Shown here one piece after another: positions 1 through 64,000 of a stretch of 64,000 nucleotides of DNA; positions within the stretch are counted from its first letter, which is position 1, and the number at the start of each line of letters is the position of its first letter. Origin of the DNA: an uncultured Patescibacteria group bacterium (GTDB taxonomy: Bacteria > Patescibacteriota > JACMRA01). The stretch spans positions 7,389 to 71,388 of the forward strand of contig CALITC010000006.1 of the NCBI GenBank assembly GCA_938041505.1, read 5' to 3'. The notes below the pieces were generated by a model. That model searched no databases. It was not told the DNA's origin and was given only the letters and a program-made list of their open reading frames with translations. A program made the translations under genes and the position numbers.

Positions 1-434
1 GTATCAGACAAAATCTTGGAACTTTGATATTGACAAATTATGTATAGTAACATACGATATAGGAGTTGTATTCTAATATTGTATAATTACAGTTATTAGA
101 CGCCATTTCAGATAGGACTAGCCTACAGGTGATTCATACAGCTCGCAACCAGTGTTGCTATTTATAGATTTAATTTTTTTTCATTGAGAATACGGCCTCA
201 ACTTCACAGCCGTCATACAAATTCAGTGAACAAATATCGGCCACTCGTCGATCTTCCCTAATTCCTTGCATTATATAATGTGAGGATTTTACTTTGAGCA
301 AAATACATTGACCAATCACCAAGAATCGGCTTAGCTAAATACGAACCATAGAGTAGGAGCAAATCTTTGACCAAACCAGATAACCCACAAGAATACTCTC
401 TAGCACACCAGTTGATATCTCTAATCGGGCCCAC

Positions 435-716
435 ATGGTCTACAGTCACTATAACGAAGGTGCGCAATCAGTAGCCAGCTGCAAATTCACAGTGACGACC
501 ATCAACTTAACAACTTCTATTCCAAATATTCTAAGCCTGTATATCGCCTTCAAGGTATTCTGGGATCAAAGCCCCAATAATAATTTTGGTAACCAGCAGG
601 TCGAGAAAACATTCAATAATCTGGTAGAGCATATAACTCTATACCACCAAGGTGCGCGCGGATCAGTACCCTGGCAAGTCTTTATAGACCAAGTCAAAGA
701 CGAAGTCTCCGCTTAA
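435..716 (+). CDS. hypothetical protein, possibly the 3' remnant of a degraded gene
   Basis: 93-aa ORF followed by a hairpin plus T-run (about 751-778); no recognisable motif. Confidence 0.3.
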   Translation: MVYSHYNEGAQSVASCKFTVTTINLTTSIPNILSLYIAFKVFWDQSPNNNFGNQQVEKTFNNLVEHITLYHQGARGSVPWQVFIDQVKDEVSA

Positions 717-791
717 CATAATAGTGGCAGCTTATGCCACCTCCGCCCTCCTTCTACAATGTTGTGGGGGATTTTTTGTAAATTACTTATA

Positions 792-1059
792 CTTGATCAG
801 CCGAAACAATCCTTTAGCCGGCTTTACACACGATCTGGATATTTTTGAATCAGCTTCCAGACGCAACCATTCACAGTCATAGGGTGTAGAGATGGGTCTG
901 TTTGCTCAACCATTTTGTTAAGCTGAGTCCATTGTAACCCTGAGGGTTCTACTCGAGCAGGTCAAAAATTATCGCATGAGTTTGGTCAGGGATTCTAGGT
1001 TTCATAAACCTAATTCATATCAACAGCAAAAATTTAAAGCGCTCGTGTGCAGAATCAAG
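792..1059 (+). ncRNA. putative multi-stem structured RNA of unknown family
   Basis: Nested complementary segments: CTTGAT/ATCAAG, CACACGA/TCGTGTG, AGCCG/CGGCT, TCTGGA/TCCAGA, AGGGT/ACCCT, GGTCAAA/TTTGGTC, TAGGTTT/AAACCTA; lies between two terminator-like hairpins. Confidence 0.35.
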
Positions 1060-1064
1060 GCAAC

Positions 1065-1098
1065 AAAAAGCCCCTTCGTAATTACGTTGGGGTTGTTA
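1065..1098 (-). terminator. intrinsic terminator, possibly bidirectional
   Basis: AAAAAGCCCCTTCGTAATTACGTTGGGGTT hairpin, giving a U-tract on the minus strand downstream of ORF 1144-1683. Confidence 0.55.
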
Positions 1099-1143
1099 TC
1101 TGTTTTTACTTTATCTGACAAGTCTCTAGCAAACATTCAGCCG

Positions 1144-1683
1144 TTACAATTCCGTAAGCACTCCTTCAATAATATGATAATTATCAATTGGAACAAAAGA
1201 TCTGCCTGGCATAAGAGTAATAACCAAATGGTTCTTGTACGTACCTTGTTCAAGTTTGTTGACTCGAAAGTCTTTCAACTCTTTAGTATGAAAAAGTCGC
1301 TGAGCGAGTTCACCCAAAGCATAGACATTATCTAGAGTGTAATCGTAAGTAAGCAAAACAAAGGTAACATACCTGAATTCAAAATCAAAAAACTTCTTGA
1401 CTTCAATACCAGAAAATAAAAGTATTTTCTCATACTGTTGCCAAGCCATAACTTGGTTGGTGACAATATTTCCCGTTCCAGTGTCCACCCATCGCAATAT
1501 ATTAGATTTGCTTTGTTGTGAGTAATCTACCCTACCAATTACAGTAACACCGCTGGTAAGAAATAATAAATAATCCACTCCTTGATACTCATTGGGGAAT
1601 TCGTTATGCGTTATTCTGTCAGAGTTTTCTGGGTTCCAGGAACTCATCATGTCGTTCCAATTTTGACTTCGCTGTGCCATCAA
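1144..1683 (-). CDS. hypothetical protein
   Basis: 179-aa ORF with a GAGGTG-type RBS near the start and a downstream terminator. Confidence 0.6.
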   Translation of the reverse strand: MMAQRSQNWNDMMSSWNPENSDRITHNEFPNEYQGVDYLLFLTSGVTVIGRVDYSQQSKSNILRWVDTGTGNIVTNQVMAWQQYEKILLFSGIEVKKFFDFEFRYVTFVLLTYDYTLDNVYALGELAQRLFHTKELKDFRVNKLEQGTYKNHLVITLMPGRSFVPIDNYHIIEGVLTEL

Positions 1684-2235
1684 TCACCTCAAATATGTTT
1701 TCTTACTTATCTATATAACATACAAAATATAATAAGTCAAATATCATTAGGTAGCCTTACATAAAATTTTAATAGGAACTATCTTAACCCCGAAAACCTT
1801 TCTATAACAAAATTAACTAAAGCATGTTTTAATATCTTCAACCGTTAGTTTATCTTGCTCGTTCAATTGTGCATTTGTATCCATCTCTCCATTCTCAAAA
1901 TATATAGCAATAATTGCCTGAATCTCTAGGAGTCCTTTGGTGCTTATACCAACAAAACAGAATGATTCAATCAGTTGATGCTTCGTCACTGATACTCTCT
2001 GAAGCAAATTGAGCAATAGCCTCTTCTTCAAACTCACCTGGATAATATTGTGTAAGTCTTCGCCGGTTTGAGGATGTCTCTCGTTGATACTTCGAAGTAA
2101 GTCAAAATTATCGCATAAGCTCGCCCTGTCTTCGTTGATTGATTAGCATTAAGACACATACATATAAAAGAAAAATAAAAAACCCCTGTCAAAATCTCGA
2201 CAAGGGCAGGTATACCGACCAAGTGGTCTGATAAA

Positions 2236-2805
2236 TTATTCTTTGGTAAGCATATACTTCTCCATATTGTCTTGAGTACCGCATAAGCCCATACCCAACC
2301 AAGTCAGAAGCCGCTTACTCCGAAAATTATCTGGTTTCACAAGTGCGTAGATATTAGTAAAGCCAATTGTTTGTAGCTCACCAACAAACGCAGTCAAAGC
2401 ATTCGTCATATATCCCTTATGATAAGGATTAGACCAGTATCCGAGCTCAGCTGAATACTCGCTTTGCTGGCGAACCTCAACTGCCCCCACTAATCTCTCA
2501 CCTTCCAGCATTAGAAACACAATATTTTGCCCTCTCGACTGCCACTGAGCTACAAAATGATCAAGCCATTCTTGCGCATCTTGGCGAGTATATTTGGGCT
2601 CTTGTCCAGTCCGCTCAGCAATAAACGGAAGGTCTTTGAACATCACCGAGTAATTCGGCTCACTCCGGCATATATGGGTAACCTGGTCGGCAAGATTCAC
2701 AAAGTAATTAAGTGTATTCAGCGGAACAATTTCACACTTCTTGTCAGAAGGGTAATGTCGAAACACAATTGAATTCAGCTCAAAGAGCCGATGGTTAATA
2801 TTCAT
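2236..2805 (-). CDS. GNAT family N-acetyltransferase (RimJ/RimL-like)
   Basis: Motifs AELGYW, HKGYMTNAL, N..S.RLL..LG. Confidence 0.85.
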   Translation of the reverse strand: MNINHRLFELNSIVFRHYPSDKKCEIVPLNTLNYFVNLADQVTHICRSEPNYSVMFKDLPFIAERTGQEPKYTRQDAQEWLDHFVAQWQSRGQNIVFLMLEGERLVGAVEVRQQSEYSAELGYWSNPYHKGYMTNALTAFVGELQTIGFTNIYALVKPDNFRSKRLLTWLGMGLCGTQDNMEKYMLTKE

Positions 2806-2991
2806 AAAATGATCACCTTAAGCAAAAATATAATAATTCGAATAGCAATAAGTGCTAATCCAGCCTACCACAAATTCCATTAATTGGCAATATTTTAAAT
2901 AACAAGTTTTACCATCAATACCGCAAAAGGCTTGACATATTTAAAAAGAGAGGCTTAATTTATCTTAAATAAGAGGATAGGAGTTCGTATT

Positions 2992-4899
2992 TTGAACAAA
3001 TTACCATCAGCAAACTTGAACAAAACTCAGTACATTATCGACTCAGGGACAACCGAAAATGATCTTTGGGGCGAGTTTAAAATGTCAAATCTGCACGACC
3101 CACTATTTAATATAGTAGAGCATAATGAATTTTTACAAACCCAAGATGATTGCGGCGCACCATGTATTCCTTTGGTAAAATATGAAGAACTAAAGTCAAA
3201 ACTACTCAATAGCTGCAAAGGTTACGAACAATTTTTACAGACATACTTAGAAGAGAGGGTTAGTCAGTATGAATCGCCTCGCAAAGTCGCAAGTCAAATC
3301 GCGCTTCGAGGTAGCGCCTACTATGAAAGCTTTGTCATTGGAAATGTGTCAAGTGACAAAAAAATAGATGTTCTTAAAAACTTAAAGGTCGATATTGATT
3401 TCTATAACATTTGCCAACAAAGTCGCAAAGATATACCCAAAGAATTTGTTCTAATGGTCATCGACCATATTAAGAACATTTTATTTAAAGTAATGTACGG
3501 TCTAGTAACAGAAGGTATAGAATTCAAAAACTTCAACATCAATGATTGGTATTACCTAGACAGCTTAGCTAAATCTTTATGGGAAGGGTATGCACGGGTA
3601 TTATTTGAAGCAAATGGAAAAATTACAGGCTCATTAGATTTTACTAGATTGATTAGTTTATTTAGCGAATTAAAAATCACTGGAAAAATTAAAGAACTAG
3701 ACAGTCCAAAAAACCTGCTGAGGTTTGCCAGATCAGCTGAGCTAGCAAACATCGACTATACTTGCTGCGCCTCACTTCTGTACGGAGGAATAGAAATTCC
3801 ATATGCACTACATGGATATAATTCTGCGTTTAATCTAAAAATAAACGCTAAGACGCTACCGGTAGTATTTTCAACAAATCGAGTTCACAAAGGTATTATT
3901 GATAGTAAGATTATTGATTGCAACGGTGTTATAAACAAAAACCAGTTACACAATATCATACCTTCAGAGTTAATAAATAAAATATCTAATGAAGACCAAA
4001 TCTTAATTGTAGATAACAACATCACCACAGGTTATTCTGTGAAAATTGTCCGGAATACTTTGGAACAAATTTTTTCCAAAGTGTATATCGGCGTACCTGA
4101 AATATATTTTGGAGAAATAAAGAAAATTTCTGAAAGAAATCCTGGTTTTGAGGACAAAGATATTTTCGTATCTGGGGAAGATTTAGCCATTAGACCTATT
4201 GATAAATACGTAACGTGTTTTGGGGTAAAAGATAGCAGTAAGGTTGTAAATCGCATAATGTTTCTGCTAAAAAATAAAAACTATCAACAAATTGTTGGTT
4301 ATGATTTTGACGATACCATTGCAGAAACAGGTTATCTTCACGGAGAAGCCTGGGATTATTCTCTCAAAAAAGTTGGCTTTAATCACCTAAGTGTTAGTGA
4401 CCTACCCAGCAACTCTGGAATGACCAATTACAACGCCGGATTAAACATTTACAATTGGCTAATAGAAAATAAATGCGAACTTAGCATGCCTGCAGATAAT
4501 TTTGCGAAACAACTTGTGAAGTTAAAATTTGAGTATCTTATGGCTTATGACATGAATAAAATCCCTATTATTGCATCAACTGTTAATAAAATAATAGCAG
4601 ATTCTGTTATCGACACCCAAATAATTGTCACAAATAATAACTTAGAATTTATTGTATACTTCCTCAAGCAAAGGAACTTGTTACAATATTTTTCTTACAT
4701 AATATGTGCAGATTATGGACTCAGAGTCAATGGTGGAGAGAAAATCAAGCTTACTGGCAACGCTAAACCTAGTATAGACGCTTATACCGAAGCTCGTAAG
4801 TACTTTAAATTGCCTCCCATTAGAGAGTTTTACGGAGACAGCAAACTCACAGATAAAGTATTTGCCGAAAGGATAGGTGCAAAATTCCACTTGGTTTAA
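2992..4899 (+). CDS. phosphoribosyltransferase-like / HAD phosphatase fusion protein (start may be ATG 3082)
   Basis: PRPP-loop-like ILIVDNNITTG; C-terminal HAD motifs DFDDT, KP and GDS...D. Confidence 0.7.
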   Translation: MNKLPSANLNKTQYIIDSGTTENDLWGEFKMSNLHDPLFNIVEHNEFLQTQDDCGAPCIPLVKYEELKSKLLNSCKGYEQFLQTYLEERVSQYESPRKVASQIALRGSAYYESFVIGNVSSDKKIDVLKNLKVDIDFYNICQQSRKDIPKEFVLMVIDHIKNILFKVMYGLVTEGIEFKNFNINDWYYLDSLAKSLWEGYARVLFEANGKITGSLDFTRLISLFSELKITGKIKELDSPKNLLRFARSAELANIDYTCCASLLYGGIEIPYALHGYNSAFNLKINAKTLPVVFSTNRVHKGIIDSKIIDCNGVINKNQLHNIIPSELINKISNEDQILIVDNNITTGYSVKIVRNTLEQIFSKVYIGVPEIYFGEIKKISERNPGFEDKDIFVSGEDLAIRPIDKYVTCFGVKDSSKVVNRIMFLLKNKNYQQIVGYDFDDTIAETGYLHGEAWDYSLKKVGFNHLSVSDLPSNSGMTNYNAGLNIYNWLIENKCELSMPADNFAKQLVKLKFEYLMAYDMNKIPIIASTVNKIIADSVIDTQIIVTNNNLEFIVYFLKQRNLLQYFSYIICADYGLRVNGGEKIKLTGNAKPSIDAYTEARKYFKLPPIREFYGDSKLTDKVFAERIGAKFHLV

Positions 4900-4976
4900 A
4901 ACTCTTATTTTTGCCTGTATACAAATATACAGGCAATATTCTTGCAAAATAATAATTTTTGAAGTAGTAATCTCTT

Positions 4977-5858
4977 ATGAATCATAAAATACTTGTCGTC
5001 GGACCCACTTTTTTGGATATTCAAGTGTTTCTCAAAAATATTCATAAGGGCTCTATCAAAAATAGCTTTAGCATCGGAGGAAAAGGTTATAATATTGCCA
5101 GAAATCTTACTGCTTTCAACATCCAAGTTGACCTCGCCACAATGTACGGAAGTGATGATACTGGAGAATACATTGCTAAACAACTAGCAACTTCTGGAAT
5201 AGGCTTACTACCTGAGAACAAATTAGAGGCCTCTGGTGGGGTTTTTGTTGGTGTGCATGACTCGTCTGGCAATAGTATCCTTGATAAAGCAGACACCTCG
5301 ATGTTTCCACTTCAAAAACTATCCACCTCTTTGGAAAGCTATACCGAAATAATTGTACTTAGCTCCACCAATACGAAGATACTAAACTACATCAAAAGTC
5401 AAAAATCAAAGTTCAGCTTCACTCTATGCCTAGAATTTTCAGGAAAAAAAACTATCAACCATATCATGCCTTATTTAGACATGTTTGATTTTATCATAGC
5501 TAACAAAGAAGAAACTGAGGCACTTCTACAAATCTCCACAGAACAAACCAGCCTCACAGCTTCTATCAACGCTTTTAGTCAGCTAAACAAATGTATATTG
5601 ATTACCACAATAGATAAAGATGGAATAATAGTAAGTAAGAATGGCGAATCATTTACACACCCTATTCATAAACTACAAGAATCTCTTGTCTCAACAGTTG
5701 GCGCCGGGGACTCAGTAACAGCGTCGATAGTTGCTCTTCACTATCACCTCAACTACACACTCGATAATGCAAGCCAAAAAGCTATGGAGATGGCAGCCTA
5801 CATGGTGCGTCAACCAGAACCTTATTTTACCTCCCTACCAACCCAAGTAACTTTTTAA
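4977..5858 (+). CDS. PfkB/ribokinase family carbohydrate kinase
   Basis: GGKGYNIARNL, G.DDTG, NKEE and STVGAGDS signatures. Confidence 0.9.
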   Translation: MNHKILVVGPTFLDIQVFLKNIHKGSIKNSFSIGGKGYNIARNLTAFNIQVDLATMYGSDDTGEYIAKQLATSGIGLLPENKLEASGGVFVGVHDSSGNSILDKADTSMFPLQKLSTSLESYTEIIVLSSTNTKILNYIKSQKSKFSFTLCLEFSGKKTINHIMPYLDMFDFIIANKEETEALLQISTEQTSLTASINAFSQLNKCILITTIDKDGIIVSKNGESFTHPIHKLQESLVSTVGAGDSVTASIVALHYHLNYTLDNASQKAMEMAAYMVRQPEPYFTSLPTQVTF

Positions 5859-5865
5859 TACCAAC

Positions 5866-6822
5866 ATGACTTTCGCCAAACACACCACAACCTCCCTTCA
5901 GGCGGTACAAGATACATTCAACCACACTCATAATTTTGCACCTCTTACATCAGATATTAACAGAATTTACTTTGTAGGTAGTGGATCCTCGTACTCACAA
6001 TCTATATATGGAGCACAATTAACTAGGAAATTTTTAGGCATAGAGGCTATTTACACTAATCCTTACTCTTTTGTTAAATACGATAATATCACATCGCATG
6101 ATTTAGTTATTCACCTATCACAAGAAGCAAAACGTAACGACAACAGGTGCCCGTTACTGCACGCAAAAAGGAAAGGGGCACGCACAATACTTTTCACTTC
6201 CAAAACAACAGATCTATATAACATTACCGATGAGGTGTATTGGTTTGCTCCTGAAATAGAAAAAATTCTTGTTGCCTCCATGAGTTATGCATCTGGTTAT
6301 GCGGCCCTGCTAAAATGGATAACTTTCCAATGCACACATAAAGACAACCCTGTGCCTCATATAGATTACAAAGTAATATCCGATGTAATGAGCACAAGAC
6401 TGAGTCAGAAGTTCCAAGTAACACCAGAATTCACTTGTTTTCTATATGCTGGTTTTGCTCAATCTGTCGCAGTTGAAGGAGCTCTTAAAATCAACGAATG
6501 TTTACTTATAGATAGCGAATCATATGAACTCAAACATTACTCACATGGAAAACATTTTGTAAGCTACAATAAGCCTCGATCCTACGTTGTTCTAGAGCAT
6601 ATTACAGATTCTGAGCTAGTCGACCTCTACAAAGATACTATTTTCGAACCTCACCACAACATCACCAGAATAGCAAGTTCTTTATCCCCAGAGCTCGCAG
6701 TATTCGAATGGCTAAGTGGTATGCTCAAATACACAGTAGATGGAATGCAGTCCGTACATCTAACACTAGACAAAATCCCAGTGAGAGATTCTATACGCAG
6801 ACCTCATCAATACAAATACTAA
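5866..6822 (+). CDS. double-SIS domain sugar-phosphate isomerase/deglycase (GlmS C-terminal / FrlB-like)
   Basis: IYFVGSGSSY, EGALKINE and YSHG motifs; 7 bp downstream of the kinase gene. Confidence 0.8.
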   Translation: MTFAKHTTTSLQAVQDTFNHTHNFAPLTSDINRIYFVGSGSSYSQSIYGAQLTRKFLGIEAIYTNPYSFVKYDNITSHDLVIHLSQEAKRNDNRCPLLHAKRKGARTILFTSKTTDLYNITDEVYWFAPEIEKILVASMSYASGYAALLKWITFQCTHKDNPVPHIDYKVISDVMSTRLSQKFQVTPEFTCFLYAGFAQSVAVEGALKINECLLIDSESYELKHYSHGKHFVSYNKPRSYVVLEHITDSELVDLYKDTIFEPHHNITRIASSLSPELAVFEWLSGMLKYTVDGMQSVHLTLDKIPVRDSIRRPHQYKY

Positions 6823-6830
6823 AACCAGAT

Positions 6831-7253
6831 CTATTTTACTCGTCTTTTGATCACCACCTCCACCTCATTGTCCTCCAAGTTAGTCAAGCTAAAACACCAT
6901 GGAGATCTTGTGTCTCCAGCGGCACAATTAGACTCATCCATACCCAACACTTCGTTGGCACCTACCGCCCCCGCGATATTGATAATGATCTCACTCTCCA
7001 TATCCGAACCTCCAAGCAGCTTAGCAAACTCCGTCCCTAAATCTTGAGCTGTGTGAATGTCTCGCCTATAATTAATAGTGTAGATATCCTCAGAATACTG
7101 AGCTTCAAAACCTTCCATATTCGATTCGTAAACTACCATATTATTTTCTGATGCAGATACTTGTTGCTCTGAAGCACTACTATTGGCAAAGTAACCAACT
7201 ACCCCAATAGTAAATAGTCCTAGCGAAATTGCTGCTGATACTTGTTTGATCAT
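6831..7253 (-). CDS. hypothetical exported protein
   Basis: N-terminal signal/TM segment followed by an acidic domain. Confidence 0.65.
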   Translation of the reverse strand: MIKQVSAAISLGLFTIGVVGYFANSSASEQQVSASENNMVVYESNMEGFEAQYSEDIYTINYRRDIHTAQDLGTEFAKLLGGSDMESEIIINIAGAVGANEVLGMDESNCAAGDTRSPWCFSLTNLEDNEVEVVIKRRVK

Positions 7254-7583
7254 ATTTTTTTGTTTTTGTTATTCCGTTATTCAAAGTATACACCAGTTAC
7301 ACGAAATTGACAAAACATCAGTGGTGCTAAAGTAATTTTGCAAAAAAAATAACCACCTTGAGCAAGTAAAGTGGCTAAATAAGTAAAAAGCAGAATGTTA
7401 AAATCAAGATTGATAAAGCACAACGACAGTAGCAAAAGTGAGCACACACGACACCGCCGCCAATGCAAAACCTATAAGTAAGTGTTTGTTATAATGTACA
7501 CCAAAAAATTCGAGCATTAATTTTTTAATAATATCCATTCATCTATAAATATCAATATAGCGTATTTGAAGAATTTTCACAAG

Positions 7584-9215
7584 TTAGATATCCAGGATGA
7601 GTTCAGACACCCACTGCTTTATCTTATCTAGCCAAGTATCTTGCAGCGGATCTACTGTTGCAGCTGGTACCGTAATTGCTTCACTCTCTCCACACCTTAC
7701 ACGCCCATCTGCACCAGTGATATACTCGCCGCACAATCTCAACCTATTACCCTCAATCTCTTGACCGTTCTGGCTGTAGCTAAATGGCTCAGCAACCTCT
7801 CGAAGTATACGCAGATTATCATCTACATCATTTTCGGGGAAACGGGCACTAAGGATAGCTAATGCGCCACTCACAGCCGGGGCAGACATAGAGGTACCCG
7901 TCATAAGAGCATACTGATTATCAGGAGCGCTCGAACCGATACGCGAACCAGGGGCGTAGATATCTACAGTTGCGTGACGATTCGAACCAGGGTGCAGCCT
8001 ACCATCATCCAGAACGTTTCCCACACTCACCGCACTCGTGATACATGCTGGCATTGCCACCCCATAGAGACCACTATTTCCGGCAGCCACCACCGAAGCC
8101 ACGCCAAGATCTTTGAGATTAGTAATAGCCGCTGTCATATCTCGGAAGAACCTATCGCACTCCCCAGCCGTGGCCTGAACCGAACCAACGCTCAAATTAA
8201 TCGCAGCTAAGTTAGACGGAGCCTGGCCACGCTGCTGCATAACTTTAACAAGTGCCAAATAGCTCATTGCTTCCAGCTGATCCGACTGAAAACTCACAAT
8301 ACACGGAGCTGGTCTCTCACCGCACCCTTGAGCCCCAGGAGCGTCGACTCGGCTAAACACCTGAATAGCGAGCAAATCCGCACCACGCGCAACACCGTTG
8401 AACTGAGGGCTCTGCAAAACCGGCGAACGCGAAGCTATCTCCTCATTACTCCCTGCGGCAATTCCAGCCACATGAGTGCCATGGCCACACCCAGGAAGAT
8501 CGCAAGGCTCTGCTGCCCCCACTCCTTGCTGCACTTCTGCCTCATCGGGGCACAAACTAGTAGCAAAACGGCTATTAGTCGAAAAACAGGCCTCCATCAC
8601 CACCCGGCCTTGCAAAAACTCATGATCCCTATCAACACCGGTATCCAAAATCGCGATCATTTGATCAGCACCTGTTCCACTTGCACCACTATTCCAGCTC
8701 GTTGTGGCGCCGATTATCGGGTTACTCGAATCAAGTGAGGGAGTCATCAAGCCATCTATCTCAATGCTAAACTCAGGTGGGGTTTTTTGAAAAATAGCGC
8801 TCAGCTCAGACTCGCTCTCAACCTCAACAGTCAGCAGCGGTGAAAGCTGGCTCATCTCAACTTGTTCTCTACTCAAGCCAAGTAGCTCCATAAGCTGCCT
8901 CTGCTCAGTCTCATACAGGTACGGTAGCTCAAACCCCTCACCCATCATTGCATCTTCTCCAGAACTGCTTTGGGCAAATTCTTGTAGCTTACTTACCTGC
9001 CCCTCTCCACTGGGATCAAGGTTAATCAGCATTCTTAAACTTCCATTATCTTGAAGATTATGCAGTATCTGCTCGTAAGTAATCACACTCTGGGGAGGCG
9101 GTGCTGTCTCTTGACCAAAAACCGGCATCGAGGCGAGCACAGAAACAAAAAGACCAATTAGTGAAAACAGGGCGACAAAGCGCGTAAAATAAATATGTAA
9201 TATAGTTGCAAACAA
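7584..9215 (-). CDS. secreted S8 (subtilisin-like) serine peptidase
   Basis: Catalytic triad motifs ILDTG, HGTHVAG, GTSMSAP; oxyanion AAGN; signal peptide. Confidence 0.92.
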   Translation of the reverse strand: MFATILHIYFTRFVALFSLIGLFVSVLASMPVFGQETAPPPQSVITYEQILHNLQDNGSLRMLINLDPSGEGQVSKLQEFAQSSSGEDAMMGEGFELPYLYETEQRQLMELLGLSREQVEMSQLSPLLTVEVESESELSAIFQKTPPEFSIEIDGLMTPSLDSSNPIIGATTSWNSGASGTGADQMIAILDTGVDRDHEFLQGRVVMEACFSTNSRFATSLCPDEAEVQQGVGAAEPCDLPGCGHGTHVAGIAAGSNEEIASRSPVLQSPQFNGVARGADLLAIQVFSRVDAPGAQGCGERPAPCIVSFQSDQLEAMSYLALVKVMQQRGQAPSNLAAINLSVGSVQATAGECDRFFRDMTAAITNLKDLGVASVVAAGNSGLYGVAMPACITSAVSVGNVLDDGRLHPGSNRHATVDIYAPGSRIGSSAPDNQYALMTGTSMSAPAVSGALAILSARFPENDVDDNLRILREVAEPFSYSQNGQEIEGNRLRLCGEYITGADGRVRCGESEAITVPAATVDPLQDTWLDKIKQWVSELILDI

Positions 9216-9577
9216 AATAGTTAGACCTCAATTACAGTTGTATTAAACCACAAAAAATTACCCTCTAACCATAGCGTATCAATTATCGAGCAGATAAAAA
9301 TACACACAAACACAACTCGGGTTGTGAATGATAAATTGGGCAAAAATGCGGTAAACTAAAGAAAGTAATCCAGGTTAATGTATAAAGTATCGGTAACCTA
9401 AAGTTTAAGTAGATTCTTGTCAAGGGAATGTCGAAGAAGCAGGGTACTAGATCAATATTATCGACCGAACCATACGGGTCTTTCCTGTTTCAGTTGAATC
9501 TCTCGGCGCGCAGACAACAAAAAAGCCCATTTACAAATTATAAATAGACTTGAAGACCAACTCACAAAAGTAAATTG

Positions 9578-9928
9578 TTAGGTAGCTACTGGTAGCTTGG
9601 GAGCATTAATTCGCTCCCCGTCACCACACACACTAAAAACAATTGATTCTTCATCAACGAACAATGCCGGGTAAAGACCTTCAACGTCTTCACAAGATAC
9701 CCTTATATCTTCAATCGATTCCAACTCTCTACGCAGTGATTTGTAGTATAGATCTGTAACCATAACTACAACAATTAAATTTTGATCTTGCCTTGCCTGT
9801 TCACAAGCTTGAACCCAATCATTCGCTATAATAGTGCCACCATTACGTTGAACAGTTCCATATCTAACTTCTGATGTACTTGGAATAGCGGCTATTGCAG
9901 ACTGAATCTTTACGTGAATACTTTTCAT
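9578..9928 (-). CDS. hypothetical protein
   Basis: 116-aa ORF with GAGGA RBS and upstream TTGACA. Confidence 0.6.
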   Translation of the reverse strand: MKSIHVKIQSAIAAIPSTSEVRYGTVQRNGGTIIANDWVQACEQARQDQNLIVVVMVTDLYYKSLRRELESIEDIRVSCEDVEGLYPALFVDEESIVFSVCGDGERINAPKLPVAT

Positions 9929-10057
9929 TATTGTCCTCTATTACTTGACCAGCTCGTATTTTGCCATAAAAAATAGTAATTGTCAAATAAACTATCAAGG
10001 CGACAAAAAAAGTCGCTTTATTATTAAAAAGCAACTCATAATTATGTTTTTACAGAA

Positions 10058-10426
10058 CTAGATTTCTTCAAAATTAGCCATCTTATCGAGAGACTTTCTC
10101 TTCGAAGATCGACAATAAGGCAACCAACAAAAAACTATAAAGCCTGTCATAAGTAAAAACTGTACAATAATTTTCGCTTGCGCACCATATCGGAACAACA
10201 AAAGTACCAAGTGAATATCTACGACTAAGAGAATCCCCAGGTTAACAAGCGAAAGAAAATAGGACTTAATACTCTGGAGATAATTCATTATATTCTCAAT
10301 GAATCTCCGTTGTTTAACTAGCCGAATCTCAACATGTTTTACAACGATCTTTACAGTAATGAGTACGGATTTTAGTAATATTAACTTCTGTTTCTTTGGC
10401 TTAATTTTTCCTGATATATTAGCCAT
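10058..10426 (-). CDS. hypothetical membrane protein
   Basis: Two hydrophobic segments; GAGG RBS and upstream TTGACA. Confidence 0.55.
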   Translation of the reverse strand: MANISGKIKPKKQKLILLKSVLITVKIVVKHVEIRLVKQRRFIENIMNYLQSIKSYFLSLVNLGILLVVDIHLVLLLFRYGAQAKIIVQFLLMTGFIVFCWLPYCRSSKRKSLDKMANFEEI

Positions 10427-10583
10427 TTTAAGACGCCTCTTGTATCTTAACTATGACACTCTAATTATCTTTAAGCAATCTGTCAAAGCAGATTATTAAG
10501 GCAAACAAAACAAAAAACAAAATATTTCACATACCAAACAATAGTCAACTTGTACATGGCTTAAATAAAGCAAATGAAGGTGT

Positions 10584-10612
10584 TTGACATATTTCGCTCC
10601 AAAGCCTATTAT
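10584..10612 (+). promoter_or_regulatory. sigma70-type promoter reading into a non-coding region
   Basis: TTGACA-17 bp-TATTAT, with no ORF for about 600 nt downstream. Confidence 0.7.
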
Positions 10613-10635
10613 TACTAATAGATTATTTTCAACAA

Positions 10636-11073
10636 GAGGAATTAGAAATTGATAGAATTAATATTTTATCAACAAAAATATCCGTTTCTGTGACATTTGT
10701 TCCAAACAAAATGCCAAGAAACTGCCCAAATTAATCTAGAAACTAGGAACTGATATGTTATTATCGCGACCGCTTAACTTTACAAATTTAGCTGAAATCC
10801 AAACTAAAAAAATCGCTACTGGAATTCTTGCAAATCCTTGGTGTTAGCAAACTGAAATACGCTAATACACCTTTTAATCTCGCAAGAGATATTTGAAAAA
10901 ACGGAGGTATTCCTTCACACCCCCACTCAGCTTTGCTTTGTGGGGATATTACTTATTTAAGAATTTTTTGCAAAAGAAAATACCTCGGTTAACGTGCGCG
11001 AGGTAGAATTGCTTTACCTTCGAACTTGGATAGATACGAAAACTAAAACAATTTTTAGAGGAGAATTCAACTC
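10636..11073 (+). ncRNA. putative large ornate structured RNA (~440 nt), family unknown
   Basis: 5'/3' closing stem, two further long-range stems, about 10 local hairpins, two GCAA tetraloops, repeated CTG(A/G)AAT loop motifs, own promoter. Confidence 0.6.
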
Positions 11074-11197
11074 ACAACCTATTTAATAAATTTTTTAAGA
11101 GTAATTTATTTAATAGAATTTATAAGAAGAATCTTATTATTATAGAGTCATTTTTGTTTGATTGTCAAGCTAACCTTTATAACTAAAAAAAATACCC

Positions 11198-11226
11198 TTT
11201 ACAAAATACCCCCAGGGGTATATACT
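11198..11226 (+). promoter_or_regulatory. promoter overlapped by a CsoR/RcnR-family-like operator
   Basis: TTTACA-17-TATACT with pseudo-palindrome ATACCCCCAGGGGTAT (11206-11221) in the spacer. Confidence 0.55.
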
Positions 11227-11235
11227 GTACTACAT

Positions 11236-11931
11236 ATGGACTTCCTTCGCAAATATAAAAGTTACATTATTTTAGCACTCATCTTAGCCGGTGTATTTAC
11301 CGCTTACCAAGCAGGTCTCAAAGACATCTTGACCCTCGAAAACCTCAAAGACAATCAGGAGAGTTTATCCAATATTCGAGACGACAATTACCTATTGTTT
11401 GTATTAGGATATATCCTGATCTATATCGTTAGTGTTGCCTTCTCCCTCCCAGGAGCCACTATCCTCACTCTAGCAGGAGGGTTATTATTTGGGCTTGTTG
11501 GAACTATATTTGTAATCATCGGGGCTACAATTGGGGCCACTCTAACCTCTATTCTGACAAGATCACTGTTTCGCACCTCTCTAGAGAAAAAATTCTCAAA
11601 GCAACTCACTCAATTCAATGAAAAACTCCAAGCCAACGAAACTGGATATTTACTCACACTTAGATTACTGCCAATATTCCCATTTTTCTTGATTAATATC
11701 TTAGCAGGGCTATCTAGAACTAAGCTTACAACTTTTGCTTGGACTACAGCACTCGGGATTATCCCAGGGACATTTGCCTACATCAATGCAGGAACACAAT
11801 TATCAAGCATAGAGAAAACCAGTGACATCCTCTCCCCTGGCCTCATTGGCGCCTTCGTATTACTAGCCGTCATCAGCCTAGCACCAGGGTACATCAAGAA
11901 ATTCTTAGATAAACGCCAAAAATCCGCCTAA
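11236..11931 (+). CDS. TVP38/TMEM64 (DedA/VTT) family membrane protein
   Basis: SLPGATILTLAGG.LFG, LRLLPIFPFFLIN, T.LGIIPGT. Confidence 0.9.
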   Translation: MDFLRKYKSYIILALILAGVFTAYQAGLKDILTLENLKDNQESLSNIRDDNYLLFVLGYILIYIVSVAFSLPGATILTLAGGLLFGLVGTIFVIIGATIGATLTSILTRSLFRTSLEKKFSKQLTQFNEKLQANETGYLLTLRLLPIFPFFLINILAGLSRTKLTTFAWTTALGIIPGTFAYINAGTQLSSIEKTSDILSPGLIGAFVLLAVISLAPGYIKKFLDKRQKSA

Positions 11932-11987
11932 AAAAATACCGCTCATACATGATAAGCAGTATTATTGCAGTTGAGAAATATCGCAAT

Positions 11988-12473
11988 TTATCCATAAAAG
12001 TTCTTTGCGAAATCTTGAATCAAAGATAAGTCATTAATTGGCTTACAACTTATCATTCTACTACGATCTGCAAAGATATCAATAACCTCAGCATCCTGTG
12101 AAGAAATTGAGTTAAATTCAGTCGTAGAGAATCTTGACAAGGCATCAATCAACCCGTCTTTATTGTTTGGCAAAACAAATTGCCCACCTATAGATCTCGT
12201 ATTCAACCACATAACAATACGGCGTAGTACCTTTTGGGAATCAAAGTACGATTGATTCTTATTATCAAAACCAAGAGTAAGATTAAGGCAAGTCTCACTA
12301 TACAATTTTAAATGGTTAAGATAGCATATTAACCCTCGAAAAATCGTCTTTTGAGGCTCAACATCATCAAACATAAGATGGCAATATTGAATTTCATTTT
12401 CGGTTTCGAATTTCAATATTGATAGCTTTGAACCTTCTTCTATAGTAACAGTATAAGTTAAGTCTAATATCAT
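11988..12473 (-). CDS. hypothetical protein
   Basis: 161-aa ORF with upstream TTGACA-17-TATACT. Confidence 0.55.
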   Translation of the reverse strand: MILDLTYTVTIEEGSKLSILKFETENEIQYCHLMFDDVEPQKTIFRGLICYLNHLKLYSETCLNLTLGFDNKNQSYFDSQKVLRRIVMWLNTRSIGGQFVLPNNKDGLIDALSRFSTTEFNSISSQDAEVIDIFADRSRMISCKPINDLSLIQDFAKNFYG

Positions 12474-12543
12474 TTATAAAACATTTCATATAGACAACTT
12501 ATATAGTATAACACATATTAAATATATTGTCAATAGTAATTTT

Positions 12544-13044
12544 CTAGAGAACTGCATTCGTAAACTGTACTCCAAAAGCTTTACACCAGATCACCACCGC
12601 ATAGTCATGTTTTGCAAATTCGGCAGCTGTCACTTCGAACGCTTGTTTACCTTCGAATTGATTCAACGGACCTAATTCCAAAAATGTATCTTCATTTGTG
12701 TCCACACCCCCAATTGAGCCACCCAGCTCCTGCTCGCTAACAAGCCACACAAACAAGTCCGGCCCACTATCAACTCGAAAATCATCTTGCAACTCCACAA
12801 TAACATTATCCCCGTCTTTGAAGACTGCCACCTCTCCATCGCCGCTATGAAGCCTATCAAGTTCCACAAAACTACCCCTTGTGATTTCAAGAAGGGTGCT
12901 CGTACTTTGAGTTAATTCAACCTGTCTTGTCTCAGCAGAATTACGCTCTTGCTTCGCAGTATTAAGAGTGCCAAAATACCACCAACTCCCTAAAAGAGCA
13001 ATAATTACGAGCCCAACCAAACCGTACAATACTTTTTTTGACAT
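12544..13044 (-). CDS. DM13 domain membrane-anchored protein
   Basis: GPDLFVWL...VVIWCKAFGV.F; N-terminal TM helix. Confidence 0.85.
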   Translation of the reverse strand: MSKKVLYGLVGLVIIALLGSWWYFGTLNTAKQERNSAETRQVELTQSTSTLLEITRGSFVELDRLHSGDGEVAVFKDGDNVIVELQDDFRVDSGPDLFVWLVSEQELGGSIGGVDTNEDTFLELGPLNQFEGKQAFEVTAAEFAKHDYAVVIWCKAFGVQFTNAVL

Positions 13045-13126
13045 ATGATTATATTCTATGCATCAAAATCATTTCTAGCAACAAAAAAGTGTAGTCGTAT
13101 CACAACCACACTTATAAATCATGTTT

Positions 13127-14068
13127 TTAAGATAGAATTGTACAACATTGCTGTAACAAATCCATCATCGACTTTCTTTTGAAGTTACGCAGGTCTTCTG
13201 AGTCACCATCCAAGGTATTCATACGAAGGTCATCCCAACCAAAAATCCCAATCATTCTAAAATAGACCAGTGCTGCCCGCCGCTTTTTGTCATACTTTTT
13301 AAGTTCATCGCAGACTCTCTTATTATTACAAGGGTAATCTCCAGCGAGGATAGTTTTGAGAGCGTCTCTTGCAGCCTCCACGTCCTCAATAGTATTTCCT
13401 TTTACTAATCTCCAATCCTCACCACGCACCAAGTCGTAGAGTAGGCCACCTGGGCGAGTTTTCAGATCTAGTTTTGTGAGATACAACACGCCATTATCTC
13501 CATACCGTATATATCTCGGAATAATATTCCCATGACAAATGTTATTACTACCGGCTATCTCAAAAAGAATATTTTTAACCTCATCGAGATTACGCAGCTC
13601 ATTTGGATAGAGATTGAGCAAACTCTCCGACCAAGAAGTTAGAGACTTCTCAATCCATTGCTGACAAGCCTCTGCAGGAGATTCTGCATAGAGAATACCA
13701 GCAACCTCAGTCTCTGCAATCAAAAAATCCAAAAATTCGTGATAGTCACAAATAAAATCAAGAATCTTACTCTTTAACTCTGAAAAATTATTTTTAGTCG
13801 AGTGTGGTAAATACTTAGTCAAAAGCAAACCTTCTTGATTTAGCTCAACTCTCGAAAAATCAGATTTGATATGAGCTGAAAATTCTTCTATATGTTGGTA
13901 CAAGATCGCTTCCAGTTTAGTAAAATTGTCATACTTACAAAAGAATTCGTGCCCATCAGGATCGATTATTTTAGTAATATGCTTATAATCCCGAATGCTC
14001 TCGATTTTATATCCTTGTGGAAATCGAGCAGAAAGAGAATTAATTATCGTCGAAGGAAGAGTAACCAT
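13127..14068 (-). CDS. hypothetical protein, possible APH/choline-kinase-like fold
   Basis: FFCK, LLLTKYLP and CHGN.IP motifs resemble a phosphotransferase core but are degenerate. Confidence 0.55.
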   Translation of the reverse strand: MVTLPSTIINSLSARFPQGYKIESIRDYKHITKIIDPDGHEFFCKYDNFTKLEAILYQHIEEFSAHIKSDFSRVELNQEGLLLTKYLPHSTKNNFSELKSKILDFICDYHEFLDFLIAETEVAGILYAESPAEACQQWIEKSLTSWSESLLNLYPNELRNLDEVKNILFEIAGSNNICHGNIIPRYIRYGDNGVLYLTKLDLKTRPGGLLYDLVRGEDWRLVKGNTIEDVEAARDALKTILAGDYPCNNKRVCDELKKYDKKRRAALVYFRMIGIFGWDDLRMNTLDGDSEDLRNFKRKSMMDLLQQCCTILS

Positions 14069-14187
14069 AGCTATTCTATATAATACAACTCTTAAAACAT
14101 ATCAGAATAGCACACTAATGTCAAAAAAATAGCAGCTCAAGAGAATCAAGCTGCATATAACACGAATTCGATACTAATCAACAATGG

Positions 14188-14991
14188 TTACGGTATATTT
14201 GGTATTTCTTTGAGATCTGAAACCAGATCAAGCTTAGAGAGTATCCATATCAAATACCAAGTAAAATCAATCTCATGAAGTCTAAGACCGTGCCGAGGAC
14301 TGCTCTGGTGAGCATGATGGTTATTATGCCACCCTTCACCAAAAGCTAAAGCTGCTACCAACCAGTTGTTACAGCTATTATCGTCAGTCTGAAAGGTTCG
14401 ATAACCCCACATATGGGTTGCAGAATTTACTAGCCAAGTAATGTGATACACGACCACAACTCTTGCAAACAAACCCCAACACACCATGCTCCAACCACCG
14501 ATAGCCAAGAAAATCAATCCCAGAACAACCTGCATGAGAATATAGATATAGTCATTAGATAAAAACGCAAGCAGTTTATCTTTTTTCAAATTAGCAATAA
14601 CTCTTTTTTCTAGATCCAGAAGATCAAACTTTTTGAAAAGCCAGCCCATATGAGACCACCAAAAACCCAAATTACTATTATGCATATCAGAATCTTGATC
14701 GGAGTATTGGTGATGCCTTTTATGCCCAGACACCCAAGCGGTAACAGGTCCTTGAATTGCCAGAGAACCACCTATGAGAGCAATAGTGCGCACAGTTGGG
14801 TGAGCTTCGAAGGCTTTGTGAGTCTCCATCCGGTGATAACCAAAGGTAATCCCAAGTATTGTATAAACACAGAAGAAGGCAAATACAACTAGATTCAACC
14901 AAGAAAAATTCCTTGGAAGAAGCACCGGCAAGCTAAACACGTGCAACAGTAAGATCGCAATAAGCGTGCCCCACTTAACATTATCAAACAT
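14188..14991 (-). CDS. desC: delta-9 acyl-lipid/acyl-CoA desaturase (DesC/Ole1-like)
   Basis: His boxes GYHRMETH, HKRHHQYSD, GEGWHNNHHA; GFWWSHMGW. Confidence 0.9.
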   Translation of the reverse strand: MFDNVKWGTLIAILLLHVFSLPVLLPRNFSWLNLVVFAFFCVYTILGITFGYHRMETHKAFEAHPTVRTIALIGGSLAIQGPVTAWVSGHKRHHQYSDQDSDMHNSNLGFWWSHMGWLFKKFDLLDLEKRVIANLKKDKLLAFLSNDYIYILMQVVLGLIFLAIGGWSMVCWGLFARVVVVYHITWLVNSATHMWGYRTFQTDDNSCNNWLVAALAFGEGWHNNHHAHQSSPRHGLRLHEIDFTWYLIWILSKLDLVSDLKEIPNIP

Positions 14992-15116
14992 TTTATTATT
15001 CTATTGTAAGAGTATTATAATTTTAGGCGAATAGAACTAGGAAGTCAAAAAGAAAATAATTGACATATTGTAATTATCGTGTTCTAATTTGCCAGTCTTA
15101 TACTACAGTAAAATAA

Positions 15117-15605
15117 ATGGGTTTAAAGAACACGATATGTGCTTTGCTATTGTCATTGGTGATGACACCCCTCACACCTACTCCAGTGAAAGCACAGTCA
15201 GTGCATATAGCTATATGCAAAGGAGTATACAAAACCTTCCAATTAGAAGATCTACCCCCAGTCTACAATAGAAAAGATTATTTGGATCTTTCGTATTTAA
15301 TAACTGATGTGGACTTAGAAAACTCGAAAGCCATAGTCTTTATCAAAGCCGAAAGTAAAGTTTATTTATTGGGCTACAGTGAGACTATAAATACAATAGA
15401 AACCAACCCCAACAAAGCATTTTTTGAGTATATATTACCGATCGAGGAATATGTTGGAGGCTTACAAATAGGTGGCCATAATGATCCAGATTATAGTAAG
15501 TGCTTCCCTCAAGAAAAGTATTTTCTCAATATTAAAGCGGGAGAATTTACCAAAAAAATTACAATTATTCTAATGAATAACAATCATAGCTACTTCAAAC
15601 AATAA
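15117..15605 (+). CDS. hypothetical exported protein
   Basis: Signal-peptide-like N-terminus; TTGACA at about 15060. Confidence 0.6.
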   Translation: MGLKNTICALLLSLVMTPLTPTPVKAQSVHIAICKGVYKTFQLEDLPPVYNRKDYLDLSYLITDVDLENSKAIVFIKAESKVYLLGYSETINTIETNPNKAFFEYILPIEEYVGGLQIGGHNDPDYSKCFPQEKYFLNIKAGEFTKKITIILMNNNHSYFKQ

Positions 15606-15761
15606 GAATCTCAAAATAAAATTGTAAGAGCAATTAACAAGCACGAAAACAAAACGTGCTTTTTTATTTTCTAAAAAATAAAGCAATGCTTGCCCATCAG
15701 CAAAACTGAAACGAAATAAAAAGATCTCAGCACTTACTAGTGGAGATCATAATTTGGCACC

Positions 15762-16160
15762 CTAACTATAACTCGCAATATTAGTTATATTTTTGGAAGC
15801 AAACTTCTGCCAACCAAACTCAGGATTAGCTTGATAAACAGAGCCGTTATGCCCAACAATTAGTTGCGATCCTTCAGTTCTAGATTCTTCACTAATGCGT
15901 TCAGTGAGTGAAGTTAAGAACTTAATTTGATTTTGAAAAACATTATTTAGATCAACAACCACTCTTTCACCCTCTTTATTTCGTGCTGAAATATTTAGCC
16001 GAACGTCTATAACCAAAGATCCATCACCCTTAAGCGCTGTCTGTATAATCGTAATTGGGTACTTGGATTGCCTGTTTAAAACAAGTACTTGATTATTATT
16101 GTGAGAAACTCCTGTTAAAAAAATCAAAGCTAAATAAATATCTGCTACTAAGCCACCCAC
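15762..16160 (-). CDS. hypothetical protein
   Basis: 132-aa ORF with AGGTGG RBS and upstream TTGACA. Confidence 0.5.
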   Translation of the reverse strand: MGGLVADIYLALIFLTGVSHNNNQVLVLNRQSKYPITIIQTALKGDGSLVIDVRLNISARNKEGERVVVDLNNVFQNQIKFLTSLTERISEESRTEGSQLIVGHNGSVYQANPEFGWQKFASKNITNIASYS

Positions 16161-16428
16161 GTTACCACCTATATATTCTAGAACTTACACTATATAAGAA
16201 ACATAGAAAACTCATAATGTCAAAATAATATAAGAATCGGTCTAGTAATTATTCCATAGATCTATCTATACTCATTCTACACAAGAATAGCGTAATATTC
16301 TGTAATGTCCTTTTTATCTGTTTTTTTTGGATACTAACCCTCTACTATCACTATAGTAGGCTAATTGAATCGAGACAACAGAAAAACCCCTTTCGGGGTC
16401 AAGCTTTTAGAACAATGTTTCAACTAGA

Positions 16429-17613
16429 TTATTTTACGATCTTAGTCACAACACCAGCTCCAATTGTGCGTCCACCTTCGCGAACCGCAAACTTCATTCC
16501 ATCTTCCATTGCGATAGGCTTCTCAAGAACAACTTTGATGTTAATATCAGAGTCTCCAGGAAGAGCCATTTGCTTTCCAGCATCAGCAAATTGTACGGTT
16601 CCAGTTACATCAGTAGTACGAATGTAGAACTGAGGCTTGTAACCTGGAAGTACTGGAGTGTGACGTCCACCTTCTTCCTTGGTTAGTACGTATAGAGTTG
16701 CTTCAAACTCAGTGTGAGGTTTGATTGATCCTGGTTTTGCAAGGACTTGTCCACGCTCAACTTGATCTTTGTTGATACCACGGATAAGAACACCTGCGTT
16801 ATCTCCAGCCATACCCTTGTCGAGCTGCTTGTTGAACATTTCAATTCCAGTAACAACAGTAGTCTGAGTGTCAGTAAGACCAACAATCTCTACTTCGTCA
16901 TTAAGATTAAGAGTTCCACGCTCGATACGACCAGTAGTTACTGTTCCACGACCTGTGATTGTGAATACATCTTCAATCGCCATCAAGAAAGGCTTATCTG
17001 CTTCGCGAACTGGGTCTTCGATGTAAGTGTCTAGAGTGTTAAGAAGCTCATCAATCTTTGCAGAATAATCAGCATCACCTTCTAGAGCCTTCAATGCTGA
17101 ACCATGTACGATTGGAGTAGATGCTCCATCAAAACCGTACTTAGTAAGCAAATCTTTGATCTCCTCTTCAACTAGCATCAACATTTCTTCGTCATCTACC
17201 ATGTCGCACTTGTTCAAAAATACAACAATCTTTGGTACTCCAACTTGGCGAGCTAACAAAATGTGCTCACGAGTCTGAGGCATAGGACCATCAGTGGCTG
17301 CTACTACTAAGATTGCAGCATCCATCTGGGCAGCACCGGTAATCATGTTCTTAACGTAATCAGCGTGACCTGGGCAGTCAACGTGAGCGTAGTGTCGCCC
17401 AGCAGTCTCATACTCAACGTGCGCTGTGTTAATAGTGATTCCACGAGCCTTTTCCTCAGGAGCTGAATCAATATCTTCAAACTTTCTTTCTTTTGCATTT
17501 CCAGACTTTGCACTGTGATCAACGATCGCAGCAGTCAAGGTCGTCTTACCATGGTCAACGTGTCCGATGGTACCAATATTCATGTGTACTTTACTTCTAT
17601 CAAAATCAGCCAT
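16429..17613 (-). CDS. tuf: elongation factor Tu
   Basis: [28 protein letters not shown]; full-length 394 aa. Confidence 0.99.
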
Positions 17614-17713
17614 ATATATAATTATTTACAATATTTTTAACTACTCTAGTAAAAATCAAAAAGGAGATTATGTCAAATAAACCTAGAAAAGTACTACTAG
17701 ATGTAGTAACAAC

Positions 17714-17746
17714 AAAAAAAACTTCACTTACTCGTAAGTGAAGTTT
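17714..17746 (-). terminator. intrinsic terminator
   Basis: Perfect inverted repeat AAACTTCACTTAC/GTAAGTGAAGTTT with adjacent A-run. Confidence 0.7.
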
Positions 17747-17790
17747 GATAGGAAAAGACAATGCTTACTTTGCAAGCAGGTATTAAAGTA

Positions 17791-18246
17791 TTATATACTA
17801 ATTATGGAATAGTAATCTTTAAGAGCTTTACTAATTGCTATGGTTTCTTGTAAAAAAATACCAAAGTCATCTCCATAATAAGCTTTAGCATACTCTTCCA
17901 CATTAGTGACAAGTAAAGCACGTGCCTCTTGGAAATAAGTAGAACACTCATAACAAATTAGAGTGCGCTCTAATGACTTATTTTCATAAAGAGAGTCCAG
18001 GTCAAGCAGGTCTTTTACCAAAATCCCGATGGCCATGATAAGCAGTAAGATTGCTTTATCTTTTTTGGTACAAGTATTCTTAGAGATAACTTTATAATCG
18101 TATTCCAGAAATTCATCCAACGAAACGATTAATCTAGTTATACACACTTGAAACCGTTGCCTCTTTTGAAGGGTAATAACCCTGCTTTCTTTCTTTGAGA
18201 AAGGTAACTCTGCAAGAACAGAATCAATTAATCCTTTTGGTCTCAT
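17791..18246 (-). CDS. hypothetical protein
   Basis: 151-aa ORF with upstream TTGACA and downstream terminator. Confidence 0.55.
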   Translation of the reverse strand: MRPKGLIDSVLAELPFSKKESRVITLQKRQRFQVCITRLIVSLDEFLEYDYKVISKNTCTKKDKAILLLIMAIGILVKDLLDLDSLYENKSLERTLICYECSTYFQEARALLVTNVEEYAKAYYGDDFGIFLQETIAISKALKDYYSIISI

Positions 18247-18357
18247 TGCGCTTTATATAGAACCTCAACAATTTAGTTTGATTATAAATCAAAAGTATGT
18301 TATTGTCAATAATATTGACAGCAATTATTAATACACCCATTTAAGTAGTATTAATCT

Positions 18358-18669
18358 ATGAAAAAAATTGGAAGTATTCTCACCTCACGGCCTCAGAACA
18401 AAACCTTGCAAACAATCTACTTCCAGCACTTGTGCAACAAGGCTTTTATAGAATCCCTTGCAGAGCTACATTTACCCTCCGATATGCTAGAGATATTACC
18501 TAAACAAAAAGATACTCAAATTACTATTCATCTTCAATCTACGAACAAGCTGCTCCTGACCCACCTTCGAACCAATGCTATGGAACTCCAAGAGATGACT
18601 TTGACTAAAGTTCAAGAAATTGTTTCCACCAAAATCAAAAACGTCGAACTTAAGTTTCGTATCGTATAA
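18358..18669 (+). CDS. DciA/DUF721-like protein
   Basis: About 100 aa; MKKIGSIL start and ELKFRIV end fit the family's size and pattern. Confidence 0.5.
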   Translation: MKKIGSILTSRPQNKTLQTIYFQHLCNKAFIESLAELHLPSDMLEILPKQKDTQITIHLQSTNKLLLTHLRTNAMELQEMTLTKVQEIVSTKIKNVELKFRIV

Positions 18670-18679
18670 CCACCTTCCC

Positions 18680-19477
18680 ATGTTCACTAAACACAATATC
18701 AATCAACTAACGTTAGCTACTTCAATCCTTAGCTTCATCACTGCCTTCGTAATCGCTGGCCAGGTAACATCTTGGGAAGTTCGTATAGTATGCTTTGCAC
18801 TTGTGGTGATCTCACTTCATTATGTACTCAATTTAGTTCACATTGGCACCCATAATCTACTCTCAAAAAACCGACGAATCAATTCCATCTTAAGTAATGT
18901 GGCAGCGTTTTTTGGTGGTATAACCTTTGCTGCTTTCCGTACAACTCACCTTCTTCATCACAGATTTACCTCCGAAGAGGATAAAGATCCAGACTTATAT
19001 ATTACCAAAAGCGGCCCAATCTGGAGTATACCATTCAAAATACTCTATCACGACGTCTTTTTTTGGAGGCAAGGATTATGGAAACAAAACAGTGGTTGGC
19101 AAAGTTACTTAATAACAAGAATTTTACAAATTACACTAATTAGCACTTTATTCTTCTCTTCATATAGACTGATTTGGGTCTATTATTGGCTTGTTCCGAT
19201 GCTGATACTTGGCCTTCTCAACGGAATGTTTTTGTTTTATTTCCCTCACTATTCTACCAAGTTAGAACGCAAATGGAGAGCCAAACCAACTCCATATAAT
19301 TATATCCCCAGAACCTTGATTGATATTTCAAGAATCTACCACGAAAGACACCATGACAAAATCAACAACAACCAAAACTATTACCCAATAATTGCAAGCT
19401 TGAACCACTTCATAATTAACAAGAATTTCAACTACTCCCTCCATCTGAAATACACCGATATTTCAAAAAATAGTTAA
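18680..19477 (+). CDS. fatty acid desaturase family protein, beta-carotene hydroxylase CrtR-like
   Basis: His boxes HIGTH, HLLHH, HERHH; DPD.YI..SGPIW....LYH..FFW and YW.VP...LG...G.F..YFPH segments resemble CrtR. Confidence 0.75.
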   Translation: MFTKHNINQLTLATSILSFITAFVIAGQVTSWEVRIVCFALVVISLHYVLNLVHIGTHNLLSKNRRINSILSNVAAFFGGITFAAFRTTHLLHHRFTSEEDKDPDLYITKSGPIWSIPFKILYHDVFFWRQGLWKQNSGWQSYLITRILQITLISTLFFSSYRLIWVYYWLVPMLILGLLNGMFLFYFPHYSTKLERKWRAKPTPYNYIPRTLIDISRIYHERHHDKINNNQNYYPIIASLNHFIINKNFNYSLHLKYTDISKNS

Positions 19478-19620
19478 CAACCTCTCCTCTCTCGAGAGTA
19501 TTTTTTTTGATAAAATAAGTATTTTATAGCTAGCAATGTCCAAAATAATACTATAAAAATATTTGACAACGCAGCTGTTTGTGTTTACGATAAGCGTATT
19601 ATGGAAGGAGGTGGTATGAC

Positions 19621-19926
19621 GTGAAAAAAGACAAAATCAATCGTACAGAAATCATCGAAAACTTGGCAGTCAAGTTAGGTATTTCTAAAGTACAGGCAGA
19701 ACGGTTCTTATTAACTTTTGTAGATCTTGTAGCAGAAAACCTTAAGAAAGGAAAAGAAGTAAATGTAACCGGGTTTGGTAACTTCCGAGTGGTCAAACGC
19801 AAACCTCGAATGGGTGTAAATCCTAAAACTGGTGCGCGAATGCAAATCGGACAATCCACCAGTGTAGCTTACAGAGTTGGTAAAACTTTGAAAGAAGATG
19901 TACGCGAATATATTGACAAGAAGTAA
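19621..19926 (+). CDS. hup: HU family DNA-binding protein
   Basis: GFGNF..VKRKPRMGVNPKTG; GGAGG RBS; TTGACA promoter. Confidence 0.95.
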   Translation: MKKDKINRTEIIENLAVKLGISKVQAERFLLTFVDLVAENLKKGKEVNVTGFGNFRVVKRKPRMGVNPKTGARMQIGQSTSVAYRVGKTLKEDVREYIDKK

Positions 19927-20037
19927 TTACAAGCATTTTTATTTTTGAGGAATAAGAGACTTATATGAAATAATAAACACGCCCATAAGGGCGCTTGTGC
20001 TGTTACAAAAAACTAAAAGTTAGAAAAATTCTTATTA

Positions 20038-20114
20038 TGGTGGTCCCCGCGGGAGTCGAACCCACAACCTCTTCCTTAGGACGGAATTGCTCTATCCAAT
20101 TGAGCTAGGGAACC
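20038..20114 (-). tRNA. tRNA-Arg(CCT)
   Basis: Cloverleaf GGTTCCC...GGGGACC-A-CCA; anticodon loop GT-CCT-AA. Confidence 0.9.
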
Positions 20115-20188
20115 AAGTCTAAACACTCCTTATAAGCTAGGATCTTTTCGCAAGATAGTCAATAGCTACCCTTTACAACTACAGAATA

Positions 20189-22438
20189 TTACACATCCAA
20201 ATCATCCAAGCCTTGCAGATTGAGAATATCTTTAGGGTTGGTGGTTACAATCTTATGCTCTGTAGGGAAGGCCAGGATTTCTATAGCCACGTGTCTCGGC
20301 CCAGCAAAAAATATTCCTTGCCCCACACTTGACTGCAACAACACCTGCTTCTCTCCCCCGGTCAAATTAAAAGTTTCCCCAACCGTATCAATGGCCGCAC
20401 TAGACTGCTTGAGGAGTAGCTTCATCGCCGCGTTCGTGACAATCGGCTTACCATACTTAGAGCTCATAAAATCTTGCACATCTTGGGTAATCGTGGTGAC
20501 ACCCAAGTAGTACTTACGCGCTCGTTTTGCCAAACCAAACAAAAACTTCGCACTATCTTCATACTGCATCATGATCCAGGCCTCATCAATCGCCAAAATA
20601 CGCTTACGGAGCTCAGAACGAATCTCAGCCCAGACAAACTTCAACAAAATATACATGGCAATCGGGCGCAGCTGATCCTGCAAATCTCGAATATTAAAGA
20701 CGATAAATTCTTTACGGATATTAACGTTGGTATGCTCGTTAAAAATTCCACTGAATGTCCCTTGGGTATACTTGTAAAGTCTTTGAGCTAAACTCTCCCC
20801 ACCTACAATTCCTTCTAAAATCTCCACAAGATCTTGCATTGTTGGCACAACTTTATCTGTAAGATCAGCATTTGGAGTTATATCTCTCTTAGCGTATGTC
20901 TCTTGGATTGCTCGCTCCATAAGACCCTCTTCAGTTGGATTCATTTTACCAACCATCAAATTCATCAGACCCATGAGATCAACAATCGCTGTGCGCAAAA
21001 TATCTGCCGTGCTTTCCCCTGGAAGTGCTTTCGGTAAATCAAAAGGATTAATACGATTAGGGGAATTCAAACTAAGGTTCACATAAGCTCCACCAAGTGT
21101 ATCGGCTAGTGTCTTATACTCATTCTCAGGGTCAATCACAATTACGTTAACCCCTACCATAAGTGAGCGCAGGATCTCAAGCTTAACAGCGTATGATTTA
21201 CCTGCACCCGAGGTGGCAAACACGAGAGAGTTGGCATTTTCTAATTCGAATCGATCAAAAATTACAAGTGATGTGTTATGCCTGTTAATTCCGTACAAAA
21301 TACCGTCATCTGATGATAACTCCGACGACACAAAAGGGAAACTTGCCGACAACGGACCCGTGTTCATATTGGATAAAACGTTGAGATTATCTTTAAGTAT
21401 CGGTAACGTTGCATTAAATCCATCACCCATCTGCAAAGCAGCTTTTTTCATGACAATGTTTTGTTGAGAAAGCAAACCTTCAACCGCTTCACAATACTTA
21501 TCGAGCTGCTCCATAGTTTGACCATACACCGTAACATACACCCCTACCCTGTAGAACTTTTCGACGCCTTGTTGAATGGCATCACGAAGCGACTCCACAT
21601 CTCGATACGCAGTCTCCAGTTGTGGATCACGCGCTTGACCACGCTCACTGTTAATCTGCAAAGAGGCTTGAATCTTACCGACCTTATTCTTAAGTTCACG
21701 TAGAATCTCCGAAGAATCCTTGGGGTAAACGAAAATAGACAGGTCGAGAGGTATATCGGCATTTACAATACCCTCAAGCCATCCTGAGCTAATAACACGC
21801 GGGTAAGCCAAAACAAAAAATGTCCGCACAAACTTAGTTCCCACCTCCATAACCGCAGACGTAATCTTGATACTACTAGGTGCGATCAAATCTCGAACAG
21901 TAGACACCCCTTCCCGATAACTCTTCTCCGACTCGATGAGTGTGCGTTGAATCTCAATCTCAGTTTTGAGAACTTCTTTGCGCAGTTGCTGAGGAGATAG
22001 TTGATTAAGGTTAGGTAGCTTCTTACCATTTGGTGCTTGTTGTGGCTGATTAGCTGGAGGGCGGCCTGATTGCTGCGGAGGTCTCTGCTGAGGTGGTCTT
22101 TGTTGTTGGTAGCCTTGCGGCGGTCGTTGCTGCTGGACTCGAGGACCTTGTGGACGAATTTGTTGCTGATTACCCCGGCGCTGCTGCTCGGCTATACCAG
22201 CCGAAGAAGCATTCACTCGCGGCAACTGATTTGCCACAGGTCTCTGCTGACCCTGAGGAGCAGAATAATTCCCATACGCACCTCGCACTTGATTATTTTG
22301 CTGAAGTTGCTGGCCAAGATCTGGGGTTTTGTAAACACTCCCTCCTTGAGCAGAGTTGATAGGTACACCCTGATTAGAACCACTTATCGGCCTTGGCTGA
22401 TTTTGTTGACCGCCTGGAGCAATACCGTTGTTAGACAT
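20189..22438 (-). CDS. VirB4/TraC-like ATPase with Q/P-rich N-terminal extension
   Basis: Walker A ATSGAGKS, Walker B IDEAW, RARKY, TQD. Confidence 0.9.
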   Translation of the reverse strand: MSNNGIAPGGQQNQPRPISGSNQGVPINSAQGGSVYKTPDLGQQLQQNNQVRGAYGNYSAPQGQQRPVANQLPRVNASSAGIAEQQRRGNQQQIRPQGPRVQQQRPPQGYQQQRPPQQRPPQQSGRPPANQPQQAPNGKKLPNLNQLSPQQLRKEVLKTEIEIQRTLIESEKSYREGVSTVRDLIAPSSIKITSAVMEVGTKFVRTFFVLAYPRVISSGWLEGIVNADIPLDLSIFVYPKDSSEILRELKNKVGKIQASLQINSERGQARDPQLETAYRDVESLRDAIQQGVEKFYRVGVYVTVYGQTMEQLDKYCEAVEGLLSQQNIVMKKAALQMGDGFNATLPILKDNLNVLSNMNTGPLSASFPFVSSELSSDDGILYGINRHNTSLVIFDRFELENANSLVFATSGAGKSYAVKLEILRSLMVGVNVIVIDPENEYKTLADTLGGAYVNLSLNSPNRINPFDLPKALPGESTADILRTAIVDLMGLMNLMVGKMNPTEEGLMERAIQETYAKRDITPNADLTDKVVPTMQDLVEILEGIVGGESLAQRLYKYTQGTFSGIFNEHTNVNIRKEFIVFNIRDLQDQLRPIAMYILLKFVWAEIRSELRKRILAIDEAWIMMQYEDSAKFLFGLAKRARKYYLGVTTITQDVQDFMSSKYGKPIVTNAAMKLLLKQSSAAIDTVGETFNLTGGEKQVLLQSSVGQGIFFAGPRHVAIEILAFPTEHKIVTTNPKDILNLQGLDDLDV

Positions 22439-22692
22439 TTCCCATAGTATAATCAACCAGGTATATTTTGTCTAGGATTGTAAAAATTTGATAACCAAAA
22501 CATCCTACATTCAGCATTGCTAAGTAAATAAAATTTGAATAAGCTAATTAACAACCATATCTTTGATCAAACCTTTTGTGCACTTGTAGAATAATAAAAT
22601 TTCGTATTAAGAAGAATTCAATTTTACGAACACTACCGGATTGACAAAAGAGCTATTTCAAGGAACCATATCTCATATAATACCCTCTTCAT

Positions 22693-23313
22693 ATGAAACT
22701 CTCCAAGGATCTCCAGGATCTCTTCAGCAATGAGCAAAGTGTAACCTTTCAAGAATTTGTGACATCCATCAGCCATAAAAGCTTTGGCCTGTTCTTAGTG
22801 ATTTTTTCATTACCTGCAGCACTGCCGGTACCTGCCCCTGGTTATGGAACACCCTTTGGTATAGTCCTACTTGGACTTGGACTCCAAATTATCGTCAAAC
22901 GTACCCACTTATGGTTTCCTAAGTTCATCCAAGACAAAGAACTACCAATCACCAAAGACTCCAAGATACTCAAAGCTATGATTAAGTTCACTTCTTTCTT
23001 TGAAGTATTTTTAAAGCCTCGCCTCAAATTTTTAACCAGGGGAATCTTCTATAGACTACTAGGTATATTAATTGCTATTTGTGGTCTATCAATGATAATC
23101 CCACTGCCACTCACTAACACAGCGCCAGCTTTTGGGATATTTGTCATCGGCTTAAGCTTATTAGAAGAAGATGGAATAGCGGCTATTGTCGGAGCCCTAG
23201 CCGCACTCACTGGGATCACCCTCACAACAACCCTGCTATATTTCACGTGGAAATTTGGACTAGAAGGCGCTGAAATTCTCAAAGAAGCAATCAAAGGACT
23301 CCTGCCCGGGTAA
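22693..23313 (+). CDS. exoD: ExoD family membrane protein
   Basis: FSLPAALPVP.PG, LPLTNTAPA, LLEEDG. Confidence 0.85.
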   Translation: MKLSKDLQDLFSNEQSVTFQEFVTSISHKSFGLFLVIFSLPAALPVPAPGYGTPFGIVLLGLGLQIIVKRTHLWFPKFIQDKELPITKDSKILKAMIKFTSFFEVFLKPRLKFLTRGIFYRLLGILIAICGLSMIIPLPLTNTAPAFGIFVIGLSLLEEDGIAAIVGALAALTGITLTTTLLYFTWKFGLEGAEILKEAIKGLLPG

Positions 23314-23328
23314 GAGACTCTCAGCAGA

Positions 23329-24027
23329 TCAAATTTCTTCTTTATACCCAGCAAAGCTATCGAGAATTATCCGCTCATTCGACACACCCATCAATTGCAA
23401 TATTCGGCGTACACCAACCACAAAACGTGGCGATCCTGATATATAAAGGTAAGCTCTGCTTTCAACAAGCTCTATTTTTTTCTCCTCAAGCTTTTCGGCC
23501 ATAAGGGCAAAAGGCACTCTTTCTTGCTCAATTGGCAACTCGCAAAGTTCACGATCAAACAAAAACAACTCCTTAGCAACATGATAGAACTTCACTCTTT
23601 GTAAGCGCACTCTATCTCGTTCTACCAAATCTACAAACATACTTCTAAAAGGTGTAACTCCAATCCCGCCGGCGATACAATACACTTCTGATTCCTGGTT
23701 TTCTGGAAGCACGAAGGGCCCAGCTGGTTCTGATATCCAAATCGAGTCACCTGGTTTGAGGGATTCCATATACTTCTTGAACTCACTATCGGATAAACTC
23801 ATAGAAAATTGCAACCAAGGCTCTTGTGGGCTAGATGCAATTGACATCGACCTGCAACTTATACGATCTCGAGGATCTTGATTTTCTTTTATAAAGATCT
23901 TCACATACTGCCCAGCTTGAAAATCAAATCCATCTGGCTTCGCAAACCAAAAACTCATAATACCAGGACTTTCAATTTTAGAATACAGTAACGAAACCTG
24001 TGTGTAATTATTCGACATCATAGCCAT
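23329..24027 (-). CDS. ferredoxin-NADP reductase-like FAD-dependent oxidoreductase
   Basis: FQAGQY, RSMSIASSP, GGIGVTPFRSM, SGSP. Confidence 0.85.
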   Translation of the reverse strand: MAMMSNNYTQVSLLYSKIESPGIMSFWFAKPDGFDFQAGQYVKIFIKENQDPRDRISCRSMSIASSPQEPWLQFSMSLSDSEFKKYMESLKPGDSIWISEPAGPFVLPENQESEVYCIAGGIGVTPFRSMFVDLVERDRVRLQRVKFYHVAKELFLFDRELCELPIEQERVPFALMAEKLEEKKIELVESRAYLYISGSPRFVVGVRRILQLMGVSNERIILDSFAGYKEEI

Positions 24028-24131
24028 AGTATACACCAAAGTTAGCCAAATTACAAGCACCATTAAAATATGCCCTGATCAGAAGTCAGAGCAATATTTT
24101 GCATAATCCTCACTGAGCTTGACCCCTTCTA

Positions 24132-24386
24132 TTATAACGCTATTTTTTGTTTTGCCTCTTCTAGATTGAGCAAGCATTGTTGATTTTGCTGATAATACAA
24201 CAGCGCCATCTGGAACATTGCCATTGGAAATGGCGATTTATGTTGCCACTCCCTGAACTGTTTCAAAAAACAATTCTTATCAACACCATCAGGCATCGAG
24301 TTAATTTGCTTCAAAATATTATTCATCTTGATAACCATCCTATCATTAGATCTCTTAACCAAAGGATGAAATAAATATATACACAC
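24132..24386 (-). CDS. small hypothetical protein
   Basis: Short ORF downstream of lepB; no motif. Confidence 0.35.
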   Translation of the reverse strand: MCIYLFHPLVKRSNDRMVIKMNNILKQINSMPDGVDKNCFLKQFREWQHKSPFPMAMFQMALLYYQQNQQCLLNLEEAKQKIAL

Positions 24387-24400
24387 GTCAATATTATATA

Positions 24401-25069
24401 TTAATTATTAATATTGTACTCTGGCAACTCAAAAAAACCAGATTGATTATCGTGGTCAAGCACAAAAAAAACTTTACCTAGAATTCGACCTTTTTCCACC
24501 TCTTCAAAAGTGCGCGAATCTATACTCTGAGTGCGATTATCGCCCATAACGTAATACTCTTCACTATCCAGTTTATCTTCTATGTGGCCTGCCCCTGCAA
24601 CCTGTACTTTCTTGTACGTGGAAACGGTATCTTCTAAGTACGATTCCTCAAGCTCAATACCGTCCGGATAACTTTCGTTATACACATACACCTCACCTTC
24701 GTCAAAACCAATACTCTCGCCAGGTAGTCCGATGACTCTCTTAATATATAATTTTCCGTCCTCTTCATAAATATCTTGTGGGGGTTTAACAACAACTATA
24801 TCACCACGCTTATAGTCACTAAACCGAGGAGTGAGCAAATCTAAATACACCACTTCTTGATCTTTCAAACTTGGGTACATCGATTGACCCTCGATGCCAA
24901 TTGTCACGAAAACAAAAGTACGGATCAAGGTAAAAAAAATCGAAACAACCAAGAAAACCCTCAAAAAATAATAGAGGTATTCTAAAAGCTCATGGCGAAA
25001 AGAAGGTCGCACCGCATTTTTAATATCACGGTCGGAATAATTCCGTTCAAATTTTACACCGGTGGTCAT
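24401..25069 (-). CDS. lepB: signal peptidase I
   Basis: G.SMYP, IKRVIGLPG, GDNR..S.DSR; TTGACA-17-TACGAT upstream supports ATG 25069. Confidence 0.93.
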   Translation of the reverse strand: MTTGVKFERNYSDRDIKNAVRPSFRHELLEYLYYFLRVFLVVSIFFTLIRTFVFVTIGIEGQSMYPSLKDQEVVYLDLLTPRFSDYKRGDIVVVKPPQDIYEEDGKLYIKRVIGLPGESIGFDEGEVYVYNESYPDGIELEESYLEDTVSTYKKVQVAGAGHIEDKLDSEEYYVMGDNRTQSIDSRTFEEVEKGRILGKVFFVLDHDNQSGFFELPEYNINN

Positions 25070-25112
25070 TTGATACAAATCGTAACCACCATAGTAAGTC
25101 TTGTCAAAATAA

Positions 25113-25218
25113 TGAATATACATCCCTCCGCAGAGCAGCCGGGTATCTAAATTTTCCTTCGTAATTGGAGTTATTTCACCTCAAGTGACGGAAAATTAGA
25201 CCTTAACCAATTATTAAA
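25113..25218. repeat. possible degenerate small palindromic (REP/MITE-like) element
   Basis: GC-rich CCCTCCGCAGAGCAGCCGGGTAT...CACCTCAAGTG...ATTAAA patch in an AT-rich spacer; single copy in this window. Confidence 0.3.
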
Positions 25219-25292
25219 CCCACCCTCACCAACCCACTATTTTTGACCTCTACAGGAAGGTTTGGTATACTTACTAAGGTAAATACTATTAT

Positions 25293-25721
25293 ATGTACGA
25301 ATTAAAAACAAAAGTAAATGATGCGAGTGTCTTAAAATTTTTGAACTCGGTAGAAGATCCTCAACGGAGAGCAGATTCTCTGGAGATGCTCGATATCATG
25401 TCTAAGATAACTGGCGAAGAGCCGAAGATGTGGGGTAAAAGCATCATTGGATTTGGATCTTATACATACAAGAACTCTGCAGGGAAAGCCTTCACTTGGA
25501 TGAAAATAGCTTTCTCACCTCGCAAACAAAATCTCACACTTTATATAATGCCAGGATTCAAAATCTATCCCGAACTTATGAATAAACTTGGGCCACACAA
25601 AACAGGAAAGGGATGCCTTTATTTGAAAAAATTATCAGACGCTAATCCCAAGGTTCTCGCGAGGCTTATCAAAGAATCCTATGAAGAAATGGGTAAAAAG
25701 TACCCAAAAGCTGTTTTCTAG
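25293..25721 (+). CDS. DUF1801 (YdhG-like) protein
   Basis: PKMWG.SIIGFGSY.Y, FSPRKQNLTLY, LG.HKTGKGCLY.K.L. Confidence 0.88.
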   Translation: MYELKTKVNDASVLKFLNSVEDPQRRADSLEMLDIMSKITGEEPKMWGKSIIGFGSYTYKNSAGKAFTWMKIAFSPRKQNLTLYIMPGFKIYPELMNKLGPHKTGKGCLYLKKLSDANPKVLARLIKESYEEMGKKYPKAVF

Positions 25722-25734
25722 CACAACTAATTAG

Positions 25735-27189
25735 CTAAGCTTTCACAAGCATTGTCCTAATAATATCCAACTTCTCCTTCATCTTTTCATCGGTTTTGTA
25801 GAGTTTGGAGATCTTGTTTGCCGCGTGCATAACCGTAGTGTGATCACGATTACCAAAAAGCCGACCAATAGCTGGATAACTAAGGTCAAGATCATACTTG
25901 TAGAACCACATAATTACTTGCCTTGCAGTAGAAATATCACGCTGCCTACTAACACCTAATACATCAGCTTTATCTAAGCCAAAATACCTACAAACTGCAT
26001 GCATTATTCTCTCAGTAGCTGCTGCAGGATTCTTAGCAAGCGAAAAAGCTGGATTGGGCTTAACGGCACTAGTCAAAATTCCATCCAAATCTTCATCCGA
26101 AAAATTTTTCCCTGGAGTGAATTTAATTTTTGCACAGACTTTGTTCAAAACCCCTTCCAACTCTCTCACATTCGTGTCCATTTTTATGGCAATTGATTGG
26201 ACCTGCGTATCCGATAATGGCAATTGCATTCGCTCTATTTTATCGTTCAAAATTGCCACACGAGACTCGAGGTCTGGCTTAGAAATATCAACTGTAACAC
26301 CCGAATTAAAACGACTAATGAGCCTATCAGCAACCCCATTCAGCTCACTAGGATGCCTATCTGAAGTAAGGATAATTTGTTTATTAGCTTGAATAAGAGA
26401 ATTAAATGTATGGAAGAATTCATTTTGCGTGCTTTCCTTACCAGAAATAAATTGCACATCATCAATAAGCAATAGATCTATAGTACGATAGTAATTCTTA
26501 AATCCTTGCATCTCTCCTTTTCTTACAGCAATCTGGAACTGAGACACAAAAGTTTCCATTGGAATATATTTGATATTATAACTTGGGTTATTTTCCAGCA
26601 TTTTGTGACCAATAGCTTGAATTAAGTGGGTTTTACCAAGCCCAACACCTGAGTGTAAGAAAACTGGATTATAAATTTGCCCTGGTTGATCAATAACCGC
26701 TTTGGCTACATTTGCAGCAAATTCATTGTTATCGGTTACAACAAATTTTTCAAAGGTATATTTAGGATTAAGATTATTAATATTTTTCTTAGGAAGATAA
26801 GACGCTCCAACGTCTTGAGATACATCAAACGATTTGAAGGTATCTTTTGGAGATTTTTGGGTTTTCTCCTGTCTTTGAGGCTTGGATATCTCCTGTGGAG
26901 TTAAAGTTTGTTGAGTATAAACAGGCTCTTCTTCAGCTTGATCAACACTAAAATCAACATGAATAACTTGAGGATAATATTTGTTTATACTATCAAGCAA
27001 ACCCTGTTTGTATTTGGACTCAATATACTTTTTTGAAAAAGAGTTTGGCACAGACAATACTATCTTCCGACCATGGTTACTGGTCTTCACAAATTCTACC
27101 CTACTAAACCATGCTTTGTAAGCACTGTCCTTGAGAGATCCGCGAATGTTTTCTAGCACTAATGGCCAATAGTCTTCTGTTGCGGGCAT
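25735..27189 (-). CDS. dnaA: chromosomal replication initiator DnaA
   Basis: YNPVFL, GVGLGKTHL, LLIDDVQF, RDHTTVMHA. Confidence 0.98.
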   Translation of the reverse strand: MPATEDYWPLVLENIRGSLKDSAYKAWFSRVEFVKTSNHGRKIVLSVPNSFSKKYIESKYKQGLLDSINKYYPQVIHVDFSVDQAEEEPVYTQQTLTPQEISKPQRQEKTQKSPKDTFKSFDVSQDVGASYLPKKNINNLNPKYTFEKFVVTDNNEFAANVAKAVIDQPGQIYNPVFLHSGVGLGKTHLIQAIGHKMLENNPSYNIKYIPMETFVSQFQIAVRKGEMQGFKNYYRTIDLLLIDDVQFISGKESTQNEFFHTFNSLIQANKQIILTSDRHPSELNGVADRLISRFNSGVTVDISKPDLESRVAILNDKIERMQLPLSDTQVQSIAIKMDTNVRELEGVLNKVCAKIKFTPGKNFSDEDLDGILTSAVKPNPAFSLAKNPAAATERIMHAVCRYFGLDKADVLGVSRQRDISTARQVIMWFYKYDLDLSYPAIGRLFGNRDHTTVMHAANKISKLYKTDEKMKEKLDIIRTMLVKA

Positions 27190-27470
27190 TTATAGAGATT
27201 GAGATATAAAAAAGAGTCTAAACCAAACCCATTACTGGGTTTAGAATTCGAAATTGATGGGTTTAAATTTTCTAAAAAAGAGCGGTTAAGTTCTCGTTTC
27301 TCTAGGCTTTTTCTACTATAATTAACTATGAAAAATAAACATGTAGCTGTCAAGCAAATGGATCAAAAATCGACCAACGAAATAGTCCACAATAACAAAG
27401 CAAAAAACTACTCAATATATTTAATTCTTAACGTTGACTATATTCTAAAAAAACTGAAATATAAGGAATT

Positions 27471-27983
27471 ATGATCGAAATATACACAGATGGAGGGTGC
27501 TCTAAGAACGGAGAAAAAGATGCAATTGGAGCTACAGGAGTAGTGGCCATCCAAAATAACAAAATTATTTTTAAACATAGCCAAACCTACCTTGGCACCA
27601 CGAATAATCGTATGGAATACAGAGCAATGATAATGGCCATGAACCTTTGCATTAAAAACAATCTTACAGAAGTGAACTTCTTTACTGACTCGAACCTACT
27701 AGTACAGACGCTCACTACCTGGATGCACGGTTGGAAGAATAATGGTTGGAAGAAAAAAAGCAATCCTAAAAAAATTAAGAATTTAGATTTAGTGCTCACT
27801 CTTTGGGAACTAAAAAAACAATTACCGACAGCCACATTCTCTTGGGTAAAAGCTCACGCAGGAAACACTTACAATGAGATTGCAGACGAACTGGCCACAA
27901 GTTTTGATATGGAACATGCTCAAGAAGACACCATTAACGTACAAATTCTTAAGAAGCATGGTGTAGAGCAAAATTTAGGTTAA
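27471..27983 (+). CDS. rnhA: ribonuclease HI
   Basis: IYTDG, TTNNRME, TDS, KNLDL, WVKAHAG..YNE.AD. Confidence 0.95.
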   Translation: MIEIYTDGGCSKNGEKDAIGATGVVAIQNNKIIFKHSQTYLGTTNNRMEYRAMIMAMNLCIKNNLTEVNFFTDSNLLVQTLTTWMHGWKNNGWKKKSNPKKIKNLDLVLTLWELKKQLPTATFSWVKAHAGNTYNEIADELATSFDMEHAQEDTINVQILKKHGVEQNLG

Positions 27984-28128
27984 GCGAATTTAATGAATTT
28001 CCTAGGTTCGTGTGTGGTGTCAACAACTTATATGAACAAAATAGAGACAACCCCTATAAGGGGTATTTGTGGGCATAAAAGTTTATAGGACAAATCATAG
28101 TGTCCTAAAGCGAATAGAAAGATGGTTA

Positions 28129-28632
28129 CTAATTACTGATTTTAGATTGTCGCGCATTGTAGCGGCTAACAAACTTAGTTAAACCAGAATGAGAAATACC
28201 AATCTCTTCAGCAATCTTGGACTTAAGATCAGCCTTAGAATTGAATCGCTCAATAATATCAGTGATCTCTGCTTGAGTATATGGAAGATCTCCAACAATT
28301 ACATATCCTTCTTTCCTCTTTACGTCACGAATTATATTCTTCAAAACAGAAGTATTCACGTGAGCAAGTTGCATCTTAATATCAGATATCTTTGTCTTCG
28401 TCTTAAGAAGTTCGATAACTGTATTTCGAGCTTTAACTTTTTCTTCCGGAGTGAGTCTCTTGTAGTTGAGAACCGTGCTGTACTTAACCCCTTTGCGCCG
28501 AAGGAAGTATCGGAGCTGATTAGGATCAAAGTCGAATTTATCTGCAGTTGTGAAGACGTTACCAGATTTCTTGAACTCTTCAAGCAAAGCAGTATAGAAT
28601 TCTTTAGTTCTTCTATTACGCATTTTAGCCAT
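28129..28632 (-). CDS. basic hypothetical protein with HTH-like segments
   Basis: Lys/Arg-rich; KIAEEIGISHSGL resembles an HTH; upstream TTGACA. Confidence 0.6.
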   Translation of the reverse strand: MAKMRNRRTKEFYTALLEEFKKSGNVFTTADKFDFDPNQLRYFLRRKGVKYSTVLNYKRLTPEEKVKARNTVIELLKTKTKISDIKMQLAHVNTSVLKNIIRDVKRKEGYVIVGDLPYTQAEITDIIERFNSKADLKSKIAEEIGISHSGLTKFVSRYNARQSKISN

Positions 28633-28881
28633 AGTTAATAATATATATTACATAAAATAAAAATTCTGTCAACGATTTTTTTTGAGGATATATACTTTTC
28701 CTGATATATATGCCTATCTATGGCGAATTACATATTCATTCCATAAGTCAACATATTTTGCTCACGCCTTACAGAGGAGGTATATGGCATTTCTCAATAA
28801 TTTTAGCACAATTATGAATATAAATACAAAACAAAAAAGCAAGCCTTTAAGGCTTACTTGCAATTATCACTAAATCTCAAG

Positions 28882-30963
28882 TTAAACCTGTATTACTACT
28901 GGGATAACTATTGGATCTTTTTCTGTCTTGTTGTAAACAAAATCTCGAGTAGTGTGTCTTATTTTAGACCGGAGTTCACTCCAATACGTAGACGATGTTG
29001 GATCTACTTTGTAAGTAGCGAATTCTTCTTTGATCTTTTTCTTCATATCCTCAAACAAATCAGAGTTGGCCTTCATATACACAAAGCCACGTGCAATTAT
29101 CTCAGGACCACCAACAAGCTTCTTTTGTTTGTTTACCAACATTACCACAACGAGCGAACCTTGTGTCGACATCTGACGACGTTCTTCAAGCACCACATCA
29201 GAAACAGAGCCCACACCAGTACCATCGACTAGTACTACTTTTTCCCCTGCAAGATCATCGGTAACAACAATATCTTTCGTACGTAATTCTACAATACGGT
29301 TATTCTCCACAATTAAGTTGTGTTCAAATGGAATACCTACTTGCATACCAAGCTCTGCCATCTTACGTAGCAAGAAGTGATTACCATGAATCGGCATGAG
29401 GTAATCTGGTCGAGTGAGATTAATAAGCAGCTTGAGATCTTCCACAGAAGCGTGACCTGATACGTATAGATCAAAATCAGAATTCAAAAAGATATCTACA
29501 CCCTTACGACTAAGCTTAGCGATAAGATCTTGCACGCTATCTTCATTACCTGGGATAGGGCGACTTGAGAAGATAATAGCGTCCCCTCCTTGAAGCCTAA
29601 TCAAATCGTGTTCGTCACGAGCCATTCGAGAAAGTGCAGCCCTATCTTCTCCTTGTGACCCAGTAGAGAGCACACACACCTTTTCAGGTGGCATATTACC
29701 AGCCTCCTGGATATCAATCACCATTCCTTTTGGTACTTTGATATAACCAAGTTGGAAACAAACATTGAAGTTATTCACAATACTACGCCCAACAAGAGCA
29801 AGTTTTCGATTAGACTGTTCGCAGGCGTTAACTACCTGTTGAATACGACCGATTGTAGTGGAGAATGTCGTGAAAATAATACGACCGTTAATCTGTTTGA
29901 AGAGATTTTTGATCGTCCCTTCAATAACCTTCTCACTAATTGCATACCCTGGCTTAAGTACACCCAGAGAGTCGGTGAGTAGTAATCTTACACCTTCGTC
30001 TCCAAGATGAGCTAATTTACCATAGTCACTCGGCTTACCGTCAAATGGAGAGTTATCAAACTTCCAATCAGTGGTATACACAATTCGCCCCATTGCTGTA
30101 TCAATTGCAAGTCCAACAACATCAGGAATTGAATGAGCGAGTCTAAAGAACTGCAAACTAAACCCTCCAAGCTTAAGAGGCTTGGTAATATCTAAGATAT
30201 TAAATGAAAAAGCCTTATTAAGATTAAATTCCTCAAGACGGTTCTTAAGCAAAGCTAATGTCAAAGGCATTCCATATACTGGTACATTCTTGAACTTTGG
30301 CAATACGTACGGAGCACCACCAATGTGATCCAAGTGTCCATGAGTATAAACAACTCCTCTAACCTTGTGGGCATTTTGCTCCAAGTATGTAGAATCCGGT
30401 ATTAGATAATCTACACCAGGGAATCGTTCACCTCCTCCAAAACCGAATCCAGTGTCCACGACTATAATATCATCACCACACTCAATGGCGGTCATGTTCA
30501 TACCTACTTCATTCACACCTCCAAGAGGTATAATTTTGACAGAAGGTCCTTCAGGAAATTCTTTTGGTGAGTTAGATTGCAAAACCGTCCCTGTAAGGAG
30601 TTGTGGATTTAAATGAGTAACTGCCAAATTCCCTTTCTTAACGGATGTACTCCGAATATTCTTTACCTGTCGCACATTATTAAGTGCGCTCTCTAAAGAT
30701 TTTAGCGTTTTCTCAGGATCTTGTCGCTCAACAAAATATGGTTTTTTGGAAGCTTGAGCAGCTATACTGGAAGATCCAGTATAGTCATTGCCCCGGCGAA
30801 AATTTCTTCGTCCTCCACCGGATCTGTTATTTCTTCGATTATATGAAGAGGCGCCAGATGACCGCCTATTGTTATTCGATGATGATCTTCCTCGATTATT
30901 GTTCCCAGTGTTAAACTGAGGTCTATTACCTGGGCGAGTTGATCCATTAGAATTATTTTGCAT
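28882..30963 (-). CDS. rnj: ribonuclease J with N/R/G-rich N-terminal extension
   Basis: PLGG..EVGMNM, THGHLDHIG, HSIPD, STGSQGE, SGHA. Confidence 0.95.
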   Translation of the reverse strand: MQNNSNGSTRPGNRPQFNTGNNNRGRSSSNNNRRSSGASSYNRRNNRSGGGRRNFRRGNDYTGSSSIAAQASKKPYFVERQDPEKTLKSLESALNNVRQVKNIRSTSVKKGNLAVTHLNPQLLTGTVLQSNSPKEFPEGPSVKIIPLGGVNEVGMNMTAIECGDDIIVVDTGFGFGGGERFPGVDYLIPDSTYLEQNAHKVRGVVYTHGHLDHIGGAPYVLPKFKNVPVYGMPLTLALLKNRLEEFNLNKAFSFNILDITKPLKLGGFSLQFFRLAHSIPDVVGLAIDTAMGRIVYTTDWKFDNSPFDGKPSDYGKLAHLGDEGVRLLLTDSLGVLKPGYAISEKVIEGTIKNLFKQINGRIIFTTFSTTIGRIQQVVNACEQSNRKLALVGRSIVNNFNVCFQLGYIKVPKGMVIDIQEAGNMPPEKVCVLSTGSQGEDRAALSRMARDEHDLIRLQGGDAIIFSSRPIPGNEDSVQDLIAKLSRKGVDIFLNSDFDLYVSGHASVEDLKLLINLTRPDYLMPIHGNHFLLRKMAELGMQVGIPFEHNLIVENNRIVELRTKDIVVTDDLAGEKVVLVDGTGVGSVSDVVLEERRQMSTQGSLVVVMLVNKQKKLVGGPEIIARGFVYMKANSDLFEDMKKKIKEEFATYKVDPTSSTYWSELRSKIRHTTRDFVYNKTEKDPIVIPVVIQV

Positions 30964-31295
30964 AAATTAATATTTTTTTATAATGTAAAAAATTTGAAAA
31001 GCTGCATAACTAAAATATACATGTATTTTTAGACAATGTATAGAACGTATACAGAATCCATATGTTAGCGATAAATCCTCCGTTTAAGGTACTACCTCAT
31101 CAGGAGTATAGTTATATCATCAAAACCTCTCCATTTATACCAGCAACTACACACATAATTTAATATGTGTCTAAAGCATTTCCTTGAATGGTACCACTAA
31201 CAAAGAAAAAGGTAGTTGATTGAACATAGGGTCGGTACTGTTGAAGATCTTTAGGATCTGAAACAATATATAGATTAGGATTCAATCTTGTGTGA

Positions 31296-31370
31296 TGGTG
31301 CCGAAGGACAGAATTGAACTGTCGACACGAGGCTCTTCAGGCCACTGCTCTACCACTGAGCTACTTCGGC
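31296..31370 (-). tRNA. tRNA-Phe(GAA)
   Basis: GCCGAAG...CTTCGGC-A-CCA; loop CT-GAA-GA. Confidence 0.93.
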
Positions 31371-31384
31371 GTATTATATACAAA

Positions 31385-31777
31385 TTACTTAGATAGAGAA
31401 CGTTTGTTCCTTGTTTTCGATGATTTGTTGATATAAGTAAAATATAATTTTGCAACTCCGTCAAGCAAATCTTTCTCCATTTCATAGTGATTCGCTGGAA
31501 TAAGATCTTTACTGTACACTTGTACTATCATATTAACATTGTGGGGAAGCTTACCTTCCGATTTCATATGTTCAAATACAGCGTGCACCCTACGTCGCAA
31601 TTTATTTCTAACTACAGACCTTTTAGATATTTTTTTTGATACTATAACTAGCAGCTTAAAATGTTCCTGTGAGGGAGTTATCTTAATGTAAAAATATTTT
31701 GTTTTGGACTGGTGTCTAGCACGTAGAGATTGAAGTATTTCCTTCGAGTGAACAATTCGATAGGCTTTAGGAAGCAC
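31385..31777 (-). CDS. rnpA: ribonuclease P protein component (probable GTG start at 31777)
   Basis: LPKAYR, VSKKISKRSVVRNKLRR; directly downstream of rpmH. Confidence 0.88.
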   Translation of the reverse strand: MLPKAYRIVHSKEILQSLRARHQSKTKYFYIKITPSQEHFKLLVIVSKKISKRSVVRNKLRRRVHAVFEHMKSEGKLPHNVNMIVQVYSKDLIPANHYEMEKDLLDGVAKLYFTYINKSSKTRNKRSLSK

Positions 31778-31802
31778 AAACCATGAGGTAAGATAGTAAG
31801 AC

Positions 31803-31934
31803 CTAAGCAACAGCTAGCTTTTGCCTCTTTTTGTTTCTACGATTTTTCAAAACATGAGGTGCTTTTCTCATACGCACTCTAAATCCACATTTTCGAGCTC
31901 TTTGTCGGGTTTTCGGTTGGTAAGTACGTTTCAT
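31803..31934 (-). CDS. rpmH: 50S ribosomal protein L34
   Basis: MKRTYQPK...R.RKCGFRVRM, 43 aa. Confidence 0.95.
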   Translation of the reverse strand: MKRTYQPKTRQRARKCGFRVRMRKAPHVLKNRRNKKRQKLAVA

Positions 31935-32101
31935 AGCCTTGATTAGATTGTTTATTGCCTGTATATTAACAAAATTAAACTTTCCTGTCAAGAGTCCTAC
32001 AAGGAATACCAGGCTATGAAGCTTATATATGAGAATCAAAAAACGAAGTATTATATTGAAAATTTGACCACTACATATAATTCAGCTATGTTAGTTAATA
32101 T

Positions 32102-32752
32102 ATGAGTAAAAAAGTTTATATTATTATACTAACAGCTATTATCATCCTTCTTGGTGTAAGCGGATTCGCCTGGAACATGCTCCAAGAAGACAAAATCGCA
32201 GACAGTAAAGCTGAGGTTGCTTCCCTTGAAGACCGGTCTCTGCCAACACCAAATAGTGATCTAGGAGAAAACAAAACCCTGCCTGAAGAACCTTCAGTAC
32301 AAGTCTCAACTCCAGAAGAAACAACCCCGGTTGTAAACAATGACAACCCTACCCCAATTGAAGCTGTAACTGAACCTGCACCAGAACCTCTCCCTGCACC
32401 AGAACCTGTAACAGAAGAACCAATAGCGAACGAACCTCAGGTGTTGGCTTCAAATAATTTTACAAGCGTAGGAAGTTATCAAACCAGTGGAACAACTACA
32501 GTTTTGAACACCAACGGACAGCTTAGTCTTAACTTTGGAAATGACTTTAGCTTTAGCGGTGCACCAGATCCAGTAATTTACATGTGCAAAGATAAAGCGC
32601 CAAACTCAGTAAACAACTGTATAATTATCAGCGCTCTTAACCAAAACTCAGGAGCTCAATCATTTGCTATTACTCAAGATGAATATGATCAGTATAGCAA
32701 CCCAATAATTTGGTGCAAAGCTTTCGGTCTACTAATGGGCCACACATTGTAA
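32102..32752 (+). CDS. DM13 domain protein with TM anchor and P/E-rich linker
   Basis: APDPVIY...IIWCKAFG; PEPAPEP linker. Confidence 0.8.
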   Translation: MSKKVYIIILTAIIILLGVSGFAWNMLQEDKIADSKAEVASLEDRSLPTPNSDLGENKTLPEEPSVQVSTPEETTPVVNNDNPTPIEAVTEPAPEPLPAPEPVTEEPIANEPQVLASNNFTSVGSYQTSGTTTVLNTNGQLSLNFGNDFSFSGAPDPVIYMCKDKAPNSVNNCIIISALNQNSGAQSFAITQDEYDQYSNPIIWCKAFGLLMGHTL

Positions 32753-32997
32753 AAAACTTTACAATAAAATCCAAACTAACCCTTATTCCATATAAGGGGT
32801 ATTTTTTACACAAAAACAAAGCACTTATTGGCAATTTGGCACCGTAACACTCGAGCAAGCAAGACAAAGCACTAAGGGAAAAAGGGCTTGTTACCCTGAT
32901 AGAGAAAACAGAAACAAGCACAAGTTGAACAAGGGGGCTCTTGACATCATACCTTAGGTTGCTTTTAATAGGAAGTATAATTACTAGGATATTTGGT

Positions 32998-33543
32998 ATG
33001 AGAAACATTAAACCCACTCGCTTATTTATAACCTCTTTTTACGTTTCCTCTCTGGTTTCGTTCTATATATTTCAACTGATACCAGACTTACTTTTTACCT
33101 GGACTCAGTGGATACTCAGCGTGTTTGCAACTAACATTCAGTTTGAAGCAATTGGTGAAACAACCGTATGGTGGGCACTTCTTTGTGTCTGCATGGCAAT
33201 CACATTCATGATACGCAAGTTCATCATCCAACCGTTAGGATTCTATGTCAACGGCAATGCAAGTTCTGACGGCGAGCTTGTTATCCTATCTATTCTTTGT
33301 CTTGGATTCTATTTATACTCTTTCAACACCCTGTTTCCTGAGTATACGATGCCAGCAACCTTCAACTTAATCAATATCTTACTGGGAGATTCTAGAAACT
33401 TCCTCACTGTCGAAGAACGCGACATCTGGACTATAGTGCCTTGGATTTGGTATATCGGGCCAATCGCTTATATGTTCTCCATGTATCTACGATCAGAAAT
33501 GCACTTCGCTAAAAGTGCTAGAGATGGTAAAGATGATAAATAA
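32998..33543 (+). CDS. hypothetical membrane protein
   Basis: About four TM segments. Confidence 0.7.
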   Translation: MRNIKPTRLFITSFYVSSLVSFYIFQLIPDLLFTWTQWILSVFATNIQFEAIGETTVWWALLCVCMAITFMIRKFIIQPLGFYVNGNASSDGELVILSILCLGFYLYSFNTLFPEYTMPATFNLINILLGDSRNFLTVEERDIWTIVPWIWYIGPIAYMFSMYLRSEMHFAKSARDGKDDK

Positions 33544-33603
33544 ATTCCCTGTAAATCATTAAAATTACTTGCAGATAATTGATAAGTGTGATATAATTAT
33601 CAT

Positions 33604-34590
33604 ATGAAACAGAGTGTACCCGAGCGTAAACACAGAGTATCAACCAAGCCAAAACAACCTCGTCACAGTATAGGTTCAGAATTTAGTCATTTTTTTAAGG
33701 GATTATGGCGATTAAGATACCGAATATATGCTATAATAGTACTGATAGCCTTGGTTCCTGTACTCTATGCCGGATCACTTAACATCCCTCAAGAAGCAAA
33801 ACTAGCTTTTGGCTTTACTACTCTACACAGCAATGCGATTTTTTCTACTGTAGAACGATCCAATAGCTCTCCTTTTACATTTGGAGATAATGTTGTAGCA
33901 ATAAGTGAAAAATTCAACTATTTTCAAAATGGAGAAAATATTCAAGATGAAAACATTGAATATCTATTTGGACAACTCAATCTCTCTGCTAATGAACAGA
34001 TAAGGCTTTCCAAAGCAGCCCCCTTAGATCAACTAATAAGCTGCCCTAAAAATCCTCAATTGGTTAACACTCTTCGTTACCCTCAGTACAACATCACAAC
34101 CCCAGTTATTTACTCTGAATTAACAGATCTTTTTCAATCTAATGACGATGGAAGTATCAACTACCAAGCCCCTATCGAGGAAGACTTAGATCAAGGCCCT
34201 CTCTCGAATCCAATTCAGCGTTTGTTAGTGGATGGTATTGTGCACATCGCCTTCACCGCCCAACCAGGAGAAATAGGAAATTCTTACATCGTAGGACATT
34301 CCTCCAACTTCTCCTCTGTTCAATCAGATTACAACTTCATATTTAAACCAATCGAGCGAGTAAGCCAACCAGGAGAAGAATTCTTCGTTTGGGACAAGTG
34401 TGGAAGAGAACTTAAGTTCAGTGTATTCGAAACCAAGTCTATTCTAGAAGATGATGTGCAAGAAGCATACAAGATCTTCCCAGATAAGCGTGTTGTGACC
34501 CTGCAAACCTCTATCTTAGAGTGGGTTCCAGGCATTGGCTTCTACCCAACCAAAAGATGGCTTACTCGAGGTGAGCTAGTGCTAGATTAA
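33604..34590 (+). CDS. sortase-like protein with Ser in place of the catalytic Cys
   Basis: PGE.GNSYIVGHSS, VVTLQTS (TLxTC position), KR; N-terminal TM. Confidence 0.8.
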   Translation: MKQSVPERKHRVSTKPKQPRHSIGSEFSHFFKGLWRLRYRIYAIIVLIALVPVLYAGSLNIPQEAKLAFGFTTLHSNAIFSTVERSNSSPFTFGDNVVAISEKFNYFQNGENIQDENIEYLFGQLNLSANEQIRLSKAAPLDQLISCPKNPQLVNTLRYPQYNITTPVIYSELTDLFQSNDDGSINYQAPIEEDLDQGPLSNPIQRLLVDGIVHIAFTAQPGEIGNSYIVGHSSNFSSVQSDYNFIFKPIERVSQPGEEFFVWDKCGRELKFSVFETKSILEDDVQEAYKIFPDKRVVTLQTSILEWVPGIGFYPTKRWLTRGELVLD

Positions 34591-34638
34591 AATATCGATA
34601 ATATTGACATTATCGCCTGAATCAGCGAGCATGCTTGC

Positions 34639-35118
34639 ATGTTATCTGATGAATTAGTTCAAATTATCAAATTTGGAATGGTGGGAGTGTGGAATACAGT
34701 ATTTTCGTTAAGTCTTTTCTGGATATTTTATAAAATCTTCAAAAAATCATTTAAAACCAACATATTACCATTGATACCCATCAAGATTGAGGCGATTTCG
34801 CAAGCGTTATCATTCATAATTGCAAACATAGTTTCGTATTGGCTTAACTCAAGGTTTACTTTTGGCAATACCAGCGACAGTGGAAGCAGTTTCGCCCTGT
34901 ATGTGCTTATTTCGCTAATTTCCATGGTTATTTCGAGCGGCATCATGCAACTCTTCTCAACTAAACACAACTTCAAGAAGTTCTCTACTCTTGCGATCAA
35001 AAAACTACCTTCGTACACACCCAAGTACGATCATTTTGTCTTCTTAGTCAATATTTGCAGTATTGTAGCGGTGATGATCATCAACTACCTAGGCTATAAA
35101 TACCTAGTTTTCAACTAA
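34639..35118 (+). CDS. GtrA family membrane protein
   Basis: QIIKFG.VGV.NT, SY.LN..FTF, NYLGYKY.VF. Confidence 0.88.
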   Translation: MLSDELVQIIKFGMVGVWNTVFSLSLFWIFYKIFKKSFKTNILPLIPIKIEAISQALSFIIANIVSYWLNSRFTFGNTSDSGSSFALYVLISLISMVISSGIMQLFSTKHNFKKFSTLAIKKLPSYTPKYDHFVFLVNICSIVAVMIINYLGYKYLVFN

Positions 35119-35164
35119 AAAAAACTATCGATAGATAGGTGAGTAATTATAATATTACAAACTA

Positions 35165-36556
35165 TTAAAACTCTTCGATATCTCCATTCCAACCGCCGGT
35201 GTACAAACCCTCAACATCTACACGCGCATAACCATGAGCACCAAAGTGATCACGCTGTGCCTGGATAAGATTTGTTGGTAAGTGCTCAGAAAACATTGAT
35301 TGAAGATAGTTGTAAGTAGAGTGAATAACAGGTTTTGGCGTAATACCTTTGTACATAATCAAGCGTAGATTGTCCATATCTGCATGAATCTCCTTAAATA
35401 GTTTTTCTTTCCAGTTCTTATCTTCTTCCCAGAACAAATTCAACATACCAAGCATTTGAGATCGAATAATGCACCCGCCTTCCCAGATCCTTATCACTTC
35501 TTTCATATCGACACCCCAGTTCTCTTCTTGATTAGCTTGGTAGATCAGATCCAACCCTTGCAAATAGGAAGTAAGGAACATCAGCTCCATGGTACGATAC
35601 AGAGGAGTTTTGAGATTCTCGTGGGGTTTCTTAGGAACCTGCTGCTCATCCATAATATCTAAACCTTTTAGAAAAGACATATTCCGAGACGACTGTGTAC
35701 GCGCGATCACTGCAGCTGCGATGTTAGGCACTGCAACTCCGTATTTGAGAGCTGCTTCTACAGTCCACCCTCCTGTACCTTTTGCTTTGGCAACATCTTT
35801 GATTCTATCGACCAAATACCCAGTACCTTTGGTATCCTTTTTACCTAGAATATCTAGAGTAATATCCATTAAGAAACTCTGTGTATTCCCATAGTTAAGA
35901 CCACGAAAAACTTCTTGGATCTCTAAAGCACTGTGACCAAACGAGCGAAGCATATCATAAATCTCTCCAAGACCTTGCATCATAGCGTACTCAATACCGT
36001 TATGCACCATCTTCACAAAGTGACCGCTTGGCCCAGATCCAACGGGAGTTACGCAAGGGTGTCCTTGAAAATCTTTAGCTGCCACCTTTTCCAAATACGG
36101 CATAATCTTCTGAAGCGTTTCTGAATCCCCGCCTGGCATAATACTAGGTCCATGGAGAGCTCCATCGGCGCCCCCACTAATTCCACACCCTACAAAGCCT
36201 ACTTTACCAGCCAGCTCCTCTTGCCGGCGAACAGTATCATGCCAATTAGAGTTACCGCAATCAATTATCACGTCTTCCTCGCTAAGCATCGGTAAAAGTT
36301 CTTTAATTACTGCATCTACGGGATATCCACTCTTTACGAGTAGCATGATTTTCTTAGGAGACTCTAGACTTTCCACAAACTCTGCTGTAGTCTTGTATCC
36401 ATGAACTCGATCCGCACCTTTATCCAAGACATGTTGCGTCTTTTCCCAACTGCGATTATAGATTGCTGTATCATACCCTTTTGATGCAAAATTGAGAGCA
36501 AAATTACCTCCCATTGTACTCATCCCAATTATGCCGACGTGATTAGTTGATGTCAT
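35165..36556 (-). CDS. gnd: NADP-dependent 6-phosphogluconate dehydrogenase
   Basis: YNRS, IDCGNS, GISGG..GA..GPSIMPGG, VKMVHNGIEY, LIQAQRD.FGAH. Confidence 0.96.
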   Translation of the reverse strand: MTSTNHVGIIGMSTMGGNFALNFASKGYDTAIYNRSWEKTQHVLDKGADRVHGYKTTAEFVESLESPKKIMLLVKSGYPVDAVIKELLPMLSEEDVIIDCGNSNWHDTVRRQEELAGKVGFVGCGISGGADGALHGPSIMPGGDSETLQKIMPYLEKVAAKDFQGHPCVTPVGSGPSGHFVKMVHNGIEYAMMQGLGEIYDMLRSFGHSALEIQEVFRGLNYGNTQSFLMDITLDILGKKDTKGTGYLVDRIKDVAKAKGTGGWTVEAALKYGVAVPNIAAAVIARTQSSRNMSFLKGLDIMDEQQVPKKPHENLKTPLYRTMELMFLTSYLQGLDLIYQANQEENWGVDMKEVIRIWEGGCIIRSQMLGMLNLFWEEDKNWKEKLFKEIHADMDNLRLIMYKGITPKPVIHSTYNYLQSMFSEHLPTNLIQAQRDHFGAHGYARVDVEGLYTGGWNGDIEEF

Positions 36557-36622
36557 ATATATGTTACCTAAGCTAGTAGCTAATCTTTGTCAACGAATCC
36601 AAAGCAAATTTATAGAGTATGA

Positions 36623-36660
36623 CAAAAAAAATAAGAGCTTTCATTGAAAAAACTCTCTTA
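36623..36660 (-). terminator. terminator of tRNA-like unit 1
   Basis: Minus strand AGAGTTTT-loop-AAAGCTCT followed by a T8 run. Confidence 0.6.
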
Positions 36661-36668
36661 CTATTATA

Positions 36669-36740
36669 TGCCACGGCCTGGATTTGAACCAGGGACCTTT
36701 AGATTTTCAATCTAACACTCTACCACTGAGCTACCGGGGC
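36669..36740 (-). tRNA. second tRNA-Phe(GAA), no encoded CCA, one acceptor-stem mismatch
   Basis: GCCCCGG...CCGTGGC-A; anticodon arm TTAGA-TTGAAAA-TCTAA. Confidence 0.75.
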
Positions 36741-36759
36741 GGGCTTAATGTTAAGCCAA

Positions 36760-36870
36760 CGTGGATGAAAGGAGTTGAACCTTTGACACCTGGGGGCAAT
36801 ACTAAAGAGGTAAGTATTAAGGTTTTCCTCCTTGTAAGTCCCAGTGCTCTACCAACTGAGCTACATCCAC
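36760..36870 (-). tRNA. tRNA-like RNA with a 45-nt structured insert replacing the anticodon loop
   Basis: Perfect acceptor (GTGGATG/CATCCAC), D, T and anticodon (CTGGG/CCCAG) stems; 45-nt loop; no CCA. Confidence 0.75.
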
Positions 36871-36875
36871 AGGGC

Positions 36876-36954
36876 GAGAGTCAACGTGTACATAAATAAA
36901 TTTAATTTGATCGGAATGTAACAAAATCAAGTTATTTTCATAATGTTGACTCTC
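36876..36954 (-). ncRNA. long hairpin RNA in tRNA-like unit 1
   Basis: GAGAGTCAAC/GTTGACTCTC 10-bp closing stem with inner TTGAT/ATCAA stem. Confidence 0.5.
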
Positions 36955-36984
36955 ATATTATAAAAAAATTTTATAACGTTTCTC

Positions 36985-37013
36985 AAGCTAAAATAATTTT
37001 TGAAAACTGTCAA
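36985..37013 (-). promoter_or_regulatory. sigma70-type promoter of tRNA-like unit 1
   Basis: TTGACA-17-TAGCTT on the minus strand. Confidence 0.6.
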
Positions 37014-37016
37014 GAT

Positions 37017-37105
37017 TCAACTTACAATACTGAACTCAATTACATCTCCATCTTGCATCATATAGTCTTTTTCCTCCATATTCTCTGACCATTTCCTTTC
37101 TCCAA
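37017..37105 (-). pseudogene. diverged duplicate of the ychF 3' end
   Basis: Translates LEKG..NMEEKDYMMQDGDVIEFSIVS*, versus the ychF end MEKGKMNMEGKDYLMQDGDVVEFKIAG*. Confidence 0.85.
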
Positions 37106-37128
37106 GAAAGAGAAGATGTTTATTAAAC

Positions 37129-37160
37129 AAAAAAAACCCCATCTAAATATTTTGACGGAG
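37129..37160 (-). terminator. terminator of tRNA-like unit 2
   Basis: Minus strand CTCCGTC-loop-GATGGGG followed by a T8 run. Confidence 0.6.
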
Positions 37161-37174
37161 TAGGAGAAAAATTA

Positions 37175-37254
37175 GTGCGAGAAATAGTGGATAAAGTTTG
37201 CATTTTAAGGTAATTGAATGCAAACCAATTAACATTCCAATAGATTTATCGCAC
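37175..37254 (-). ncRNA. long bulged hairpin RNA in tRNA-like unit 2
   Basis: GTGCGA/TCGCAC closing stem, TGGA/TCCA, inner GTTTGCATT/AATGCAAAC. Confidence 0.5.
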
Positions 37255-37279
37255 AGGCTCACAGTGATGATAGAGCCAA

Positions 37280-37354
37280 AGCACCTGGATGGACTTGAAC
37301 CATCGTCACGTTGATTAAATAAGTCAACGACTCTACCAACTGAGTTACAGGTGC
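37280..37354 (-). tRNA. tRNA-Lys-like RNA with a 9-nt anticodon loop
   Basis: GCACCTG/CAGGTGC acceptor; arm GTTGA-CTTATTTAA-TCAAC; T arm GATGG-TTCAAGT-CCATC; no CCA. Confidence 0.75.
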
Positions 37355-37356
37355 AA

Positions 37357-37482
37357 ACAAGCTGATTTGAAGAGTTGCATGCATCAGCTTGTAAACATAA
37401 ATAATTCTGAAGATATCTCACAATTCCTGCCGAATGCTCTTATCGATAAAGAGGAATTGGAGTTGGAAAGATTTATGTGTTT
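37357..37482 (-). ncRNA. two stacked hairpins at the 5' end of tRNA-like unit 2
   Basis: ACAAGCTGAT/ATCAGCTTGT (37357-37392); ACATAAAT/ATTTATGT enclosing CAATTCCT/AGGAATTG (37393-37482); TTGACA at 37508-37513 upstream. Confidence 0.45.
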
Positions 37483-37569
37483 CTAATAAAACAAAACATG
37501 TTCATTTTGTCAACACAAAGGAGTATTGATTGTGGTTACGACCTCTCTACCGCCTAACCCTACAAGTAG

Positions 37570-38625
37570 CTACCCAGCTATCTTAAACTCTACCACGTCC
37601 CCGTCTTGCATTAGGTAGTCTTTGCCCTCCATATTCATCTTACCTTTTTCCATAGCTTGCTTGCGACCACCGAGTTCTACAAAATCAGCATATTTGATAA
37701 CCTCAGCTTTCACAAAATTCTTTTCAAAGTCAGTATGGATCACCCCGGCACACTGCGGAGCACTCATCCCCTGCTTGAATGTCCACGCTCTTGCTTCAAC
37801 TTCTCCAGCAGTTAGGTAAGTGGCTAAATTAAGGGTAGAGTAACACTCTTGTATCATCTTATCCAAACCAGTCTCCGCAGGCACTCCAAGCTCTACCCGC
37901 TCCTCTGAAGACATGTCTTGCAATTCTGACTCCAACTTCACATCCATTGCAAAATCACTTGTAAAATCAATATTTTCTCCATCAGTAATAATGTTAGCTA
38001 GCTTCAGGATCGGCTTATCTGTGAGTAAGTTAAGACTCTTACGGAAAATCTTAAGTTCTTTGTCAGCCTCCTCATCTCGGGGCACGGTATTGGCTGGATT
38101 ACTGCTCTGCAGCTGCTGCAATATTTCTTGAGCAAGTACTATCTTCTGATCTGCCAGCTTGTCTTTGCCGCCCTTAAGCTCCTTCTCAAGACGCGGCAAA
38201 GCTTTCTCAAGAGTAGCTTGATCTGCCAAAGTTAATTCCAAAATCAGAATATCAAAATCTTCTTGCGGATCTACCCGATTCTCGACGTGCACAACATCAT
38301 CATTCTTAAAGGCCCGAATCACCATCATAATCATATCCACTTCACGAATATGTGACAGGAATTTATTCCCTAGGCCAGCTCCAGAGTGTGCATCTTTGAC
38401 CAGCCCCGCAATATCACGAAATTCAATCGCCGCATGTACCAGCTTCTGCGCATTGACTAGTTTACCCAAAGTATCCACCCGCTGATCAGGTACAGAAACA
38501 ATCCCATCACTTGGCTCAATAGTGCAAAACGGGAAATTCTCCGCTGGCACAGAGCGCTTGGTTAGTAAATTAAAAAGTGTAGATTTTCCTGCATTAGGCA
38601 GGCCAACAAGTCCAACTGAAAGCAT
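37570..38625 (-). CDS. ychF: redox-regulated ATPase YchF
   Basis: GLPNAGKSTLFN, FPFCTIEP, DIAGLV, GLGNKFL, EGKDY.MQDGDV. Confidence 0.97.
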   Translation of the reverse strand: MLSVGLVGLPNAGKSTLFNLLTKRSVPAENFPFCTIEPSDGIVSVPDQRVDTLGKLVNAQKLVHAAIEFRDIAGLVKDAHSGAGLGNKFLSHIREVDMIMMVIRAFKNDDVVHVENRVDPQEDFDILILELTLADQATLEKALPRLEKELKGGKDKLADQKIVLAQEILQQLQSSNPANTVPRDEEADKELKIFRKSLNLLTDKPILKLANIITDGENIDFTSDFAMDVKLESELQDMSSEERVELGVPAETGLDKMIQECYSTLNLATYLTAGEVEARAWTFKQGMSAPQCAGVIHTDFEKNFVKAEVIKYADFVELGGRKQAMEKGKMNMEGKDYLMQDGDVVEFKIAG

Positions 38626-38758
38626 ATAAATATAGGTTGTTAATATGGCATAAGCTAAGGGTATAATTTGGTTTTAGTCAAAGCAAAATCAAGAATTACT
38701 TGCAATCAATATTTTTGTGTGCTAACTAATATATGAACTCACACACAGGTTTACAGCG

Positions 38759-38980
38759 ATGTTACCAACTGTAGAAATTACATGCGATGACCCAAATATA
38801 AATATCAGTGGATTAACCAAAAGCAAAGATATAAGAATAATTTACTATTATATATCCAAAGGCTGTAAGGTATATATTAATATATTTGGAAGATACGCTG
38901 GACACATCTCACAATACGAAGCACCGCACACTCCAGAATATCTAAAAGAAAGATATTTACAACTAGTTTACGCAAAATAA
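38759..38980 (+). CDS. small hypothetical protein
   Basis: 73-aa ORF; no motif. Confidence 0.35.
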   Translation: MLPTVEITCDDPNINISGLTKSKDIRIIYYYISKGCKVYINIFGRYAGHISQYEAPHTPEYLKERYLQLVYAK

Positions 38981-39110
38981 ATTTTGCAAATATTGGAGAT
39001 TCTAACTGCAGCGACTATACTATGTAGGCGCTCTTTTTTATCAATTCCATAAGGAGTATTGACAAAAATATCAAAACGAGGTCTTATTCAATGTGAAATT
39101 ACCTAAAAAT

Positions 39111-39187
39111 GGCGAAGTAGCTCAGTTGGTTAGAGCGCAGGACTCATAAGCCTGAGGTCGAGGGTTCAATTCCCTCCTTCGCTACCA
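39111..39187 (+). tRNA. tRNA-Met(CAT), elongator type (Ile2 not excluded)
   Basis: GGCGAAG...CTTCGCT-A-CCA; loop CT-CAT-AA; TTGACA promoter upstream. Confidence 0.9.
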
Positions 39188-39189
39188 TC

Positions 39190-39440
39190 GGTCAAAGACT
39201 TTCATGATTATGTTTTGAGCTTATAGCTCAAAAGCGTCATCATTACAGTCTTTGCCCTCACACCCCTCTCGATCTTAGATCGCCGGGGACCCCTACTTAG
39301 GTTAGCTCAAAAGCACAACTACACTAGTTCTTGCCCTCGTTACCCCACAAATTATCCCCAATCTGTGGGGCTCTCTTTATAGCTGCAATATTTCATCGGT
39401 TAATCTCTTTACCCTTCTCGATCAATAATCGCCATAGACC
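39190..39440 (+). repeat. hairpin and degenerate direct repeats downstream of tRNA-Met
   Basis: CAAAGACT...TTTTGAGC/GCTCAAAA...AGTCTTTG hairpin; TAGCTCAAAAGC..TTGCCCTC occurs twice; TCTCGATC..ATCGCC..GACC occurs twice. Confidence 0.45.
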
Positions 39441-39525
39441 ACCTTAACTATAATTCAGATTTCGCAAAAAAGAAGCCTGAACTATAATGGTACAGGCTCT
39501 CGAAGTAGCTCTTTAAGTTAGAAAA

Positions 39526-40149
39526 TTAGCAGCAGAAATTGTATATTTCTTCTAACTCTTTTTCACCTATGTTTGTCGGCCAACCAGAAGTAACTTGTTG
39601 TTCAATCAGGCCAATTTCTGACAGAGCTTGGAATAATACTTCCAGATTTCTGTACATTAAATACACCATAATATATTTGGGTGGACATACCAGGGTTGAA
39701 TACTCCTTTGCCTTGGTATAAAAACCTGAAGGTAAGTCGATTACAGCTACTTTATTCGCCGTTTCTCTAACACCTACATGATTATACTTTATGCTTTTTC
39801 TGAAAACGAAGGTGTAAGGCTGATGCATAACTGGTGACAAAACCTTTTCATCTACATTAGACCCTATTTCATTAATCAAATCAGGTCTCCCTAGTAGTTT
39901 GTAACAACGCCGCCAGCTACTTGTCTCCCAGTCTTGCCAACACAAAGCGCGGAGATTCACTACACCCTTGCCCATGCAAAGCCGGTATGGACTCAAGGCA
40001 TAATCGGGATTATAAAAATCCAGACTAATTTTTGAGTTGTAATCGTGATCTAGAAAGCAATCGCTAGGAACAATCTTTCGCTCAATATAGTTGTATTCTA
40101 CTTTATCAGCAAAAATATATGGTTTTATTTTTTTAATCGCAGTTTTCAT
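39526..40149 (-). CDS. hypothetical protein
   Basis: 207-aa ORF with TTGACA-17-TAATAT upstream and a downstream terminator. Confidence 0.65.
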   Translation of the reverse strand: MKTAIKKIKPYIFADKVEYNYIERKIVPSDCFLDHDYNSKISLDFYNPDYALSPYRLCMGKGVVNLRALCWQDWETSSWRRCYKLLGRPDLINEIGSNVDEKVLSPVMHQPYTFVFRKSIKYNHVGVRETANKVAVIDLPSGFYTKAKEYSTLVCPPKYIMVYLMYRNLEVLFQALSEIGLIEQQVTSGWPTNIGEKELEEIYNFCC

Positions 40150-40240
40150 TATTTAATTCAAAAAAAACAATTCTTTGAATATTACATATTAATACTATAT
40201 TGTCAAACTAATATATTACCAGTCAATCAGCGATAATCAA

Positions 40241-40918
40241 CTATTTCTTATCAATCACTACCACAAATTCTCCTTTTTCAGTTATAGATTCGGTATCGAT
40301 AGAACCTAATTCACTCGAAATATATTCCTCGAATTGCTTAGATAATTCTCGTGCTATGAATATTTTCCTGGTAGGTTCCATAAGATCCTGGAGCTGAATC
40401 AAGGTTTTGCGAATTCGGTGGACAGATTCGTAAAAAACTATCGGAATTTCGGATTCACTTATTTTGTGCAAAAGTGTTTGTCGGCCTTTTTTGAGTGGTA
40501 AGAATCCGTGGAATGTAAAATCTTTACCCACTAAGCCACTGGCAACCACAGCTGGGACAAGTGCGTTCGCTCCTGGTAAAACAGAATACTCCAAACCTTT
40601 CTCTTGGAGCATCCGAACAATCTCGAACCCAGGATCACTCAGCCCAGGCGTACCGGCATCACTGACCACAAGCACAGTCAGCTTGCCAGCGTTTCGCTCG
40701 TATAGATTCACAGCTTCTTCTATTTGGCGAAGATTAGTGCTTTGATTTCGTATAATATTAATAAATCGCGGCTCATTCTTAATGAGCAGTTTATCAAACA
40801 ACTTAGAAGTAAACCTTCCGTCCTCTACAAGCACAACATCAGCTTCTTCAAAAAGCCGAATTGCCCGTAACGTAATATCCTCCATATTCCCAATCGGCAC
40901 TGGCACAAAATAAAACAT
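40241..40918 (-). CDS. rsmI: 16S rRNA (cytidine1402-2'-O)-methyltransferase
   Basis: PIGNMEDITLRA, SDAGTPGLSDPG, FYES.HR, ARELSK.FEE, KGEFVVV. Confidence 0.95.
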   Translation of the reverse strand: MFYFVPVPIGNMEDITLRAIRLFEEADVVLVEDGRFTSKLFDKLLIKNEPRFINIIRNQSTNLRQIEEAVNLYERNAGKLTVLVVSDAGTPGLSDPGFEIVRMLQEKGLEYSVLPGANALVPAVVASGLVGKDFTFHGFLPLKKGRQTLLHKISESEIPIVFYESVHRIRKTLIQLQDLMEPTRKIFIARELSKQFEEYISSELGSIDTESITEKGEFVVVIDKK

Positions 40919-41067
40919 GATTACCTATTAGCATCAATGCAATTTTTTGTAAAAAGAATACTCATCAGATATAAATCAATAGCAAAAACTATTCTACAAT
41001 ATTTGACATTTATAAAAAAATGATATAATTATAGTAATAAATACTAGGTGTAATTATAATAAGAATC

Positions 41068-41392
41068 ATGAAAAATAGAGCTGTCAATGAAAAAACAAAA
41101 CCTAATAAAATTCTATTATATATGGGAGGAATATGTATTGTAGGGGTATCAGTCTTCACCATCTTTTTAATTATAGCACCATCTTTTGTTTCCGATAATA
41201 AGTTAATATCTGAAATAGAAAAGTTTGGTTACAGTAACATAGCCATTCAACACAAAAGTCTAGCAGGAGCTCTTCTAGATTGTTACGGAGCTGGAGTATT
41301 TTAAAGGAAGTCTGCGTGGACAAGAGGTTAACTTGACTGCCTGTAAAGATATACTACCAGGTGACAAAACCATGTCTATTGGATCAAGATAG
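41068..41392 (+). pseudogene. frameshifted small membrane-anchored protein
   Basis: ORF stops at GTA TTT TAA; the +1 frame continues FKGSLRGQEVNLTACKDILPGDKTMSIGSR* to 41392. Confidence 0.5.
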
Positions 41393-41543
41393 GTCATTTA
41401 CTTTTATAAAAAATATCTAAAAATCACTAATCAAGCATCTTGCTCATATGCAAGATGCTTTTTTTAAGCAATATTCACTAAAGGAATCTTTGACAACCCA
41501 TAAAATATCTGATAGCTTATGCCCACTACGTACTTCGTTATAA

Positions 41544-42092
41544 ATGATGAGAAAAATTGAATTCACTAATCTCAAAACTTCCGAACATTTATTGCTGTGG
41601 AATGTGTTACTACAAAAATATCACCTCCCCAAGCCAAGGTACAGCCTCAATAACCATTCGCAAGTGTTGTTAAGATCGCTATACCAAGAATTTGACCTCT
41701 GGGATAGGTACAAATCAACCAGTACTCACCTGCAAAAGATAAACAACGCTATCTGCACAAAAGAAAAGAGAAAGGGTAAGACTACCTGCCTTATCGAAAT
41801 TCCGAATATTTTTCGGATCACTCTGATTGCAAAAAGAAGAGATACAACTCTCTCAATAGAACTAGGAAACAATCTTGTTTTGGACGCAGAGAACGCAGGA
41901 TTCATTAATAGCCTACGTCTATCAGCTTATCAATCTGAATATATAGACGAGGTAACAAAGCTTACAATACAAAAACTAATAAGTGGAGAAAAGATTATAA
42001 GCATGGATACTAATCCAATCGCAAGCAACGAGTCAATTAACGCCTCTGATCCAAATCAATATACATATAATGCAACATGGGATTACGAATAA
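41544..42092 (+). CDS. hypothetical protein
   Basis: 182-aa ORF with TTGACA-17-TAGCTT promoter. Confidence 0.6.
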   Translation: MMRKIEFTNLKTSEHLLLWNVLLQKYHLPKPRYSLNNHSQVLLRSLYQEFDLWDRYKSTSTHLQKINNAICTKEKRKGKTTCLIEIPNIFRITLIAKRRDTTLSIELGNNLVLDAENAGFINSLRLSAYQSEYIDEVTKLTIQKLISGEKIISMDTNPIASNESINASDPNQYTYNATWDYE

Positions 42093-42161
42093 GTAACCTA
42101 ATCAAAAAACACAAGTCTCTTCAATTTTATAAGGAAGAGCTTTATTTTTTCCGATTTACAC

Positions 42162-43322
42162 CTAAGTTACACTCACCCACTCTCCAGCTTCGTTGTAATT
42201 CATGGAACGCGGCCAACCGGCGGCATTCCACACAGCATAGAAAGCTGGTTTCAGCATTTGTTTCAGGTTAAGACCATAATCTTCGAGCAGCACCTCAGGG
42301 ACGATTAAGCCCGAGCGATCGATTGGCTGACTGTCATACCAATGAAAATCTGAAACCTTGCCCATATAAGCCCCTTTGACGTCGAGCATACTCAACATAA
42401 TCAAGAACGGAGGTTCAATCTGGTGATGCCTCATAAAGCTAAACATATCCTCAATCTGCTCCACAACTTCGCGCTCATATTCAGGATTAATAAACGCTTT
42501 TCCTTTCTTGAAACTTAAAAAATTACTTTCCACAATTTCCACAGCACCACTCCGAAAAACTTGAGCGTATGCAGAATCCGAATACATTAAGAACCCATCA
42601 AAATTAAACCGTTGATGTAACACCGAATCCCCAAAAACTTGACTCGGCAAAAATTCTGAATTTTGAAACTGTGAAATATCTACCTGTAGCGCTGGGTTAT
42701 TGATCGACAGCGGCGTGATATGAATTACAAGCTTAGAAGATTCTTTCATCTCGGCCGGAACTTCTCCTGAGACCAAAGCCCCAAGTCTTTGCAGTCGAAA
42801 ATCCCGAATATAGTCAAAATTCTGCTGCGATAAAGAAAACGCCACTCGGATCTCAGAAGCATCTAGTGGGTGCTTACCATAACTATTCCGCGAGAAGAAC
42901 TTCCCATAGCTTTGGTAGCCAACCATGTGCGGCGAAGACCAGCTCCGGGGTACCCGGACAATCACCACATACCGATCTTTTTTGACTTCGATCGCCCGAA
43001 TCTGTACCCCATATATTCGCGGGTCAATCCCATCTCTGATCATGTGTTCGTATTTGAGCAAATGAGTCTCAACATCTTTGATCTTCATCCCCACGATTCT
43101 GGATGGAACCCCGCGATTCTCTACCACACCATAGATCAGATCTCCCCCAGAAGCATTGGCAAACGAAGAAACATCAGCGAGAAATTCTTTCTTACTTCGA
43201 TCGTTATCCTCCGGTAAACACCGCTTGTAATCGATATTTTTACTTTCACGGACTTGATTGGCCACCAACTCATTAATATCTTTGATACTAATCAAATCCA
43301 AACTTTTTTGATATAATGCCAT
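42162..43322 (-). CDS. AlbA_2 (Schlafen-like) domain protein
   Basis: RES..IDYK, DVSSFANASGGDLIYGV, IVRVP.S...PH, F..RN. Confidence 0.85.
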   Translation of the reverse strand: MALYQKSLDLISIKDINELVANQVRESKNIDYKRCLPEDNDRSKKEFLADVSSFANASGGDLIYGVVENRGVPSRIVGMKIKDVETHLLKYEHMIRDGIDPRIYGVQIRAIEVKKDRYVVIVRVPRSWSSPHMVGYQSYGKFFSRNSYGKHPLDASEIRVAFSLSQQNFDYIRDFRLQRLGALVSGEVPAEMKESSKLVIHITPLSINNPALQVDISQFQNSEFLPSQVFGDSVLHQRFNFDGFLMYSDSAYAQVFRSGAVEIVESNFLSFKKGKAFINPEYEREVVEQIEDMFSFMRHHQIEPPFLIMLSMLDVKGAYMGKVSDFHWYDSQPIDRSGLIVPEVLLEDYGLNLKQMLKPAFYAVWNAAGWPRSMNYNEAGEWVSVT

Positions 43323-43327
43323 ATAAT

Positions 43328-45001
43328 TTAGGTATTTACTTCCAGTGTACCATCATAAAACGACAGTTGCAAATTACCAGGACTCACCACATCTTTTTTA
43401 CGAGTGATTACCTTACCGTTAGCTTCTACCATAGCATACCCATTCTTAAGGATATTCCTAGGGTGAATCGATTGAATGGTCGTAATATTAAGTAGAAATT
43501 CTTGCTTTTTTTGAGCCAAATTCTGCTGTATAAGCTGATAGATTGTGTGGGTCAGGTTAGAATTCTGAATAAGTAAGTTATCCACACCACGCTGGTATAT
43601 TGGATATAGATATTTGATCTCTTCTAGTGATCGTTTGGATAGCTCTATGTCTTGTATCACAAGCCTATAACACTGCTGTGCCAAATCCTGAGTCTGATGC
43701 TTCGCTGAGCCAATCAAAGCATAAACACTTTGGTTAACCGACTGAATGGTCTGCCGAGCCTGCAACACCCTCTGCGCAAAATATTCCCGAATAACAGCCA
43801 CCATTCGCTCATTATACACCCGGTACTGCTGAACTTTTTCTAGCAGTCGAGCGTGAATTGCCGAAACCGTTCGATCCTTTTGTGCTGCAACATCACTACT
43901 ACTATAAGACACAAGCTCAGCGGCCTGACTCGGCGTAGAAGCCCGCATATCGGCTACCAATTCTGCCAGTGTCACATCTCGCTCATGACCAATTGCCACA
44001 ATCACTGGACGCGAAATCCCGTGCACCGCGCGAACCACCGGCTCAGAATTAAACACGATCAGATCCTCTTTGCTTCCACCACCGCGAGTAATGACCACGG
44101 TATCAATAGCATGATCGACAATTACCTCCTCAGCCTGCTTGAGACGAGCCAAAATCTCCGACTCCGCCCCAACCCCTTGCGTCTTGATCGGTAAGTGATA
44201 CACCGTCATTCCGCCGCGCCGGCGCCCAAGCACCTTCGTAAAATCTGTAATCGCCGCACTTGAAGAACTTGCGAGCAGCAATATATTATTCGGTAACATT
44301 GCCGGCTTCCGCTTACGTGACTCATCAAGCAAACCTTCTTTGTCCAGCTTCTCCTGTAATAATTTGAGATTCCGGAGCAACTCCCCTTCACCAGTCAGTT
44401 GGATCGACTTCACATCAAAAAGCAACCTCGAATACTTATCGAGCACAAACTTCCCAGAAATCCGGACCTGCAACCCTTCATTCAAAGGAAATCCGGACCG
44501 AAAAATCACATTCTGGAACGCCCGGCAATTGAGCGTCGCCTCGCTCTCCGCATCCTTCACCGTGAAGTAATACATCTGATAATAATTCTTAGCCTCCGAG
44601 ATTTCCGCCTCAATCACATACTCCTTCTCACCCAGCACATGCTTGATCTGCACTAGAGCTTCCTTAACGGTAAATACCTGCGAGCTAAAATCTGTAAAAT
44701 CCCCGGACTTGCGCCGCTCAATCGCATCCATCGCCGACTCAATCGCCACAAACGCCTTCCTATCTCCTTCCTTAGATTTCCACTGCTCCAAAAATGCCAA
44801 ATCTGACTCCGTCCCCAGCATCCGAAAAGCCTCCACAACCTTCCGCCGCACCGCGACCGACTTATGTGTAGAGAGCGCCCGAAGCTCCGACAAACTATCC
44901 GATTTCTTCTGAGTAATCACCCATGAGACAACATTCGAGACCTCCCCGGCTTTCATATCGGGAGTAAACAAAGATTGAGATTCTTCAAGTAAAGATTGCA
45001 T
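43328..45001 (-). CDS. xseA: exodeoxyribonuclease VII large subunit with HEAT-like N-terminal extension
   Basis: EISE...YFTVKD OB-fold, SAA..DF, QG..A, RGGGS.EDL..FN, AIGHE.D.TL...VAD.RASTPS.AAE. Confidence 0.92.
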   Translation of the reverse strand: MQSLLEESQSLFTPDMKAGEVSNVVSWVITQKKSDSLSELRALSTHKSVAVRRKVVEAFRMLGTESDLAFLEQWKSKEGDRKAFVAIESAMDAIERRKSGDFTDFSSQVFTVKEALVQIKHVLGEKEYVIEAEISEAKNYYQMYYFTVKDAESEATLNCRAFQNVIFRSGFPLNEGLQVRISGKFVLDKYSRLLFDVKSIQLTGEGELLRNLKLLQEKLDKEGLLDESRKRKPAMLPNNILLLASSSSAAITDFTKVLGRRRGGMTVYHLPIKTQGVGAESEILARLKQAEEVIVDHAIDTVVITRGGGSKEDLIVFNSEPVVRAVHGISRPVIVAIGHERDVTLAELVADMRASTPSQAAELVSYSSSDVAAQKDRTVSAIHARLLEKVQQYRVYNERMVAVIREYFAQRVLQARQTIQSVNQSVYALIGSAKHQTQDLAQQCYRLVIQDIELSKRSLEEIKYLYPIYQRGVDNLLIQNSNLTHTIYQLIQQNLAQKKQEFLLNITTIQSIHPRNILKNGYAMVEANGKVITRKKDVVSPGNLQLSFYDGTLEVNT

Positions 45002-45052
45002 AAGCTAAAGGCTGCCCAAAAAAATATATTTTGTCTATTTATTGAATAACAC

Positions 45053-45964
45053 TTATATAAAATCAATCCACTGCTTCTGTGAGTCGATATAGTGAGTATA
45101 AACCTTTGGAATTATAGAATTTGGAAAAATTCCTGGCCAATGGCGATTTGTGATTGTTGTATAGTTATCAGATAAAGTTGCAGTGAAATACTTTGATACC
45201 GACTTCAATCTACTATCATGAATCGGTAAGAATTTACATATCCTACTTAAAGATGAGCCCAACGGGCTAAAAGGCAGTGCATCCAAATGCTGAATACCAT
45301 AACCGGTCAAAGGTTGGGGAATGAGTGAGTGATTTTTACTTGATTTATCATAATTAAAAGTGAAGGGCAGCTTAAAACTAAACCAGGAAGGAAGATCATT
45401 GACGCCCAAAATATCGATATATTCAAAAGGGTGCTCTATTAGACTTTCAACATTTTTTAATGCGTTATTGATATTCAAAATGGGTTTAGATTTAGCTTTT
45501 TTCCATGAATGAGTATGGCACAATACGCCAAAGATGATTGGGTGAAAAATATACTCTAAAAGATCCACAGGAACTGGTTTATACATACTTCTAATTTCCT
45601 TGGCAGTTACTGCTGACTTCGTTAAATGTTCTGATTTTAAAGAATTCTTGCATTCAAACACTGCAAAAACACCTTCTAGAAAATATAATTTTTTATTTAT
45701 TAGATAATTCGGATAATAAGGTTTCAGAACTAAAATATCCAATTGAGGACTTGTATCACCTTTGTCATTGATAAGTCGACCTTTTGTTACTATTTTATAA
45801 TCCGATGGTAACCAATTCCTTAGTATTTCTGCCCAGTTTTCCTCCCCTTGGTCACCTGCTGTTGCTGGATCTTCAATAGTTCTTTGTTTAATCCTAGCAT
45901 ATTCACTTACCAGGAAATTAGTTTGCTGGCTCATAAATACATGCATATCGTTGTTATTGTTCAT
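45053..45964 (-). CDS. DUF6602-like putative PD-(D/E)XK nuclease-domain protein
   Basis: GDQGEENW...LR.WLP..Y.IV.KG, SPQLDILV, VFECK; ATG 45964 avoids overlap with the divergent GNAT. Confidence 0.7.
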   Translation of the reverse strand: MNNNNDMHVFMSQQTNFLVSEYARIKQRTIEDPATAGDQGEENWAEILRNWLPSDYKIVTKGRLINDKGDTSPQLDILVLKPYYPNYLINKKLYFLEGVFAVFECKNSLKSEHLTKSAVTAKEIRSMYKPVPVDLLEYIFHPIIFGVLCHTHSWKKAKSKPILNINNALKNVESLIEHPFEYIDILGVNDLPSWFSFKLPFTFNYDKSSKNHSLIPQPLTGYGIQHLDALPFSPLGSSLSRICKFLPIHDSRLKSVSKYFTATLSDNYTTITNRHWPGIFPNSIIPKVYTHYIDSQKQWIDFI

Positions 45965-46058
45965 TCCATAATTTAGTATGGTAATACTACTTGTACAAAT
46001 CAACCAAGTCAATAAAACATTACACTTATTGCGCAATAGCTTAATGAGACTAAATATT

Positions 46059-46556
46059 ATGACCGCAGCTAAAAATATCCACACCAATAGAACAATTCTG
46101 AGACCTGTAAACACATCTGATACTAACTTCATTCTCCAAGCCAATACTGGAAATGTCCGAAAATACTTCATACCGTTTGACAATGCGACCTCTGTAAAAG
46201 ACTGGATAGCAGAGAATATTTGCAAAATGAAAAAGAGGGAGAAATTAGAGATGATAATTGAGAACGAGCGAACCAAAGAAAAAATAGGTATGGTCGCCTT
46301 GGATAGTCTTCAAGATAAAGGAAAAATAATACCTCGCATTTGGATTGCTCAACCACACCAAGGCAAAGGTTATGCCAAAGAATGCCTGGCAGAATTCATA
46401 GCTTACTTGCAATCCCTGCCCGGATTCGAGAACAAAAGAATAGAATACGAAGTGGACATAGATAATCTAGCCAGTATTCAGCTCGCAAAATCTCTAGGAT
46501 TAACCAAGATATGCACCAAAGAAGATAATGCTGGGCAATACTATGTATATAGTTGA
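46059..46556 (+). CDS. GNAT family N-acetyltransferase
   Basis: T.R.ILRP, HQGKGYAKE, DNLASI.LAKSLG. Confidence 0.85.
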   Translation: MTAAKNIHTNRTILRPVNTSDTNFILQANTGNVRKYFIPFDNATSVKDWIAENICKMKKREKLEMIIENERTKEKIGMVALDSLQDKGKIIPRIWIAQPHQGKGYAKECLAEFIAYLQSLPGFENKRIEYEVDIDNLASIQLAKSLGLTKICTKEDNAGQYYVYS

Positions 46557-46638
46557 AACACATTCAGAAAAATTCACACTGAATGTTGTTACCTAATAAT
46601 TTTTGCTTGTTGTAAATTGTGCTAGAATAATATATAAC

Positions 46639-47346
46639 TCACCAGACAAGCTCTTGCAGGAAGGAAAAGATAAGTGTAATGAAGAATTTCTCATTATACT
46701 CGTACACTAGATTTTTCTGTAAATTCCAAAATATTATTTTATCTTCAAAAACATGAAGAAAATTATCGGTATTTATTTCTAAAAACCGAGTCTTTCTGAA
46801 ATTTGCGCCATCAGTTATCTGGAGCTTATTTACGTATTCCAGATTATTAGCAAATAAGTGTAAAAATAAGTGATTCTTTATACGATTTTGAACCCAGAAC
46901 GCTTCAATCTCAACCCCAATCAAAGACTCAAAATTTAAGGTATTTCCTATCGCAAAATATTCCTGGGGCTTTTTGATCGAAGCTAAGGTTTTAGAATGTT
47001 CAACAACAGCCTCATACCCCTTGGAAATGCTGTATATTTGCATATTTTTATCATCTGCAATCACCTGTTTTTCTAAGTTCTTAAAAGCATTGTTTACATC
47101 AAAAACCGCAATCTGGGCATTTTGTAGTAACATGTCTTTTGGCTTTGGATACCATTTTGAATCTTCGCTATAAGCCAACTTCTGACTCACCAAAATATTT
47201 AGGTGATGATACACAGACTTTTTGCTAAGTTTGGACTCAGAAATCAAAGAAGTAACGCTACAACCTGGGTTAGTAATTATAAGATCCAAGAATAACGCGG
47301 TTTTAGGTTTTAATTGAAAAAGTGATTGAAGATCTTTTTGCTTCAT
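46639..47346 (-). CDS. TrmB-like HTH transcriptional regulator
   Basis: N-terminal wHTH (SKLSKKSVYHHLNILV), C-terminal TrmB-like segment; divergent from a VOC gene with TATACTT-N7-AAGTATA in between. Confidence 0.7.
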   Translation of the reverse strand: MKQKDLQSLFQLKPKTALFLDLIITNPGCSVTSLISESKLSKKSVYHHLNILVSQKLAYSEDSKWYPKPKDMLLQNAQIAVFDVNNAFKNLEKQVIADDKNMQIYSISKGYEAVVEHSKTLASIKKPQEYFAIGNTLNFESLIGVEIEAFWVQNRIKNHLFLHLFANNLEYVNKLQITDGANFRKTRFLEINTDNFLHVFEDKIIFWNLQKNLVYEYNEKFFITLIFSFLQELVW

Positions 47347-47455
47347 ATACATTGTATACACTTAATATACTTTATAAACAAGTATAATCATATTTAGTTT
47401 ACATAGAATAAACATATTTATGGACCAATACTCAAGTTTATCATAGTAATAGCAC

Positions 47456-47818
47456 ATGTCTAAATTACATCATATAGTATTAAAAATTCAGAAGGAAGAC
47501 TTACAATTTCACAACGAATTATTCAAATCATTAGGACTCAAAGAAATATACAGGCTCAACTATTATGCTCATTACGAAAATGACAATATGAGTGTTGGCT
47601 TATGGTTTGATAAATTTGAGGAAAGAAACGATAAAGCTTGCGGGTTAGGTCACATAGCTTTTGAAGTAGACAAAGAAACAATACATTCAATTAAAAGAGT
47701 GTGTTCTAATTTTAAAACCAACTTGATCAACCTTGGATTGAAAAAACACCACGGAATCCCTAAAAATACTTTTGAGGTTTGCTACACCAAAAATGTAAGG
47801 ATTGAAATACTGTACTAG
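47456..47818 (+). CDS. VOC/glyoxalase family protein
   Basis: LHHIVL, GLGHIAFEV, RIEI. Confidence 0.75.
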   Translation: MSKLHHIVLKIQKEDLQFHNELFKSLGLKEIYRLNYYAHYENDNMSVGLWFDKFEERNDKACGLGHIAFEVDKETIHSIKRVCSNFKTNLINLGLKKHHGIPKNTFEVCYTKNVRIEILY

Positions 47819-47929
47819 ACTATCATCTTACAAATCAGTTGATACGATCTTCAAACAAACCAAATAAACTGTAATCTCTTACGAGCTACGCACTTACAAT
47901 TTTCTATACAGACCGTAAGCTTATAAGAC

Positions 47930-49375
47930 CTACGGGTTTCCGATATTCCGAACACCATTCGGGTCGATAATCTTATAGTTCCCGTTATTCGCTGCGACAG
48001 CATTGCGGTCTATAGCAATCAGAGTGCCAGTCATACCCCCAATATCGTTCAAATCCATTCTATTTTGATCGTCTGTGAGAGCTACAGTACCTGATATTTT
48101 GAGCTTGGCAGGATTATCACAAAATTCTGGTGTAAGGTTTTGTCCGTGAACGTGGTCCACACTAATATTGGCATTGTGTATCTGCAACTCTGTAATGTTA
48201 GTATCGATACTTATACACGTTAAGGCGTGCATCGCGTGCTCCACAAATTTAAAATTGCGCAGTACGTAAGGCCTGCTTAAACCCGAGCTATCAACAAACC
48301 GTAGCCCAGCCTGAACCCCTGGAGGGGTAACGATAGATTCGATATGTCCGTCGATTGTCAAAGACCGGCATGGTACAGAGTTTTGATCGATTACGAAACC
48401 ATAGGCATCTTGCGAGACAACAAAAGTCTGGAAAAACTTGGCAATATTAGACCTATTTAAGTATATCGCACTACCTGTGGTATATTTTTTGAATTTGGTT
48501 CCTACACAAAACAGCTCGTTAAAACTTGAATCACCTGAGAGGATCGGATCAACGTATTCACTGGTAATTCCAAATACATTGCTACCATCAAAAATAGCAG
48601 CATAGGCAGCCGGGTCATTATAGTTATTCCAAATATCGGAGCTGATAATTGTTAGGTTCTCAGAACCAATATTATACATTCCAGCCTTTGTGTAAGAGCC
48701 TGCAATCACAATATTCTCTATAGTATGCAAATCTGCATTAGGTCCAGGCCCGGGTACCCCTTGAGCAGTCAAGCCTTCCCTCCCCATCAAAATGGCCGAA
48801 GAAGGAGTTACTGTCTCATCGCCGATCAAATACCCTCCAATCCAGTGACAAGACCTCGTATCGATCAAATCAAACATGGTTTTGTCTGCCACTTTGCCAA
48901 CCACGGTAGCACCGAGCATATTCACCACCCACTTCACATTCCGCCGATTAATACCGGTCATGTTAATAGACTTATTTATGCTGTAGACTCTATCTTTGAA
49001 GTTCAAAGTAAACGAATATGATCCAGTCCTAGGAATAGACGTGTTCCCAACATTAAGATAAGTTGTTTTCAAAAAATCTACAGCAGCCTGAATTCCATTG
49101 GCATCTGCATCCTCTGGAGTATCATTTGGGTCAATAAAATCATCTACATAGATAACACTGCTACCGATTTCAACATAGTTACTACCATCAAAGCGATAAA
49201 ATGTTTTGGTATCAATGTCTACGTAACAGTGACCCTCATCATCCGCAACTGGTGTCGTCAGCGGTGTTGTATTAACGCCTCCTGTTGAGGGGTTAGAAAG
49301 TTGGGCGATGTGGGTATTTAGTGGCTGCGCCCAATTTTGGTCTCCTTGTGTAGGTATACTTTTATTCATATCCAA
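47930..49375 (-). CDS. right-handed beta-helix (pectin-lyase/tailspike-like) protein
   Basis: YVDDF....D.DANGIQAAVD cap motif followed by repetitive beta-rich sequence. Confidence 0.6.
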   Translation of the reverse strand: MDMNKSIPTQGDQNWAQPLNTHIAQLSNPSTGGVNTTPLTTPVADDEGHCYVDIDTKTFYRFDGSNYVEIGSSVIYVDDFIDPNDTPEDADANGIQAAVDFLKTTYLNVGNTSIPRTGSYSFTLNFKDRVYSINKSINMTGINRRNVKWVVNMLGATVVGKVADKTMFDLIDTRSCHWIGGYLIGDETVTPSSAILMGREGLTAQGVPGPGPNADLHTIENIVIAGSYTKAGMYNIGSENLTIISSDIWNNYNDPAAYAAIFDGSNVFGITSEYVDPILSGDSSFNELFCVGTKFKKYTTGSAIYLNRSNIAKFFQTFVVSQDAYGFVIDQNSVPCRSLTIDGHIESIVTPPGVQAGLRFVDSSGLSRPYVLRNFKFVEHAMHALTCISIDTNITELQIHNANISVDHVHGQNLTPEFCDNPAKLKISGTVALTDDQNRMDLNDIGGMTGTLIAIDRNAVAANNGNYKIIDPNGVRNIGNP

Positions 49376-49488
49376 TATTATTTTAATCTTATAACTTACC
49401 TGTGATATCCCTAAGTTAATATTCTTCTAACTTACCTAGAAAAGAATAAACATGTCCAATACTAAATAAAACCCTTAAGAATCTTACC

Positions 49489-50190
49489 TTATTTTCGCTT
49501 ATACAACCCCGGCTGTTTGTTGATGTCTTTGAGAGCTTTATAGAAAAATTGCTGGAACGGATAAAGTTGTTCAAAATAGCCAATGATCTTATCTGGTAGC
49601 TTACGGGACACCACATCTTTGTCACTCAAGTCCACCCCAAGCGTGAAGGATTTATGCTTGATATATTCCAAAGCTGGGTCATCTTTGGCAAAGCCTTTGG
49701 GAGCTGTTTTGAGAACACCCATGTATTCGCCCATCGTAAAATTCTTGGTAATACTAGCTGAGTTCATAAGTGTATCAAATTCTTGGTGATGATCACTAAT
49801 ATACTTACGCACAGCATATAAAAGCTGCGAATCGCCGGTGAACCAGCCACCACCAACAAACGATCGGTTGCCTGGTTGTAGATGAATGTAATATGCAGGA
49901 TTAATCGACTTCTTGCCACCGTGAGTTATCGTGGCCCCAAAATTCTCTTTATAAGGGGTTTTATTTTTTGAGAAACGAATGTCTCGGTAAATACGAAACA
50001 TCTTGATAAAATCAGGTTCTGCATACACCCCTTTATCAAACAAACTGACCCGACTTGCCAGTTCAAAAACAAATTCTTTAAAATAACTACTAAGCTCTTT
50101 ATATTCTGACTTATGCTCATCAAACCAGGCTCGGTTATTATTCTTAGATAGGCTACTTAAGTAATATAAAATATCTTGATTGGTCTTCAT
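49489..50190 (-). CDS. DUF2461 family protein
   Basis: NNNR.WF..HK..Y, FRIYRD.RFSK.KTPYK, YYIHLQPG, LK.APKGF. Confidence 0.9.
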   Translation of the reverse strand: MKTNQDILYYLSSLSKNNNRAWFDEHKSEYKELSSYFKEFVFELASRVSLFDKGVYAEPDFIKMFRIYRDIRFSKNKTPYKENFGATITHGGKKSINPAYYIHLQPGNRSFVGGGWFTGDSQLLYAVRKYISDHHQEFDTLMNSASITKNFTMGEYMGVLKTAPKGFAKDDPALEYIKHKSFTLGVDLSDKDVVSRKLPDKIIGYFEQLYPFQQFFYKALKDINKQPGLYKRK

Positions 50191-50285
50191 GATATAATTA
50201 TACTCTAATTGTACTTCTTAGTAAAACAAAAAACCCAGTATAATACTACCAGGTTATGTTTTAGTATAAACCGTTTCCTAATCGT

Positions 50286-50582
50286 TTAATTATGCAATAT
50301 GAAAAACTGATCAGCCTCAAGCCTTCTAGCACTGAATAATCCGTACGCCGGATTAAGTTTGCACAGGGCGGGCATGATATAAGTCCTGCCGAAAACAATC
50401 AATTTTTTACCAGCAACCGGACACTCAGAAGGTATGAGCCATCTTATTACTGCACAGGAAAAATCATTTATCGGCAACACGAAGAGATAGAGGATAGTTA
50501 ATGTAAAGAAAAGTGAGCATACAGCGCTCAGCAATCTATAATCCATATTCGAAACATCCATTATTTTCCTTCTGTTTTTCAA
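50286..50582 (-). CDS. small hypothetical membrane protein
   Basis: One TM segment; upstream TTGACA. Confidence 0.4.
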   Translation of the reverse strand: MKNRRKIMDVSNMDYRLLSAVCSLFFTLTILYLFVLPINDFSCAVIRWLIPSECPVAGKKLIVFGRTYIMPALCKLNPAYGLFSARRLEADQFFILHN

Positions 50583-50655
50583 GGTTTTCCATCACTCAAA
50601 ATAAAAAAAATAACCCCTATTGTCAATGACTATTTATTTTTGGCAGGGGGTATTT

Positions 50656-51186
50656 TTATTTCTTATGATCTACGAGCCATTTACGGAACATTTCGATTAC
50701 CTGTCCTTGTCCGATCGCTAAGTAATCATGAGGCTTATTCACAGGCACACACCAACACTCTAGATGCTGCTTGGAGTAGTCCTCATCTATATGTGTCCAC
50801 TTCTTAAACACATCCACCGGGAAGACAGGACGCACAATGTAATAGATCTGGAGATTAGAATAGTTATCCATTGGATTCTCGAAGTATACAAAACCTAGAG
50901 GACAAATAATACGGGTCTCAATGCCCGTCTCTTCTTTTACCTCTCTGATAATCGCTTCGGCTACGTTTTCGTTACGTTCGACCCTACCTCCAGGAAGCTG
51001 CGTACCACGCCCTGGCCTCGAGAGGGATTTGAAGGCCACGTAGAAGTCTTTGCCTTTGTGCTTACACCATACTACTGCTCCTGCTCGGAACACATGTCTG
51101 AGAGAGAATTGCTTATTGATGGCAAACGCCTGATTAGTTATGTCAGAATGGAGATTTTTTACTTCCAAGTTTCTGGATGATTTCAT
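50656..51186 (-). CDS. NUDIX hydrolase
   Basis: Nudix box GGRVERNENVAEAIIREVKEETG. Confidence 0.9.
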   Translation of the reverse strand: MKSSRNLEVKNLHSDITNQAFAINKQFSLRHVFRAGAVVWCKHKGKDFYVAFKSLSRPGRGTQLPGGRVERNENVAEAIIREVKEETGIETRIICPLGFVYFENPMDNYSNLQIYYIVRPVFPVDVFKKWTHIDEDYSKQHLECWCVPVNKPHDYLAIGQGQVIEMFRKWLVDHKK

Positions 51187-51282
51187 ACATTTTGTTTTAA
51201 ATATCTGCTTATTAATACAGATAGGATAGTTTAATCTAATCTAAATACAATTAACATTAATGTCAAGAGCCCGTCGGCGATT

Positions 51283-51466
51283 GAGACGCCCATGCTAGAT
51301 TCACAAAGTGAATCGAACCGAAGGGGCTGGTAAAAGTCGGACTTGTTCCGACCCCCCTTTCCTCCCAACAGACGTCGATCCGTTCCGTCTTGCTTATCAC
51401 AAAAGCTACACCCCTCTACGTCTGAGCTTCGCCTCCTCCTTTCAATCATTGATCGCAAGGCACCTC
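51283..51466 (-). ncRNA. putative ~184-nt structured RNA (6S-like candidate)
   Basis: GC-rich; terminal stem GAGGTGCCTTGC/GCATGGGCGTCTC with G-U pairs favouring the minus strand; inner CAGACGT/ACGTCTG, GTCGGA/TCCGAC, GATTCAC/GTGAATC; TATAAT just upstream. Confidence 0.55.
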
Positions 51467-51568
51467 ATTATTATAACCACAAACCCAAAAATCGAATAAT
51501 CCTGATTTATAACTATTAACACAATACCTATACACTATAGTTACATCCAAGCAACTACTACCTTTTCA

Positions 51569-51690
51569 GGGGCCCCCGCAAAAGGTGGGTGCGTACCCGG
51601 ATTCCTTTTGCGGGGAAGACGAAGTGCCGACGTAAGGGAATGGAGCTTATGCGAAAAGCATAACGGAATGGACTGAAGTTGCGCAGGAGG
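51569..51690. repeat. GC-rich palindromic REP/MITE-like element
   Basis: CCCCGCAAAAGG/CCTTTTGCGGGG 12-bp inverted repeat enclosing GGGT/ACCC; second hairpin TTATGC/GCATAA. Confidence 0.5.
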
Positions 51691-51743
51691 ACTTGACATT
51701 AACGGTAAAATAATTCTAAATACTGAGTGAAAATCAGGAAATT

Positions 51744-52124
51744 ATGACACATCAATTATTACGCAAAAGTAAAGTTGTGACCGCACAACTTCGCAGCGAC
51801 ATTCCAGATTTCAAAGTCGGAACAGTCGTTAGTGTACACTACAAGATCAAGGAGGGTAACAAAGAACGTATACAAGTGTTTGCTGGTATGGTAACTGTTC
51901 GTCACGGTGGTAACTCTCTAGACGCAACATTTACAGTGCTTAAGAATGCAACTGCCGGAGTCAAAGTAACTCGTACTTTTCCAGTTCACTCACCACTCAT
52001 CGAAAAAATCGAGCTCAACTCACCACTTCAGAGGACCAAGCAGGCAACTTTGCACTATCTTAGCGATATCAAAGACCCTATCAAATCCGCACGAACAAAA
52101 CCAATTAAAGCAAAGACTAAATAA
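51744..52124 (+). CDS. rplS: 50S ribosomal protein L19
   Basis: IPDFKVG.VV.VH.KIKEGNKERIQVF.G, FP.HSP.IEKIE. Confidence 0.96.
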   Translation: MTHQLLRKSKVVTAQLRSDIPDFKVGTVVSVHYKIKEGNKERIQVFAGMVTVRHGGNSLDATFTVLKNATAGVKVTRTFPVHSPLIEKIELNSPLQRTKQATLHYLSDIKDPIKSARTKPIKAKTK

Positions 52125-52136
52125 TATACAACTTAT

Positions 52137-52481
52137 ATGTTTCCAGTATCGGTAAAGAATCTCAACCTTGTTAATATAGTAATCTCGATAGCTCTTGTTG
52201 GCCTATCTTTTACATTAAGAGATGGTAATTCTCTTACAGGACTTGACATATTAGGCATAATCGTATTTATTTTCTCTATAGCAAACATGGTAATTGTCAA
52301 GCAGATTAGTGATAACATTAGTAAGTATATTTTACTAATTACGTTCCTATCTGCTATCTTAGCAAGTTTTATGCCATTTATTGGTGGCTTCTCTGACAAT
52401 ACCAATTTATTTATTGCTGCCAACAGTATTTCAGCACTTTGGCTAATAATATTATTTTTCACTAATTATAAAAACAATTAA
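52137..52481 (+). CDS. hypothetical four-TM membrane protein
   Basis: Hydrophobic ORF between rplS and the rpsU-like gene. Confidence 0.6.
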   Translation: MFPVSVKNLNLVNIVISIALVGLSFTLRDGNSLTGLDILGIIVFIFSIANMVIVKQISDNISKYILLITFLSAILASFMPFIGGFSDNTNLFIAANSISALWLIILFFTNYKNN

Positions 52482-52491
52482 CCTCCCCATT

Positions 52492-52710
52492 ATGATTCTA
52501 GTTAAACGACGCCCAGGAGATTCCAATCTAAAGGTTTATACAGTATTCAACCAACGTACTCGCAAAGCAAATACCAAAACCCGGTACACCAAGATCCAAA
52601 CTCAGACAAAGCCATTATCACATCACAAGAAAAAGCAGAAGGCTATCAAGAAAGCAGCCTACTTGCAACAAAAAGAAATTACAGATAGACTTGATCGTAA
52701 CAAGTTCTAG
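52492..52710 (+). CDS. rpsU: divergent 30S ribosomal protein S21-like protein
   Basis: 72 aa, very basic; V.RR.GDS......F..R.RK...KP.S...KK..A pattern. Confidence 0.6.
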   Translation: MILVKRRPGDSNLKVYTVFNQRTRKANTKTRYTKIQTQTKPLSHHKKKQKAIKKAAYLQQKEITDRLDRNKF

Positions 52711-52777
52711 TGGTTAGATTTGAGTAGAATAGAATACAGTAGACTTACTTTTTTAAAAGTTAAAAAAATATATTTTT

Positions 52778-54070
52778 GTGGCTAGGGATCCTTATTTAGT
52801 AGCAATTGACTTCGGTTCGAATTCAGTTAAGTTGGCAGTAGCAAAAGACTCTCTTGACGAGCAAGACAAGATTCAAATTCTTGCTCTCGTTGAGAGAACA
52901 TCAAGCGGTATTCGCAAAGGTATTGTTACGAATATGAGCGAAGCAACGGAAGCGCTCATAGACGTAGTTAACCAGGCTGAAAGTATAATTGGCCTCCCTA
53001 TCAGAAAAGCTGTTGTAGGTATTAGTGGTCTTGGGGTAACTTTCACCAATTCGGATGGTCTTATTGTTATCTCTAGGCCAGACAACGAAATTCTTGAAGG
53101 AGATGTCGACAGAGTAATTCAAGATAGCCTTACCAAAGCATTTGGATTGGCCAACAACGAGATAATTCACGTAATTCCGAAGAATTTTGTCATAGACAAC
53201 CAGCAAGGCATTCGCTACCCGGTAGGCATGATCGGTTCCAAGCTAGAAGCCAAAACACTTATTGTAAGCGTAGAGAGTAGCTATCTAAGAAATTTTGCAA
53301 AAGTGTTCAACCAAGCAAGCATTGACATTACTAATCAATTCTTCACCCCTCTCGCTTCGAGTGATTTCTTGCTCTCGCTAAGACAGAAAAAGGCTGGAAC
53401 CATACTGGTAGATATTGGTAACTCCACAACCTCCTATATTATCTGGGAAAATGAAGAAATTTTTCACTCTGACGTAATCCCTATCGGCTCTGACCACATC
53501 ACTGCAGATCTTGCTGTTGGCCTCCAGACCACCATCGAAATGGCTGAAGAAATCAAGAAACAACACTTAGATCTCACCGATGACTTCGAAGGAGAAATAG
53601 AAGAAGTGGAGATCTTTAATCCTGATCTACAGATCAACGAGACTTTCAAACTCAATGAAATTCGCAACATCGCCAAAGCCAGAGCCGAAGAAATCTTCTT
53701 CTACCTCAACAAAGAACTACGTCGTCTCAACAAGAACGCTCAACTACCTGGAGGTGTAATTCTCGCTGGAGGAGGTGCTAATCTCAAAGGTATAGATGAT
53801 GTGGCCAAGAACATGCTACACTTACCTATCTTCAAGTATGCGTTTGATCGCAACCAAGTGGAGTTTGTCCCAGATTACAACGACGACCCTACTTTCGTCA
53901 ACGTAATTGCTCTTGCTGCCTACTCTCTCTACCACGCAGAAGATATCAACTTCGGAGGCAAACCAAGCAACCCAAACAACACAAGCCGTAACAAGGACGG
54001 CAAAGAAGGAGGCGGTAATCCTTTAGGAGGCATGATGGGCAAACTAGGAAAATTCTTACCTTGGTCGTAA
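52778..54070 (+). CDS. ftsA: cell division protein FtsA
   Basis: IDFGS..VK, S.GIRKG.V.N, PVGMIG.KLE, LVDIG, HITADLA.GL, LAGGGA.L.G. Confidence 0.95.
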   Translation: MARDPYLVAIDFGSNSVKLAVAKDSLDEQDKIQILALVERTSSGIRKGIVTNMSEATEALIDVVNQAESIIGLPIRKAVVGISGLGVTFTNSDGLIVISRPDNEILEGDVDRVIQDSLTKAFGLANNEIIHVIPKNFVIDNQQGIRYPVGMIGSKLEAKTLIVSVESSYLRNFAKVFNQASIDITNQFFTPLASSDFLLSLRQKKAGTILVDIGNSTTSYIIWENEEIFHSDVIPIGSDHITADLAVGLQTTIEMAEEIKKQHLDLTDDFEGEIEEVEIFNPDLQINETFKLNEIRNIAKARAEEIFFYLNKELRRLNKNAQLPGGVILAGGGANLKGIDDVAKNMLHLPIFKYAFDRNQVEFVPDYNDDPTFVNVIALAAYSLYHAEDINFGGKPSNPNNTSRNKDGKEGGGNPLGGMMGKLGKFLPWS

Positions 54071-54375
54071 TTGAATTTTCAAAAGTTTTGTAAGAATATA
54101 GGCGGTTATTGAATCAAATTCAAAAATTTTATAATTAGACTTCTTCCTTGATTCCTTCAAGGATTCACTTGTCTCTCCTCTCGATTTACTTGTTTATGAT
54201 TAATTTGTTCAGCAACGATCGACTAGAACAATCTCTATTTCTTCTTTCAATAACTACAGATCTCACCAGCTATTATCAGATATTGTGTTGCGGAGACATC
54301 ATACTCCTGTTGACGCATTTGTATTAACTAAGCAATGTTAAATCACACTCTTTATAAAATTACGGAGATAAAGAT

Positions 54376-54927
54376 ATGTGCGAGCAAGGCATATGTTGTG
54401 AACAAATTAAAATTGAATCAATTTCCAATGTCTCTAAGTTGCTAGATCAGCAAATCATAACGTTAGAAAACAAAAATCAAGCCACAAAAAATATAAGTTT
54501 GTTCAAAAAAACACTAGCTGTTTGTGGACTAGCTTGCTTAATGGCTAGTATTTTTCTAATAGGAAGTTTAACCTCTAATATTATACTATTTTTAATAGCT
54601 GGAGCTGCGTCAGCACTAGTAATAGGTCTAGTAAACTTCGGTATTTTTTTGATAGGCTACATTTTTATAGGGATAGACAACCTCGACAACTCTGCGATAG
54701 TTGCAGAATTTATGGATAATGAAATAGCAATCAACAAGTTCTTATCACAAGGGGCACAAATCACAGAAACAGATCATTCCAACTTGGAAAAAAAATATAG
54801 AAAATTGCGAGGACTCTCTCAAAAGCTATACGCTGACTTCAATGATCTAGAAAAAGCACATGTATGCAATAGAGATTGGATAGCGAATCTTGCGAGTAAC
54901 AAGGCTGTGTTACAAGCTGTAAGTTAG
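54376..54927 (+). CDS. hypothetical membrane protein
   Basis: Two TM segments; GGAG RBS. Confidence 0.6.
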   Translation: MCEQGICCEQIKIESISNVSKLLDQQIITLENKNQATKNISLFKKTLAVCGLACLMASIFLIGSLTSNIILFLIAGAASALVIGLVNFGIFLIGYIFIGIDNLDNSAIVAEFMDNEIAINKFLSQGAQITETDHSNLEKKYRKLRGLSQKLYADFNDLEKAHVCNRDWIANLASNKAVLQAVS

Positions 54928-55176
54928 CTAAAAACGGTGGATAAATAAATATAAGTCTAGGAGTAATTTTATATACTCCTATTTTTTTTGTATTTCTCAA
55001 AAACAGAGCTTACCTTCACTAAGAAATTAACTTAAAAATTTTCTAAAATTCACCATACTCTATGGAGCCTTCATCAAATAGTTTAATGTAATCTATTAAC
55101 TTAGATAGCAACTTTTCATACGCTATTAAAAAAATATATTGATAATTTTTTCTCTCTTAATTTCTACTAATTGAAA

Positions 55177-56025
55177 TTACTTAAACACTGATTCACTCAA
55201 GAACTTCTTGATCTCTTGATATTCTGCCGACTCAACTCTTTGTTCTTCTGTAATATTTGTGCGAACACTCATCTGAAAGTGCACCTCTTCTGGGTGTCCT
55301 TCGTAGTATTCTGTTTGGGCTAAGTAATCTTCTGATTCGTTCCGGTTAATATTGGTCTTGAGGATGAATCCACTATCACAACCCTGGAAGTTACCAAAAT
55401 ATACACCACCGCTCTCGCTAGAGAATTCTCGAATACCATCACCAAATTCACCTAACAACTTACTTGGACCTCCAAAACCACTATATCCGCACCTATCAGG
55501 ATTGAGAACTGGGTTTAGCTCCAATGTTAAGACAGCCTCACCTTTGGTCAAAGTGATATTTCGAGTTACTAGACTATCATAACTTGAAGGTCTTGTCTGA
55601 GTTCGAAAATTCCAACCTGAATCATATGCGAGCTTAAACGAAGGGTAAAACTGATTTGTATACACTTGCGCTTCAAATATCTCTTCAGGAAGAAGAACTT
55701 CAGCTGGTTCTGTGACTGTTTCAATTTTTTCGACCATTTCTTTTTCATCTTCTGACACCTCAGCTGCGACTATCTCCATATCTTCAGCCGGCTTATTGGA
55801 TACTTCTTCATTATCAGTCTGGTCTTCATTACTACGAGAACTAGTTGTAAAAGTGCTTCTGAGACCCTCACTTTGCGAACCAAGGTAATAAAAACCTCCA
55901 AAAACCAAACCTATCAAAACGCATGCCATCACTATTAGAATAACATACAAACCCTTATTGAAGGTCTTTTCCACTAATTCATCTGGTGCATACTGAACCG
56001 AATGATTCTTTTTTGATTTTGACAT
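55177..56025 (-). CDS. hypothetical membrane-anchored extracellular protein
   Basis: Single TM, acidic linker, globular C-terminus. Confidence 0.7.
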   Translation of the reverse strand: MSKSKKNHSVQYAPDELVEKTFNKGLYVILIVMACVLIGLVFGGFYYLGSQSEGLRSTFTTSSRSNEDQTDNEEVSNKPAEDMEIVAAEVSEDEKEMVEKIETVTEPAEVLLPEEIFEAQVYTNQFYPSFKLAYDSGWNFRTQTRPSSYDSLVTRNITLTKGEAVLTLELNPVLNPDRCGYSGFGGPSKLLGEFGDGIREFSSESGGVYFGNFQGCDSGFILKTNINRNESEDYLAQTEYYEGHPEEVHFQMSVRTNITEEQRVESAEYQEIKKFLSESVFK

Positions 56026-56172
56026 AGTATAATTATATCATATATATAACAAATAATCAAATATATTATTACCCAAAATTACAAGAAAATTAACCCCCTA
56101 AGCGGATTTGTTGACAAAAATTCATAAATTACCTGCAATTAGAAGGACAAAAAATCAACCAATACTCTATAC

Positions 56173-59085
56173 ATGGACCAGGAAAAAACTAAGACTCTCA
56201 ATAAGTACAATACGGCAGAATATTTGGAAATCAATACCAACACCCCCAATCCTCACAACTTCATTACTGTGCGTGGAGCCAGAGAACATAATCTGCAGAA
56301 TGTATCCATGGTAATCCCCAAAGACCAGCTAGTAGTCTTCACCGGTCTCTCGGGATCAGGAAAGTCTTCACTTGTATTCGATACTATCTATGCCGAAGGT
56401 CAAAGACGTTACGTAGAGAGCTTATCTTCCTATGCCCGTCAATTCCTAGGTCTCAAAGAAAAACCTGATGTAGACTCCATAGACGGCCTCTCACCAGCTA
56501 TCTCAATCGATCAAAAATCAACTTCTCAAAACCCACGCTCAACCGTAGGTACTACCACAGAGATCTACGACTACCTCCGCCTACTATTTGCCAAAATTGG
56601 TGTCCAGCACTGTGCCGTTTGTGGATCAGACATTACTACCGAGTCTGTCAGCAGTATGGTCGATAGAATCATGAAAATCCAAAAGGGATCTCAAGTTGTA
56701 TTCTTGTCTCCTTTGGTAGAAGATCAAAAAGGTTGGCACCGCCAGCACATTCTCGAATCCAAGAAAAATGGTTTCCGCCGTCTTCGCATCAATGGAGATA
56801 TTATGCTGATGCAGGAAGTTGAAAAACTAGAACTTAACAAACAGCAAAAGCATACTATCGAGATAGTAGTTGATCGTATCACCATCGATCCAGCCAACAA
56901 AGCTCGGGTACTCGATTCGTTAGAAACCTCCCTCAAGTACGGTAAAGGTAAGACCAAGCTTCTTATATTCCAAGATGACCATGAAGAAGAAATGTATCTC
57001 AACAAAGATCGTAGCTGCCCTAACGGCCACGGATCTCCTGGAGACATTGAACCAAGAATGTTCAGCTTCAACTCCCCACACGGCGCTTGCCAAACCTGTA
57101 CTGGACTTGGGAATATTACTGAAATTGACGAGCATCTTATTATACCTAACCCTAGCTTATCTATACTTGAAGGTTGTATAAGACCACTTTCTAGAGCTAG
57201 CACCAGTGGCGGTTGGTTCACAAAATTATTCGAACGCCTCGCAAAAAAATACCGTTTCAAACTCACCACTCCTTGGGAAAAGCTTACTGAACGCCAAGTG
57301 AAAATAATTCTTCACGGGACCGAAAAATATGATGGATCTAATGATTTCGAAGGTATCATTCCCAACCTTCACCGCCGGTACAGAGAGACTACCTCCGAGT
57401 CTTCTCGTCGCGATATCGAAGGTTACATGACCAAGCAAGTTTGCCCTACTTGCAACGGAGCTAGGTTGCGCGTAGAGAGCCTGGCTGTCACCGTTGCTGA
57501 TAAGAATATTCACTCCCTATCTTCAATGGCAATCAGAGACGCAAGCGTCTTCTTCGACGAACAAGCAAACCCCAAAACCACCAAACTTAACAACAAAGAT
57601 CAGGAAATCGCCAAAATGATCCTGAAGGAAATCACTTCTCGTCTTAGCTTCTTAAAGAATGTAGGCTTGGGCTATCTAACACTCGCTCGTTCTGCAGACA
57701 CTCTTTCTGGAGGAGAGGCGCAGCGTATTCGCTTGGCAACCCAAATCGGTTCTGGATTGACCGGGGTATTATATATTCTCGACGAACCTTCCATTGGTCT
57801 GCACCAAAGAGACAATACCAAACTTCTCAAAACCCTCAAAAACTTGCGAGATCTTGGGAACACTGTACTTGTAGTAGAACATGACGAAGAAACCATGCGC
57901 GAAGCAGACTTCTTAGTAGATATTGGACCTGCGGCAGGTAAGCACGGTGGTAAAATCGTAGCCATCGGAACACCTCAAGAAGTAATGGCCAACGAAAAAT
58001 CACCCACGGGCCGCTTCCTTTCTCACAAAGAGATCATTGAGATTCCAGACTCTAGACGCAAGCTTGAAGATAAGATTGAGAACATTTCTGAAAAAATCAG
58101 CATCTTAGGCGCCAAAGAAAACAATCTCAAAGAAGTAAATATCGACATACCTTTACGTAAGTTCGTATGCGTCACTGGAGTTTCGGGTTCTGGTAAGTCA
58201 ACCTTGATCAACGATATTCTCTCTAATCACTTGATGAATTACTTCTATGACTCGAGGTTACAAGCCGGAGAATTTGAAGATATTACAGGTCTTAACAACA
58301 TCGATAAGCCAATTATCATCGATCAAAGTCCAATCGGTAGAACACCTCGTTCCAATCCGGCAACGTATACAGGGCTCTTCACCCCTATTCGAGAATTATT
58401 CTCCACTCTACCAGAATCCAAAGCTCGAGGATATTTGCAAGGAAGATTTTCGTTCAACGTTCCAGGCGGTCGCTGCGAAACCTGCCAAGGGGATGGTGTT
58501 ATCAAAGTCGAAATGAACTTCCTTCCAGACGTTTACATCGTATGTGAAGATTGTGAAGGCAAGCGTTATAACCGCGAAACCTTAGAGATTCAGTACAACG
58601 GTAAAAACATAGCTGATATCCTTGCTATGTCAGTCGAGGAAGCCCTCGAATTCTTCAAAAACCATCGTATCATTAACCGCAAATTACAAACCTTGAGCGA
58701 CGTAGGTTTGGGCTATATCCACTTAGGCCAATCAGCAACCACCGTCTCCGGAGGAGAGGCCCAGCGTATCAAACTTGCAACAGAACTTAGCAAAGTCGGT
58801 ACCGGTAACACTATGTATATCCTCGACGAGCCGACCACTGGCTTGCACCCTATTGATGTCAAATTATTGTTAGACGTGCTCCATAAGCTTGTCGACAAAG
58901 GAAACACTGTTCTTGTCATCGAACACAACTTAGACGTGATTAAAACCGCTGACTGGATTGTTGATCTAGGGCCTGAAGGTGGAGACATGGGAGGCACAGT
59001 CATCGCCCAAGGAACTCCAGAGGAAATCTCCATATCCAAAGACTCATATACAGGCCAATATCTCAACGAAATGCTCAAAAAATAA
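56173..59085 (+). CDS. uvrA: excinuclease ABC subunit A
   Basis: GAREHNL, TGLSGSGKSSL, LSGGEAQRIRLA, TGVSGSGKSTL; zinc fingers. Confidence 0.98.
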   Translation: MDQEKTKTLNKYNTAEYLEINTNTPNPHNFITVRGAREHNLQNVSMVIPKDQLVVFTGLSGSGKSSLVFDTIYAEGQRRYVESLSSYARQFLGLKEKPDVDSIDGLSPAISIDQKSTSQNPRSTVGTTTEIYDYLRLLFAKIGVQHCAVCGSDITTESVSSMVDRIMKIQKGSQVVFLSPLVEDQKGWHRQHILESKKNGFRRLRINGDIMLMQEVEKLELNKQQKHTIEIVVDRITIDPANKARVLDSLETSLKYGKGKTKLLIFQDDHEEEMYLNKDRSCPNGHGSPGDIEPRMFSFNSPHGACQTCTGLGNITEIDEHLIIPNPSLSILEGCIRPLSRASTSGGWFTKLFERLAKKYRFKLTTPWEKLTERQVKIILHGTEKYDGSNDFEGIIPNLHRRYRETTSESSRRDIEGYMTKQVCPTCNGARLRVESLAVTVADKNIHSLSSMAIRDASVFFDEQANPKTTKLNNKDQEIAKMILKEITSRLSFLKNVGLGYLTLARSADTLSGGEAQRIRLATQIGSGLTGVLYILDEPSIGLHQRDNTKLLKTLKNLRDLGNTVLVVEHDEETMREADFLVDIGPAAGKHGGKIVAIGTPQEVMANEKSPTGRFLSHKEIIEIPDSRRKLEDKIENISEKISILGAKENNLKEVNIDIPLRKFVCVTGVSGSGKSTLINDILSNHLMNYFYDSRLQAGEFEDITGLNNIDKPIIIDQSPIGRTPRSNPATYTGLFTPIRELFSTLPESKARGYLQGRFSFNVPGGRCETCQGDGVIKVEMNFLPDVYIVCEDCEGKRYNRETLEIQYNGKNIADILAMSVEEALEFFKNHRIINRKLQTLSDVGLGYIHLGQSATTVSGGEAQRIKLATELSKVGTGNTMYILDEPTTGLHPIDVKLLLDVLHKLVDKGNTVLVIEHNLDVIKTADWIVDLGPEGGDMGGTVIAQGTPEEISISKDSYTGQYLNEMLKK

Positions 59086-59324
59086 CGGTATATTATTGAG
59101 AAAGTCGAGTATATTTAACCACTCTTAGTAAAAAAATAAGTTTGCATCTATCCTCTCCGCTTACAGCTGTTTAACACGACATGATGACATAACAAGGTTT
59201 TAAGAAATCATTGTCTTCAAGTAGTTACGATAGTAACAACCCTTGCACAGGTAAGAGAATTATGTTAGTCTATATTCATCTATTTAAATAATAGATATGT
59301 TGTTGTTTAATATCTGGAAAATCA

Positions 59325-59561
59325 ATGAAAATTTATGTAGGACAAAGAGAGCAAAATAACCTCACCCCTGAAGAACAAAAACTCAGTCCAATACAAGATT
59401 CTATTCAAAGTGAGATGATAAATTTATCTCCAGGACAAGGTTTTGTAAGCTTTAAAAATGGCCCAGTGGACTTGAACGCAAGTTTTTGCGTGATAACTCA
59501 TAGAAGCGTCATTAACAACAGTGATGCTATTAAACCACTACTAAATAAAAAATTAGATTAA
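59325..59561 (+). CDS. small hypothetical protein, possibly a fragment
   Basis: 78-aa ORF; INLSPGQGFV loosely resembles C-termini of VirB4/HerA-type ATPases. Confidence 0.35.
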   Translation: MKIYVGQREQNNLTPEEQKLSPIQDSIQSEMINLSPGQGFVSFKNGPVDLNASFCVITHRSVINNSDAIKPLLNKKLD

Positions 59562-59673
59562 TCAATTTTTAACATATATATCAAACCAATACTATGTTGC
59601 AGCTGAAGAGTTGCAGCATTTTTTGTTTCAATTTTTCTTGCAGAGAACCTAATAATAGGGTTCACTTGTAATT

Positions 59674-60411
59674 ATGCTAGCCGTGAATCACGTTACATTG
59701 GCCACCGCCATCACTTTAGGTGGAAGTATTTATCTCAATGAACCATTTTTTTTGCCGTTCATAGCTTTTGTTGTATTTGCCAGCCTACTACCAGACATTG
59801 ACCACCCAGGAAGCGAAATTAGCAAATTCTTCCCTCTTATCAACAAAGCCTTGCCCCATCGCGGAGTCACTCACTCTATAGTCGGCGCTAGCGTCTTCAT
59901 TGGATTTTTACATTTCCTCATCAATCATAGCAGGACCCTCTCGTACGTTCTCTTGATTTTTTCTTTCATAGGTATACACTATATGGGTAAACTACTCAAA
60001 AAACGCCTCAATCAGCTCCAAAATAGGTCAAAAAATTTTATTTCCGAGAAACAGATCAAATTTACGATAAGCACCCTAACTAGAATCCTAGATTTATTTC
60101 TAATTCTCTTAGCCATCTTAATCTGGCGCGGAGAATATCGCCAAGAGATCATAACCTTGCTAGGTGCAGGATACATTGGACATATCGTCGGAGACTGGGT
60201 TACCAAAGACGGTATTCCGTTATATTGGCCGCTCAAAACCAGAGCCAAGCTCAAACTATTCCGAACCGGGGGCAAAATGGAAGCCTTTCTTGGCGTGATT
60301 ATCTTAGGAATCAACGTATATCTCTTCCAACAATTCTGGACAATATTTGGCGTAGGGACCTTCGAATATTGGGAAGGGTACCTGCCAATCATAAATACAG
60401 TTTTAAATTAA
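59674..60411 (+). CDS. membrane-bound metal-dependent hydrolase (YdjM-like)
   Basis: SLLPDIDHP.S, HRG.THS, GY.GHI.GD..T..G.PL.WP. Confidence 0.88.
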   Translation: MLAVNHVTLATAITLGGSIYLNEPFFLPFIAFVVFASLLPDIDHPGSEISKFFPLINKALPHRGVTHSIVGASVFIGFLHFLINHSRTLSYVLLIFSFIGIHYMGKLLKKRLNQLQNRSKNFISEKQIKFTISTLTRILDLFLILLAILIWRGEYRQEIITLLGAGYIGHIVGDWVTKDGIPLYWPLKTRAKLKLFRTGGKMEAFLGVIILGINVYLFQQFWTIFGVGTFEYWEGYLPIINTVLN

Positions 60412-60412
60412 A

Positions 60413-60835
60413 ATGTTCAAAACCACACTAGCAGGAAATCAGGTCAAGTTGAGCAAAGCCACTAAGGAAGGTGTCAATAAGATAATTGCCAATAAAAAAC
60501 TCCTTCCTGACAACTCCGACATAGAAACACTATTAGAAAATGAAAACATTCTTTATTGGGCTGTATTTGAGACCGGATCCGATTCTTTACGCGGAATAAT
60601 AGGGATAACTCAAAGTTTAAAAACAAATCAAATATACTATAAATTCGCCCCAGGAGAAGTTGGTCTATTTAAACTATTTGAAGAAGTGTTAGAACTAATA
60701 ATCGACTATCTTGAGTATATAAAATCAAGAGGAATATATACCATCGAAATTAATAAACCCAAGCCGGGTATCAAAAGAGGGCTTTTAAATAACGGCTTTA
60801 AATATAATGGAAGCTATTGGTATATTGTCATATAA
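60413..60835 (+). CDS. hypothetical protein, possible degenerate GNAT fold
   Basis: 140-aa ORF coupled to the upstream gene; ends L.NNGFK. Confidence 0.55.
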   Translation: MFKTTLAGNQVKLSKATKEGVNKIIANKKLLPDNSDIETLLENENILYWAVFETGSDSLRGIIGITQSLKTNQIYYKFAPGEVGLFKLFEEVLELIIDYLEYIKSRGIYTIEINKPKPGIKRGLLNNGFKYNGSYWYIVI

Positions 60836-60840
60836 ACAGG

Positions 60841-61497
60841 CTACAACTTAGCTAATAACATACTTCTTTTCTGCTTAGTTAGTACTTGACTATCATTGAC
60901 TACGTCGTGAACATTGTAATCATAAAATGATTGTAAAGATTTAAAACCATACTTAAGCAATAAAGCATCCAACTCAGTCATAGAAAACACTTTCCATTTA
61001 ATGGAATTTTTTATTTCGCTCCAATCATCAAATTTGATTAATCTATTACAAACCATAGCTTGGCTTTCGCGCACAAAGTCAGAAAGAATTATCTTTTTTT
61101 TCAAAACCCTAAAATCTTTAAAACCCCCTCCGATTGGATAGTAATTAAAATTAAAAACATCAAGGACTATTTTACCACCACTCTTAACACTCACAGAGAG
61201 CTTAGCAAATAACTCATCATACCTATCCCAGTCTTTGCCAAAAAATGGGGCAAGTAGATACACCCCATCTAAATCCATTGGTAAATCTATACTAAAAACA
61301 CTTCCTTGTATAAAATTATCGACCTTACAATCAGGTTTTTTAATATCCACACCGAAAACTGCAGGTGTTACCTGTTGAAGTTGTTGTATATGATAGCCAG
61401 AGCCAGAACCTATATCTAAAATTCTAGATGACGGGTTAATATCTAAGACTTTTTTTAAAAAGTCTACTTGTATTTGCTGGTTTTTATAATACTGCAT
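60841..61497 (-). CDS. class I SAM-dependent methyltransferase
   Basis: ILDIGSGSG, GVD, KSGG.IVLD. Confidence 0.85.
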   Translation of the reverse strand: MQYYKNQQIQVDFLKKVLDINPSSRILDIGSGSGYHIQQLQQVTPAVFGVDIKKPDCKVDNFIQGSVFSIDLPMDLDGVYLLAPFFGKDWDRYDELFAKLSVSVKSGGKIVLDVFNFNYYPIGGGFKDFRVLKKKIILSDFVRESQAMVCNRLIKFDDWSEIKNSIKWKVFSMTELDALLLKYGFKSLQSFYDYNVHDVVNDSQVLTKQKRSMLLAKL

Positions 61498-61562
61498 AAA
61501 ACATGATGAAAAAACCGAGATATTTGGGACTATCTCGGTATTGAGGCTATAAAAAACTACTA

Positions 61563-62030
61563 TCAGGAAGCTTTGCACCCATTATGGCAATTCATACAAC
61601 CATTGCCATCGCAGGCAGAACACCCATTGATATGGTCAATTAAGATAGGATCGAAAATGAAACTACCGAAATGCTTAAAACTAGCATCAACTAAGTTTTG
61701 ACCAGATTTGGGGTCGTGTTCATCGCCATCAAGGTGAGGTTCATGACGAATAATATGCCCACAAAGCTTTTTAGTAAGTCGATTATAATCTGCATTCATC
61801 CAAAGATGACAATGCCATATTTTATCGACTTTATCACCAGGAACGGCTAAAGACTCATCACTAACAGCGCACAGATACAAATATTTTCTGTACTGCTCTA
61901 TTAGTTCATCTATATCATTAGAAAGCTCAGGGTATTCCTTAAGAACATAGCACTTTAAACGGCTACTATCCCAAGAATGTAAAGTTGATTTTACTTCACT
62001 AAAAGCTTGCTTTGTAATTGTTTAAACCAC
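61563..62030 (-). pseudogene. glycine-rich-domain (GRDP-like) protein with an in-frame stop at codon 3
   Basis: AAGGAG RBS, then GTG GTT TAA, then an open frame ...QYRKYLYL...VDKIWHCHL....Y...CG..IRHEP and a Cys-rich tail. Confidence 0.65.
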
Positions 62031-62242
62031 TTTGGAGATCTCCTTGTGTATTCTATATAATGGTTAACTAGTGCCACACAAACGTTATATGTGGCTAGGT
62101 AAATAAATTTACTTATTATCATAAAAACACATTTTTCAATAACTGTCAAAATAAACTTACATCTTTAACTTTTCTTTTAGTCACTTACACCCCTATTATA
62201 ACGCTCAAAATTCAATACTACCCGAACACAAGGGTGTAGTAC

Positions 62243-62267
62243 AAAGACCCATCTTTACGATGGGTTT
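62243..62267 (-). terminator. hairpin immediately downstream of rpoB
   Basis: ACCCATC-TTTAC-GATGGGT with a short U-tract on the minus strand. Confidence 0.5.
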
Positions 62268-62296
62268 CAGATAATCAGAAATGAAATACTATTTTT

Positions 62297-64000
62297 TTAT
62301 TTATCCAAGTTTCCTTCGTCTACTGAGAGAGCGAGTTTTTTATCAACATAGCCATTATCATCAGCTTCATCTACCGCAGCGTTTACCTTGATACCAAGAG
62401 CAGTAAGCTCGTTGGCAAGCACAATGAATGATCCTGGTAAGTTTGGCGAAGTGATTGGTCTTTCTTTGATGATAGACTCATAGGCTGCATCTCGACCTTT
62501 AACATCATCCGACTTTATGGTAAGCATTTCTTGCAAAGCATAGGCTGCTCCATAAGCTTCTAATGCCCATACCTCCATTTCTCCAAATCTCTGACCTCCA
62601 GAGTGACTTCGACCTCCAAGAGGTTGCTGAGTTACTAATGAGTAAGGACCAGTAGAACGAGTGTGCACCTTATCATCTACCAAGTGGTGGAGCTTATTAT
62701 AGTATAAGTAACCTACAGTCACTGGGCGATCGTACTTTTCTCCAGTTTGCCCATCCCAAAGATCCAATTTACCATGAGCTGGATATCCTGCTTGTTGTAA
62801 TTCTTGCTCGATAGCATCGACTGGGATTTCGTTAAGAGGCTGCGTAATTGCCCGCATATCTTGCTTAGCACAAGCCAGGCCTAGATGGGTTTCTAGTAAC
62901 TGACCAAGATTCATACGACCAACAACACCAAGTGGGTTCAATACGATATCCACCGGTTCGCCATCAGCAGTGTACGGCATATCTTCGACTGGTAAGACGA
63001 CTGATACAACACCTTTGTTACCATGGCGACCAGCCATTTTATCTCCTGGCTTAATCTTACGAGTAGTTGCGAGCCAAATGTGCACGCGGTGGAGTACATC
63101 AGAAGGTAGCGAGTCACCACCATGTCTTGAGAACTTACGGATTGAGATTACCTTACCACTAAGACCGTGCTCTAGGTAGAGCGAACTATCCTTTACATCT
63201 CGCGAGTACTCTCCAAACAATACACGAATCAGTTTGTCTTCTGGGCTAAGATCAACCTCACCTTTTGGAGTGATTTTTCCGACCAAAATATCTCCAGACT
63301 CAACATACGCACCTATGCGAATAATTCCATCCTCATCCAAATTACGGAGTTTATCAGTCGCCACATTAGGAATATCTCGAGTAATCTCTTCATCTCCTAG
63401 ACGAGTTTCATGCACGTCGCATACAAGCTCATAAATATGTGTGGAAGTAAACTTATCTTTTTGCACAAGTCTTTCTGACAACACGACAGCATCTTCAAAA
63501 TTATACCCTTTGAAAGGAAGGAAGGCTACGCGGCAGTTCTGCCCGATTGCAAATTCTCCATTCTTCACACCGAATCCTTCGATGATTACGTCATCTTTCT
63601 TAAGTTTCTCTCCTGGTTTTACAGTTACACGCTGGTTAATTGTAGAGTGATCATTGGAAGGCAAGAATTTCAAAGTCGTGTAAACTTTTTCTTTCTTTTC
63701 TCCTTTGTACTTCACTCGCACTGAATGACCATCGGCGTATACAACCTCTCCTTCTTTTTCAGCGTACACTACGTACCCCGAATCACGAGCCGCAACCTGC
63801 TCGAATCCTGTTGCCACAATTGGCTGCTCTGGCTTCACGAGCGGAAGAGCCTGACCTTGCTGGTTGGTTCCCATCAATACACGATATCCATCAGTATGTG
63901 CTACAAACGGCACCATGCAAGATGACAAACTCAAAATTTGGTTACTAGCAACATCGATAAGCTCAATATCTTCTACATCAGCCTGCACCGGTTCACCGTT
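62297..64000 (-). CDS. rpoB: RNA polymerase beta subunit, 3' part (runs off the window)
   Basis: GYNFEDA, GDKMAGRHGNKG, KL.HLVDDK.H.RSTGPYSLVTQQPLGG, GGQRFGEMEVWALEAYGA. Confidence 0.98.
   Translation of the reverse strand, partial: NGEPVQADVEDIELIDVASNQILSLSSCMVPFVAHTDGYRVLMGTNQQGQALPLVKPEQPIVATGFEQVAARDSGYVVYAEKEGEVVYADGHSVRVKYKGEKKEKVYTTLKFLPSNDHSTINQRVTVKPGEKLKKDDVIIEGFGVKNGEFAIGQNCRVAFLPFKGYNFEDAVVLSERLVQKDKFTSTHIYELVCDVHETRLGDEEITRDIPNVATDKLRNLDEDGIIRIGAYVESGDILVGKITPKGEVDLSPEDKLIRVLFGEYSRDVKDSSLYLEHGLSGKVISIRKFSRHGGDSLPSDVLHRVHIWLATTRKIKPGDKMAGRHGNKGVVSVVLPVEDMPYTADGEPVDIVLNPLGVVGRMNLGQLLETHLGLACAKQDMRAITQPLNEIPVDAIEQELQQAGYPAHGKLDLWDGQTGEKYDRPVTVGYLYYNKLHHLVDDKVHTRSTGPYSLVTQQPLGGRSHSGGQRFGEMEVWALEAYGAAYALQEMLTIKSDDVKGRDAAYESIIKERPITSPNLPGSFIVLANELTALGIKVNAAVDEADDNGYVDKKLALSVDEGNLDK

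What the first reader, a model, noticed from the sequence alone, without database searches (positions are those of the whole stretch)
10584..11080. Candidate ~440-nt ornate non-coding RNA with its own consensus promoter
Seen: TTGACA-17-TATTAT fires into an ORF-free region that folds by eye into a closed multi-junction structure. Long-range pairings: GAG-GAATT (10636) with AATTC-AA-CTC (11064-11073); TATCCG (10679) with TGGATA (11027); CGCGAC..TTAACT (~10765) with GGTTAA..GTGCGCG (~10987); GAGGTATT (10904) with AATACCTC (10979). Local hairpins: TTGATAGAAT/ATTTTATCAA, GTTTCT/AGAAAC, GGTGT-TAGC/GCTA-ACACC, ATCTC-GCAA-GAGAT, CCCCAC/GTGGGG, TTTTT-GCAA-AAGAA, GAGGTAG/TTACCTT. Three loops carry a recurring CTG(A/G)AAT motif suggestive of T-loops, and two are GNRA tetraloops. 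It lacks RNase P (GAGGAAAGTCC), tmRNA, SRP, T-box and group I/II intron signatures. The downstream gene has a separate promoter, so this is unlikely to be a UTR. Inference: a large RNA comparable in style to ROOL/GOLLD/OLE, possibly a new class.
Basis: partly seen in the sequence, partly recalled or inferred. Interest (0 to 1): 0.82.

Follow-up and report, generated by a model that had tools for sequence, protein, structure and literature searches.

The report
Hairpin-rich spacer with two facing promoters
A roughly 700-base non-coding gap in a small bacterial genome carries two strong promoters that face each other and several RNA hairpins, but nothing shows that it encodes one large, conserved 'ornate' RNA.

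Summary
No known RNA family matches, and no open frame looks coding. The region folds better than shuffles on both strands: z -2.8 on + and -4.0 on -.

The excess stability comes from local hairpins. The four long-range pairings that 'close' the proposed 440-nt fold have pair probabilities of 0.05-0.35. Long-range stems of that length are as common in shuffled sequence.

Hairpin-plus-T-tract terminator-like sites occur only on the minus strand.

The sequence is a singleton. BLASTN and two covariance models found nothing in 40-400 related genomes. This genome's RNase P RNA, as a control, was found in 22 of 24 family genomes. Only the source sample holds the DNA, and no RNA run was listed.

Best reading: a lineage-specific spacer with two convergent small transcription units. 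One is a minus-strand sRNA of about 160-240 nt. The other is a plus-strand upstream transcript toward the VTT/DedA gene. It is not a new ornate RNA class. No transcript has been seen, so this remains unverified. Interest is low to moderate.

The parts
10584..10612 (+). Promoter-like site TTGACA-17-TATTAT (11 of 12). The expected transcript start is near 10618-10620. The next same-strand ORF of >=80 aa starts 624 nt downstream.
11139..11168 (-). Promoter-like site TTGACA-18-TATAAT (12 of 12) firing leftwards into the same region. The expected start is near 11132. The next same-strand ORF is 713 nt away.
10972..11132 (-). Candidate minus-strand sRNA of 161 nt. It has a 5' AU-rich hairpin (11132-11065), a single-stranded UCUCCUCUAAA linker (11064-11054), hairpin 2 (11053-11007), a terminator-like hairpin TACCTCG/CGAGGTA (11005-10981) and a TTTTCTTTT tail (10980-10972). 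MFE is -34.4 kcal/mol, z -4.50, with 0 of 200 shuffles as good.
10896..10924 (-). Second minus-strand terminator-like site. Hairpin GGGGGTGT/ATACCTCC (10924-10903), then G and TTTTTT (10901-10896). The 41 nt before the T tract fold at -14.1 kcal/mol. This hairpin competes with the 10947-10919 hairpin.
10671..10722 (-). Third minus-strand hairpin plus T tract. Hairpin 10722-10684 (-10.0 kcal/mol), then GGA and TATTTTTGTT (10680-10671).
10649..10672 (.). Local hairpin TTGATAGAAT/ATTTTATCAA. Pair probability is 0.96 on +. On - it forms 7+3 bp at 0.98 and 0.80.
10840..10871 (.). Local hairpin GGTGT-TAGC / GCTA-ACACC with a 10-12-nt loop that holds one CTGAAAT copy.
10877..10890 (+). Small hairpin ATCTC-GCAA-GAGAT. 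The loop reads as a GNRA-type tetraloop only on the + strand. Pair probability is 0.82 for 4 bp.
10919..10947 (.). The strongest hairpin, CCCCAC..GTGGGG. It is 6 bp on + (p 1.0) and 8 bp on - (p 0.98), with an inner AGC/GCT stem.
10904..10986 (.). It is the only perfect 8-bp long-range stem. Pair probability is 0.13-0.20 on +. Shuffles give 3.0+-1.8 such stems.
10792..10858 (+). Three CTGRAAT copies at 10792, 10819 and 10852. This is a local cluster. The pattern is at chance window-wide (25 found against 26.3 expected).
10458..10486 (-). Promoter-like site TTGACA-17-TAGAGT (10 of 12) for ORF 10426-10058 (122 aa). It stands back to back with the + promoter.
11198..11226 (+). Promoter-like site TTTACA-17-TATACT (10 of 12) for the VTT/DedA gene (ATG at 11236). 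It stands back to back with the - promoter.

Best explanation
The stretch 10487-11197 is a lineage-specific, AT-rich, non-coding spacer between two diverging genes: ORF122 on the minus strand and a VTT/DedA membrane-protein gene on the plus strand.

Each gene has its own proximal promoter. Next to each proximal promoter, back to back, sits a second near-perfect sigma-70 promoter pointing inwards. The two inner promoters therefore converge on about 510 nt of hairpin-rich sequence.

I read this as two small transcription units, not one large RNA.
1. A minus-strand sRNA starts near 11132. It ends at a hairpin-plus-U tract near 10972 (about 160 nt) or near 10896 (about 237 nt).
2. A plus-strand transcript starts near 10619. 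It meets no terminator-like site and probably runs on toward the VTT/DedA gene as a long upstream leader.

The minus-strand RNA is fully complementary to the 3' part of that leader. The most likely mechanism is cis-antisense control of the upstream-promoter transcripts of the VTT/DedA gene, by transcriptional interference or by duplex formation.

Shown: the promoter geometry, the hairpins, the terminator-like sites, and the lack of coding signal and of homologues. Inferred: that either promoter fires, where the transcripts end, and any regulatory effect.
For: - Consensus promoters are functional signals in this genome. 144 sites match >=11 of 12 and 16 match perfectly. 115 of the 144 lie in the 167,156 of 1,124,582 bases outside ORFs of >=100 aa.
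- 79 of 140 such sites sit <50 nt before an ORF (median 37). The two here are 624 and 713 nt from the next ORF, so they are orphans.
- By my own arithmetic from base composition, a 12 of 12 site in 700 nt is expected about 0.003 times.
- Minus strand 11132-10972 folds into three clean hairpins plus a U tail, z -4.50, 0 of 200 shuffles. 11132-10893 gives z -4.64.
- Hairpin-plus-T-tract sites with <= -7 kcal/mol number three on the - strand (10982, 10902, 10681) and none on the + strand within 10619-11236.
- In this genome such sites occur at 4.8 per kb-strand in the 80 nt after ORF stops, against 1.4 per kb-strand in other intergenic DNA. About 0.7 are therefore expected here (my arithmetic, Poisson P about 0.04).
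- Structure is local and falls into two islands with an unstructured stretch between them. Long-range stems are at chance.
- There is no coding signal. The longest ORF is 37 aa. Small ORFs score -0.14 to -0.58 log-odds per codon, against +0.06 to +0.16 for neighbouring genes. The ten longest open frames have no convincing Pfam match; only one gave weak sub-threshold hits.
Against: - No transcript data of any kind exist, so neither promoter is shown to fire.
- The minus strand is the T- and G-rich strand here. That raises its background of T tracts and G-U pairs, so the strand asymmetry in terminator-like sites is partly compositional.
- The plus strand also folds well (z -4.03 for 10619-10962). 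It carries a GC-rich hairpin at 10921-10945 followed by T-rich sequence, which could end a ~340-nt RNA.
- Orphan consensus promoters are not rare. There are 29 in the genome, of which only 4 precede tRNAs. The 18 stretches downstream of 19 other orphan sites that I scanned hold no known RNA.
- The spacer and both flanking small ORFs have no counterpart in 25 family genomes. Purifying selection therefore cannot be shown.
Confidence: 0.4

Rival explanations
1. One reading: one ~440-460-nt structured non-coding RNA on the + strand (10619 to about 11080), closed by 5'-3' pairing, with T-loop-like and GNRA loops. It would be a new large RNA.
For: - The + promoter matches 11 of 12.
- Fold z is -2.78, 1 of 100 shuffles.
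- The proposed fold is within 2.2 kcal/mol of the MFE.
- One GCAA loop is specific to the + strand.
- No known family matches.
Against: - The long-range helices have probabilities of 0.05-0.35 and are at the chance level of shuffles.
- Windows in the middle of the region (within 10660-10859) have z of about -0.8 to +1.6.
- No terminator-like site lies on the + strand.
- An opposing 12 of 12 promoter lies inside the proposed 3' flank.
- No homologue appears in 40, 60 or 400 genomes, while the RNase P control is found in 22 of 24 family genomes.
Confidence: 0.07
2. The same idea on the other strand: a ~460-nt minus-strand RNA from about 11132 to the hairpin plus T tract at about 10672.
For: - The - promoter is a perfect 12 of 12 match.
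- z is -4.22, 0 of 100 shuffles, for 11132-10672.
- z is -4.81 for the central 462 nt, the lowest of the 22 gaps scored.
- A terminator-like site lies at 10681.
Against: - Two earlier terminator-like sites, at 10982 and 10902, would have to be read through.
- The structure is a string of local hairpins.
- There are no homologues.
Confidence: 0.08
3. Excludon-like arrangement. Both inner promoters are distal promoters of the flanking genes. Their long 5' UTRs overlap in antisense over 10619-11132, so expression of one gene dampens the other. There is no free-standing RNA product.
For: - Promoter geometry: two back-to-back pairs whose inner promoters converge.
- There is no + strand terminator before the VTT/DedA gene.
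- In this genome 25 of 140 near-consensus sites lie >=400 nt from the next ORF.
Against: - Three terminator-like sites lie on the - strand before ORF122.
- ORF122 itself scores as doubtfully coding, -0.03 per codon.
- Both genes have proximal promoters at the usual short distance.
Confidence: 0.15
4. No dedicated function. The spacer is recently acquired or fast-decaying AT-rich DNA in a rearranged, ORFan-rich patch. The hairpins and promoter-like sites are by-products of composition and history.
For: - GC is 0.29-0.36 here against 0.385 for the genome.
- Both neighbouring small ORFs are found in 0 of 25 family genomes.
- The nearest DedA orthologues (63-65% identity) have spacers of only 69-94 nt, and the gene is inverted relative to EF-Tu.
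- The genome has 152 ORF-free gaps of >=300 nt, and this one is the 17th largest.
- Several other gaps reach z of about -3.
Against: - Two sites matching 11 and 12 of 12 within 700 nt are far above what composition predicts (my arithmetic: about 0.08 and about 0.003).
- The fold z is the most extreme of the 22 gaps on one strand.
- No trace of a decayed gene was found.
Confidence: 0.2
5. Small-protein genes. Candidates are the 30-aa ORF at 10755-10847 (AGGA, 6 nt, ATG), the 37-aa ORF at 10893-11006, or a 14-codon ORF from TTG 10649, which lies 9 nt after GAGG and at the modal promoter distance.
For: - The ORFs exist.
- SD-like motifs and spacings can be read directly.
- TTG 10649 lies 37 nt after the -10 hexamer, which is the genome median.
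Against: - Codon log-odds are negative: -0.16, -0.40 and -0.58.
- There are no paralogues in the genome.
- The two ORFs looked up (30 aa, 37 aa) are absent from the 15-billion-protein collection.
- The open frames containing the 30-aa and 37-aa ORFs have no Pfam match.
Confidence: 0.07

Closest known systems
Large ornate bacterial RNAs (ROOL, GOLLD, OLE)
   Same: The region is non-coding, several hundred nucleotides long, and rich in stem-loops.
   Different: Those are families defined by conservation and covariation across many genomes, and Rfam models exist for them. Here no Rfam model matches. No homologue exists in the genomes searched. The long-range architecture is not above chance. My knowledge of these RNAs is from recall plus the search listing and abstract of PMC12286853. 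I did not read the paper.
Bacterial sRNA genes with their own sigma-70 promoter and an intrinsic terminator, including cis-antisense sRNAs
   Same: An orphan consensus promoter, 2-3 hairpins, a final GC-containing hairpin followed by a U tract, a length of about 160-240 nt, and a position antisense to another transcript.
   Different: No transcript has been seen. There is no conserved family. The terminator loop is long (11 nt).
Excludon-type overlapping 5' UTRs of divergent genes (described in Listeria; recalled, no paper read here)
   Same: Divergent genes whose distal promoters would give long, fully overlapping antisense leaders.
   Different: Terminator-like sites interrupt the minus-strand path. 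One of the two genes (ORF122) is doubtfully coding.
Type I toxin-antitoxin loci (convergent toxin mRNA and antisense RNA)
   Same: Convergent promoters about 520 nt apart, and a structured RNA with possible 5'-3' pairing.
   Different: There is no convincing small hydrophobic toxin ORF. There are no further copies in the genome.

Membership tests
Any Rfam 15 family (including ROOL, GOLLD, OLE, HEARO, RNase P, tmRNA, SRP, 6S, T-box, group I/II introns) | A match to the family covariance model at or near its gathering score | tested here: not met
   only 6 tRNAs elsewhere in the window; within 10400-11300 at E<=10 there are 7 hits of 8.9-17.8 bits, all far below their cut-offs.
RNase P RNA | It would be the genome's RNase P RNA gene | tested here: not met
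   RNase P RNA lies elsewhere, at G000:C8:33576-33841 (75.5 bits, E 2e-23).
Large ornate RNA as a kind | A multi-helix architecture conserved across species, with covarying pairs | tested here: inconclusive
   No homologue could be aligned. BLASTN against 40 and 400 genomes gave only 21-46-nt AT-rich hits. Covariance models R1 and R2 gave best non-self E-values of 0.28 and 0.07. Covariation therefore cannot be computed.
Large ornate RNA as a kind | Long-range helices that close a defined multi-junction fold | tested here: not met
   Pair probabilities are 0.05-0.35. Long-range stem counts equal those of shuffles.
Large ornate RNA as a kind | Non-coding | tested here: met
Promoter-to-terminator sRNA gene | Its own promoter with no ORF behind it | tested here: met
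   (both strands).
Promoter-to-terminator sRNA gene | An intrinsic terminator (hairpin plus U tract) 50-400 nt downstream | tested here: met
   Minus strand: 10982, 10902 and 10681, with background rates. Plus strand: none.
Promoter-to-terminator sRNA gene | A discrete transcript is observed | not testable with these tools
   No RNA run was listed for this DNA. Only source-sample DNA contigs cover it.
Type I toxin-antitoxin | A small hydrophobic toxin ORF with a ribosome-binding site | tested here: not met
   no ORF of >=20 aa with a membrane-spanning hydrophobic stretch (my reading of the translations). All small ORFs have negative codon log-odds.
Replication origin | A DnaA-box cluster and a GC-skew switch | tested here: not met
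   There is one 1-mismatch box in the region, and the window count is at chance (24 against 20.4+-4.9). GC skew stays negative across 7000-15000, apart from two windows at about zero.

The most novel reading that the evidence does not exclude
The spacer encodes a genuinely structured RNA of about 450 nt, on either strand, that is restricted to this so-far single-sample lineage of a small-genome phylum. It would be a young, lineage-specific large RNA with no detectable relatives.
Probability: 0.12. Interest if true: 0.5.

Novelty: new member of a known kind. Interest (0 to 1): 0.25.

Why it matters
If the minus-strand sRNA or the antisense pair is real, it would be one of very few regulatory RNAs proposed for an uncultivated small-genome bacterium, a group where almost no sRNA biology is known. 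It would also link antisense control to a VTT/DedA membrane protein.

As it stands, this is a single-genome prediction without conservation or expression data. Its main value is cautionary: by-eye long-range pairings in AT-rich DNA are at chance level, and both strands must be examined.

Tried and rejected
NOTHING FOUND
- Sequencing runs: one DNA holder (possibly the source sample) and no RNA holder listed. Laying contigs of 3 runs at 80% likeness gave only the source contig, with one T>A difference at 11110 and no related strain.
- The search for related loci with the VTT/DedA protein in metagenome contigs: 288 pattern hits, none a relative.
- The search for related loci with ORF116 in viral contigs: none.
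- Phage and plasmid collections, distant BLASTN: 0 phage hits. Three 47-nt chance hits under integrase genes of Clostridium plasmids, not followed up.

PSEUDOGENE IDEA, REJECTED
- tblastn of all open frames of >=60 aa from the two nearest orthologous loci against 9200-11400 matched only the DedA gene itself.
- Pfam on the ten longest open frames gave nothing convincing. The best was E 0.022, below cut-off, and lies outside the candidate at 10465-10584.

OTHER IDEAS, REJECTED
- Alternative code: table 25 opens no long frame; the longest is 89 aa stop to stop.
- Origin of replication.
- Repeat or mobile element: single copy in the genome. The only 24-nt match lies inside an M23-peptidase-like coding frame (my reading of the translation). 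No terminal inverted repeats.
- Short BLAST hits to 10640-10685 in 6 phylum genomes. The two I inspected (G009, G175) were AT-rich intergenic or gene-end sequence; at least one is promoter-like, not homologous.
- Divergent housekeeping RNA: 6S, tmRNA and small SRP RNA were not found anywhere in this 69%-complete assembly. That leaves them unaccounted for. But a housekeeping RNA should be conserved in relatives, as RNase P is, and this region is not.

TOOLS

Full report
WHAT IS THERE

The finding covers 10584-11080 of a window that lies in contig C6 of a 1.12-Mb assembly. The assembly is 69% complete and has GC 0.385. Its phylum-mates have genomes of 0.5-2 Mb.

The stretch between ORF122 (10058-10426, minus strand) and the VTT/DedA-family gene (ATG 11236; Pfam PF09335, E 1e-22) holds no ORF longer than 37 aa. 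Under table 25 the longest stop-to-stop frame is 89 aa. Small ORFs have negative codon log-odds, -0.14 to -0.58 per codon, against +0.06 to +0.16 for neighbouring genes. The ten longest open frames have no convincing Pfam match. The region is therefore non-coding, as claimed.

KNOWN FAMILIES

No Rfam 15 family reaches its gathering score in the region. At E<=10 there are only 7 noise hits of 9-18 bits. The genome's RNase P RNA is elsewhere, at C8:33576-33841, 75.5 bits. 6S, tmRNA and small SRP RNA were not found anywhere in this incomplete assembly.

IS THE FOLD MORE THAN CHANCE?

Partly.
- 10619-11080 gives z -2.78 on the + strand (1 of 100 shuffles as good) and -4.00 on the - strand (0 of 100).
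- I scored 22 long ORF-free gaps of the same genome: central 462 nt, 25 shuffles. I had queued 34; 12 were not reached, and the 3,355-nt largest gap was left out.
- This gap ranks 2nd on + (-3.61) and 1st on - (-4.81). Some of the other strongly negative gaps contain tRNA genes.

So there is real excess stability, but it is local.
- 120-nt windows are significant at 10620-10739 and at 10780-11019. Windows within 10660-10859 have z of about -0.8 to +1.6.
- Only local hairpins have pair probability >=0.7.
- Perfect long-range stems are no more frequent than in dinucleotide shuffles. At >=6 bp there are 35 against 37.6+-6.6. At >=7 bp there are 12 against 10.8. At >=8 bp there is 1 against 3.0.
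- Local hairpins of >=6 bp are modestly enriched: 7 against 3.2+-2.0, with 10 of 150 shuffles as many.

The 'closed multi-junction' architecture is therefore not supported.

The CTGRAAT motif occurs three times within 67 nt, but it is at chance window-wide. Only one copy lies in a predicted loop.

PROMOTERS AND STRAND

The + promoter (10584-10612) matches 11 of 12. A perfect TTGACA-18-TATAAT on the minus strand (11168-11139) points the other way, into the same DNA.

Such sites are meaningful in this organism.
- 144 sites match >=11 of 12, and 115 of them lie in the 15% of the genome outside long ORFs.
- 79 of 140 sit <50 nt before an ORF.
- The two here are 624 and 713 nt from the next ORF.

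Each stands back to back with the proximal promoter of a flanking gene, at 10486-10458 and at 11198-11226. The geometry is two divergent promoter pairs whose inner members converge.

Terminator-like hairpin-plus-T-tract sites (<= -7 kcal/mol) occur three times on the minus strand, at 10982, 10902 and 10681. There are none on the plus strand before the DedA gene. Genome-wide such sites run at 4.8 per kb-strand just after ORF stops and 1.4 per kb-strand in other intergenic DNA.

The minus-strand stretch 11132-10972 folds into three clean hairpins and a U tail, z -4.50, 0 of 200 shuffles. A single-stranded UCUCCUCU linker sits between the first two hairpins. The plus-strand stretch 10619-10962 also folds well, z -4.03. 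The strand cannot be settled from sequence. The minus strand is also the G- and T-rich strand across this part of the contig.

CONSERVATION

None was found.
- BLASTN of the region against 40 relatives gave 3 hits of 29-46 nt at E of about 8e-4.
- Against 400 genomes of the phylum it gave 13 hits of 21-44 nt. The two I inspected were AT-rich intergenic or gene-end sequence, at least one of them promoter-like.
- The same search with this genome's RNase P RNA found 22 of 24 family genomes and 24 of 40 overall.
- Single-sequence covariance models of 10838-11022 (+) and of 11132-10972 (-) found only themselves. Best non-self E-values were 0.28 in 60 genomes and 0.07 in 40 genomes.
- The nearest DedA orthologues (63-65% identity, another genus) have 69-94-nt upstream spacers and a different gene order.
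- ORF116 and ORF122 are found in 0 of 25 family genomes.
- All four neighbouring proteins looked up have no close relative from another organism among about 15 billion proteins. Three are one-member clusters; the DedA cluster's second member is a longer form of the same gene from another assembly.
- No relative turned up in metagenome or viral contigs. Phage and plasmid records gave only three 47-nt chance hits.
- Only one DNA run, possibly the source, holds the sequence. No RNA run was listed, and no strain variant exists to compare.

INTERPRETATION

The best-supported reading (about 0.4) is a lineage-specific spacer with two convergent small transcription units.
- One is a minus-strand, intrinsically terminated sRNA of about 160-240 nt.
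- The other is a plus-strand transcript without a terminator, which probably serves as a long upstream leader of the VTT/DedA gene.
- The sRNA would act in cis-antisense on that leader.

Rivals:
- An excludon-like pair of overlapping leaders (0.15).
- Functionless, recently acquired AT-rich DNA (0.2).
- Small-protein genes (0.07).

COMPARISON AND NOVELTY

It works, if at all, like an ordinary promoter-to-terminator sRNA or antisense locus. It is not a member of any Rfam family. It fails the features that define large ornate RNAs: long-range architecture was tested and not met, and conservation is untestable for want of homologues.

What I say about ROOL, GOLLD and OLE rests on recall and on the listing and abstract of PMC12286853. 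No paper was read in full, and supplements were not consulted. My two literature searches listed no paper on large structured RNAs of Patescibacteria among the top 12 results shown, but they were not exhaustive.

VERDICT

The locus is at most a new member of a known kind (an unannotated sRNA or antisense locus), unverified for lack of any transcript or comparative data. Interest 0.25.

Noticed in passing
window 11192-11226: An operator-like inverted repeat, ATACCCC-CA-GGGGTAT (11206-11221), lies between the -35 and -10 hexamers of the VTT/DedA promoter. A further ATACCC half-site lies at 11192-11197. The gene's ATG (11236) follows the -10 hexamer by only 9 nt and has no SD, so the mRNA looks leaderless. 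Read.
   Followed up: no
window 10792-10858: Three same-strand CTGRAAT copies, 27 and 33 nt apart, each just after AGC or GCTA. They lie in the stretch with no fold signal. The pattern is at chance window-wide. This could be a protein-binding array or nothing.
   Followed up: partly
G000 whole assembly: The RNase P RNA is short: 266 nt and 75.5 bits, under Rfam's 100-bit cut-off (C8:33576-33841). No 6S, tmRNA or small SRP RNA was detected in the 69%-complete assembly.
   Followed up: partly
G000: C10:95104-95802, C4:50134-50852, C10:61988-62784, C10:72730-73432, C1:41384-42679: Other long ORF-free gaps fold with z of about -3 on both strands. The genome has 29 orphan near-consensus promoters, and only 4 precede tRNAs. 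The 18 stretches downstream of 19 other orphan sites that I scanned gave no Rfam hit. These may hold further unannotated RNAs.
   Followed up: partly
window 7584-9215: The subtilase (Peptidase_S8) gene has GC of 0.49-0.55, against 0.385 for the genome. It is probably horizontally acquired, and it lies next to the ORFan patch.
   Followed up: no
window 10058-10426 (-): ORF122 has a promoter-like site, an AGAGG SD 9 nt before the ATG, and a bidirectional terminator-like hairpin at 10000-10037. But its codon log-odds are about zero (-0.03), and no relative was found in 25 family genomes. If it is not a gene, the non-coding stretch is about 1.3 kb.
   Followed up: partly
window 36760-36870 (-): A tRNA match spans 111 nt for a 71-position model. 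It may carry an insertion or an intron.
   Followed up: no
window 11080-11133: An AT-rich tandem repeat: period 14, 3.2 copies, which also reads as a 27-nt direct repeat. It forms the 5' hairpin of the candidate minus-strand sRNA.
   Followed up: partly

What the first reader, a model, noticed from the sequence alone, without database searches (positions are those of the whole stretch)
36623..37513. Two tandem RNA-only transcription units of stacked hairpins and CCA-less tRNA mimics downstream of ychF
Seen, all on the minus strand. Unit 2 runs: TTGACA (37513), ~90-nt branched hairpin, 10-bp hairpin, tRNA-like gene with a 9-nt anticodon loop, GGCTC/GAGCC hairpin, 80-nt bulged hairpin, terminator. 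Unit 1 runs: TTGACA-17-TAGCTT, 79-nt hairpin, tRNA-like gene with a 45-nt anticodon insert, GGCTTAA/TTAAGCC hairpin, tRNA-Phe, terminator. Modules within each unit sit only 0-5 nt apart and there is no credible ORF. None of the three tRNA-like genes encodes CCA, whereas the three housekeeping tRNAs in the window do. Acceptor, D and T stems are essentially intact while two anticodon loops are altered, which argues against random decay. Inference: a processed array of tRNA mimics and hairpin RNAs, possibly decoys for anticodon nucleases, Y-RNA-like partners of an RNA repair system, or host-directed RNAs. I know of no described system with this layout.
Basis: partly seen in the sequence, partly recalled or inferred. 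Interest (0 to 1): 0.88.

Follow-up and report, generated by a model that had tools for sequence, protein, structure and literature searches.

The report
Extra CCA-less tRNA units beside ychF
Between ychF and gnd, a tiny uncultured (CPR-type) bacterium carries two small RNA-only gene units holding one normal spare tRNA-Phe and two tRNA-shaped genes with broken anticodon loops; they look like acquired extras rather than a proven new RNA system.

Summary
On the minus strand of 36623-37513 there are three tRNA-model matches (72, 56 and 55 bits), one with a 9-nt anticodon loop and one with 45 nt in place of the loop. They are packed 1-4 nt from hairpins, and no ORF there is credible.

Genome-wide, 32 of 36 tRNA(-like) genes encode CCA. 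The four that do not are these three plus one weak tRNA-like gene on another contig. All three duplicate native anticodons without resembling the native genes. A complete relative encodes CCA in 41 of 41 tRNA genes.

A diverged 63-nt copy of the ychF 3' end lies between the two units. Its differences fall 3/4/14 by codon position, so it is a recombination scar between diverged DNAs. I found no homologue of any module in relatives, phages, plasmids or metagenomes. No RNA data exist, so neither covariation nor expression could be tested.

Ro60, RtcB, YrlA, tRNA splicing endonuclease, RNase Z, PIN and PrrC-type genes were not found in the incomplete assembly.

Native stable-RNA genes in this genome also use TTGACA promoters and long trailing hairpins. 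I noticed a separate trailer family with strong covariation.

Most likely these are acquired accessory tRNA units with two non-decoding tRNA-like passengers. A dedicated tRNA-mimic function is not excluded.

The parts
37570..38625 (-). ychF (351 aa), the upstream neighbour. Its last ~63 nt are duplicated in diverged form downstream.
   Evidence: Pfam YchF-GTPase_C 1.2e-35 and MMR_HSR1. Its C-terminus resembles the closest relatives.
37485..37513 (-). Unit 2 promoter-like site: TTGACA, 17 nt, TTTATT.
   Evidence: Sequence. The same grammar is seen in 25 of 32 native tRNA genes, and native tRNA-Val(UAC) has the identical second hexamer. Not listed by the generic scan.
37395..37478 (-). Unit 2 leader hairpin, 84 nt, branched or bulged.
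   Evidence: Fold z -2.57. Domain limits.
37357..37392 (-). Unit 2 hairpin with a perfect 10-bp stem.
   Evidence: Fold z -3.04. Limits.
37280..37354 (-). tRNA-like A: full cloverleaf, 9-nt anticodon loop, discriminator U, no CCA.
   Evidence: RF00005 55.8 bits. 21 of 21 stem pairs. ARAGORN calls it Asn(att), or Lys(ttt) with a 2-nt 'intron'.
37256..37277 (-). Short GGCTC/GAGCC hairpin, 2 nt after the discriminator. The trailer starts TTGGCT.
   Evidence: Fold z -2.87. Limits.
37175..37254 (-). 80-nt bulged hairpin.
   Evidence: Fold z -4.60. Not a member of the native trailer family R1.
37128..37161 (-). Unit 2 terminator-like hairpin (G-U pairs, 10-nt loop) followed by T8.
   Evidence: Fold z -2.70. 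Not listed by the terminator scan.
37017..37094 (-). Relic of a diverged ychF 3' end. The last 22 codons and the stop are in frame; the frame is lost upstream.
   Evidence: 78% identity over 63 nt to 37648-37586, with 0 of 500 shuffles as good. Differences by codon position are 3/4/14.
36985..37013 (-). Unit 1 promoter-like site: TTGACA, 17 nt, TAGCTT. An alternative, TTGAGA-18-TATAAT, lies at 36986-36957.
   Evidence: Sequence. Native consensus. Alternative site.
36876..36954 (-). Unit 1 leader hairpin, 79 nt, with a 10-bp closing stem.
   Evidence: Fold z -3.05. Limits.
36760..36870 (-). tRNA-like B: full acceptor, D and T arms and a 5-bp anticodon stem. The 7-nt loop is replaced by 45 nt that fold into an extension hairpin. 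Discriminator G, no CCA.
   Evidence: RF00005 55.2 bits with 45 inserted nt. 21 of 21 stem pairs. Fold. ARAGORN's 'intron' calls disagree: Val(tac) with 36 nt, Gln(ttg) with 38 nt.
36742..36757 (-). Short GGCTTAA/TTAAGCC hairpin, 2 nt after the discriminator. The trailer starts TTGGCT.
   Evidence: Fold z -3.08. Limits.
36669..36740 (-). tRNA-Phe(GAA): canonical loop, one C-U mismatch in the acceptor stem, no CCA. A second Phe gene, unlike the native one at 31296-31370.
   Evidence: 72.3 bits. 20 of 21 pairs. Comparison with native tRNAs.
36623..36657 (-). Unit 1 terminator-like hairpin followed by T8.
   Evidence: Fold z -2.75. Not listed by the terminator scan.
35165..36556 (-). gnd (6-phosphogluconate dehydrogenase), the downstream neighbour.
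   Evidence: Pfam 6PGD 2.9e-79 and NAD_binding_2.

Best explanation
These are two small accessory tRNA-type transcription units. They are not part of the organism's own tRNA set and reached this spot by recombination with diverged DNA at the 3' end of ychF.

Unit 1 carries a normal-looking spare tRNA-Phe(GAA). Each unit also carries a tRNA-shaped gene with perfect acceptor, D and T arms but an anticodon loop of 9 nt or 45 nt, so it cannot decode in the ordinary way.

Inferred working:
- Each unit is transcribed from a TTGACA-17-TAnnTT site like those of the native tRNA genes and ends at a hairpin plus T8.
- RNase P (protein and RNA genes are present) cuts at the 5' end of each tRNA shape and so frees the leader hairpins.
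- An unidentified nuclease cuts between the discriminator and the TTGGCT hairpin.
- The 303-aa CCA-type nucleotidyltransferase would have to add CCA.

The tRNA-Phe may then serve as a spare. The two aberrant RNAs are most likely non-decoding passengers: inactive relics, or tRNA shapes kept only as processing sites.

Shown: the anatomy, the CCA contrast, the redundancy, the ychF relic and the lack of homologues. Inferred: transcription, processing, the origin by transfer, and the lack of a decoding role.
For: - **Not native.** 32 of 36 tRNA(-like) genes encode CCA. The exceptions are these three and one weak tRNA-like gene on contig C21. A complete genome of the same family encodes CCA in 41 of 41 tRNA genes, with no aberrant loop.
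- **Redundant.** Native Phe-GAA, Val-UAC and Lys-UUU genes exist. The locus genes are no closer to them than to unrelated tRNAs, at 0.7-0.8 identity.
- **Recombination scar.** The ychF relic is 78% identical over 63 nt, with 0 of 500 shuffles as good. Its differences fall 3/4/14 by codon position and the stop is kept, which marks divergence as a working gene elsewhere. Beyond the relic and the generic tRNA D-arm the two units share nothing, so they are not a recent tandem duplicate.
- **Not a conserved ychF neighbour.** In the 8 CPR-labelled ychF loci I examined of the 80 returned, including the four best (60-69% aa), no tRNA lies directly downstream of ychF, and the next ORF starts 16-254 nt after it.
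- **Host-style signals.** 25 of 32 native tRNA genes have TTGACA ending 30-51 nt upstream, with a T-A-T-T-w-T second hexamer. Both units match this.
- **Hairpins beside stable-RNA genes are normal here.** At least 11 native tRNA genes carry a conserved trailing hairpin that starts TCGGTC or TTGGCT.
- **Processing genes.** The RNase P protein gene lies at 31385-31810 and the RNase P RNA on contig C8. A CCA-nucleotidyltransferase-like gene is present.
- **The assembly is sound.** An independent contig of the one holder run covers 35900-38300 with 0 differences at even depth.
- **Precedent.** Horizontally spread supernumerary tRNA arrays in which 3 of 26 genes behave as pseudogenes are described (PMC8421152, abstract and passages seen).
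Against: - No donor was found. Matches in phages (316 records, each covering <=8% of the query), in 400 other genomes of the phylum, in plasmids, and to exact patterns in viral and metagenome contigs are generic tRNA similarity or nothing.
- No integrase or phage gene lies nearby. The flanks are housekeeping genes.
- Both lesions sit exactly in the anticodon loop while 42 of 42 stem pairs are intact. Both units keep promoter and terminator. The units are among the most structured 2-4% of ORF-free gaps. This pattern fits selection for a tRNA shape as well as it fits recent arrival.
- The resident ychF end looks more like the relatives than the relic does. So it is unclear which unit is the newcomer.
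- RNase Z was not found, which leaves 3' maturation of CCA-less precursors unexplained.
Confidence: 0.55

Rival explanations
1. A selected, non-decoding tRNA-mimic system. The tRNA shapes serve either as RNase P 'punctuation' that releases defined hairpin RNAs, or as decoys that soak up tRNA-targeting nucleases or tRNA-binding proteins of a phage, a host or a competitor.
For: - Lesions are confined to the anticodon loops, with 42 of 42 stem pairs intact.
- Three of the four CCA-less genes in the genome have non-canonical anticodon loops, against none of the 32 CCA-encoding genes.
- Both units show the same module order: ychF-type end, promoter, long hairpin, tRNA shape, TT plus a GGCT hairpin, a 72-80-nt structured module, terminator. 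This holds although they share no sequence.
- Promoters and terminators are kept, and the units are highly structured.
Against: - There is only a single genome. No homologue exists in 25 family genomes, in 400 genomes of the phylum, or in the phage, plasmid, viral-contig and metagenome collections.
- A complete relative has no such genes.
- No PIN, PrrC-type, Ro60 or RtcB gene was found in the assembly, which is 69% complete by markers.
- There is no Rfam family match.
- Intact stems are equally expected after recent acquisition.
Confidence: 0.22
2. The two aberrant genes are working decoders. The 45 nt would be an intron removed by an unknown route, and the 9-nt loop would read an expanded or shifted codon.
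For: - The bodies score within the native range: 55-56 bits against 53-80.
- ARAGORN can model both with 'introns'.
- tRNAs with an extra anticodon-loop base that shift the frame are known (listing only).
Against: - 45 nt is far too short for a group I intron, by my own knowledge of intron sizes, and there is no intron family hit.
- tRNA splicing endonuclease and RtcB were not found.
- The fold shows a 3 x 5 internal loop plus a 10-bp helix. By my reading this is not a bulge-helix-bulge.
- ARAGORN's splice sites and identities disagree between runs: Val with 36 nt against Gln with 38 nt.
- All the candidate anticodons are already served by native genes.
Confidence: 0.08
3. An in-place tandem duplication of 'ychF end plus downstream RNA unit', followed by divergence.
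For: The module order is parallel in the two units, and a ychF 3' end stands before each.
Against: The unselected relic still aligns at 78%, while the sequence that follows each stop codon does not align at all. The relic's differences are mostly at third codon positions, which means it diverged while still coding.
Confidence: 0.07
4. An assembly artefact that joins two strains.
For: The source is a metagenome-assembled genome, and the duplicated ychF end could in principle mislead an assembler.
Against: The longest identical run between the two ychF ends is about 11 nt (alignment), too short for a k-mer join. An independent contig set of the holder run spans 35900-38300 in one 7806-nt piece with 0 differences and flat depth of 17.4. 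It is probably built from the same reads.
Confidence: 0.03

Closest known systems
Horizontally disseminated supernumerary tRNA gene arrays (for example the Anabaena trn operon; PMC8421152, abstract and passages seen; tRNA array units, PMC4758250, abstract seen)
   Same: Extra tRNA genes redundant with the housekeeping set, clustered in their own operons, of foreign origin, and including members that behave as pseudogenes.
   Different: Those arrays hold 20-43 genes; this locus holds 3 in two units. Here long hairpins fill the spacers, two of the three genes have altered anticodon loops, and no vector (plasmid, phage or conjugative element) is visible.
Phage tRNA clusters with co-processed stable RNAs (T4 tRNA region with species 1 and 2 RNAs; recalled, no call)
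   Same: CCA-less tRNA genes are packed with small structured RNAs of unknown role in one transcript that RNase P cuts.
   Different: There are no phage genes nearby. Phage database hits are only generic tRNA similarity, and exact patterns are absent from viral contigs.
tRNA-like 'punctuation' elements (mitochondrial tRNA punctuation; mascRNA at the MALAT1 3' end; recalled, no call)
   Same: A tRNA shape without a decoding role could direct RNase P to release the neighbouring RNA. That would explain the intact acceptor and T arms alongside free anticodon loops.
   Different: Those cases are eukaryotic or organellar. Nothing here shows processing, and the mascRNA model gave no hit in the finding.
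YrlA / Y RNA with Ro60 (Rsr) and RtcB
   Same: A non-coding RNA with a tRNA-like module plus a long stem.
   Different: There is no Rfam match even at E<=10. TROVE and RtcB were not found in the genome. The tRNA-likes here have full cloverleaves.
This genome's own tRNA trailer hairpin (model R1, built here)
   Same: A long hairpin placed 1-6 nt after a stable-RNA gene. It starts TCGGTC or TTGGCT, like the short hairpins after tRNA-likes A and B.
   Different: No hairpin of the finding matches R1, even with filters off at E<=10. R1 follows CCA-encoding native genes.

Membership tests
Canonical bacterial tRNA (Rfam RF00005) | Cloverleaf with a 7-bp acceptor, D, anticodon and T stems, scoring above the gathering score | tested here: met
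   72.3, 55.8 and 55.2 bits against a gathering score of 29. 20 of 21, 21 of 21 and 21 of 21 stem pairs.
Canonical bacterial tRNA (Rfam RF00005) | 7-nt anticodon loop | tested here: not met
   Met only by tRNA-Phe. tRNA-like A has 9 nt and tRNA-like B has 45 nt.
Canonical bacterial tRNA (Rfam RF00005) | 3' CCA, either encoded or added | tested here: inconclusive
   Not encoded in any of the three, against 32 of 32 native genes. A CCA-nucleotidyltransferase-like gene exists, at 217.8 bits below the curated cut-off of 290. Addition cannot be tested here.
Intron-containing tRNA gene (group I or bulge-helix-bulge) | A group I catalytic core, or a splicing endonuclease plus ligase in the genome | tested here: not met
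   No intron family hit. PF01974 and RtcB were not found, in an assembly 69% complete by markers.
YrlA / Ro60 RNP | A YrlA-type RNA and a TROVE (Ro60) gene | tested here: not met
   No Rfam hit at E<=10. PF05731 was not found.
tRNA array unit / L-array | At least 20 tRNA genes at 2 or more per kb (definition in the abstract of PMC4758250) | tested here: not met
   Three genes in 0.9 kb.
tRNA array unit / L-array | Supernumerary genes of foreign origin | tested here: inconclusive
   Redundant and unlike the native genes. The ychF relic marks a recombination. No donor was found.
Integrative element inserted at a gene's 3' end | An integrase, and flanking direct repeats with an identical core | tested here: not met
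   No integrase among the neighbours. There is only one relic, with identical runs of 11 nt at most, and no second copy before gnd (86 of 500 shuffles as good).
Native trailer hairpin family R1 (this genome) | A match to covariance model R1 | tested here: not met
   No match within 36600-37570 with filters off at E<=10.

The most novel reading that the evidence does not exclude
Units 1 and 2 are diverged counterparts from two lineages. In both lineages, ychF is followed by the same RNA operon design: leader hairpin, CCA-less tRNA shape with a free anticodon region, GGCT hairpin, second structured RNA, terminator. On this reading the design is old and selected. The tRNA shapes are not decoders. 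They act as RNase P handles or decoys that produce or protect small hairpin RNAs, which would be a bacterial tRNA-punctuated small-RNA operon in a CPR organism.
Probability: 0.15. Interest if true: 0.75.

Novelty: new variant of a known kind. Interest (0 to 1): 0.4.

Why it matters
If these are only acquired spare tRNA genes with two dead passengers, the locus is a small curiosity. It shows that even ~1-Mb CPR genomes take up and keep foreign tRNA units, and that a ychF 3' end can be a recombination point.

If the tRNA shapes are kept for their shape, this would be a rare bacterial case of tRNA mimics used as processing handles or decoys. It would also give a defined RNA to look for in CPR metatranscriptomes.

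The by-product may matter more. This genome attaches a covarying ~70-nt hairpin directly to at least 11 native tRNA genes and to the flanks of the RNase P RNA gene. That is an undescribed stable-RNA trailer, and it could be tested for a role in termination or 3' maturation in an organism where RNase Z was not found.

Tried and rejected
**Homologue hunting (all blank or generic)**
- BLAST of the locus against 40 relatives, the 25 other genomes of the family, and the order and class, which hold the same 27 genomes, gave only generic matches.
- In 400 other genomes of the phylum, 6 had a hit. All six are 83-87% identical over 55-61 nt of the tRNA-Phe part. The two I checked are tRNA-Ile genes.
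- Phage records: 316 with a match, none covering more than 8% of the query.
- Plasmids: none at E<=1e-6.
- Exact patterns found nothing in viral contigs or metagenome contigs.
- The C-terminal half of ychF in metagenome contigs gave a best match of only 38-44% aa.

**Expression.** No RNA holder is listed. One DNA run holds the stretch and may be its source. Laying contigs of 3 runs gave one spanning contig, no variants and no joints that skip a unit.

**Relation of the hairpins to the native trailer family.** Rejected.

**A second ychF relic before gnd.** Not significant.

**A shared special promoter for the CCA-less genes (TTGACA-N17-nAGCTT).** Only 5 such sites occur in the genome, and they do not form a class.

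**A family-wide list of aberrant tRNAs from the RF00005 search.** The table shows only the best 150 of 940 matches, so outliers could not be read. I scanned one complete relative instead.

**Defence link.**
- PADLOC gave only a PD-DExK/NucC-like hit, for the DUF6602 protein 7.5 kb away.
- No PIN or AAA_13 gene was found.

**Literature.** Four searches found no paper on CCA-less tRNA mimics or tRNA trailers in CPR bacteria. This rests on those searches only. Supplements were not consulted.

**Not done.** No structure or complex prediction was relevant. The 92-aa ORF was not searched beyond Pfam.
Full report
**What is there**

On the minus strand between ychF (37570-38625) and gnd (35165-36556; both by Pfam) lie about 1 kb without a credible ORF. 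The Rfam tRNA model and ARAGORN find three tRNA-shaped genes:
- tRNA-like A, 37354-37280, 55.8 bits, with a 9-nt anticodon loop.
- tRNA-like B, 36870-36760, 55.2 bits, with 45 nt where the 7-nt loop belongs.
- tRNA-Phe(GAA), 36740-36669, 72.3 bits.

Under the standard cloverleaf, A and B each keep 21 of 21 stem pairs and Phe keeps 20 of 21. Their scores lie inside the range of the native genes, 53-80 bits.

The minimum-energy fold of each whole unit reproduces the modular picture. Gaps between modules are 1-4 nt, and 12-13 nt before the terminal hairpin plus T8. The units score z -5.3 and -3.9. In 81 other ORF-free gaps of the genome the median is -0.97; two reach -5.3 and three reach -3.9. 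That comparison is rough, because window lengths and shuffle numbers differ and tRNAs fold well anyway. Both DNA strands fold about equally, so folding does not tell which strand is the RNA.

No Rfam family other than tRNA matches, even at E<=10.

**The organism and its native tRNA set**

The window lies in a 1.12-Mb, 26-contig assembly, 69% complete by markers. The closest ychF genes are in MAGs labelled Paceibacterota, SR1 or 'bacterium', at 60-69% aa. This is a CPR/Patescibacteria-type genome.

ARAGORN with introns allowed finds 36 tRNA(-like) genes, and 32 end in CCA. The four that do not are the three of this locus and a weak tRNA-like gene on contig C21 (32 bits). The native set already holds Phe-GAA, Val-UAC and Lys-UUU. 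The locus genes are no more like those than like unrelated tRNAs.

In a complete single-contig genome of the same family (G017), 41 of 41 tRNA genes encode CCA and none has an aberrant loop. In loci of other relatives, 24 of 29 tRNA genes end in CCA. The five exceptions lie in two genomes of other families.

So CCA-encoding is the family's habit, and the CCA-less genes are additions.

Between the units, at 37094-37017, lies a copy of the last ~63 nt of ychF. It is 78% identical, and 0 of 500 shuffles score as well. Over the last 22 codons the two copies differ at 3 first, 4 second and 14 third positions, and the stop codon stands at the same place. Upstream of that the frame is lost.

This is the pattern of two ychF genes that diverged while both were working. 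It is not the pattern of a duplicate decaying in place. Right after the two stop codons the sequences no longer align. Apart from the relic and the generic D-arm the units share nothing. No second relic lies before gnd.

The locus is therefore a joint between two diverged pieces of DNA, each bringing 'ychF end plus an RNA unit'. Which piece is the newcomer is open. The resident C-terminus is closer to the relatives than the relic is.

An assembly chimera is unlikely. The identical runs are 11 nt at most, and an independent contig of the only holder run spans 35900-38300 without a difference at flat depth.

**No relatives of the locus**

In the 8 CPR-labelled ychF loci I examined of the 80 returned, no tRNA follows ychF, and the next ORF begins 16-254 nt downstream. 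Searches gave only generic tRNA or ychF matches, or nothing:
- The locus against 40 relatives, the whole family (25 other genomes), the order and class (27 genomes), and 400 other genomes of the phylum.
- Phages and plasmids.
- Exact patterns in viral and metagenome contigs.
- The C-terminal half of ychF in metagenome contigs, best 38-44% aa.

One public run holds the stretch, probably its source. No RNA run is listed.

**Context that changes the reading**

Native tRNA genes here are mostly single units. 25 of 32 have TTGACA ending 30-51 nt upstream, followed after 17 nt by a hexamer with consensus T-A-T-T-(T/A)-T. Both units of the finding have TTGACA-17-TTTATT or TAGCTT. The first of these is identical to the site of native tRNA-Val(UAC). 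Their leaders are about 140-150 nt instead of about 10-20 nt.

Eleven native tRNA genes are followed, 1-6 nt after CCA, by a conserved ~70-nt three-part hairpin.
- On the 11 copies, 95.6% of cells pair and 17 of 25 pairs show double changes.
- No shuffle out of 500 reaches any measure, and slid controls pair at 36-50%.
- A covariance model finds weaker copies after two more tRNA genes and on both sides of the RNase P RNA gene region.
- It finds only two weak hits in 40 other genomes, and none inside the finding.

These trailers begin TCGGTC or TTGGCT. The short hairpins after tRNA-likes A and B also begin TTGGCT, directly after the discriminator plus TT.

Stacking hairpins against stable-RNA genes is thus normal in this genome. 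The finding uses the same signals but different hairpins.

**Partners**

| Gene or family | Result |
|---|---|
| PolyA_pol-type nucleotidyltransferase, 303 aa | Present; best match CCA tRNA nucleotidyltransferase, 217.8 bits, below the curated 290 |
| RNase P protein | Present at 31385-31810 |
| Reduced RNase P RNA | Present on contig C8 |
| RNase J | Present in the window |
| RNase Z | Not found |
| RtcB | Not found |
| tRNA splicing endonuclease | Not found |
| TROVE/Ro60 | Not found |
| PIN | Not found |
| AAA_13 (PrrC/RloC type) | Not found |

Absence in a 69%-by-markers assembly is weak evidence.

ARAGORN's 'introns' are unstable: Val(UAC) with 36 nt in one run and Gln(UUG) with 38 nt in another. 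The 45 nt fold into an extension of the anticodon stem through a 3 x 5 internal loop. By my reading this is not a bulge-helix-bulge, and it is too short for a group I intron (my own knowledge).

**Verdict**

The anatomy is real and unusual. The best-supported reading is two accessory, acquired tRNA-type units at a ychF recombination scar. One carries a usable spare tRNA-Phe, and each carries a tRNA shape that cannot decode normally.

Whether those shapes are dead passengers or are kept for their shape (as RNase P handles or as decoys) cannot be decided. For selection speak the loop-only lesions, the intact signals and the parallel module order of two unrelated units. For passengers speak the single-genome occurrence, the lack of partners and the absence from a complete relative. 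Horizontally spread supernumerary tRNA arrays with pseudogenes are the nearest described kind (PMC8421152, abstract and passages seen). This locus is a miniature, hairpin-rich variant of that kind.

Noticed in passing
window 39188-39277 (+), after tRNA-Met; also G000 C3:13447, C7:20996, C7:1845(-), C1:41509, C1:42507(-), C4:40509(-), C4:102794(-), C17:8055, C1:15625, C1:26264: A conserved ~70-nt three-part hairpin starts 1-6 nt after the CCA of 11 native tRNA genes. 25 pairs are predicted, 17 with compensatory double changes, 95.6% of cells pair, and 0 of 500 shuffles do as well. There is no Rfam match. Only 2 weak hits occur in 40 other genomes. A C-rich tail follows the hairpin. It may be a terminator, a processing signal or a separate stable RNA.
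   Followed up: partly
window 39278-39450 (+): Downstream of the tRNA-Met trailer come further partial copies of the same element (nhmmer hits at window 39302-39349 and 39381-39416). This makes a ~330-nt non-coding array. Second copies also follow the trailers of tRNA-Gln(CUG) and tRNA-Trp.
   Followed up: no
L199:379-450 (-) = G000 C21:6778-6849: A fourth CCA-less tRNA-like gene (32.2 bits). It has its own TTGACA-17-CAGCTT site 36 nt upstream, a terminator directly after it, and an anticodon loop without U33.
   Followed up: partly
L219:277-542 (-) = G000 C8:33576-33841: The RNase P RNA gene scores only 75.5 bits, below the family's gathering score of 100, and spans 266 nt against a 367-position model. 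Trailer-like hairpins (44 and 42 bits with model R1) lie at C8:33834-33923 (+) and C8:33979-34068 (-), next to it.
   Followed up: no
whole genome G000: RNase Z (TIGR02651) was not found, while every native tRNA gene encodes CCA. The relative G017 likewise encodes CCA in 41 of 41 genes.
   Followed up: partly
G000 C19:5685-6038 and C26:8798-9185 (L221, L222): Two other ORF-free gaps fold far better than shuffles (z -6.7 and -5.5) and have no Rfam match at E<=0.01. They may be further structured RNAs.
   Followed up: no
window 45053-46276 (-) and 42162-43322 (-): A DUF6602 protein carries a PD-DExK/NucC-like nuclease match in PADLOC (6e-23). A Schlafen AlbA_2-domain protein lies nearby. Both sit a few kb upstream of ychF and may be defence-related. 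No link to the finding was shown.
   Followed up: no
L203 (G002:C2, after tRNA-Trp) and L204 (G019:C9, after tRNA-Phe): Two relatives of the family carry a weaker version of the tRNA-trailing hairpin (43 and 34 bits), directly after CCA and ending in a CTCC-type tail.
   Followed up: no
G000 C4:40510-40586 (-): A native, CCA-encoding tRNA-Ile with anticodon UAU is present (also in G017). An Ile-GAU gene was not seen in this incomplete assembly.
   Followed up: no

What the first reader, a model, noticed from the sequence alone, without database searches (positions are those of the whole stretch)
36760..36870. tRNA body with a 45-nt, two-hairpin domain in place of the anticodon loop
Seen (minus strand): GTGGATG TA GCTC AGTTGGTA GAGC A CTGGG [ACTTACAAGGAGGAAAACCTTAATACTTACCTCTTTAGTATTGCC] CCCAG GTGTC AAAGG TTCAACT CCTTT CATCCAC G. 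All four stems are perfect. The insert can form AGG-AAAA-CCT and AATACT/AGTATT hairpins. Established: self-splicing group I tRNA introns are far longer than the ~38 extra nt. The scaffold resembles tRNA-His but lacks G-1 and C73. The insert begins with A-CTTACAA, a Val-like loop shifted by one base. Inference: either a short protein-spliced intron in a bacterium or a tRNA scaffold displaying a functional RNA module.
Basis: partly seen in the sequence, partly recalled or inferred. Interest (0 to 1): 0.8.

Follow-up and report, generated by a model that had tools for sequence, protein, structure and literature searches.

The report
Foreign tRNA gene with hairpin-blocked anticodon
A small marine bacterium carries an extra, apparently imported tRNA gene whose codon-reading loop is replaced by a 45-base hairpin, so it most likely cannot read codons and is probably a disabled passenger gene, not a new kind of intron.

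Summary
Window 36760-36870 (-) is a full-length tRNA cloverleaf (Rfam 55.2 bits; 21 of 21 stem pairs) with 45 nt where the 7-nt anticodon loop should be. An independent assembly of the same sample reproduces it exactly.

It is not an intron by any known route:
- 0 of 8 possible excisions give a loop with U33 and a purine at 37.
- There is no bulge-helix-bulge geometry.
- No splicing endonuclease was found in 0 of 301 genomes of the phylum, and no RtcB in this genome.
- No Rfam ribozyme or intron model matches.

The insert folds best as one long extension of the anticodon arm, not as two hairpins.

The gene belongs to a three-gene islet of tRNA genes that lack an encoded CCA, at a duplicated ychF 3' end. 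All 32 native tRNAs of this genome encode CCA. The scaffold is Phe-type, not His-type, and an intact tRNA-Phe lies 19 nt downstream.

No homologue was found in 177 distinct related genomes or by exact patterns in the public collections. Two analogous genes in other Patescibacteria are also singletons.

Most likely it is an inactivated, horizontally acquired tRNA gene (confidence 0.5). A working non-decoding tRNA-shaped RNA is not excluded. Unchecked notes of this scan describe similar objects on other DNA.

The parts
36840..36870 (-). 5' half of the tRNA body: acceptor strand GTGGATG, U8 A9, D arm GCTC-AGTTGGTA-GAGC, A26, and the 5' strand of the anticodon stem CTGGG
   Evidence: Sequence; Rfam RF00005 alignment
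36795..36839 (-). 45-nt segment that replaces the 7-nt anticodon loop; single copy in the genome
   Evidence: Rfam alignment shows 45 nt for 7 model positions; BLAST of the insert against the whole genome finds no other match longer than 21 nt
36800..36836 (-). Extension of the anticodon arm: UAC:GUA, one bulged A, AAGGAGG:CCUCUUU, closing a 16-nt apical loop. It is separated from the anticodon stem by an asymmetric internal loop (ACU on one side, UUGCC on the other)
   Evidence: Minimum-free-energy fold -34.3 kcal/mol, pair probabilities 0.88-0.92
36819..36833 (-). Alternative small hairpin AAGG-AGGAAAA-CCTT: a 7-nt loop with GAA at the anticodon positions and G where U33 should be. It competes with the long helix
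   Evidence: It is the only 7-nt loop closed by 4 or more pairs in the insert. A GAA-centred loop of this kind arises in 243 of 20,000 dinucleotide shuffles. The fold containing it scores -29.6 against -34.3 for the best fold. I noticed it after the fact
36760..36794 (-). 3' half of the tRNA body: CCCAG, variable loop GTGTC, T arm AAAGG-TTCAACT-CCTTT, acceptor strand CATCCAC, discriminator G; no encoded CCA
36741..36759 (-). 19-nt spacer that forms a hairpin (GGCTTAA/TTAAGCC) between the insert-bearing gene and tRNA-Phe
   Evidence: RNAfold -6.7 kcal/mol
36669..36740 (-). Intact tRNA-Phe(GAA) without encoded CCA and with one C:U mismatch in the acceptor stem; second Phe gene of the genome
   Evidence: ARAGORN and Rfam 72.3 bits; 62% identical to the native tRNA-Phe
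36625..36657 (-). Terminator-like 10-bp stem followed by a run of 8 U, after tRNA-Phe
   Evidence: RNAfold -9.8 kcal/mol. The consensus scanner missed it because the stem is A+T-rich
36957..36986 (-). Promoter-like site TTGAGA-N18-TATAAT, about 87 nt upstream of the insert-bearing gene
   Evidence: 11 of 12 consensus matches. Weak evidence: 5 sites found in the region against 4.0 +/- 2.1 in shuffles
37017..37100 (-). Remnant of a second ychF 3' end (reads ...MEEKDYMMQDGDVIEFSIVS*), 78% identical over 51 nt to the end of the intact ychF 553 nt upstream
37280..37354 (-). Third CCA-less tRNA gene: perfect stems but a 9-nt anticodon loop CTTATTTAA; lies between the two ychF-end copies
   Evidence: Rfam 55.8 bits with 5 nt for 3 model positions; sequence; ARAGORN calls it Asn(att), or Lys(ttt) with a 2-nt intron

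Best explanation
This is a supernumerary tRNA gene of foreign origin with a Phe-type scaffold. It sits in a small islet of three tRNA genes without encoded CCA that entered the chromosome at the 3' end of ychF. A 45-nt quasi-palindromic segment has replaced its anticodon loop and turns the loop into a roughly 10-bp extension of the anticodon arm. Inferred course: the gene is probably transcribed together with the intact tRNA-Phe 19 nt downstream, from a promoter-like site to a U-rich terminator. The acceptor and T arms should still let RNase P, 3' trimming and the CCA-adding enzyme act on it. The product would then be a tRNA-shaped RNA of about 111-114 nt. It has no usable anticodon loop, carries G73 instead of the A73 of tRNA-Phe, and therefore should be neither charged nor used in decoding. 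In short, it is an inactivated passenger tRNA gene, too recently disabled for its stems to have decayed, and not an intron-bearing gene. Shown: the structure, the foreignness, the redundancy, the absence of known splicing features, the lack of homologues. Inferred: transcription, processing, lack of charging, and non-function.
For: Foreign and redundant. All 32 other tRNA genes of the genome encode CCA. Only the three genes of this islet and one odd gene on contig C21 do not. In relatives, 25 of 26 tRNAs printed encode CCA. No RNase Z match above the family cut-off in 0 of 26 family genomes. The body is at most 70% identical to any class I tRNA of its own genome. Native Val(UAC), Val(GAC) and Phe(GAA) genes exist elsewhere. 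The islet lies at a duplicated ychF 3' end, and 0 of 29 relatives have a tRNA directly downstream of ychF. The neighbours are aberrant too: a 9-nt loop and a C:U acceptor mismatch.

Not spliceable by a known route. 0 of 8 excisions give U33 plus a purine at 37; ARAGORN's Val solution needs a shifted register with an A:C mismatch; there is no bulge-helix-bulge geometry. EndA was found in 0 of 301 phylum genomes, while the control found it in 4 of 4 archaea. No RtcB in this genome. No Rfam family in the insert at E up to 1.

Not conserved. A covariance model of the whole 111 nt finds only ordinary tRNAs of 72-75 nt in 25 family, 26 class and 150 sampled phylum genomes, together 177 distinct genomes besides this one (best 59.1 bits against 143.9 for the gene itself). 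Exact-pattern scans found nothing in metagenome, viral or genome contigs. Analogous insert-bearing tRNA genes in two other Patescibacteria genomes are each found in 0 of 40 relatives, which suggests such genes are short-lived.

Phe-type scaffold. The body is 54 of 66 identical to a CCA-less tRNA-Phe(GAA) of a 482-kb viral contig.
Against: The body shows no decay at all: 21 of 21 stem pairs and all tertiary-contact bases are intact. Its neighbour with the 9-nt loop also has perfect stems. Two changes that both fall in anticodon loops while the stems stay untouched is not what random decay predicts. The gene sits in a tidy unit with promoter-like site, spacer hairpin, tRNA-Phe and terminator. 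The insert is structured (z -2.56) and contains a Phe-like GAA hairpin (243 of 20,000 shuffles). No mobile-element gene is nearby to explain the import. The 82% match to the phage tRNA-Phe is inflated: 27 nt were the search pattern, and the 3' acceptor strand follows from complementarity. The independent part is the variable loop (5 of 5), the anticodon stem (3 of 5) and the T arm (10 of 17). The genome is only 69% complete, so the missing enzymes are weak evidence within this genome. Expression was not tested at all.
Confidence: 0.5

Rival explanations
1. It is a working, non-decoding tRNA-shaped RNA. The tRNA body serves as a handle for RNase P, the CCA-adding enzyme or another tRNA-binding protein. 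The extended arm is the functional part, for example a decoy for a tRNA-targeting enzyme, or a display of the AAGGAGG / CCUCUUU pair or of the 16-nt apical loop.
For: Perfect cloverleaf and tertiary bases. The changes are confined to the anticodon loops in two genes of the islet. The gene lies in its own promoter-to-terminator unit. The arm is stable. tRNA bodies with loops of 20-48 nt recur sporadically in bacteria and phages, some with encoded CCA and inside phage tRNA arrays. An unchecked note of this scan describes a conserved 'anticodon-less' tRNA-Pro-shaped gene in Berkelbacteria (e1-814647).
Against: No homologue in 177 distinct related genomes or in the public collections. The two other Patescibacteria examples are singletons as well. 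No defence or tRNA-targeting gene among 10 neighbouring proteins. The best match of the insert to other DNA of this genome is 21 nt at 90% identity.
Confidence: 0.25
2. It is a true intervening sequence, removed by an enzyme not yet known in bacteria, or by one supplied by the phage or element that donated the gene. The product would be a tRNA with an 8-nt loop ACUUACAC carrying UAC, or another non-standard loop.
For: The UAC triplet pairs with GUA of the insert, as anticodon and intron pair in eukaryal and archaeal pre-tRNAs. ARAGORN models a 36-nt intron. Lak megaphage tRNAs carry conserved 'enigmatic introns' with no known mechanism (PMC6784885, passages read). A viral Phe-type gene (L265) has a 22-nt hairpin placed 5' of a perfect ATGAAAA loop, which looks excisable.
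Against: 0 of 8 excisions give a canonical loop. There is no bulge-helix-bulge motif. ARAGORN's model needs an A:C mismatch and an extra junction base. EndA in 0 of 301 phylum genomes; no RtcB in this genome. A Phe-type body with G73 and a Val anticodon fits no synthetase identity set that I recall. Val(UAC) is already encoded elsewhere.
Confidence: 0.1
3. The insert is the footprint or an empty copy of a small hairpin insertion element, or of a cassette that targets tRNA anticodon loops and brings its own replacement tRNA. That would explain the intact tRNA-Phe next to a disrupted Phe-type gene. This rival is about origin and is compatible with the best explanation.
For: A direct repeat ACTTAC flanks an 18-nt piece of the insert that holds the GAA hairpin, and the insert is quasi-palindromic (reading). 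A Phe-type disrupted gene lies 19 nt from an intact tRNA-Phe. Unchecked notes of this scan describe hairpin elements and nuclease cassettes in tRNA loops of Patescibacteria and other phyla (e1-825933, e1-794510, e1-4439378). Partial internal tRNA duplications occur in other genomes (L096, L102, L108, L159).
Against: The insert is single-copy in this genome. No nuclease, integrase or transposase gene is nearby. Removing one repeat and the piece between the repeats still leaves a 21-nt loop. The two Phe-type genes are only about 68% identical.
Confidence: 0.15

Closest known systems
'Enigmatic' conserved introns in tRNA genes of Lak megaphages (Devoto et al. 2019, PMC6784885; passages read; the intron sizes are in a supplement I could not open)
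   Same: A short insertion that is not a group I intron, in the anticodon region of an otherwise normal bacterial-world tRNA gene, with no known removal mechanism. The gene is detected only when intron-aware settings are used.
   Different: The Lak introns are identical across cohorts and lie in phage genomes. This insert is a singleton in a bacterial chromosome, and no excision restores a canonical loop.
Archaeal and eukaryal pre-tRNA introns cut at a bulge-helix-bulge motif by EndA and joined by RtcB
   Same: Similar length class (tens of nt), position in the anticodon loop, and pairing of the anticodon triplet with the insert.
   Different: No bulge-helix-bulge geometry, no clean exon junction, no EndA in 0 of 301 phylum genomes and no RtcB in this genome.
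Group I introns in bacterial tRNA anticodon loops (tRNA-Leu(UAA), tRNA-fMet, tRNA-Ile2; tRNAscan-SE 2.0 paper PMC8450103, passages read)
   Same: Insertion in the anticodon loop of a bacterial tRNA gene.
   Different: Those introns are mostly over 200 nt with a catalytic core. Here there are 45 nt and no Rfam intron match at E up to 1.
Horizontally acquired accessory tRNA clusters and arrays with CCA-less and pseudo-tRNA genes (PMC8421152 and PMC4758250; search listing and abstracts only)
   Same: Extra tRNA genes that differ from the native set, are clustered, and lack CCA in a genome whose native genes encode it.
   Different: Published arrays hold 20 or more genes. This is a three-gene islet, and two of its members have enlarged anticodon loops.
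Natural tRNAs with non-canonical anticodon arms (tRNA-Pyl, mitochondrial tRNA-Ser(UCN), tRNA-Sec; Krahn et al. 2020, PMC7609411, passages read)
   Same: An intact L-shape scaffold with an unusual anticodon arm.
   Different: In those tRNAs the stem grows from 5 to 6 pairs with small breaks, and the 7-nt loop is kept. Here about 10 further pairs and a 16-nt apical loop replace the loop.

Membership tests
Canonical tRNA (Rfam RF00005) | Cloverleaf with 7/4/5/5-bp stems and the conserved tertiary bases (U8, A14, G18 G19, T54 Psi55 C56) | tested here: met
   55.2 bits, model positions 1-71, gathering score 29; 21 of 21 stem pairs by reading
Canonical tRNA (Rfam RF00005) | 7-nt anticodon loop with U33 and a purine at position 37 | tested here: not met
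   45 nt in place of 7; 0 of 8 excisions restore U33 and R37
Canonical tRNA (Rfam RF00005) | A 3' CCA that is encoded or can be added | tested here: inconclusive
   CCA is not encoded. A protein of the CCA-adding enzyme family is present (PF01743, 113.8 bits). RNase Z was not found
BHB-type (archaeal/eukaryal) tRNA intron | Two 3-nt bulges on opposite strands, separated by a 4-bp helix, at the exon-intron borders | tested here: not met
   Enumeration found no such geometry with meaningful flanking helices. The real fold has a 3 x 5 internal loop
BHB-type (archaeal/eukaryal) tRNA intron | Splicing endonuclease (PF01974) and RtcB ligase (PF01139) in the genome | tested here: not met
   Neither found in this genome, which is 69% complete. 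PF01974 in 0 of 301 phylum genomes, 253 of them at least 90% complete; the controls rang
Group I intron in tRNA | Catalytic core (P3-P9), usually over 200 nt, match to the Rfam intron model | tested here: not met
   45 nt; no Rfam match other than tRNA at E up to 1 across 36600-37450, apart from two chance-level hits elsewhere in that stretch
Lak-phage-type 'enigmatic' tRNA intron | The same insert conserved in the same tRNA across related genomes | tested here: not met
   No homologue in 177 distinct related genomes or in the public collections
Miniature hairpin repeat or insertion element (RPE/REP-like) | Several copies per genome | tested here: not met
   Single copy; the next best BLAST match is 21 nt at 90%; the genome is 69% complete
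Miniature hairpin repeat or insertion element (RPE/REP-like) | Terminal inverted repeats and a target-site duplication | tested here: inconclusive
   The direct repeat ACTTAC and inverted segments are present, but removing them does not restore a 7-nt loop (reading)
tRNA-Phe | GAA anticodon in a 7-nt loop and discriminator A73 (identity set recalled, not from a call) | tested here: not met
   The discriminator is G. GAA occurs only in an internal hairpin with G33. The scaffold features are Phe-like: GTGTC variable loop in 5 of 7 Phe and 1 of 88 others

The most novel reading that the evidence does not exclude
Small-genome bacteria and their phages may maintain tRNA-shaped RNAs in which a structured hairpin deliberately replaces the anticodon loop. 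Such an RNA would enter tRNA processing and bind tRNA-binding proteins but never decode, acting for example as a decoy or regulator. Alternatively the insert may be removed by a still unknown bacterial or phage splicing activity. This gene, with its flawless scaffold, its own transcription unit and an embedded Phe-like GAA hairpin, would be one working example.
Probability: 0.3. Interest if true: 0.75.

Novelty: new member of a known kind. Interest (0 to 1): 0.35.

Why it matters
On its own this gene is most likely a disabled passenger, of interest mainly for annotation. Default ARAGORN misses it, and the intron-aware mode labels it tRNA-Val with an intron, which is misleading.

Its wider value is as one more data point for a scattered and barely described phenomenon: intact tRNA scaffolds in bacteria and phages whose anticodon loops hold 20-50-nt structured inserts that no known enzyme removes. 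The only published case I found is the Lak megaphage 'enigmatic introns'. If even some of these are spliced, or work as non-decoding RNAs, that would add a new class to bacterial RNA biology. A systematic census together with RNA data would settle it.

Tried and rejected
- Sequencing runs: only one run, a marine metagenome that is probably the source sample, holds the locus; no RNA holder was listed. Expression therefore stays untested, and this is no evidence either way.
- Exact-pattern scans for the insert core found 0 hits in metagenome, viral and genome contigs. Scans for the 3' half of the body found 0 in metagenome and viral contigs. Scans for the anticodon arm of the 9-nt-loop neighbour and of the extra tRNA-Phe found 0 in viral contigs.
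- BLAST of the islet against 50,697 phage records gave only generic tRNA matches covering at most 10% of the query.
- DNA search in 60 relatives gave only generic tRNA and ychF matches.
- Loci next to tRNAs similar to the extra tRNA-Phe hold only ordinary tRNAs of 72-74 nt, many in rRNA operons.
- No integrase, transposase, nuclease or phage protein among the neighbouring ORFs (Pfam and PHROGs). No PADLOC defence family among 10 neighbours.
- Tandem duplication of a 'ychF end + tRNA' unit as the origin of the two odd tRNAs: rejected. The two bodies are about 64% identical by my hand count, which is background level, and the spacers show no similarity.
- tRNA-His identity: rejected as background similarity.
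- An ORF started by the AAGGAGG motif: rejected by reading, since there is no ATG, GTG or TTG at a suitable distance.
- A Phe-specific insert-agnostic pattern in viral contigs gave 4 hits. Three were false: ordinary tRNA-Phe followed by another tRNA.
- Searches failed on a parameter (a locus id where a genome handle was needed). I repeated them correctly.
- The papers' supplements, including the Lak intron table, were closed, so the sizes and positions of the Lak introns could not be compared.

Full report
OBSERVATION. The Rfam tRNA model aligns to it from model position 1 to 71 at 55.2 bits (E 3.7e-9 for the window), with 45 nt in place of the seven loop positions. By reading, all 21 stem pairs are Watson-Crick, and U8, A14, G18 G19, C48 and the T-loop are in place. 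ARAGORN at default settings does not report the gene. With introns allowed it reports tRNA-Val(tac) with a 36-nt intron. A Logan contig of 7,806 nt (depth 17.4), from the one public run that holds the locus, covers 36400-37700 with no difference and no gap. That run is a marine metagenome and probably the source sample, so this rules out an artefact of one assembler but is not independent replication.

FOLD OF THE INSERT. The minimum-free-energy structure keeps the cloverleaf and extends the anticodon arm. After the stem CUGGG/CCCAG comes an asymmetric internal loop (ACU against UUGCC). Then follow UAC:GUA, one bulged A, and AAGGAGG:CCUCUUU, closing a 16-nt loop (-34.3 kcal/mol; pair probabilities 0.88-0.92). 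The stability is only moderately unusual: whole RNA z -2.56 (2 of 200 shuffles as good), arm alone z -1.97 (6 of 200).

THE HOST AND THE LOCUS. The window is ordinary bacterial chromosome. It encodes RNase J, L34 and the RNase P protein, a sortase, 6-phosphogluconate dehydrogenase, YchF, RsmI and exonuclease VII. The genome is 1.12 Mb in 26 contigs and 69% complete. Its phylum, as sampled, has genomes of 0.5-2.0 Mb. I infer Patescibacteria/CPR from this, but no call names the organism.

The genome has 36 tRNA-like genes by both ARAGORN with introns allowed and Rfam. Thirty-two of them encode their 3' CCA. The four that do not are the insert-bearing gene, the tRNA-Phe(GAA) 19 nt downstream of it (36669-36740), a tRNA with a 9-nt anticodon loop CTTATTTAA at 37280-37354, and an odd gene on contig C21. 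In relatives, 25 of 26 tRNAs that I printed encode CCA. No genome of the family (0 of 26) has an RNase Z match above the family cut-off. A protein of the CCA-adding enzyme family is present. The genome already has Val(UAC), Val(GAC), Lys(UUU), Lys(CUU) and a CCA-bearing Phe(GAA).

The three islet genes are at most 62-70% identical to any native class I tRNA, which is background similarity. Downstream of the intact ychF there is a second, diverged copy of the ychF 3' end. It is 78% identical over 51 nt, lies 553 nt away, and reads ...MEEKDYMMQDGDVIEFSIVS*. The 9-nt-loop tRNA lies between the two copies, and the other two genes lie after the remnant. None of 29 relatives has a tRNA directly downstream of ychF, and gene order around ychF is not conserved. 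I therefore read the islet as imported DNA at a rearranged ychF end. No integrase, nuclease, phage or defence gene is nearby.

The insert-bearing gene and tRNA-Phe sit between a promoter-like site (TTGAGA-N18-TATAAT, 11 of 12) and a 10-bp stem followed by eight U. Expression itself is untested.

IS IT AN INTRON? With the Rfam register, none of the 8 ways of removing one block to leave seven loop bases gives U33 and a purine at 37. ARAGORN's Val model needs an eighth acceptor pair, an extra base between the D and anticodon stems, and an A:C mismatch closing the anticodon stem. A search for two 3-nt bulges on opposite strands separated by a 4-bp helix found nothing with sensible flanking helices. 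PF01974 (splicing endonuclease) and PF01139 (RtcB) were not found in this genome. PF01974 was found in 0 of 301 genomes of the phylum, 253 of them at least 90% complete, while the control found it in all four archaea. No Rfam family other than tRNA matches the region at E up to 1, apart from two chance-level hits elsewhere in the stretch. Published bacterial tRNA introns are group I introns, mostly over 200 nt (PMC8450103, passages read).

HOMOLOGUES. A covariance model of the full 111 nt scores 143.9 bits on the gene itself. Elsewhere it finds only ordinary tRNAs of 72-75 nt: 25 family genomes (best 56.7 bits), 26 class genomes (no hit at E 1e-12) and 150 sampled phylum genomes (three ordinary 73-nt tRNAs, best 59.1 bits). 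Together these are 177 distinct genomes besides this one. The insert is single-copy in the genome. Exact patterns for the insert core and for the 3' half of the body found nothing in metagenome, viral or genome contigs.

WHAT KIND OF SCAFFOLD. The top covariance-model hits are a mix of isoacceptors, and the best match in the genome is tRNA-His at 70%. But the variable loop GTGTC occurs in 5 of 7 distinct tRNA-Phe and in only 1 of 88 other class I tRNAs among the 95 I held. The exact 27-nt 5' end also occurs once in the viral collection, in a CCA-less tRNA-Phe(GAA) within a seven-tRNA cluster of a 482-kb contig. Identity to that gene is 54 of 66, but 27 of those positions were the search pattern and the 3' acceptor strand follows by complementarity. 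The independent matches are the variable loop (5 of 5), the anticodon stem (3 of 5) and the T arm (10 of 17). Three further phage tRNA-Phe genes share the same D-arm, the first three bases of the anticodon stem and their partners (CTG...CAG), and the variable loop. These were found by a pattern containing those features, so they share them by construction.

I conclude, with moderate confidence, that the scaffold is Phe-type. The discriminator is G, not the A73 that I recall for tRNA-Phe.

After seeing this, I noticed that the insert contains AAGG-AGGAAAA-CCTT. It is the only 7-nt loop closed by four or more pairs in the insert. It carries GAA at the anticodon positions and G where U33 should be. 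A GAA-centred loop of this kind arises in 243 of 20,000 dinucleotide shuffles. The fold that contains it is 4.7 kcal/mol worse than the best fold. This was noticed after the fact and is only suggestive. The hexamer ACTTAC flanks this piece as a direct repeat (reading).

IS THERE A CLASS? Of 234 matches, 144 have an intact acceptor stem (at least 6 of 7), T stem and anticodon stem around a 'loop' of 19-48 nt. Most of these are archaeal introns, eukaryote-type tRNA-Tyr introns (giant viruses, or likely contamination in MAGs) or partial internal duplications.

A minority are bacterial or phage genes like this one:
- L136 (a Saccharimonadales MAG; its anticodon stem is only 4 of 5, so it is not among the 144) and L142 (a Patescibacteria MAG, 44 nt).
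- L083, L171 and L182 (Lachnospiraceae, with identical 21-nt loops).
- L147 and L248, and L211, L256 and L279, which share motifs within their groups.
- L231, L293, L265 and others.

None resembles this insert. L136 and L142 are each the only over-long class I tRNA of their genome, and each was found in 0 of 40 relatives at E 1e-8. The examples I could test are thus sporadic.

The Lak megaphage paper reports conserved 'enigmatic introns' in phage tRNAs (PMC6784885, passages read). A review of non-canonical tRNAs lists nothing beyond 6-bp anticodon stems with small breaks (PMC7609411, passages read). A search for 'tRNA intron' together with 'Patescibacteria' returned no paper. Earlier notes of this scan, which are unchecked, describe similar objects in other genomes.

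READING. The gene is real, foreign, redundant, unlikely to decode and unlikely to be spliced by any known route. Neither it nor the two analogues I tested are conserved. I therefore favour an inactivated passenger tRNA gene (0.5).

Against this stand the flawless scaffold, the fact that two genes of the islet are altered only in their anticodon loops, and the tidy transcription unit. These keep a working non-decoding tRNA-shaped RNA alive as a rival (0.25). A true intron removed by an unknown activity gets 0.1. An origin by a loop-targeting insertion element (0.15) is compatible with the favoured reading.

What I could not do: test expression, see any close strain, or read the supplements of the Lak paper.

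Noticed in passing
window 37280-37354 (-): A tRNA gene with perfect stems, no encoded CCA, discriminator U and a 9-nt anticodon loop CTTATTTAA. ARAGORN reads it as Asn(att), or as Lys(ttt) with a 2-nt intron. Its 3' trailer starts with TTGGCT followed by a hairpin, as does the trailer of the insert-bearing gene.
   Followed up: partly
window 37017-37100 (-), compared with 37570-37640: Remnant of a second ychF 3' end (78% identical over 51 nt, 553 nt downstream of the intact end). This looks like the scar of an integration or rearrangement, but no integrase is nearby.
   Followed up: partly
window 36669-36740 (-): A second tRNA-Phe(GAA) of the genome: CCA-less, with a C:U mismatch in the acceptor stem, and only 62% identical to the native tRNA-Phe at 31296-31370. 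A relative (G001, locus L060) also has a CCA-less tRNA-Phe.
   Followed up: partly
L314 (G000:C21) 6778-6849 (-): A weak tRNA-like gene (32.2 bits), CCA-less, that folds with a 7-bp anticodon stem, a 5-bp D stem with a 4-nt loop and a 3-nt variable region; the loop is GCAUUAA.
   Followed up: no
L265 (viral contig of 89.9 kb), around 692-754 (-): A Phe-type tRNA whose last seven loop bases, ATGAAAA, form a perfect Phe anticodon loop. A 22-nt hairpin is inserted between the 5' stem strand and the loop, next to a duplicated ATGA. It looks like an excisable non-canonical insert in a phage tRNA.
   Followed up: no
L142 (Patescibacteria MAG), L211, L256, L279 (viral); L147 (Rhodobacterales MAG), L248 (viral): Two apparent sequence families of 35-48-nt anticodon-loop inserts shared between bacterial and viral tRNA genes: 'AAACGAACG ... 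CAGCAA' and 'CCCTCA ... GGTGAAGG.CCA ...'. Some of the genes encode CCA and lie in phage tRNA arrays.
   Followed up: partly
L083, L171, L182 (Lachnospiraceae MAGs): An identical tRNA-shaped gene with a 21-nt loop GGAATGGTAGTAATTTGCCCC in three genomes.
   Followed up: no
L096, L102, L108, L159: Bacterial tRNA genes whose enlarged 'loop' is a partial internal duplication of the tRNA itself (anticodon loop through T arm).
   Followed up: no
window 39113-39134 and 39501-39522: The 5' end of tRNA-Met (39111-39187, +) is repeated 388 nt downstream at 82% over 22 nt. This may be chance or an old attachment-site scar.
   Followed up: no
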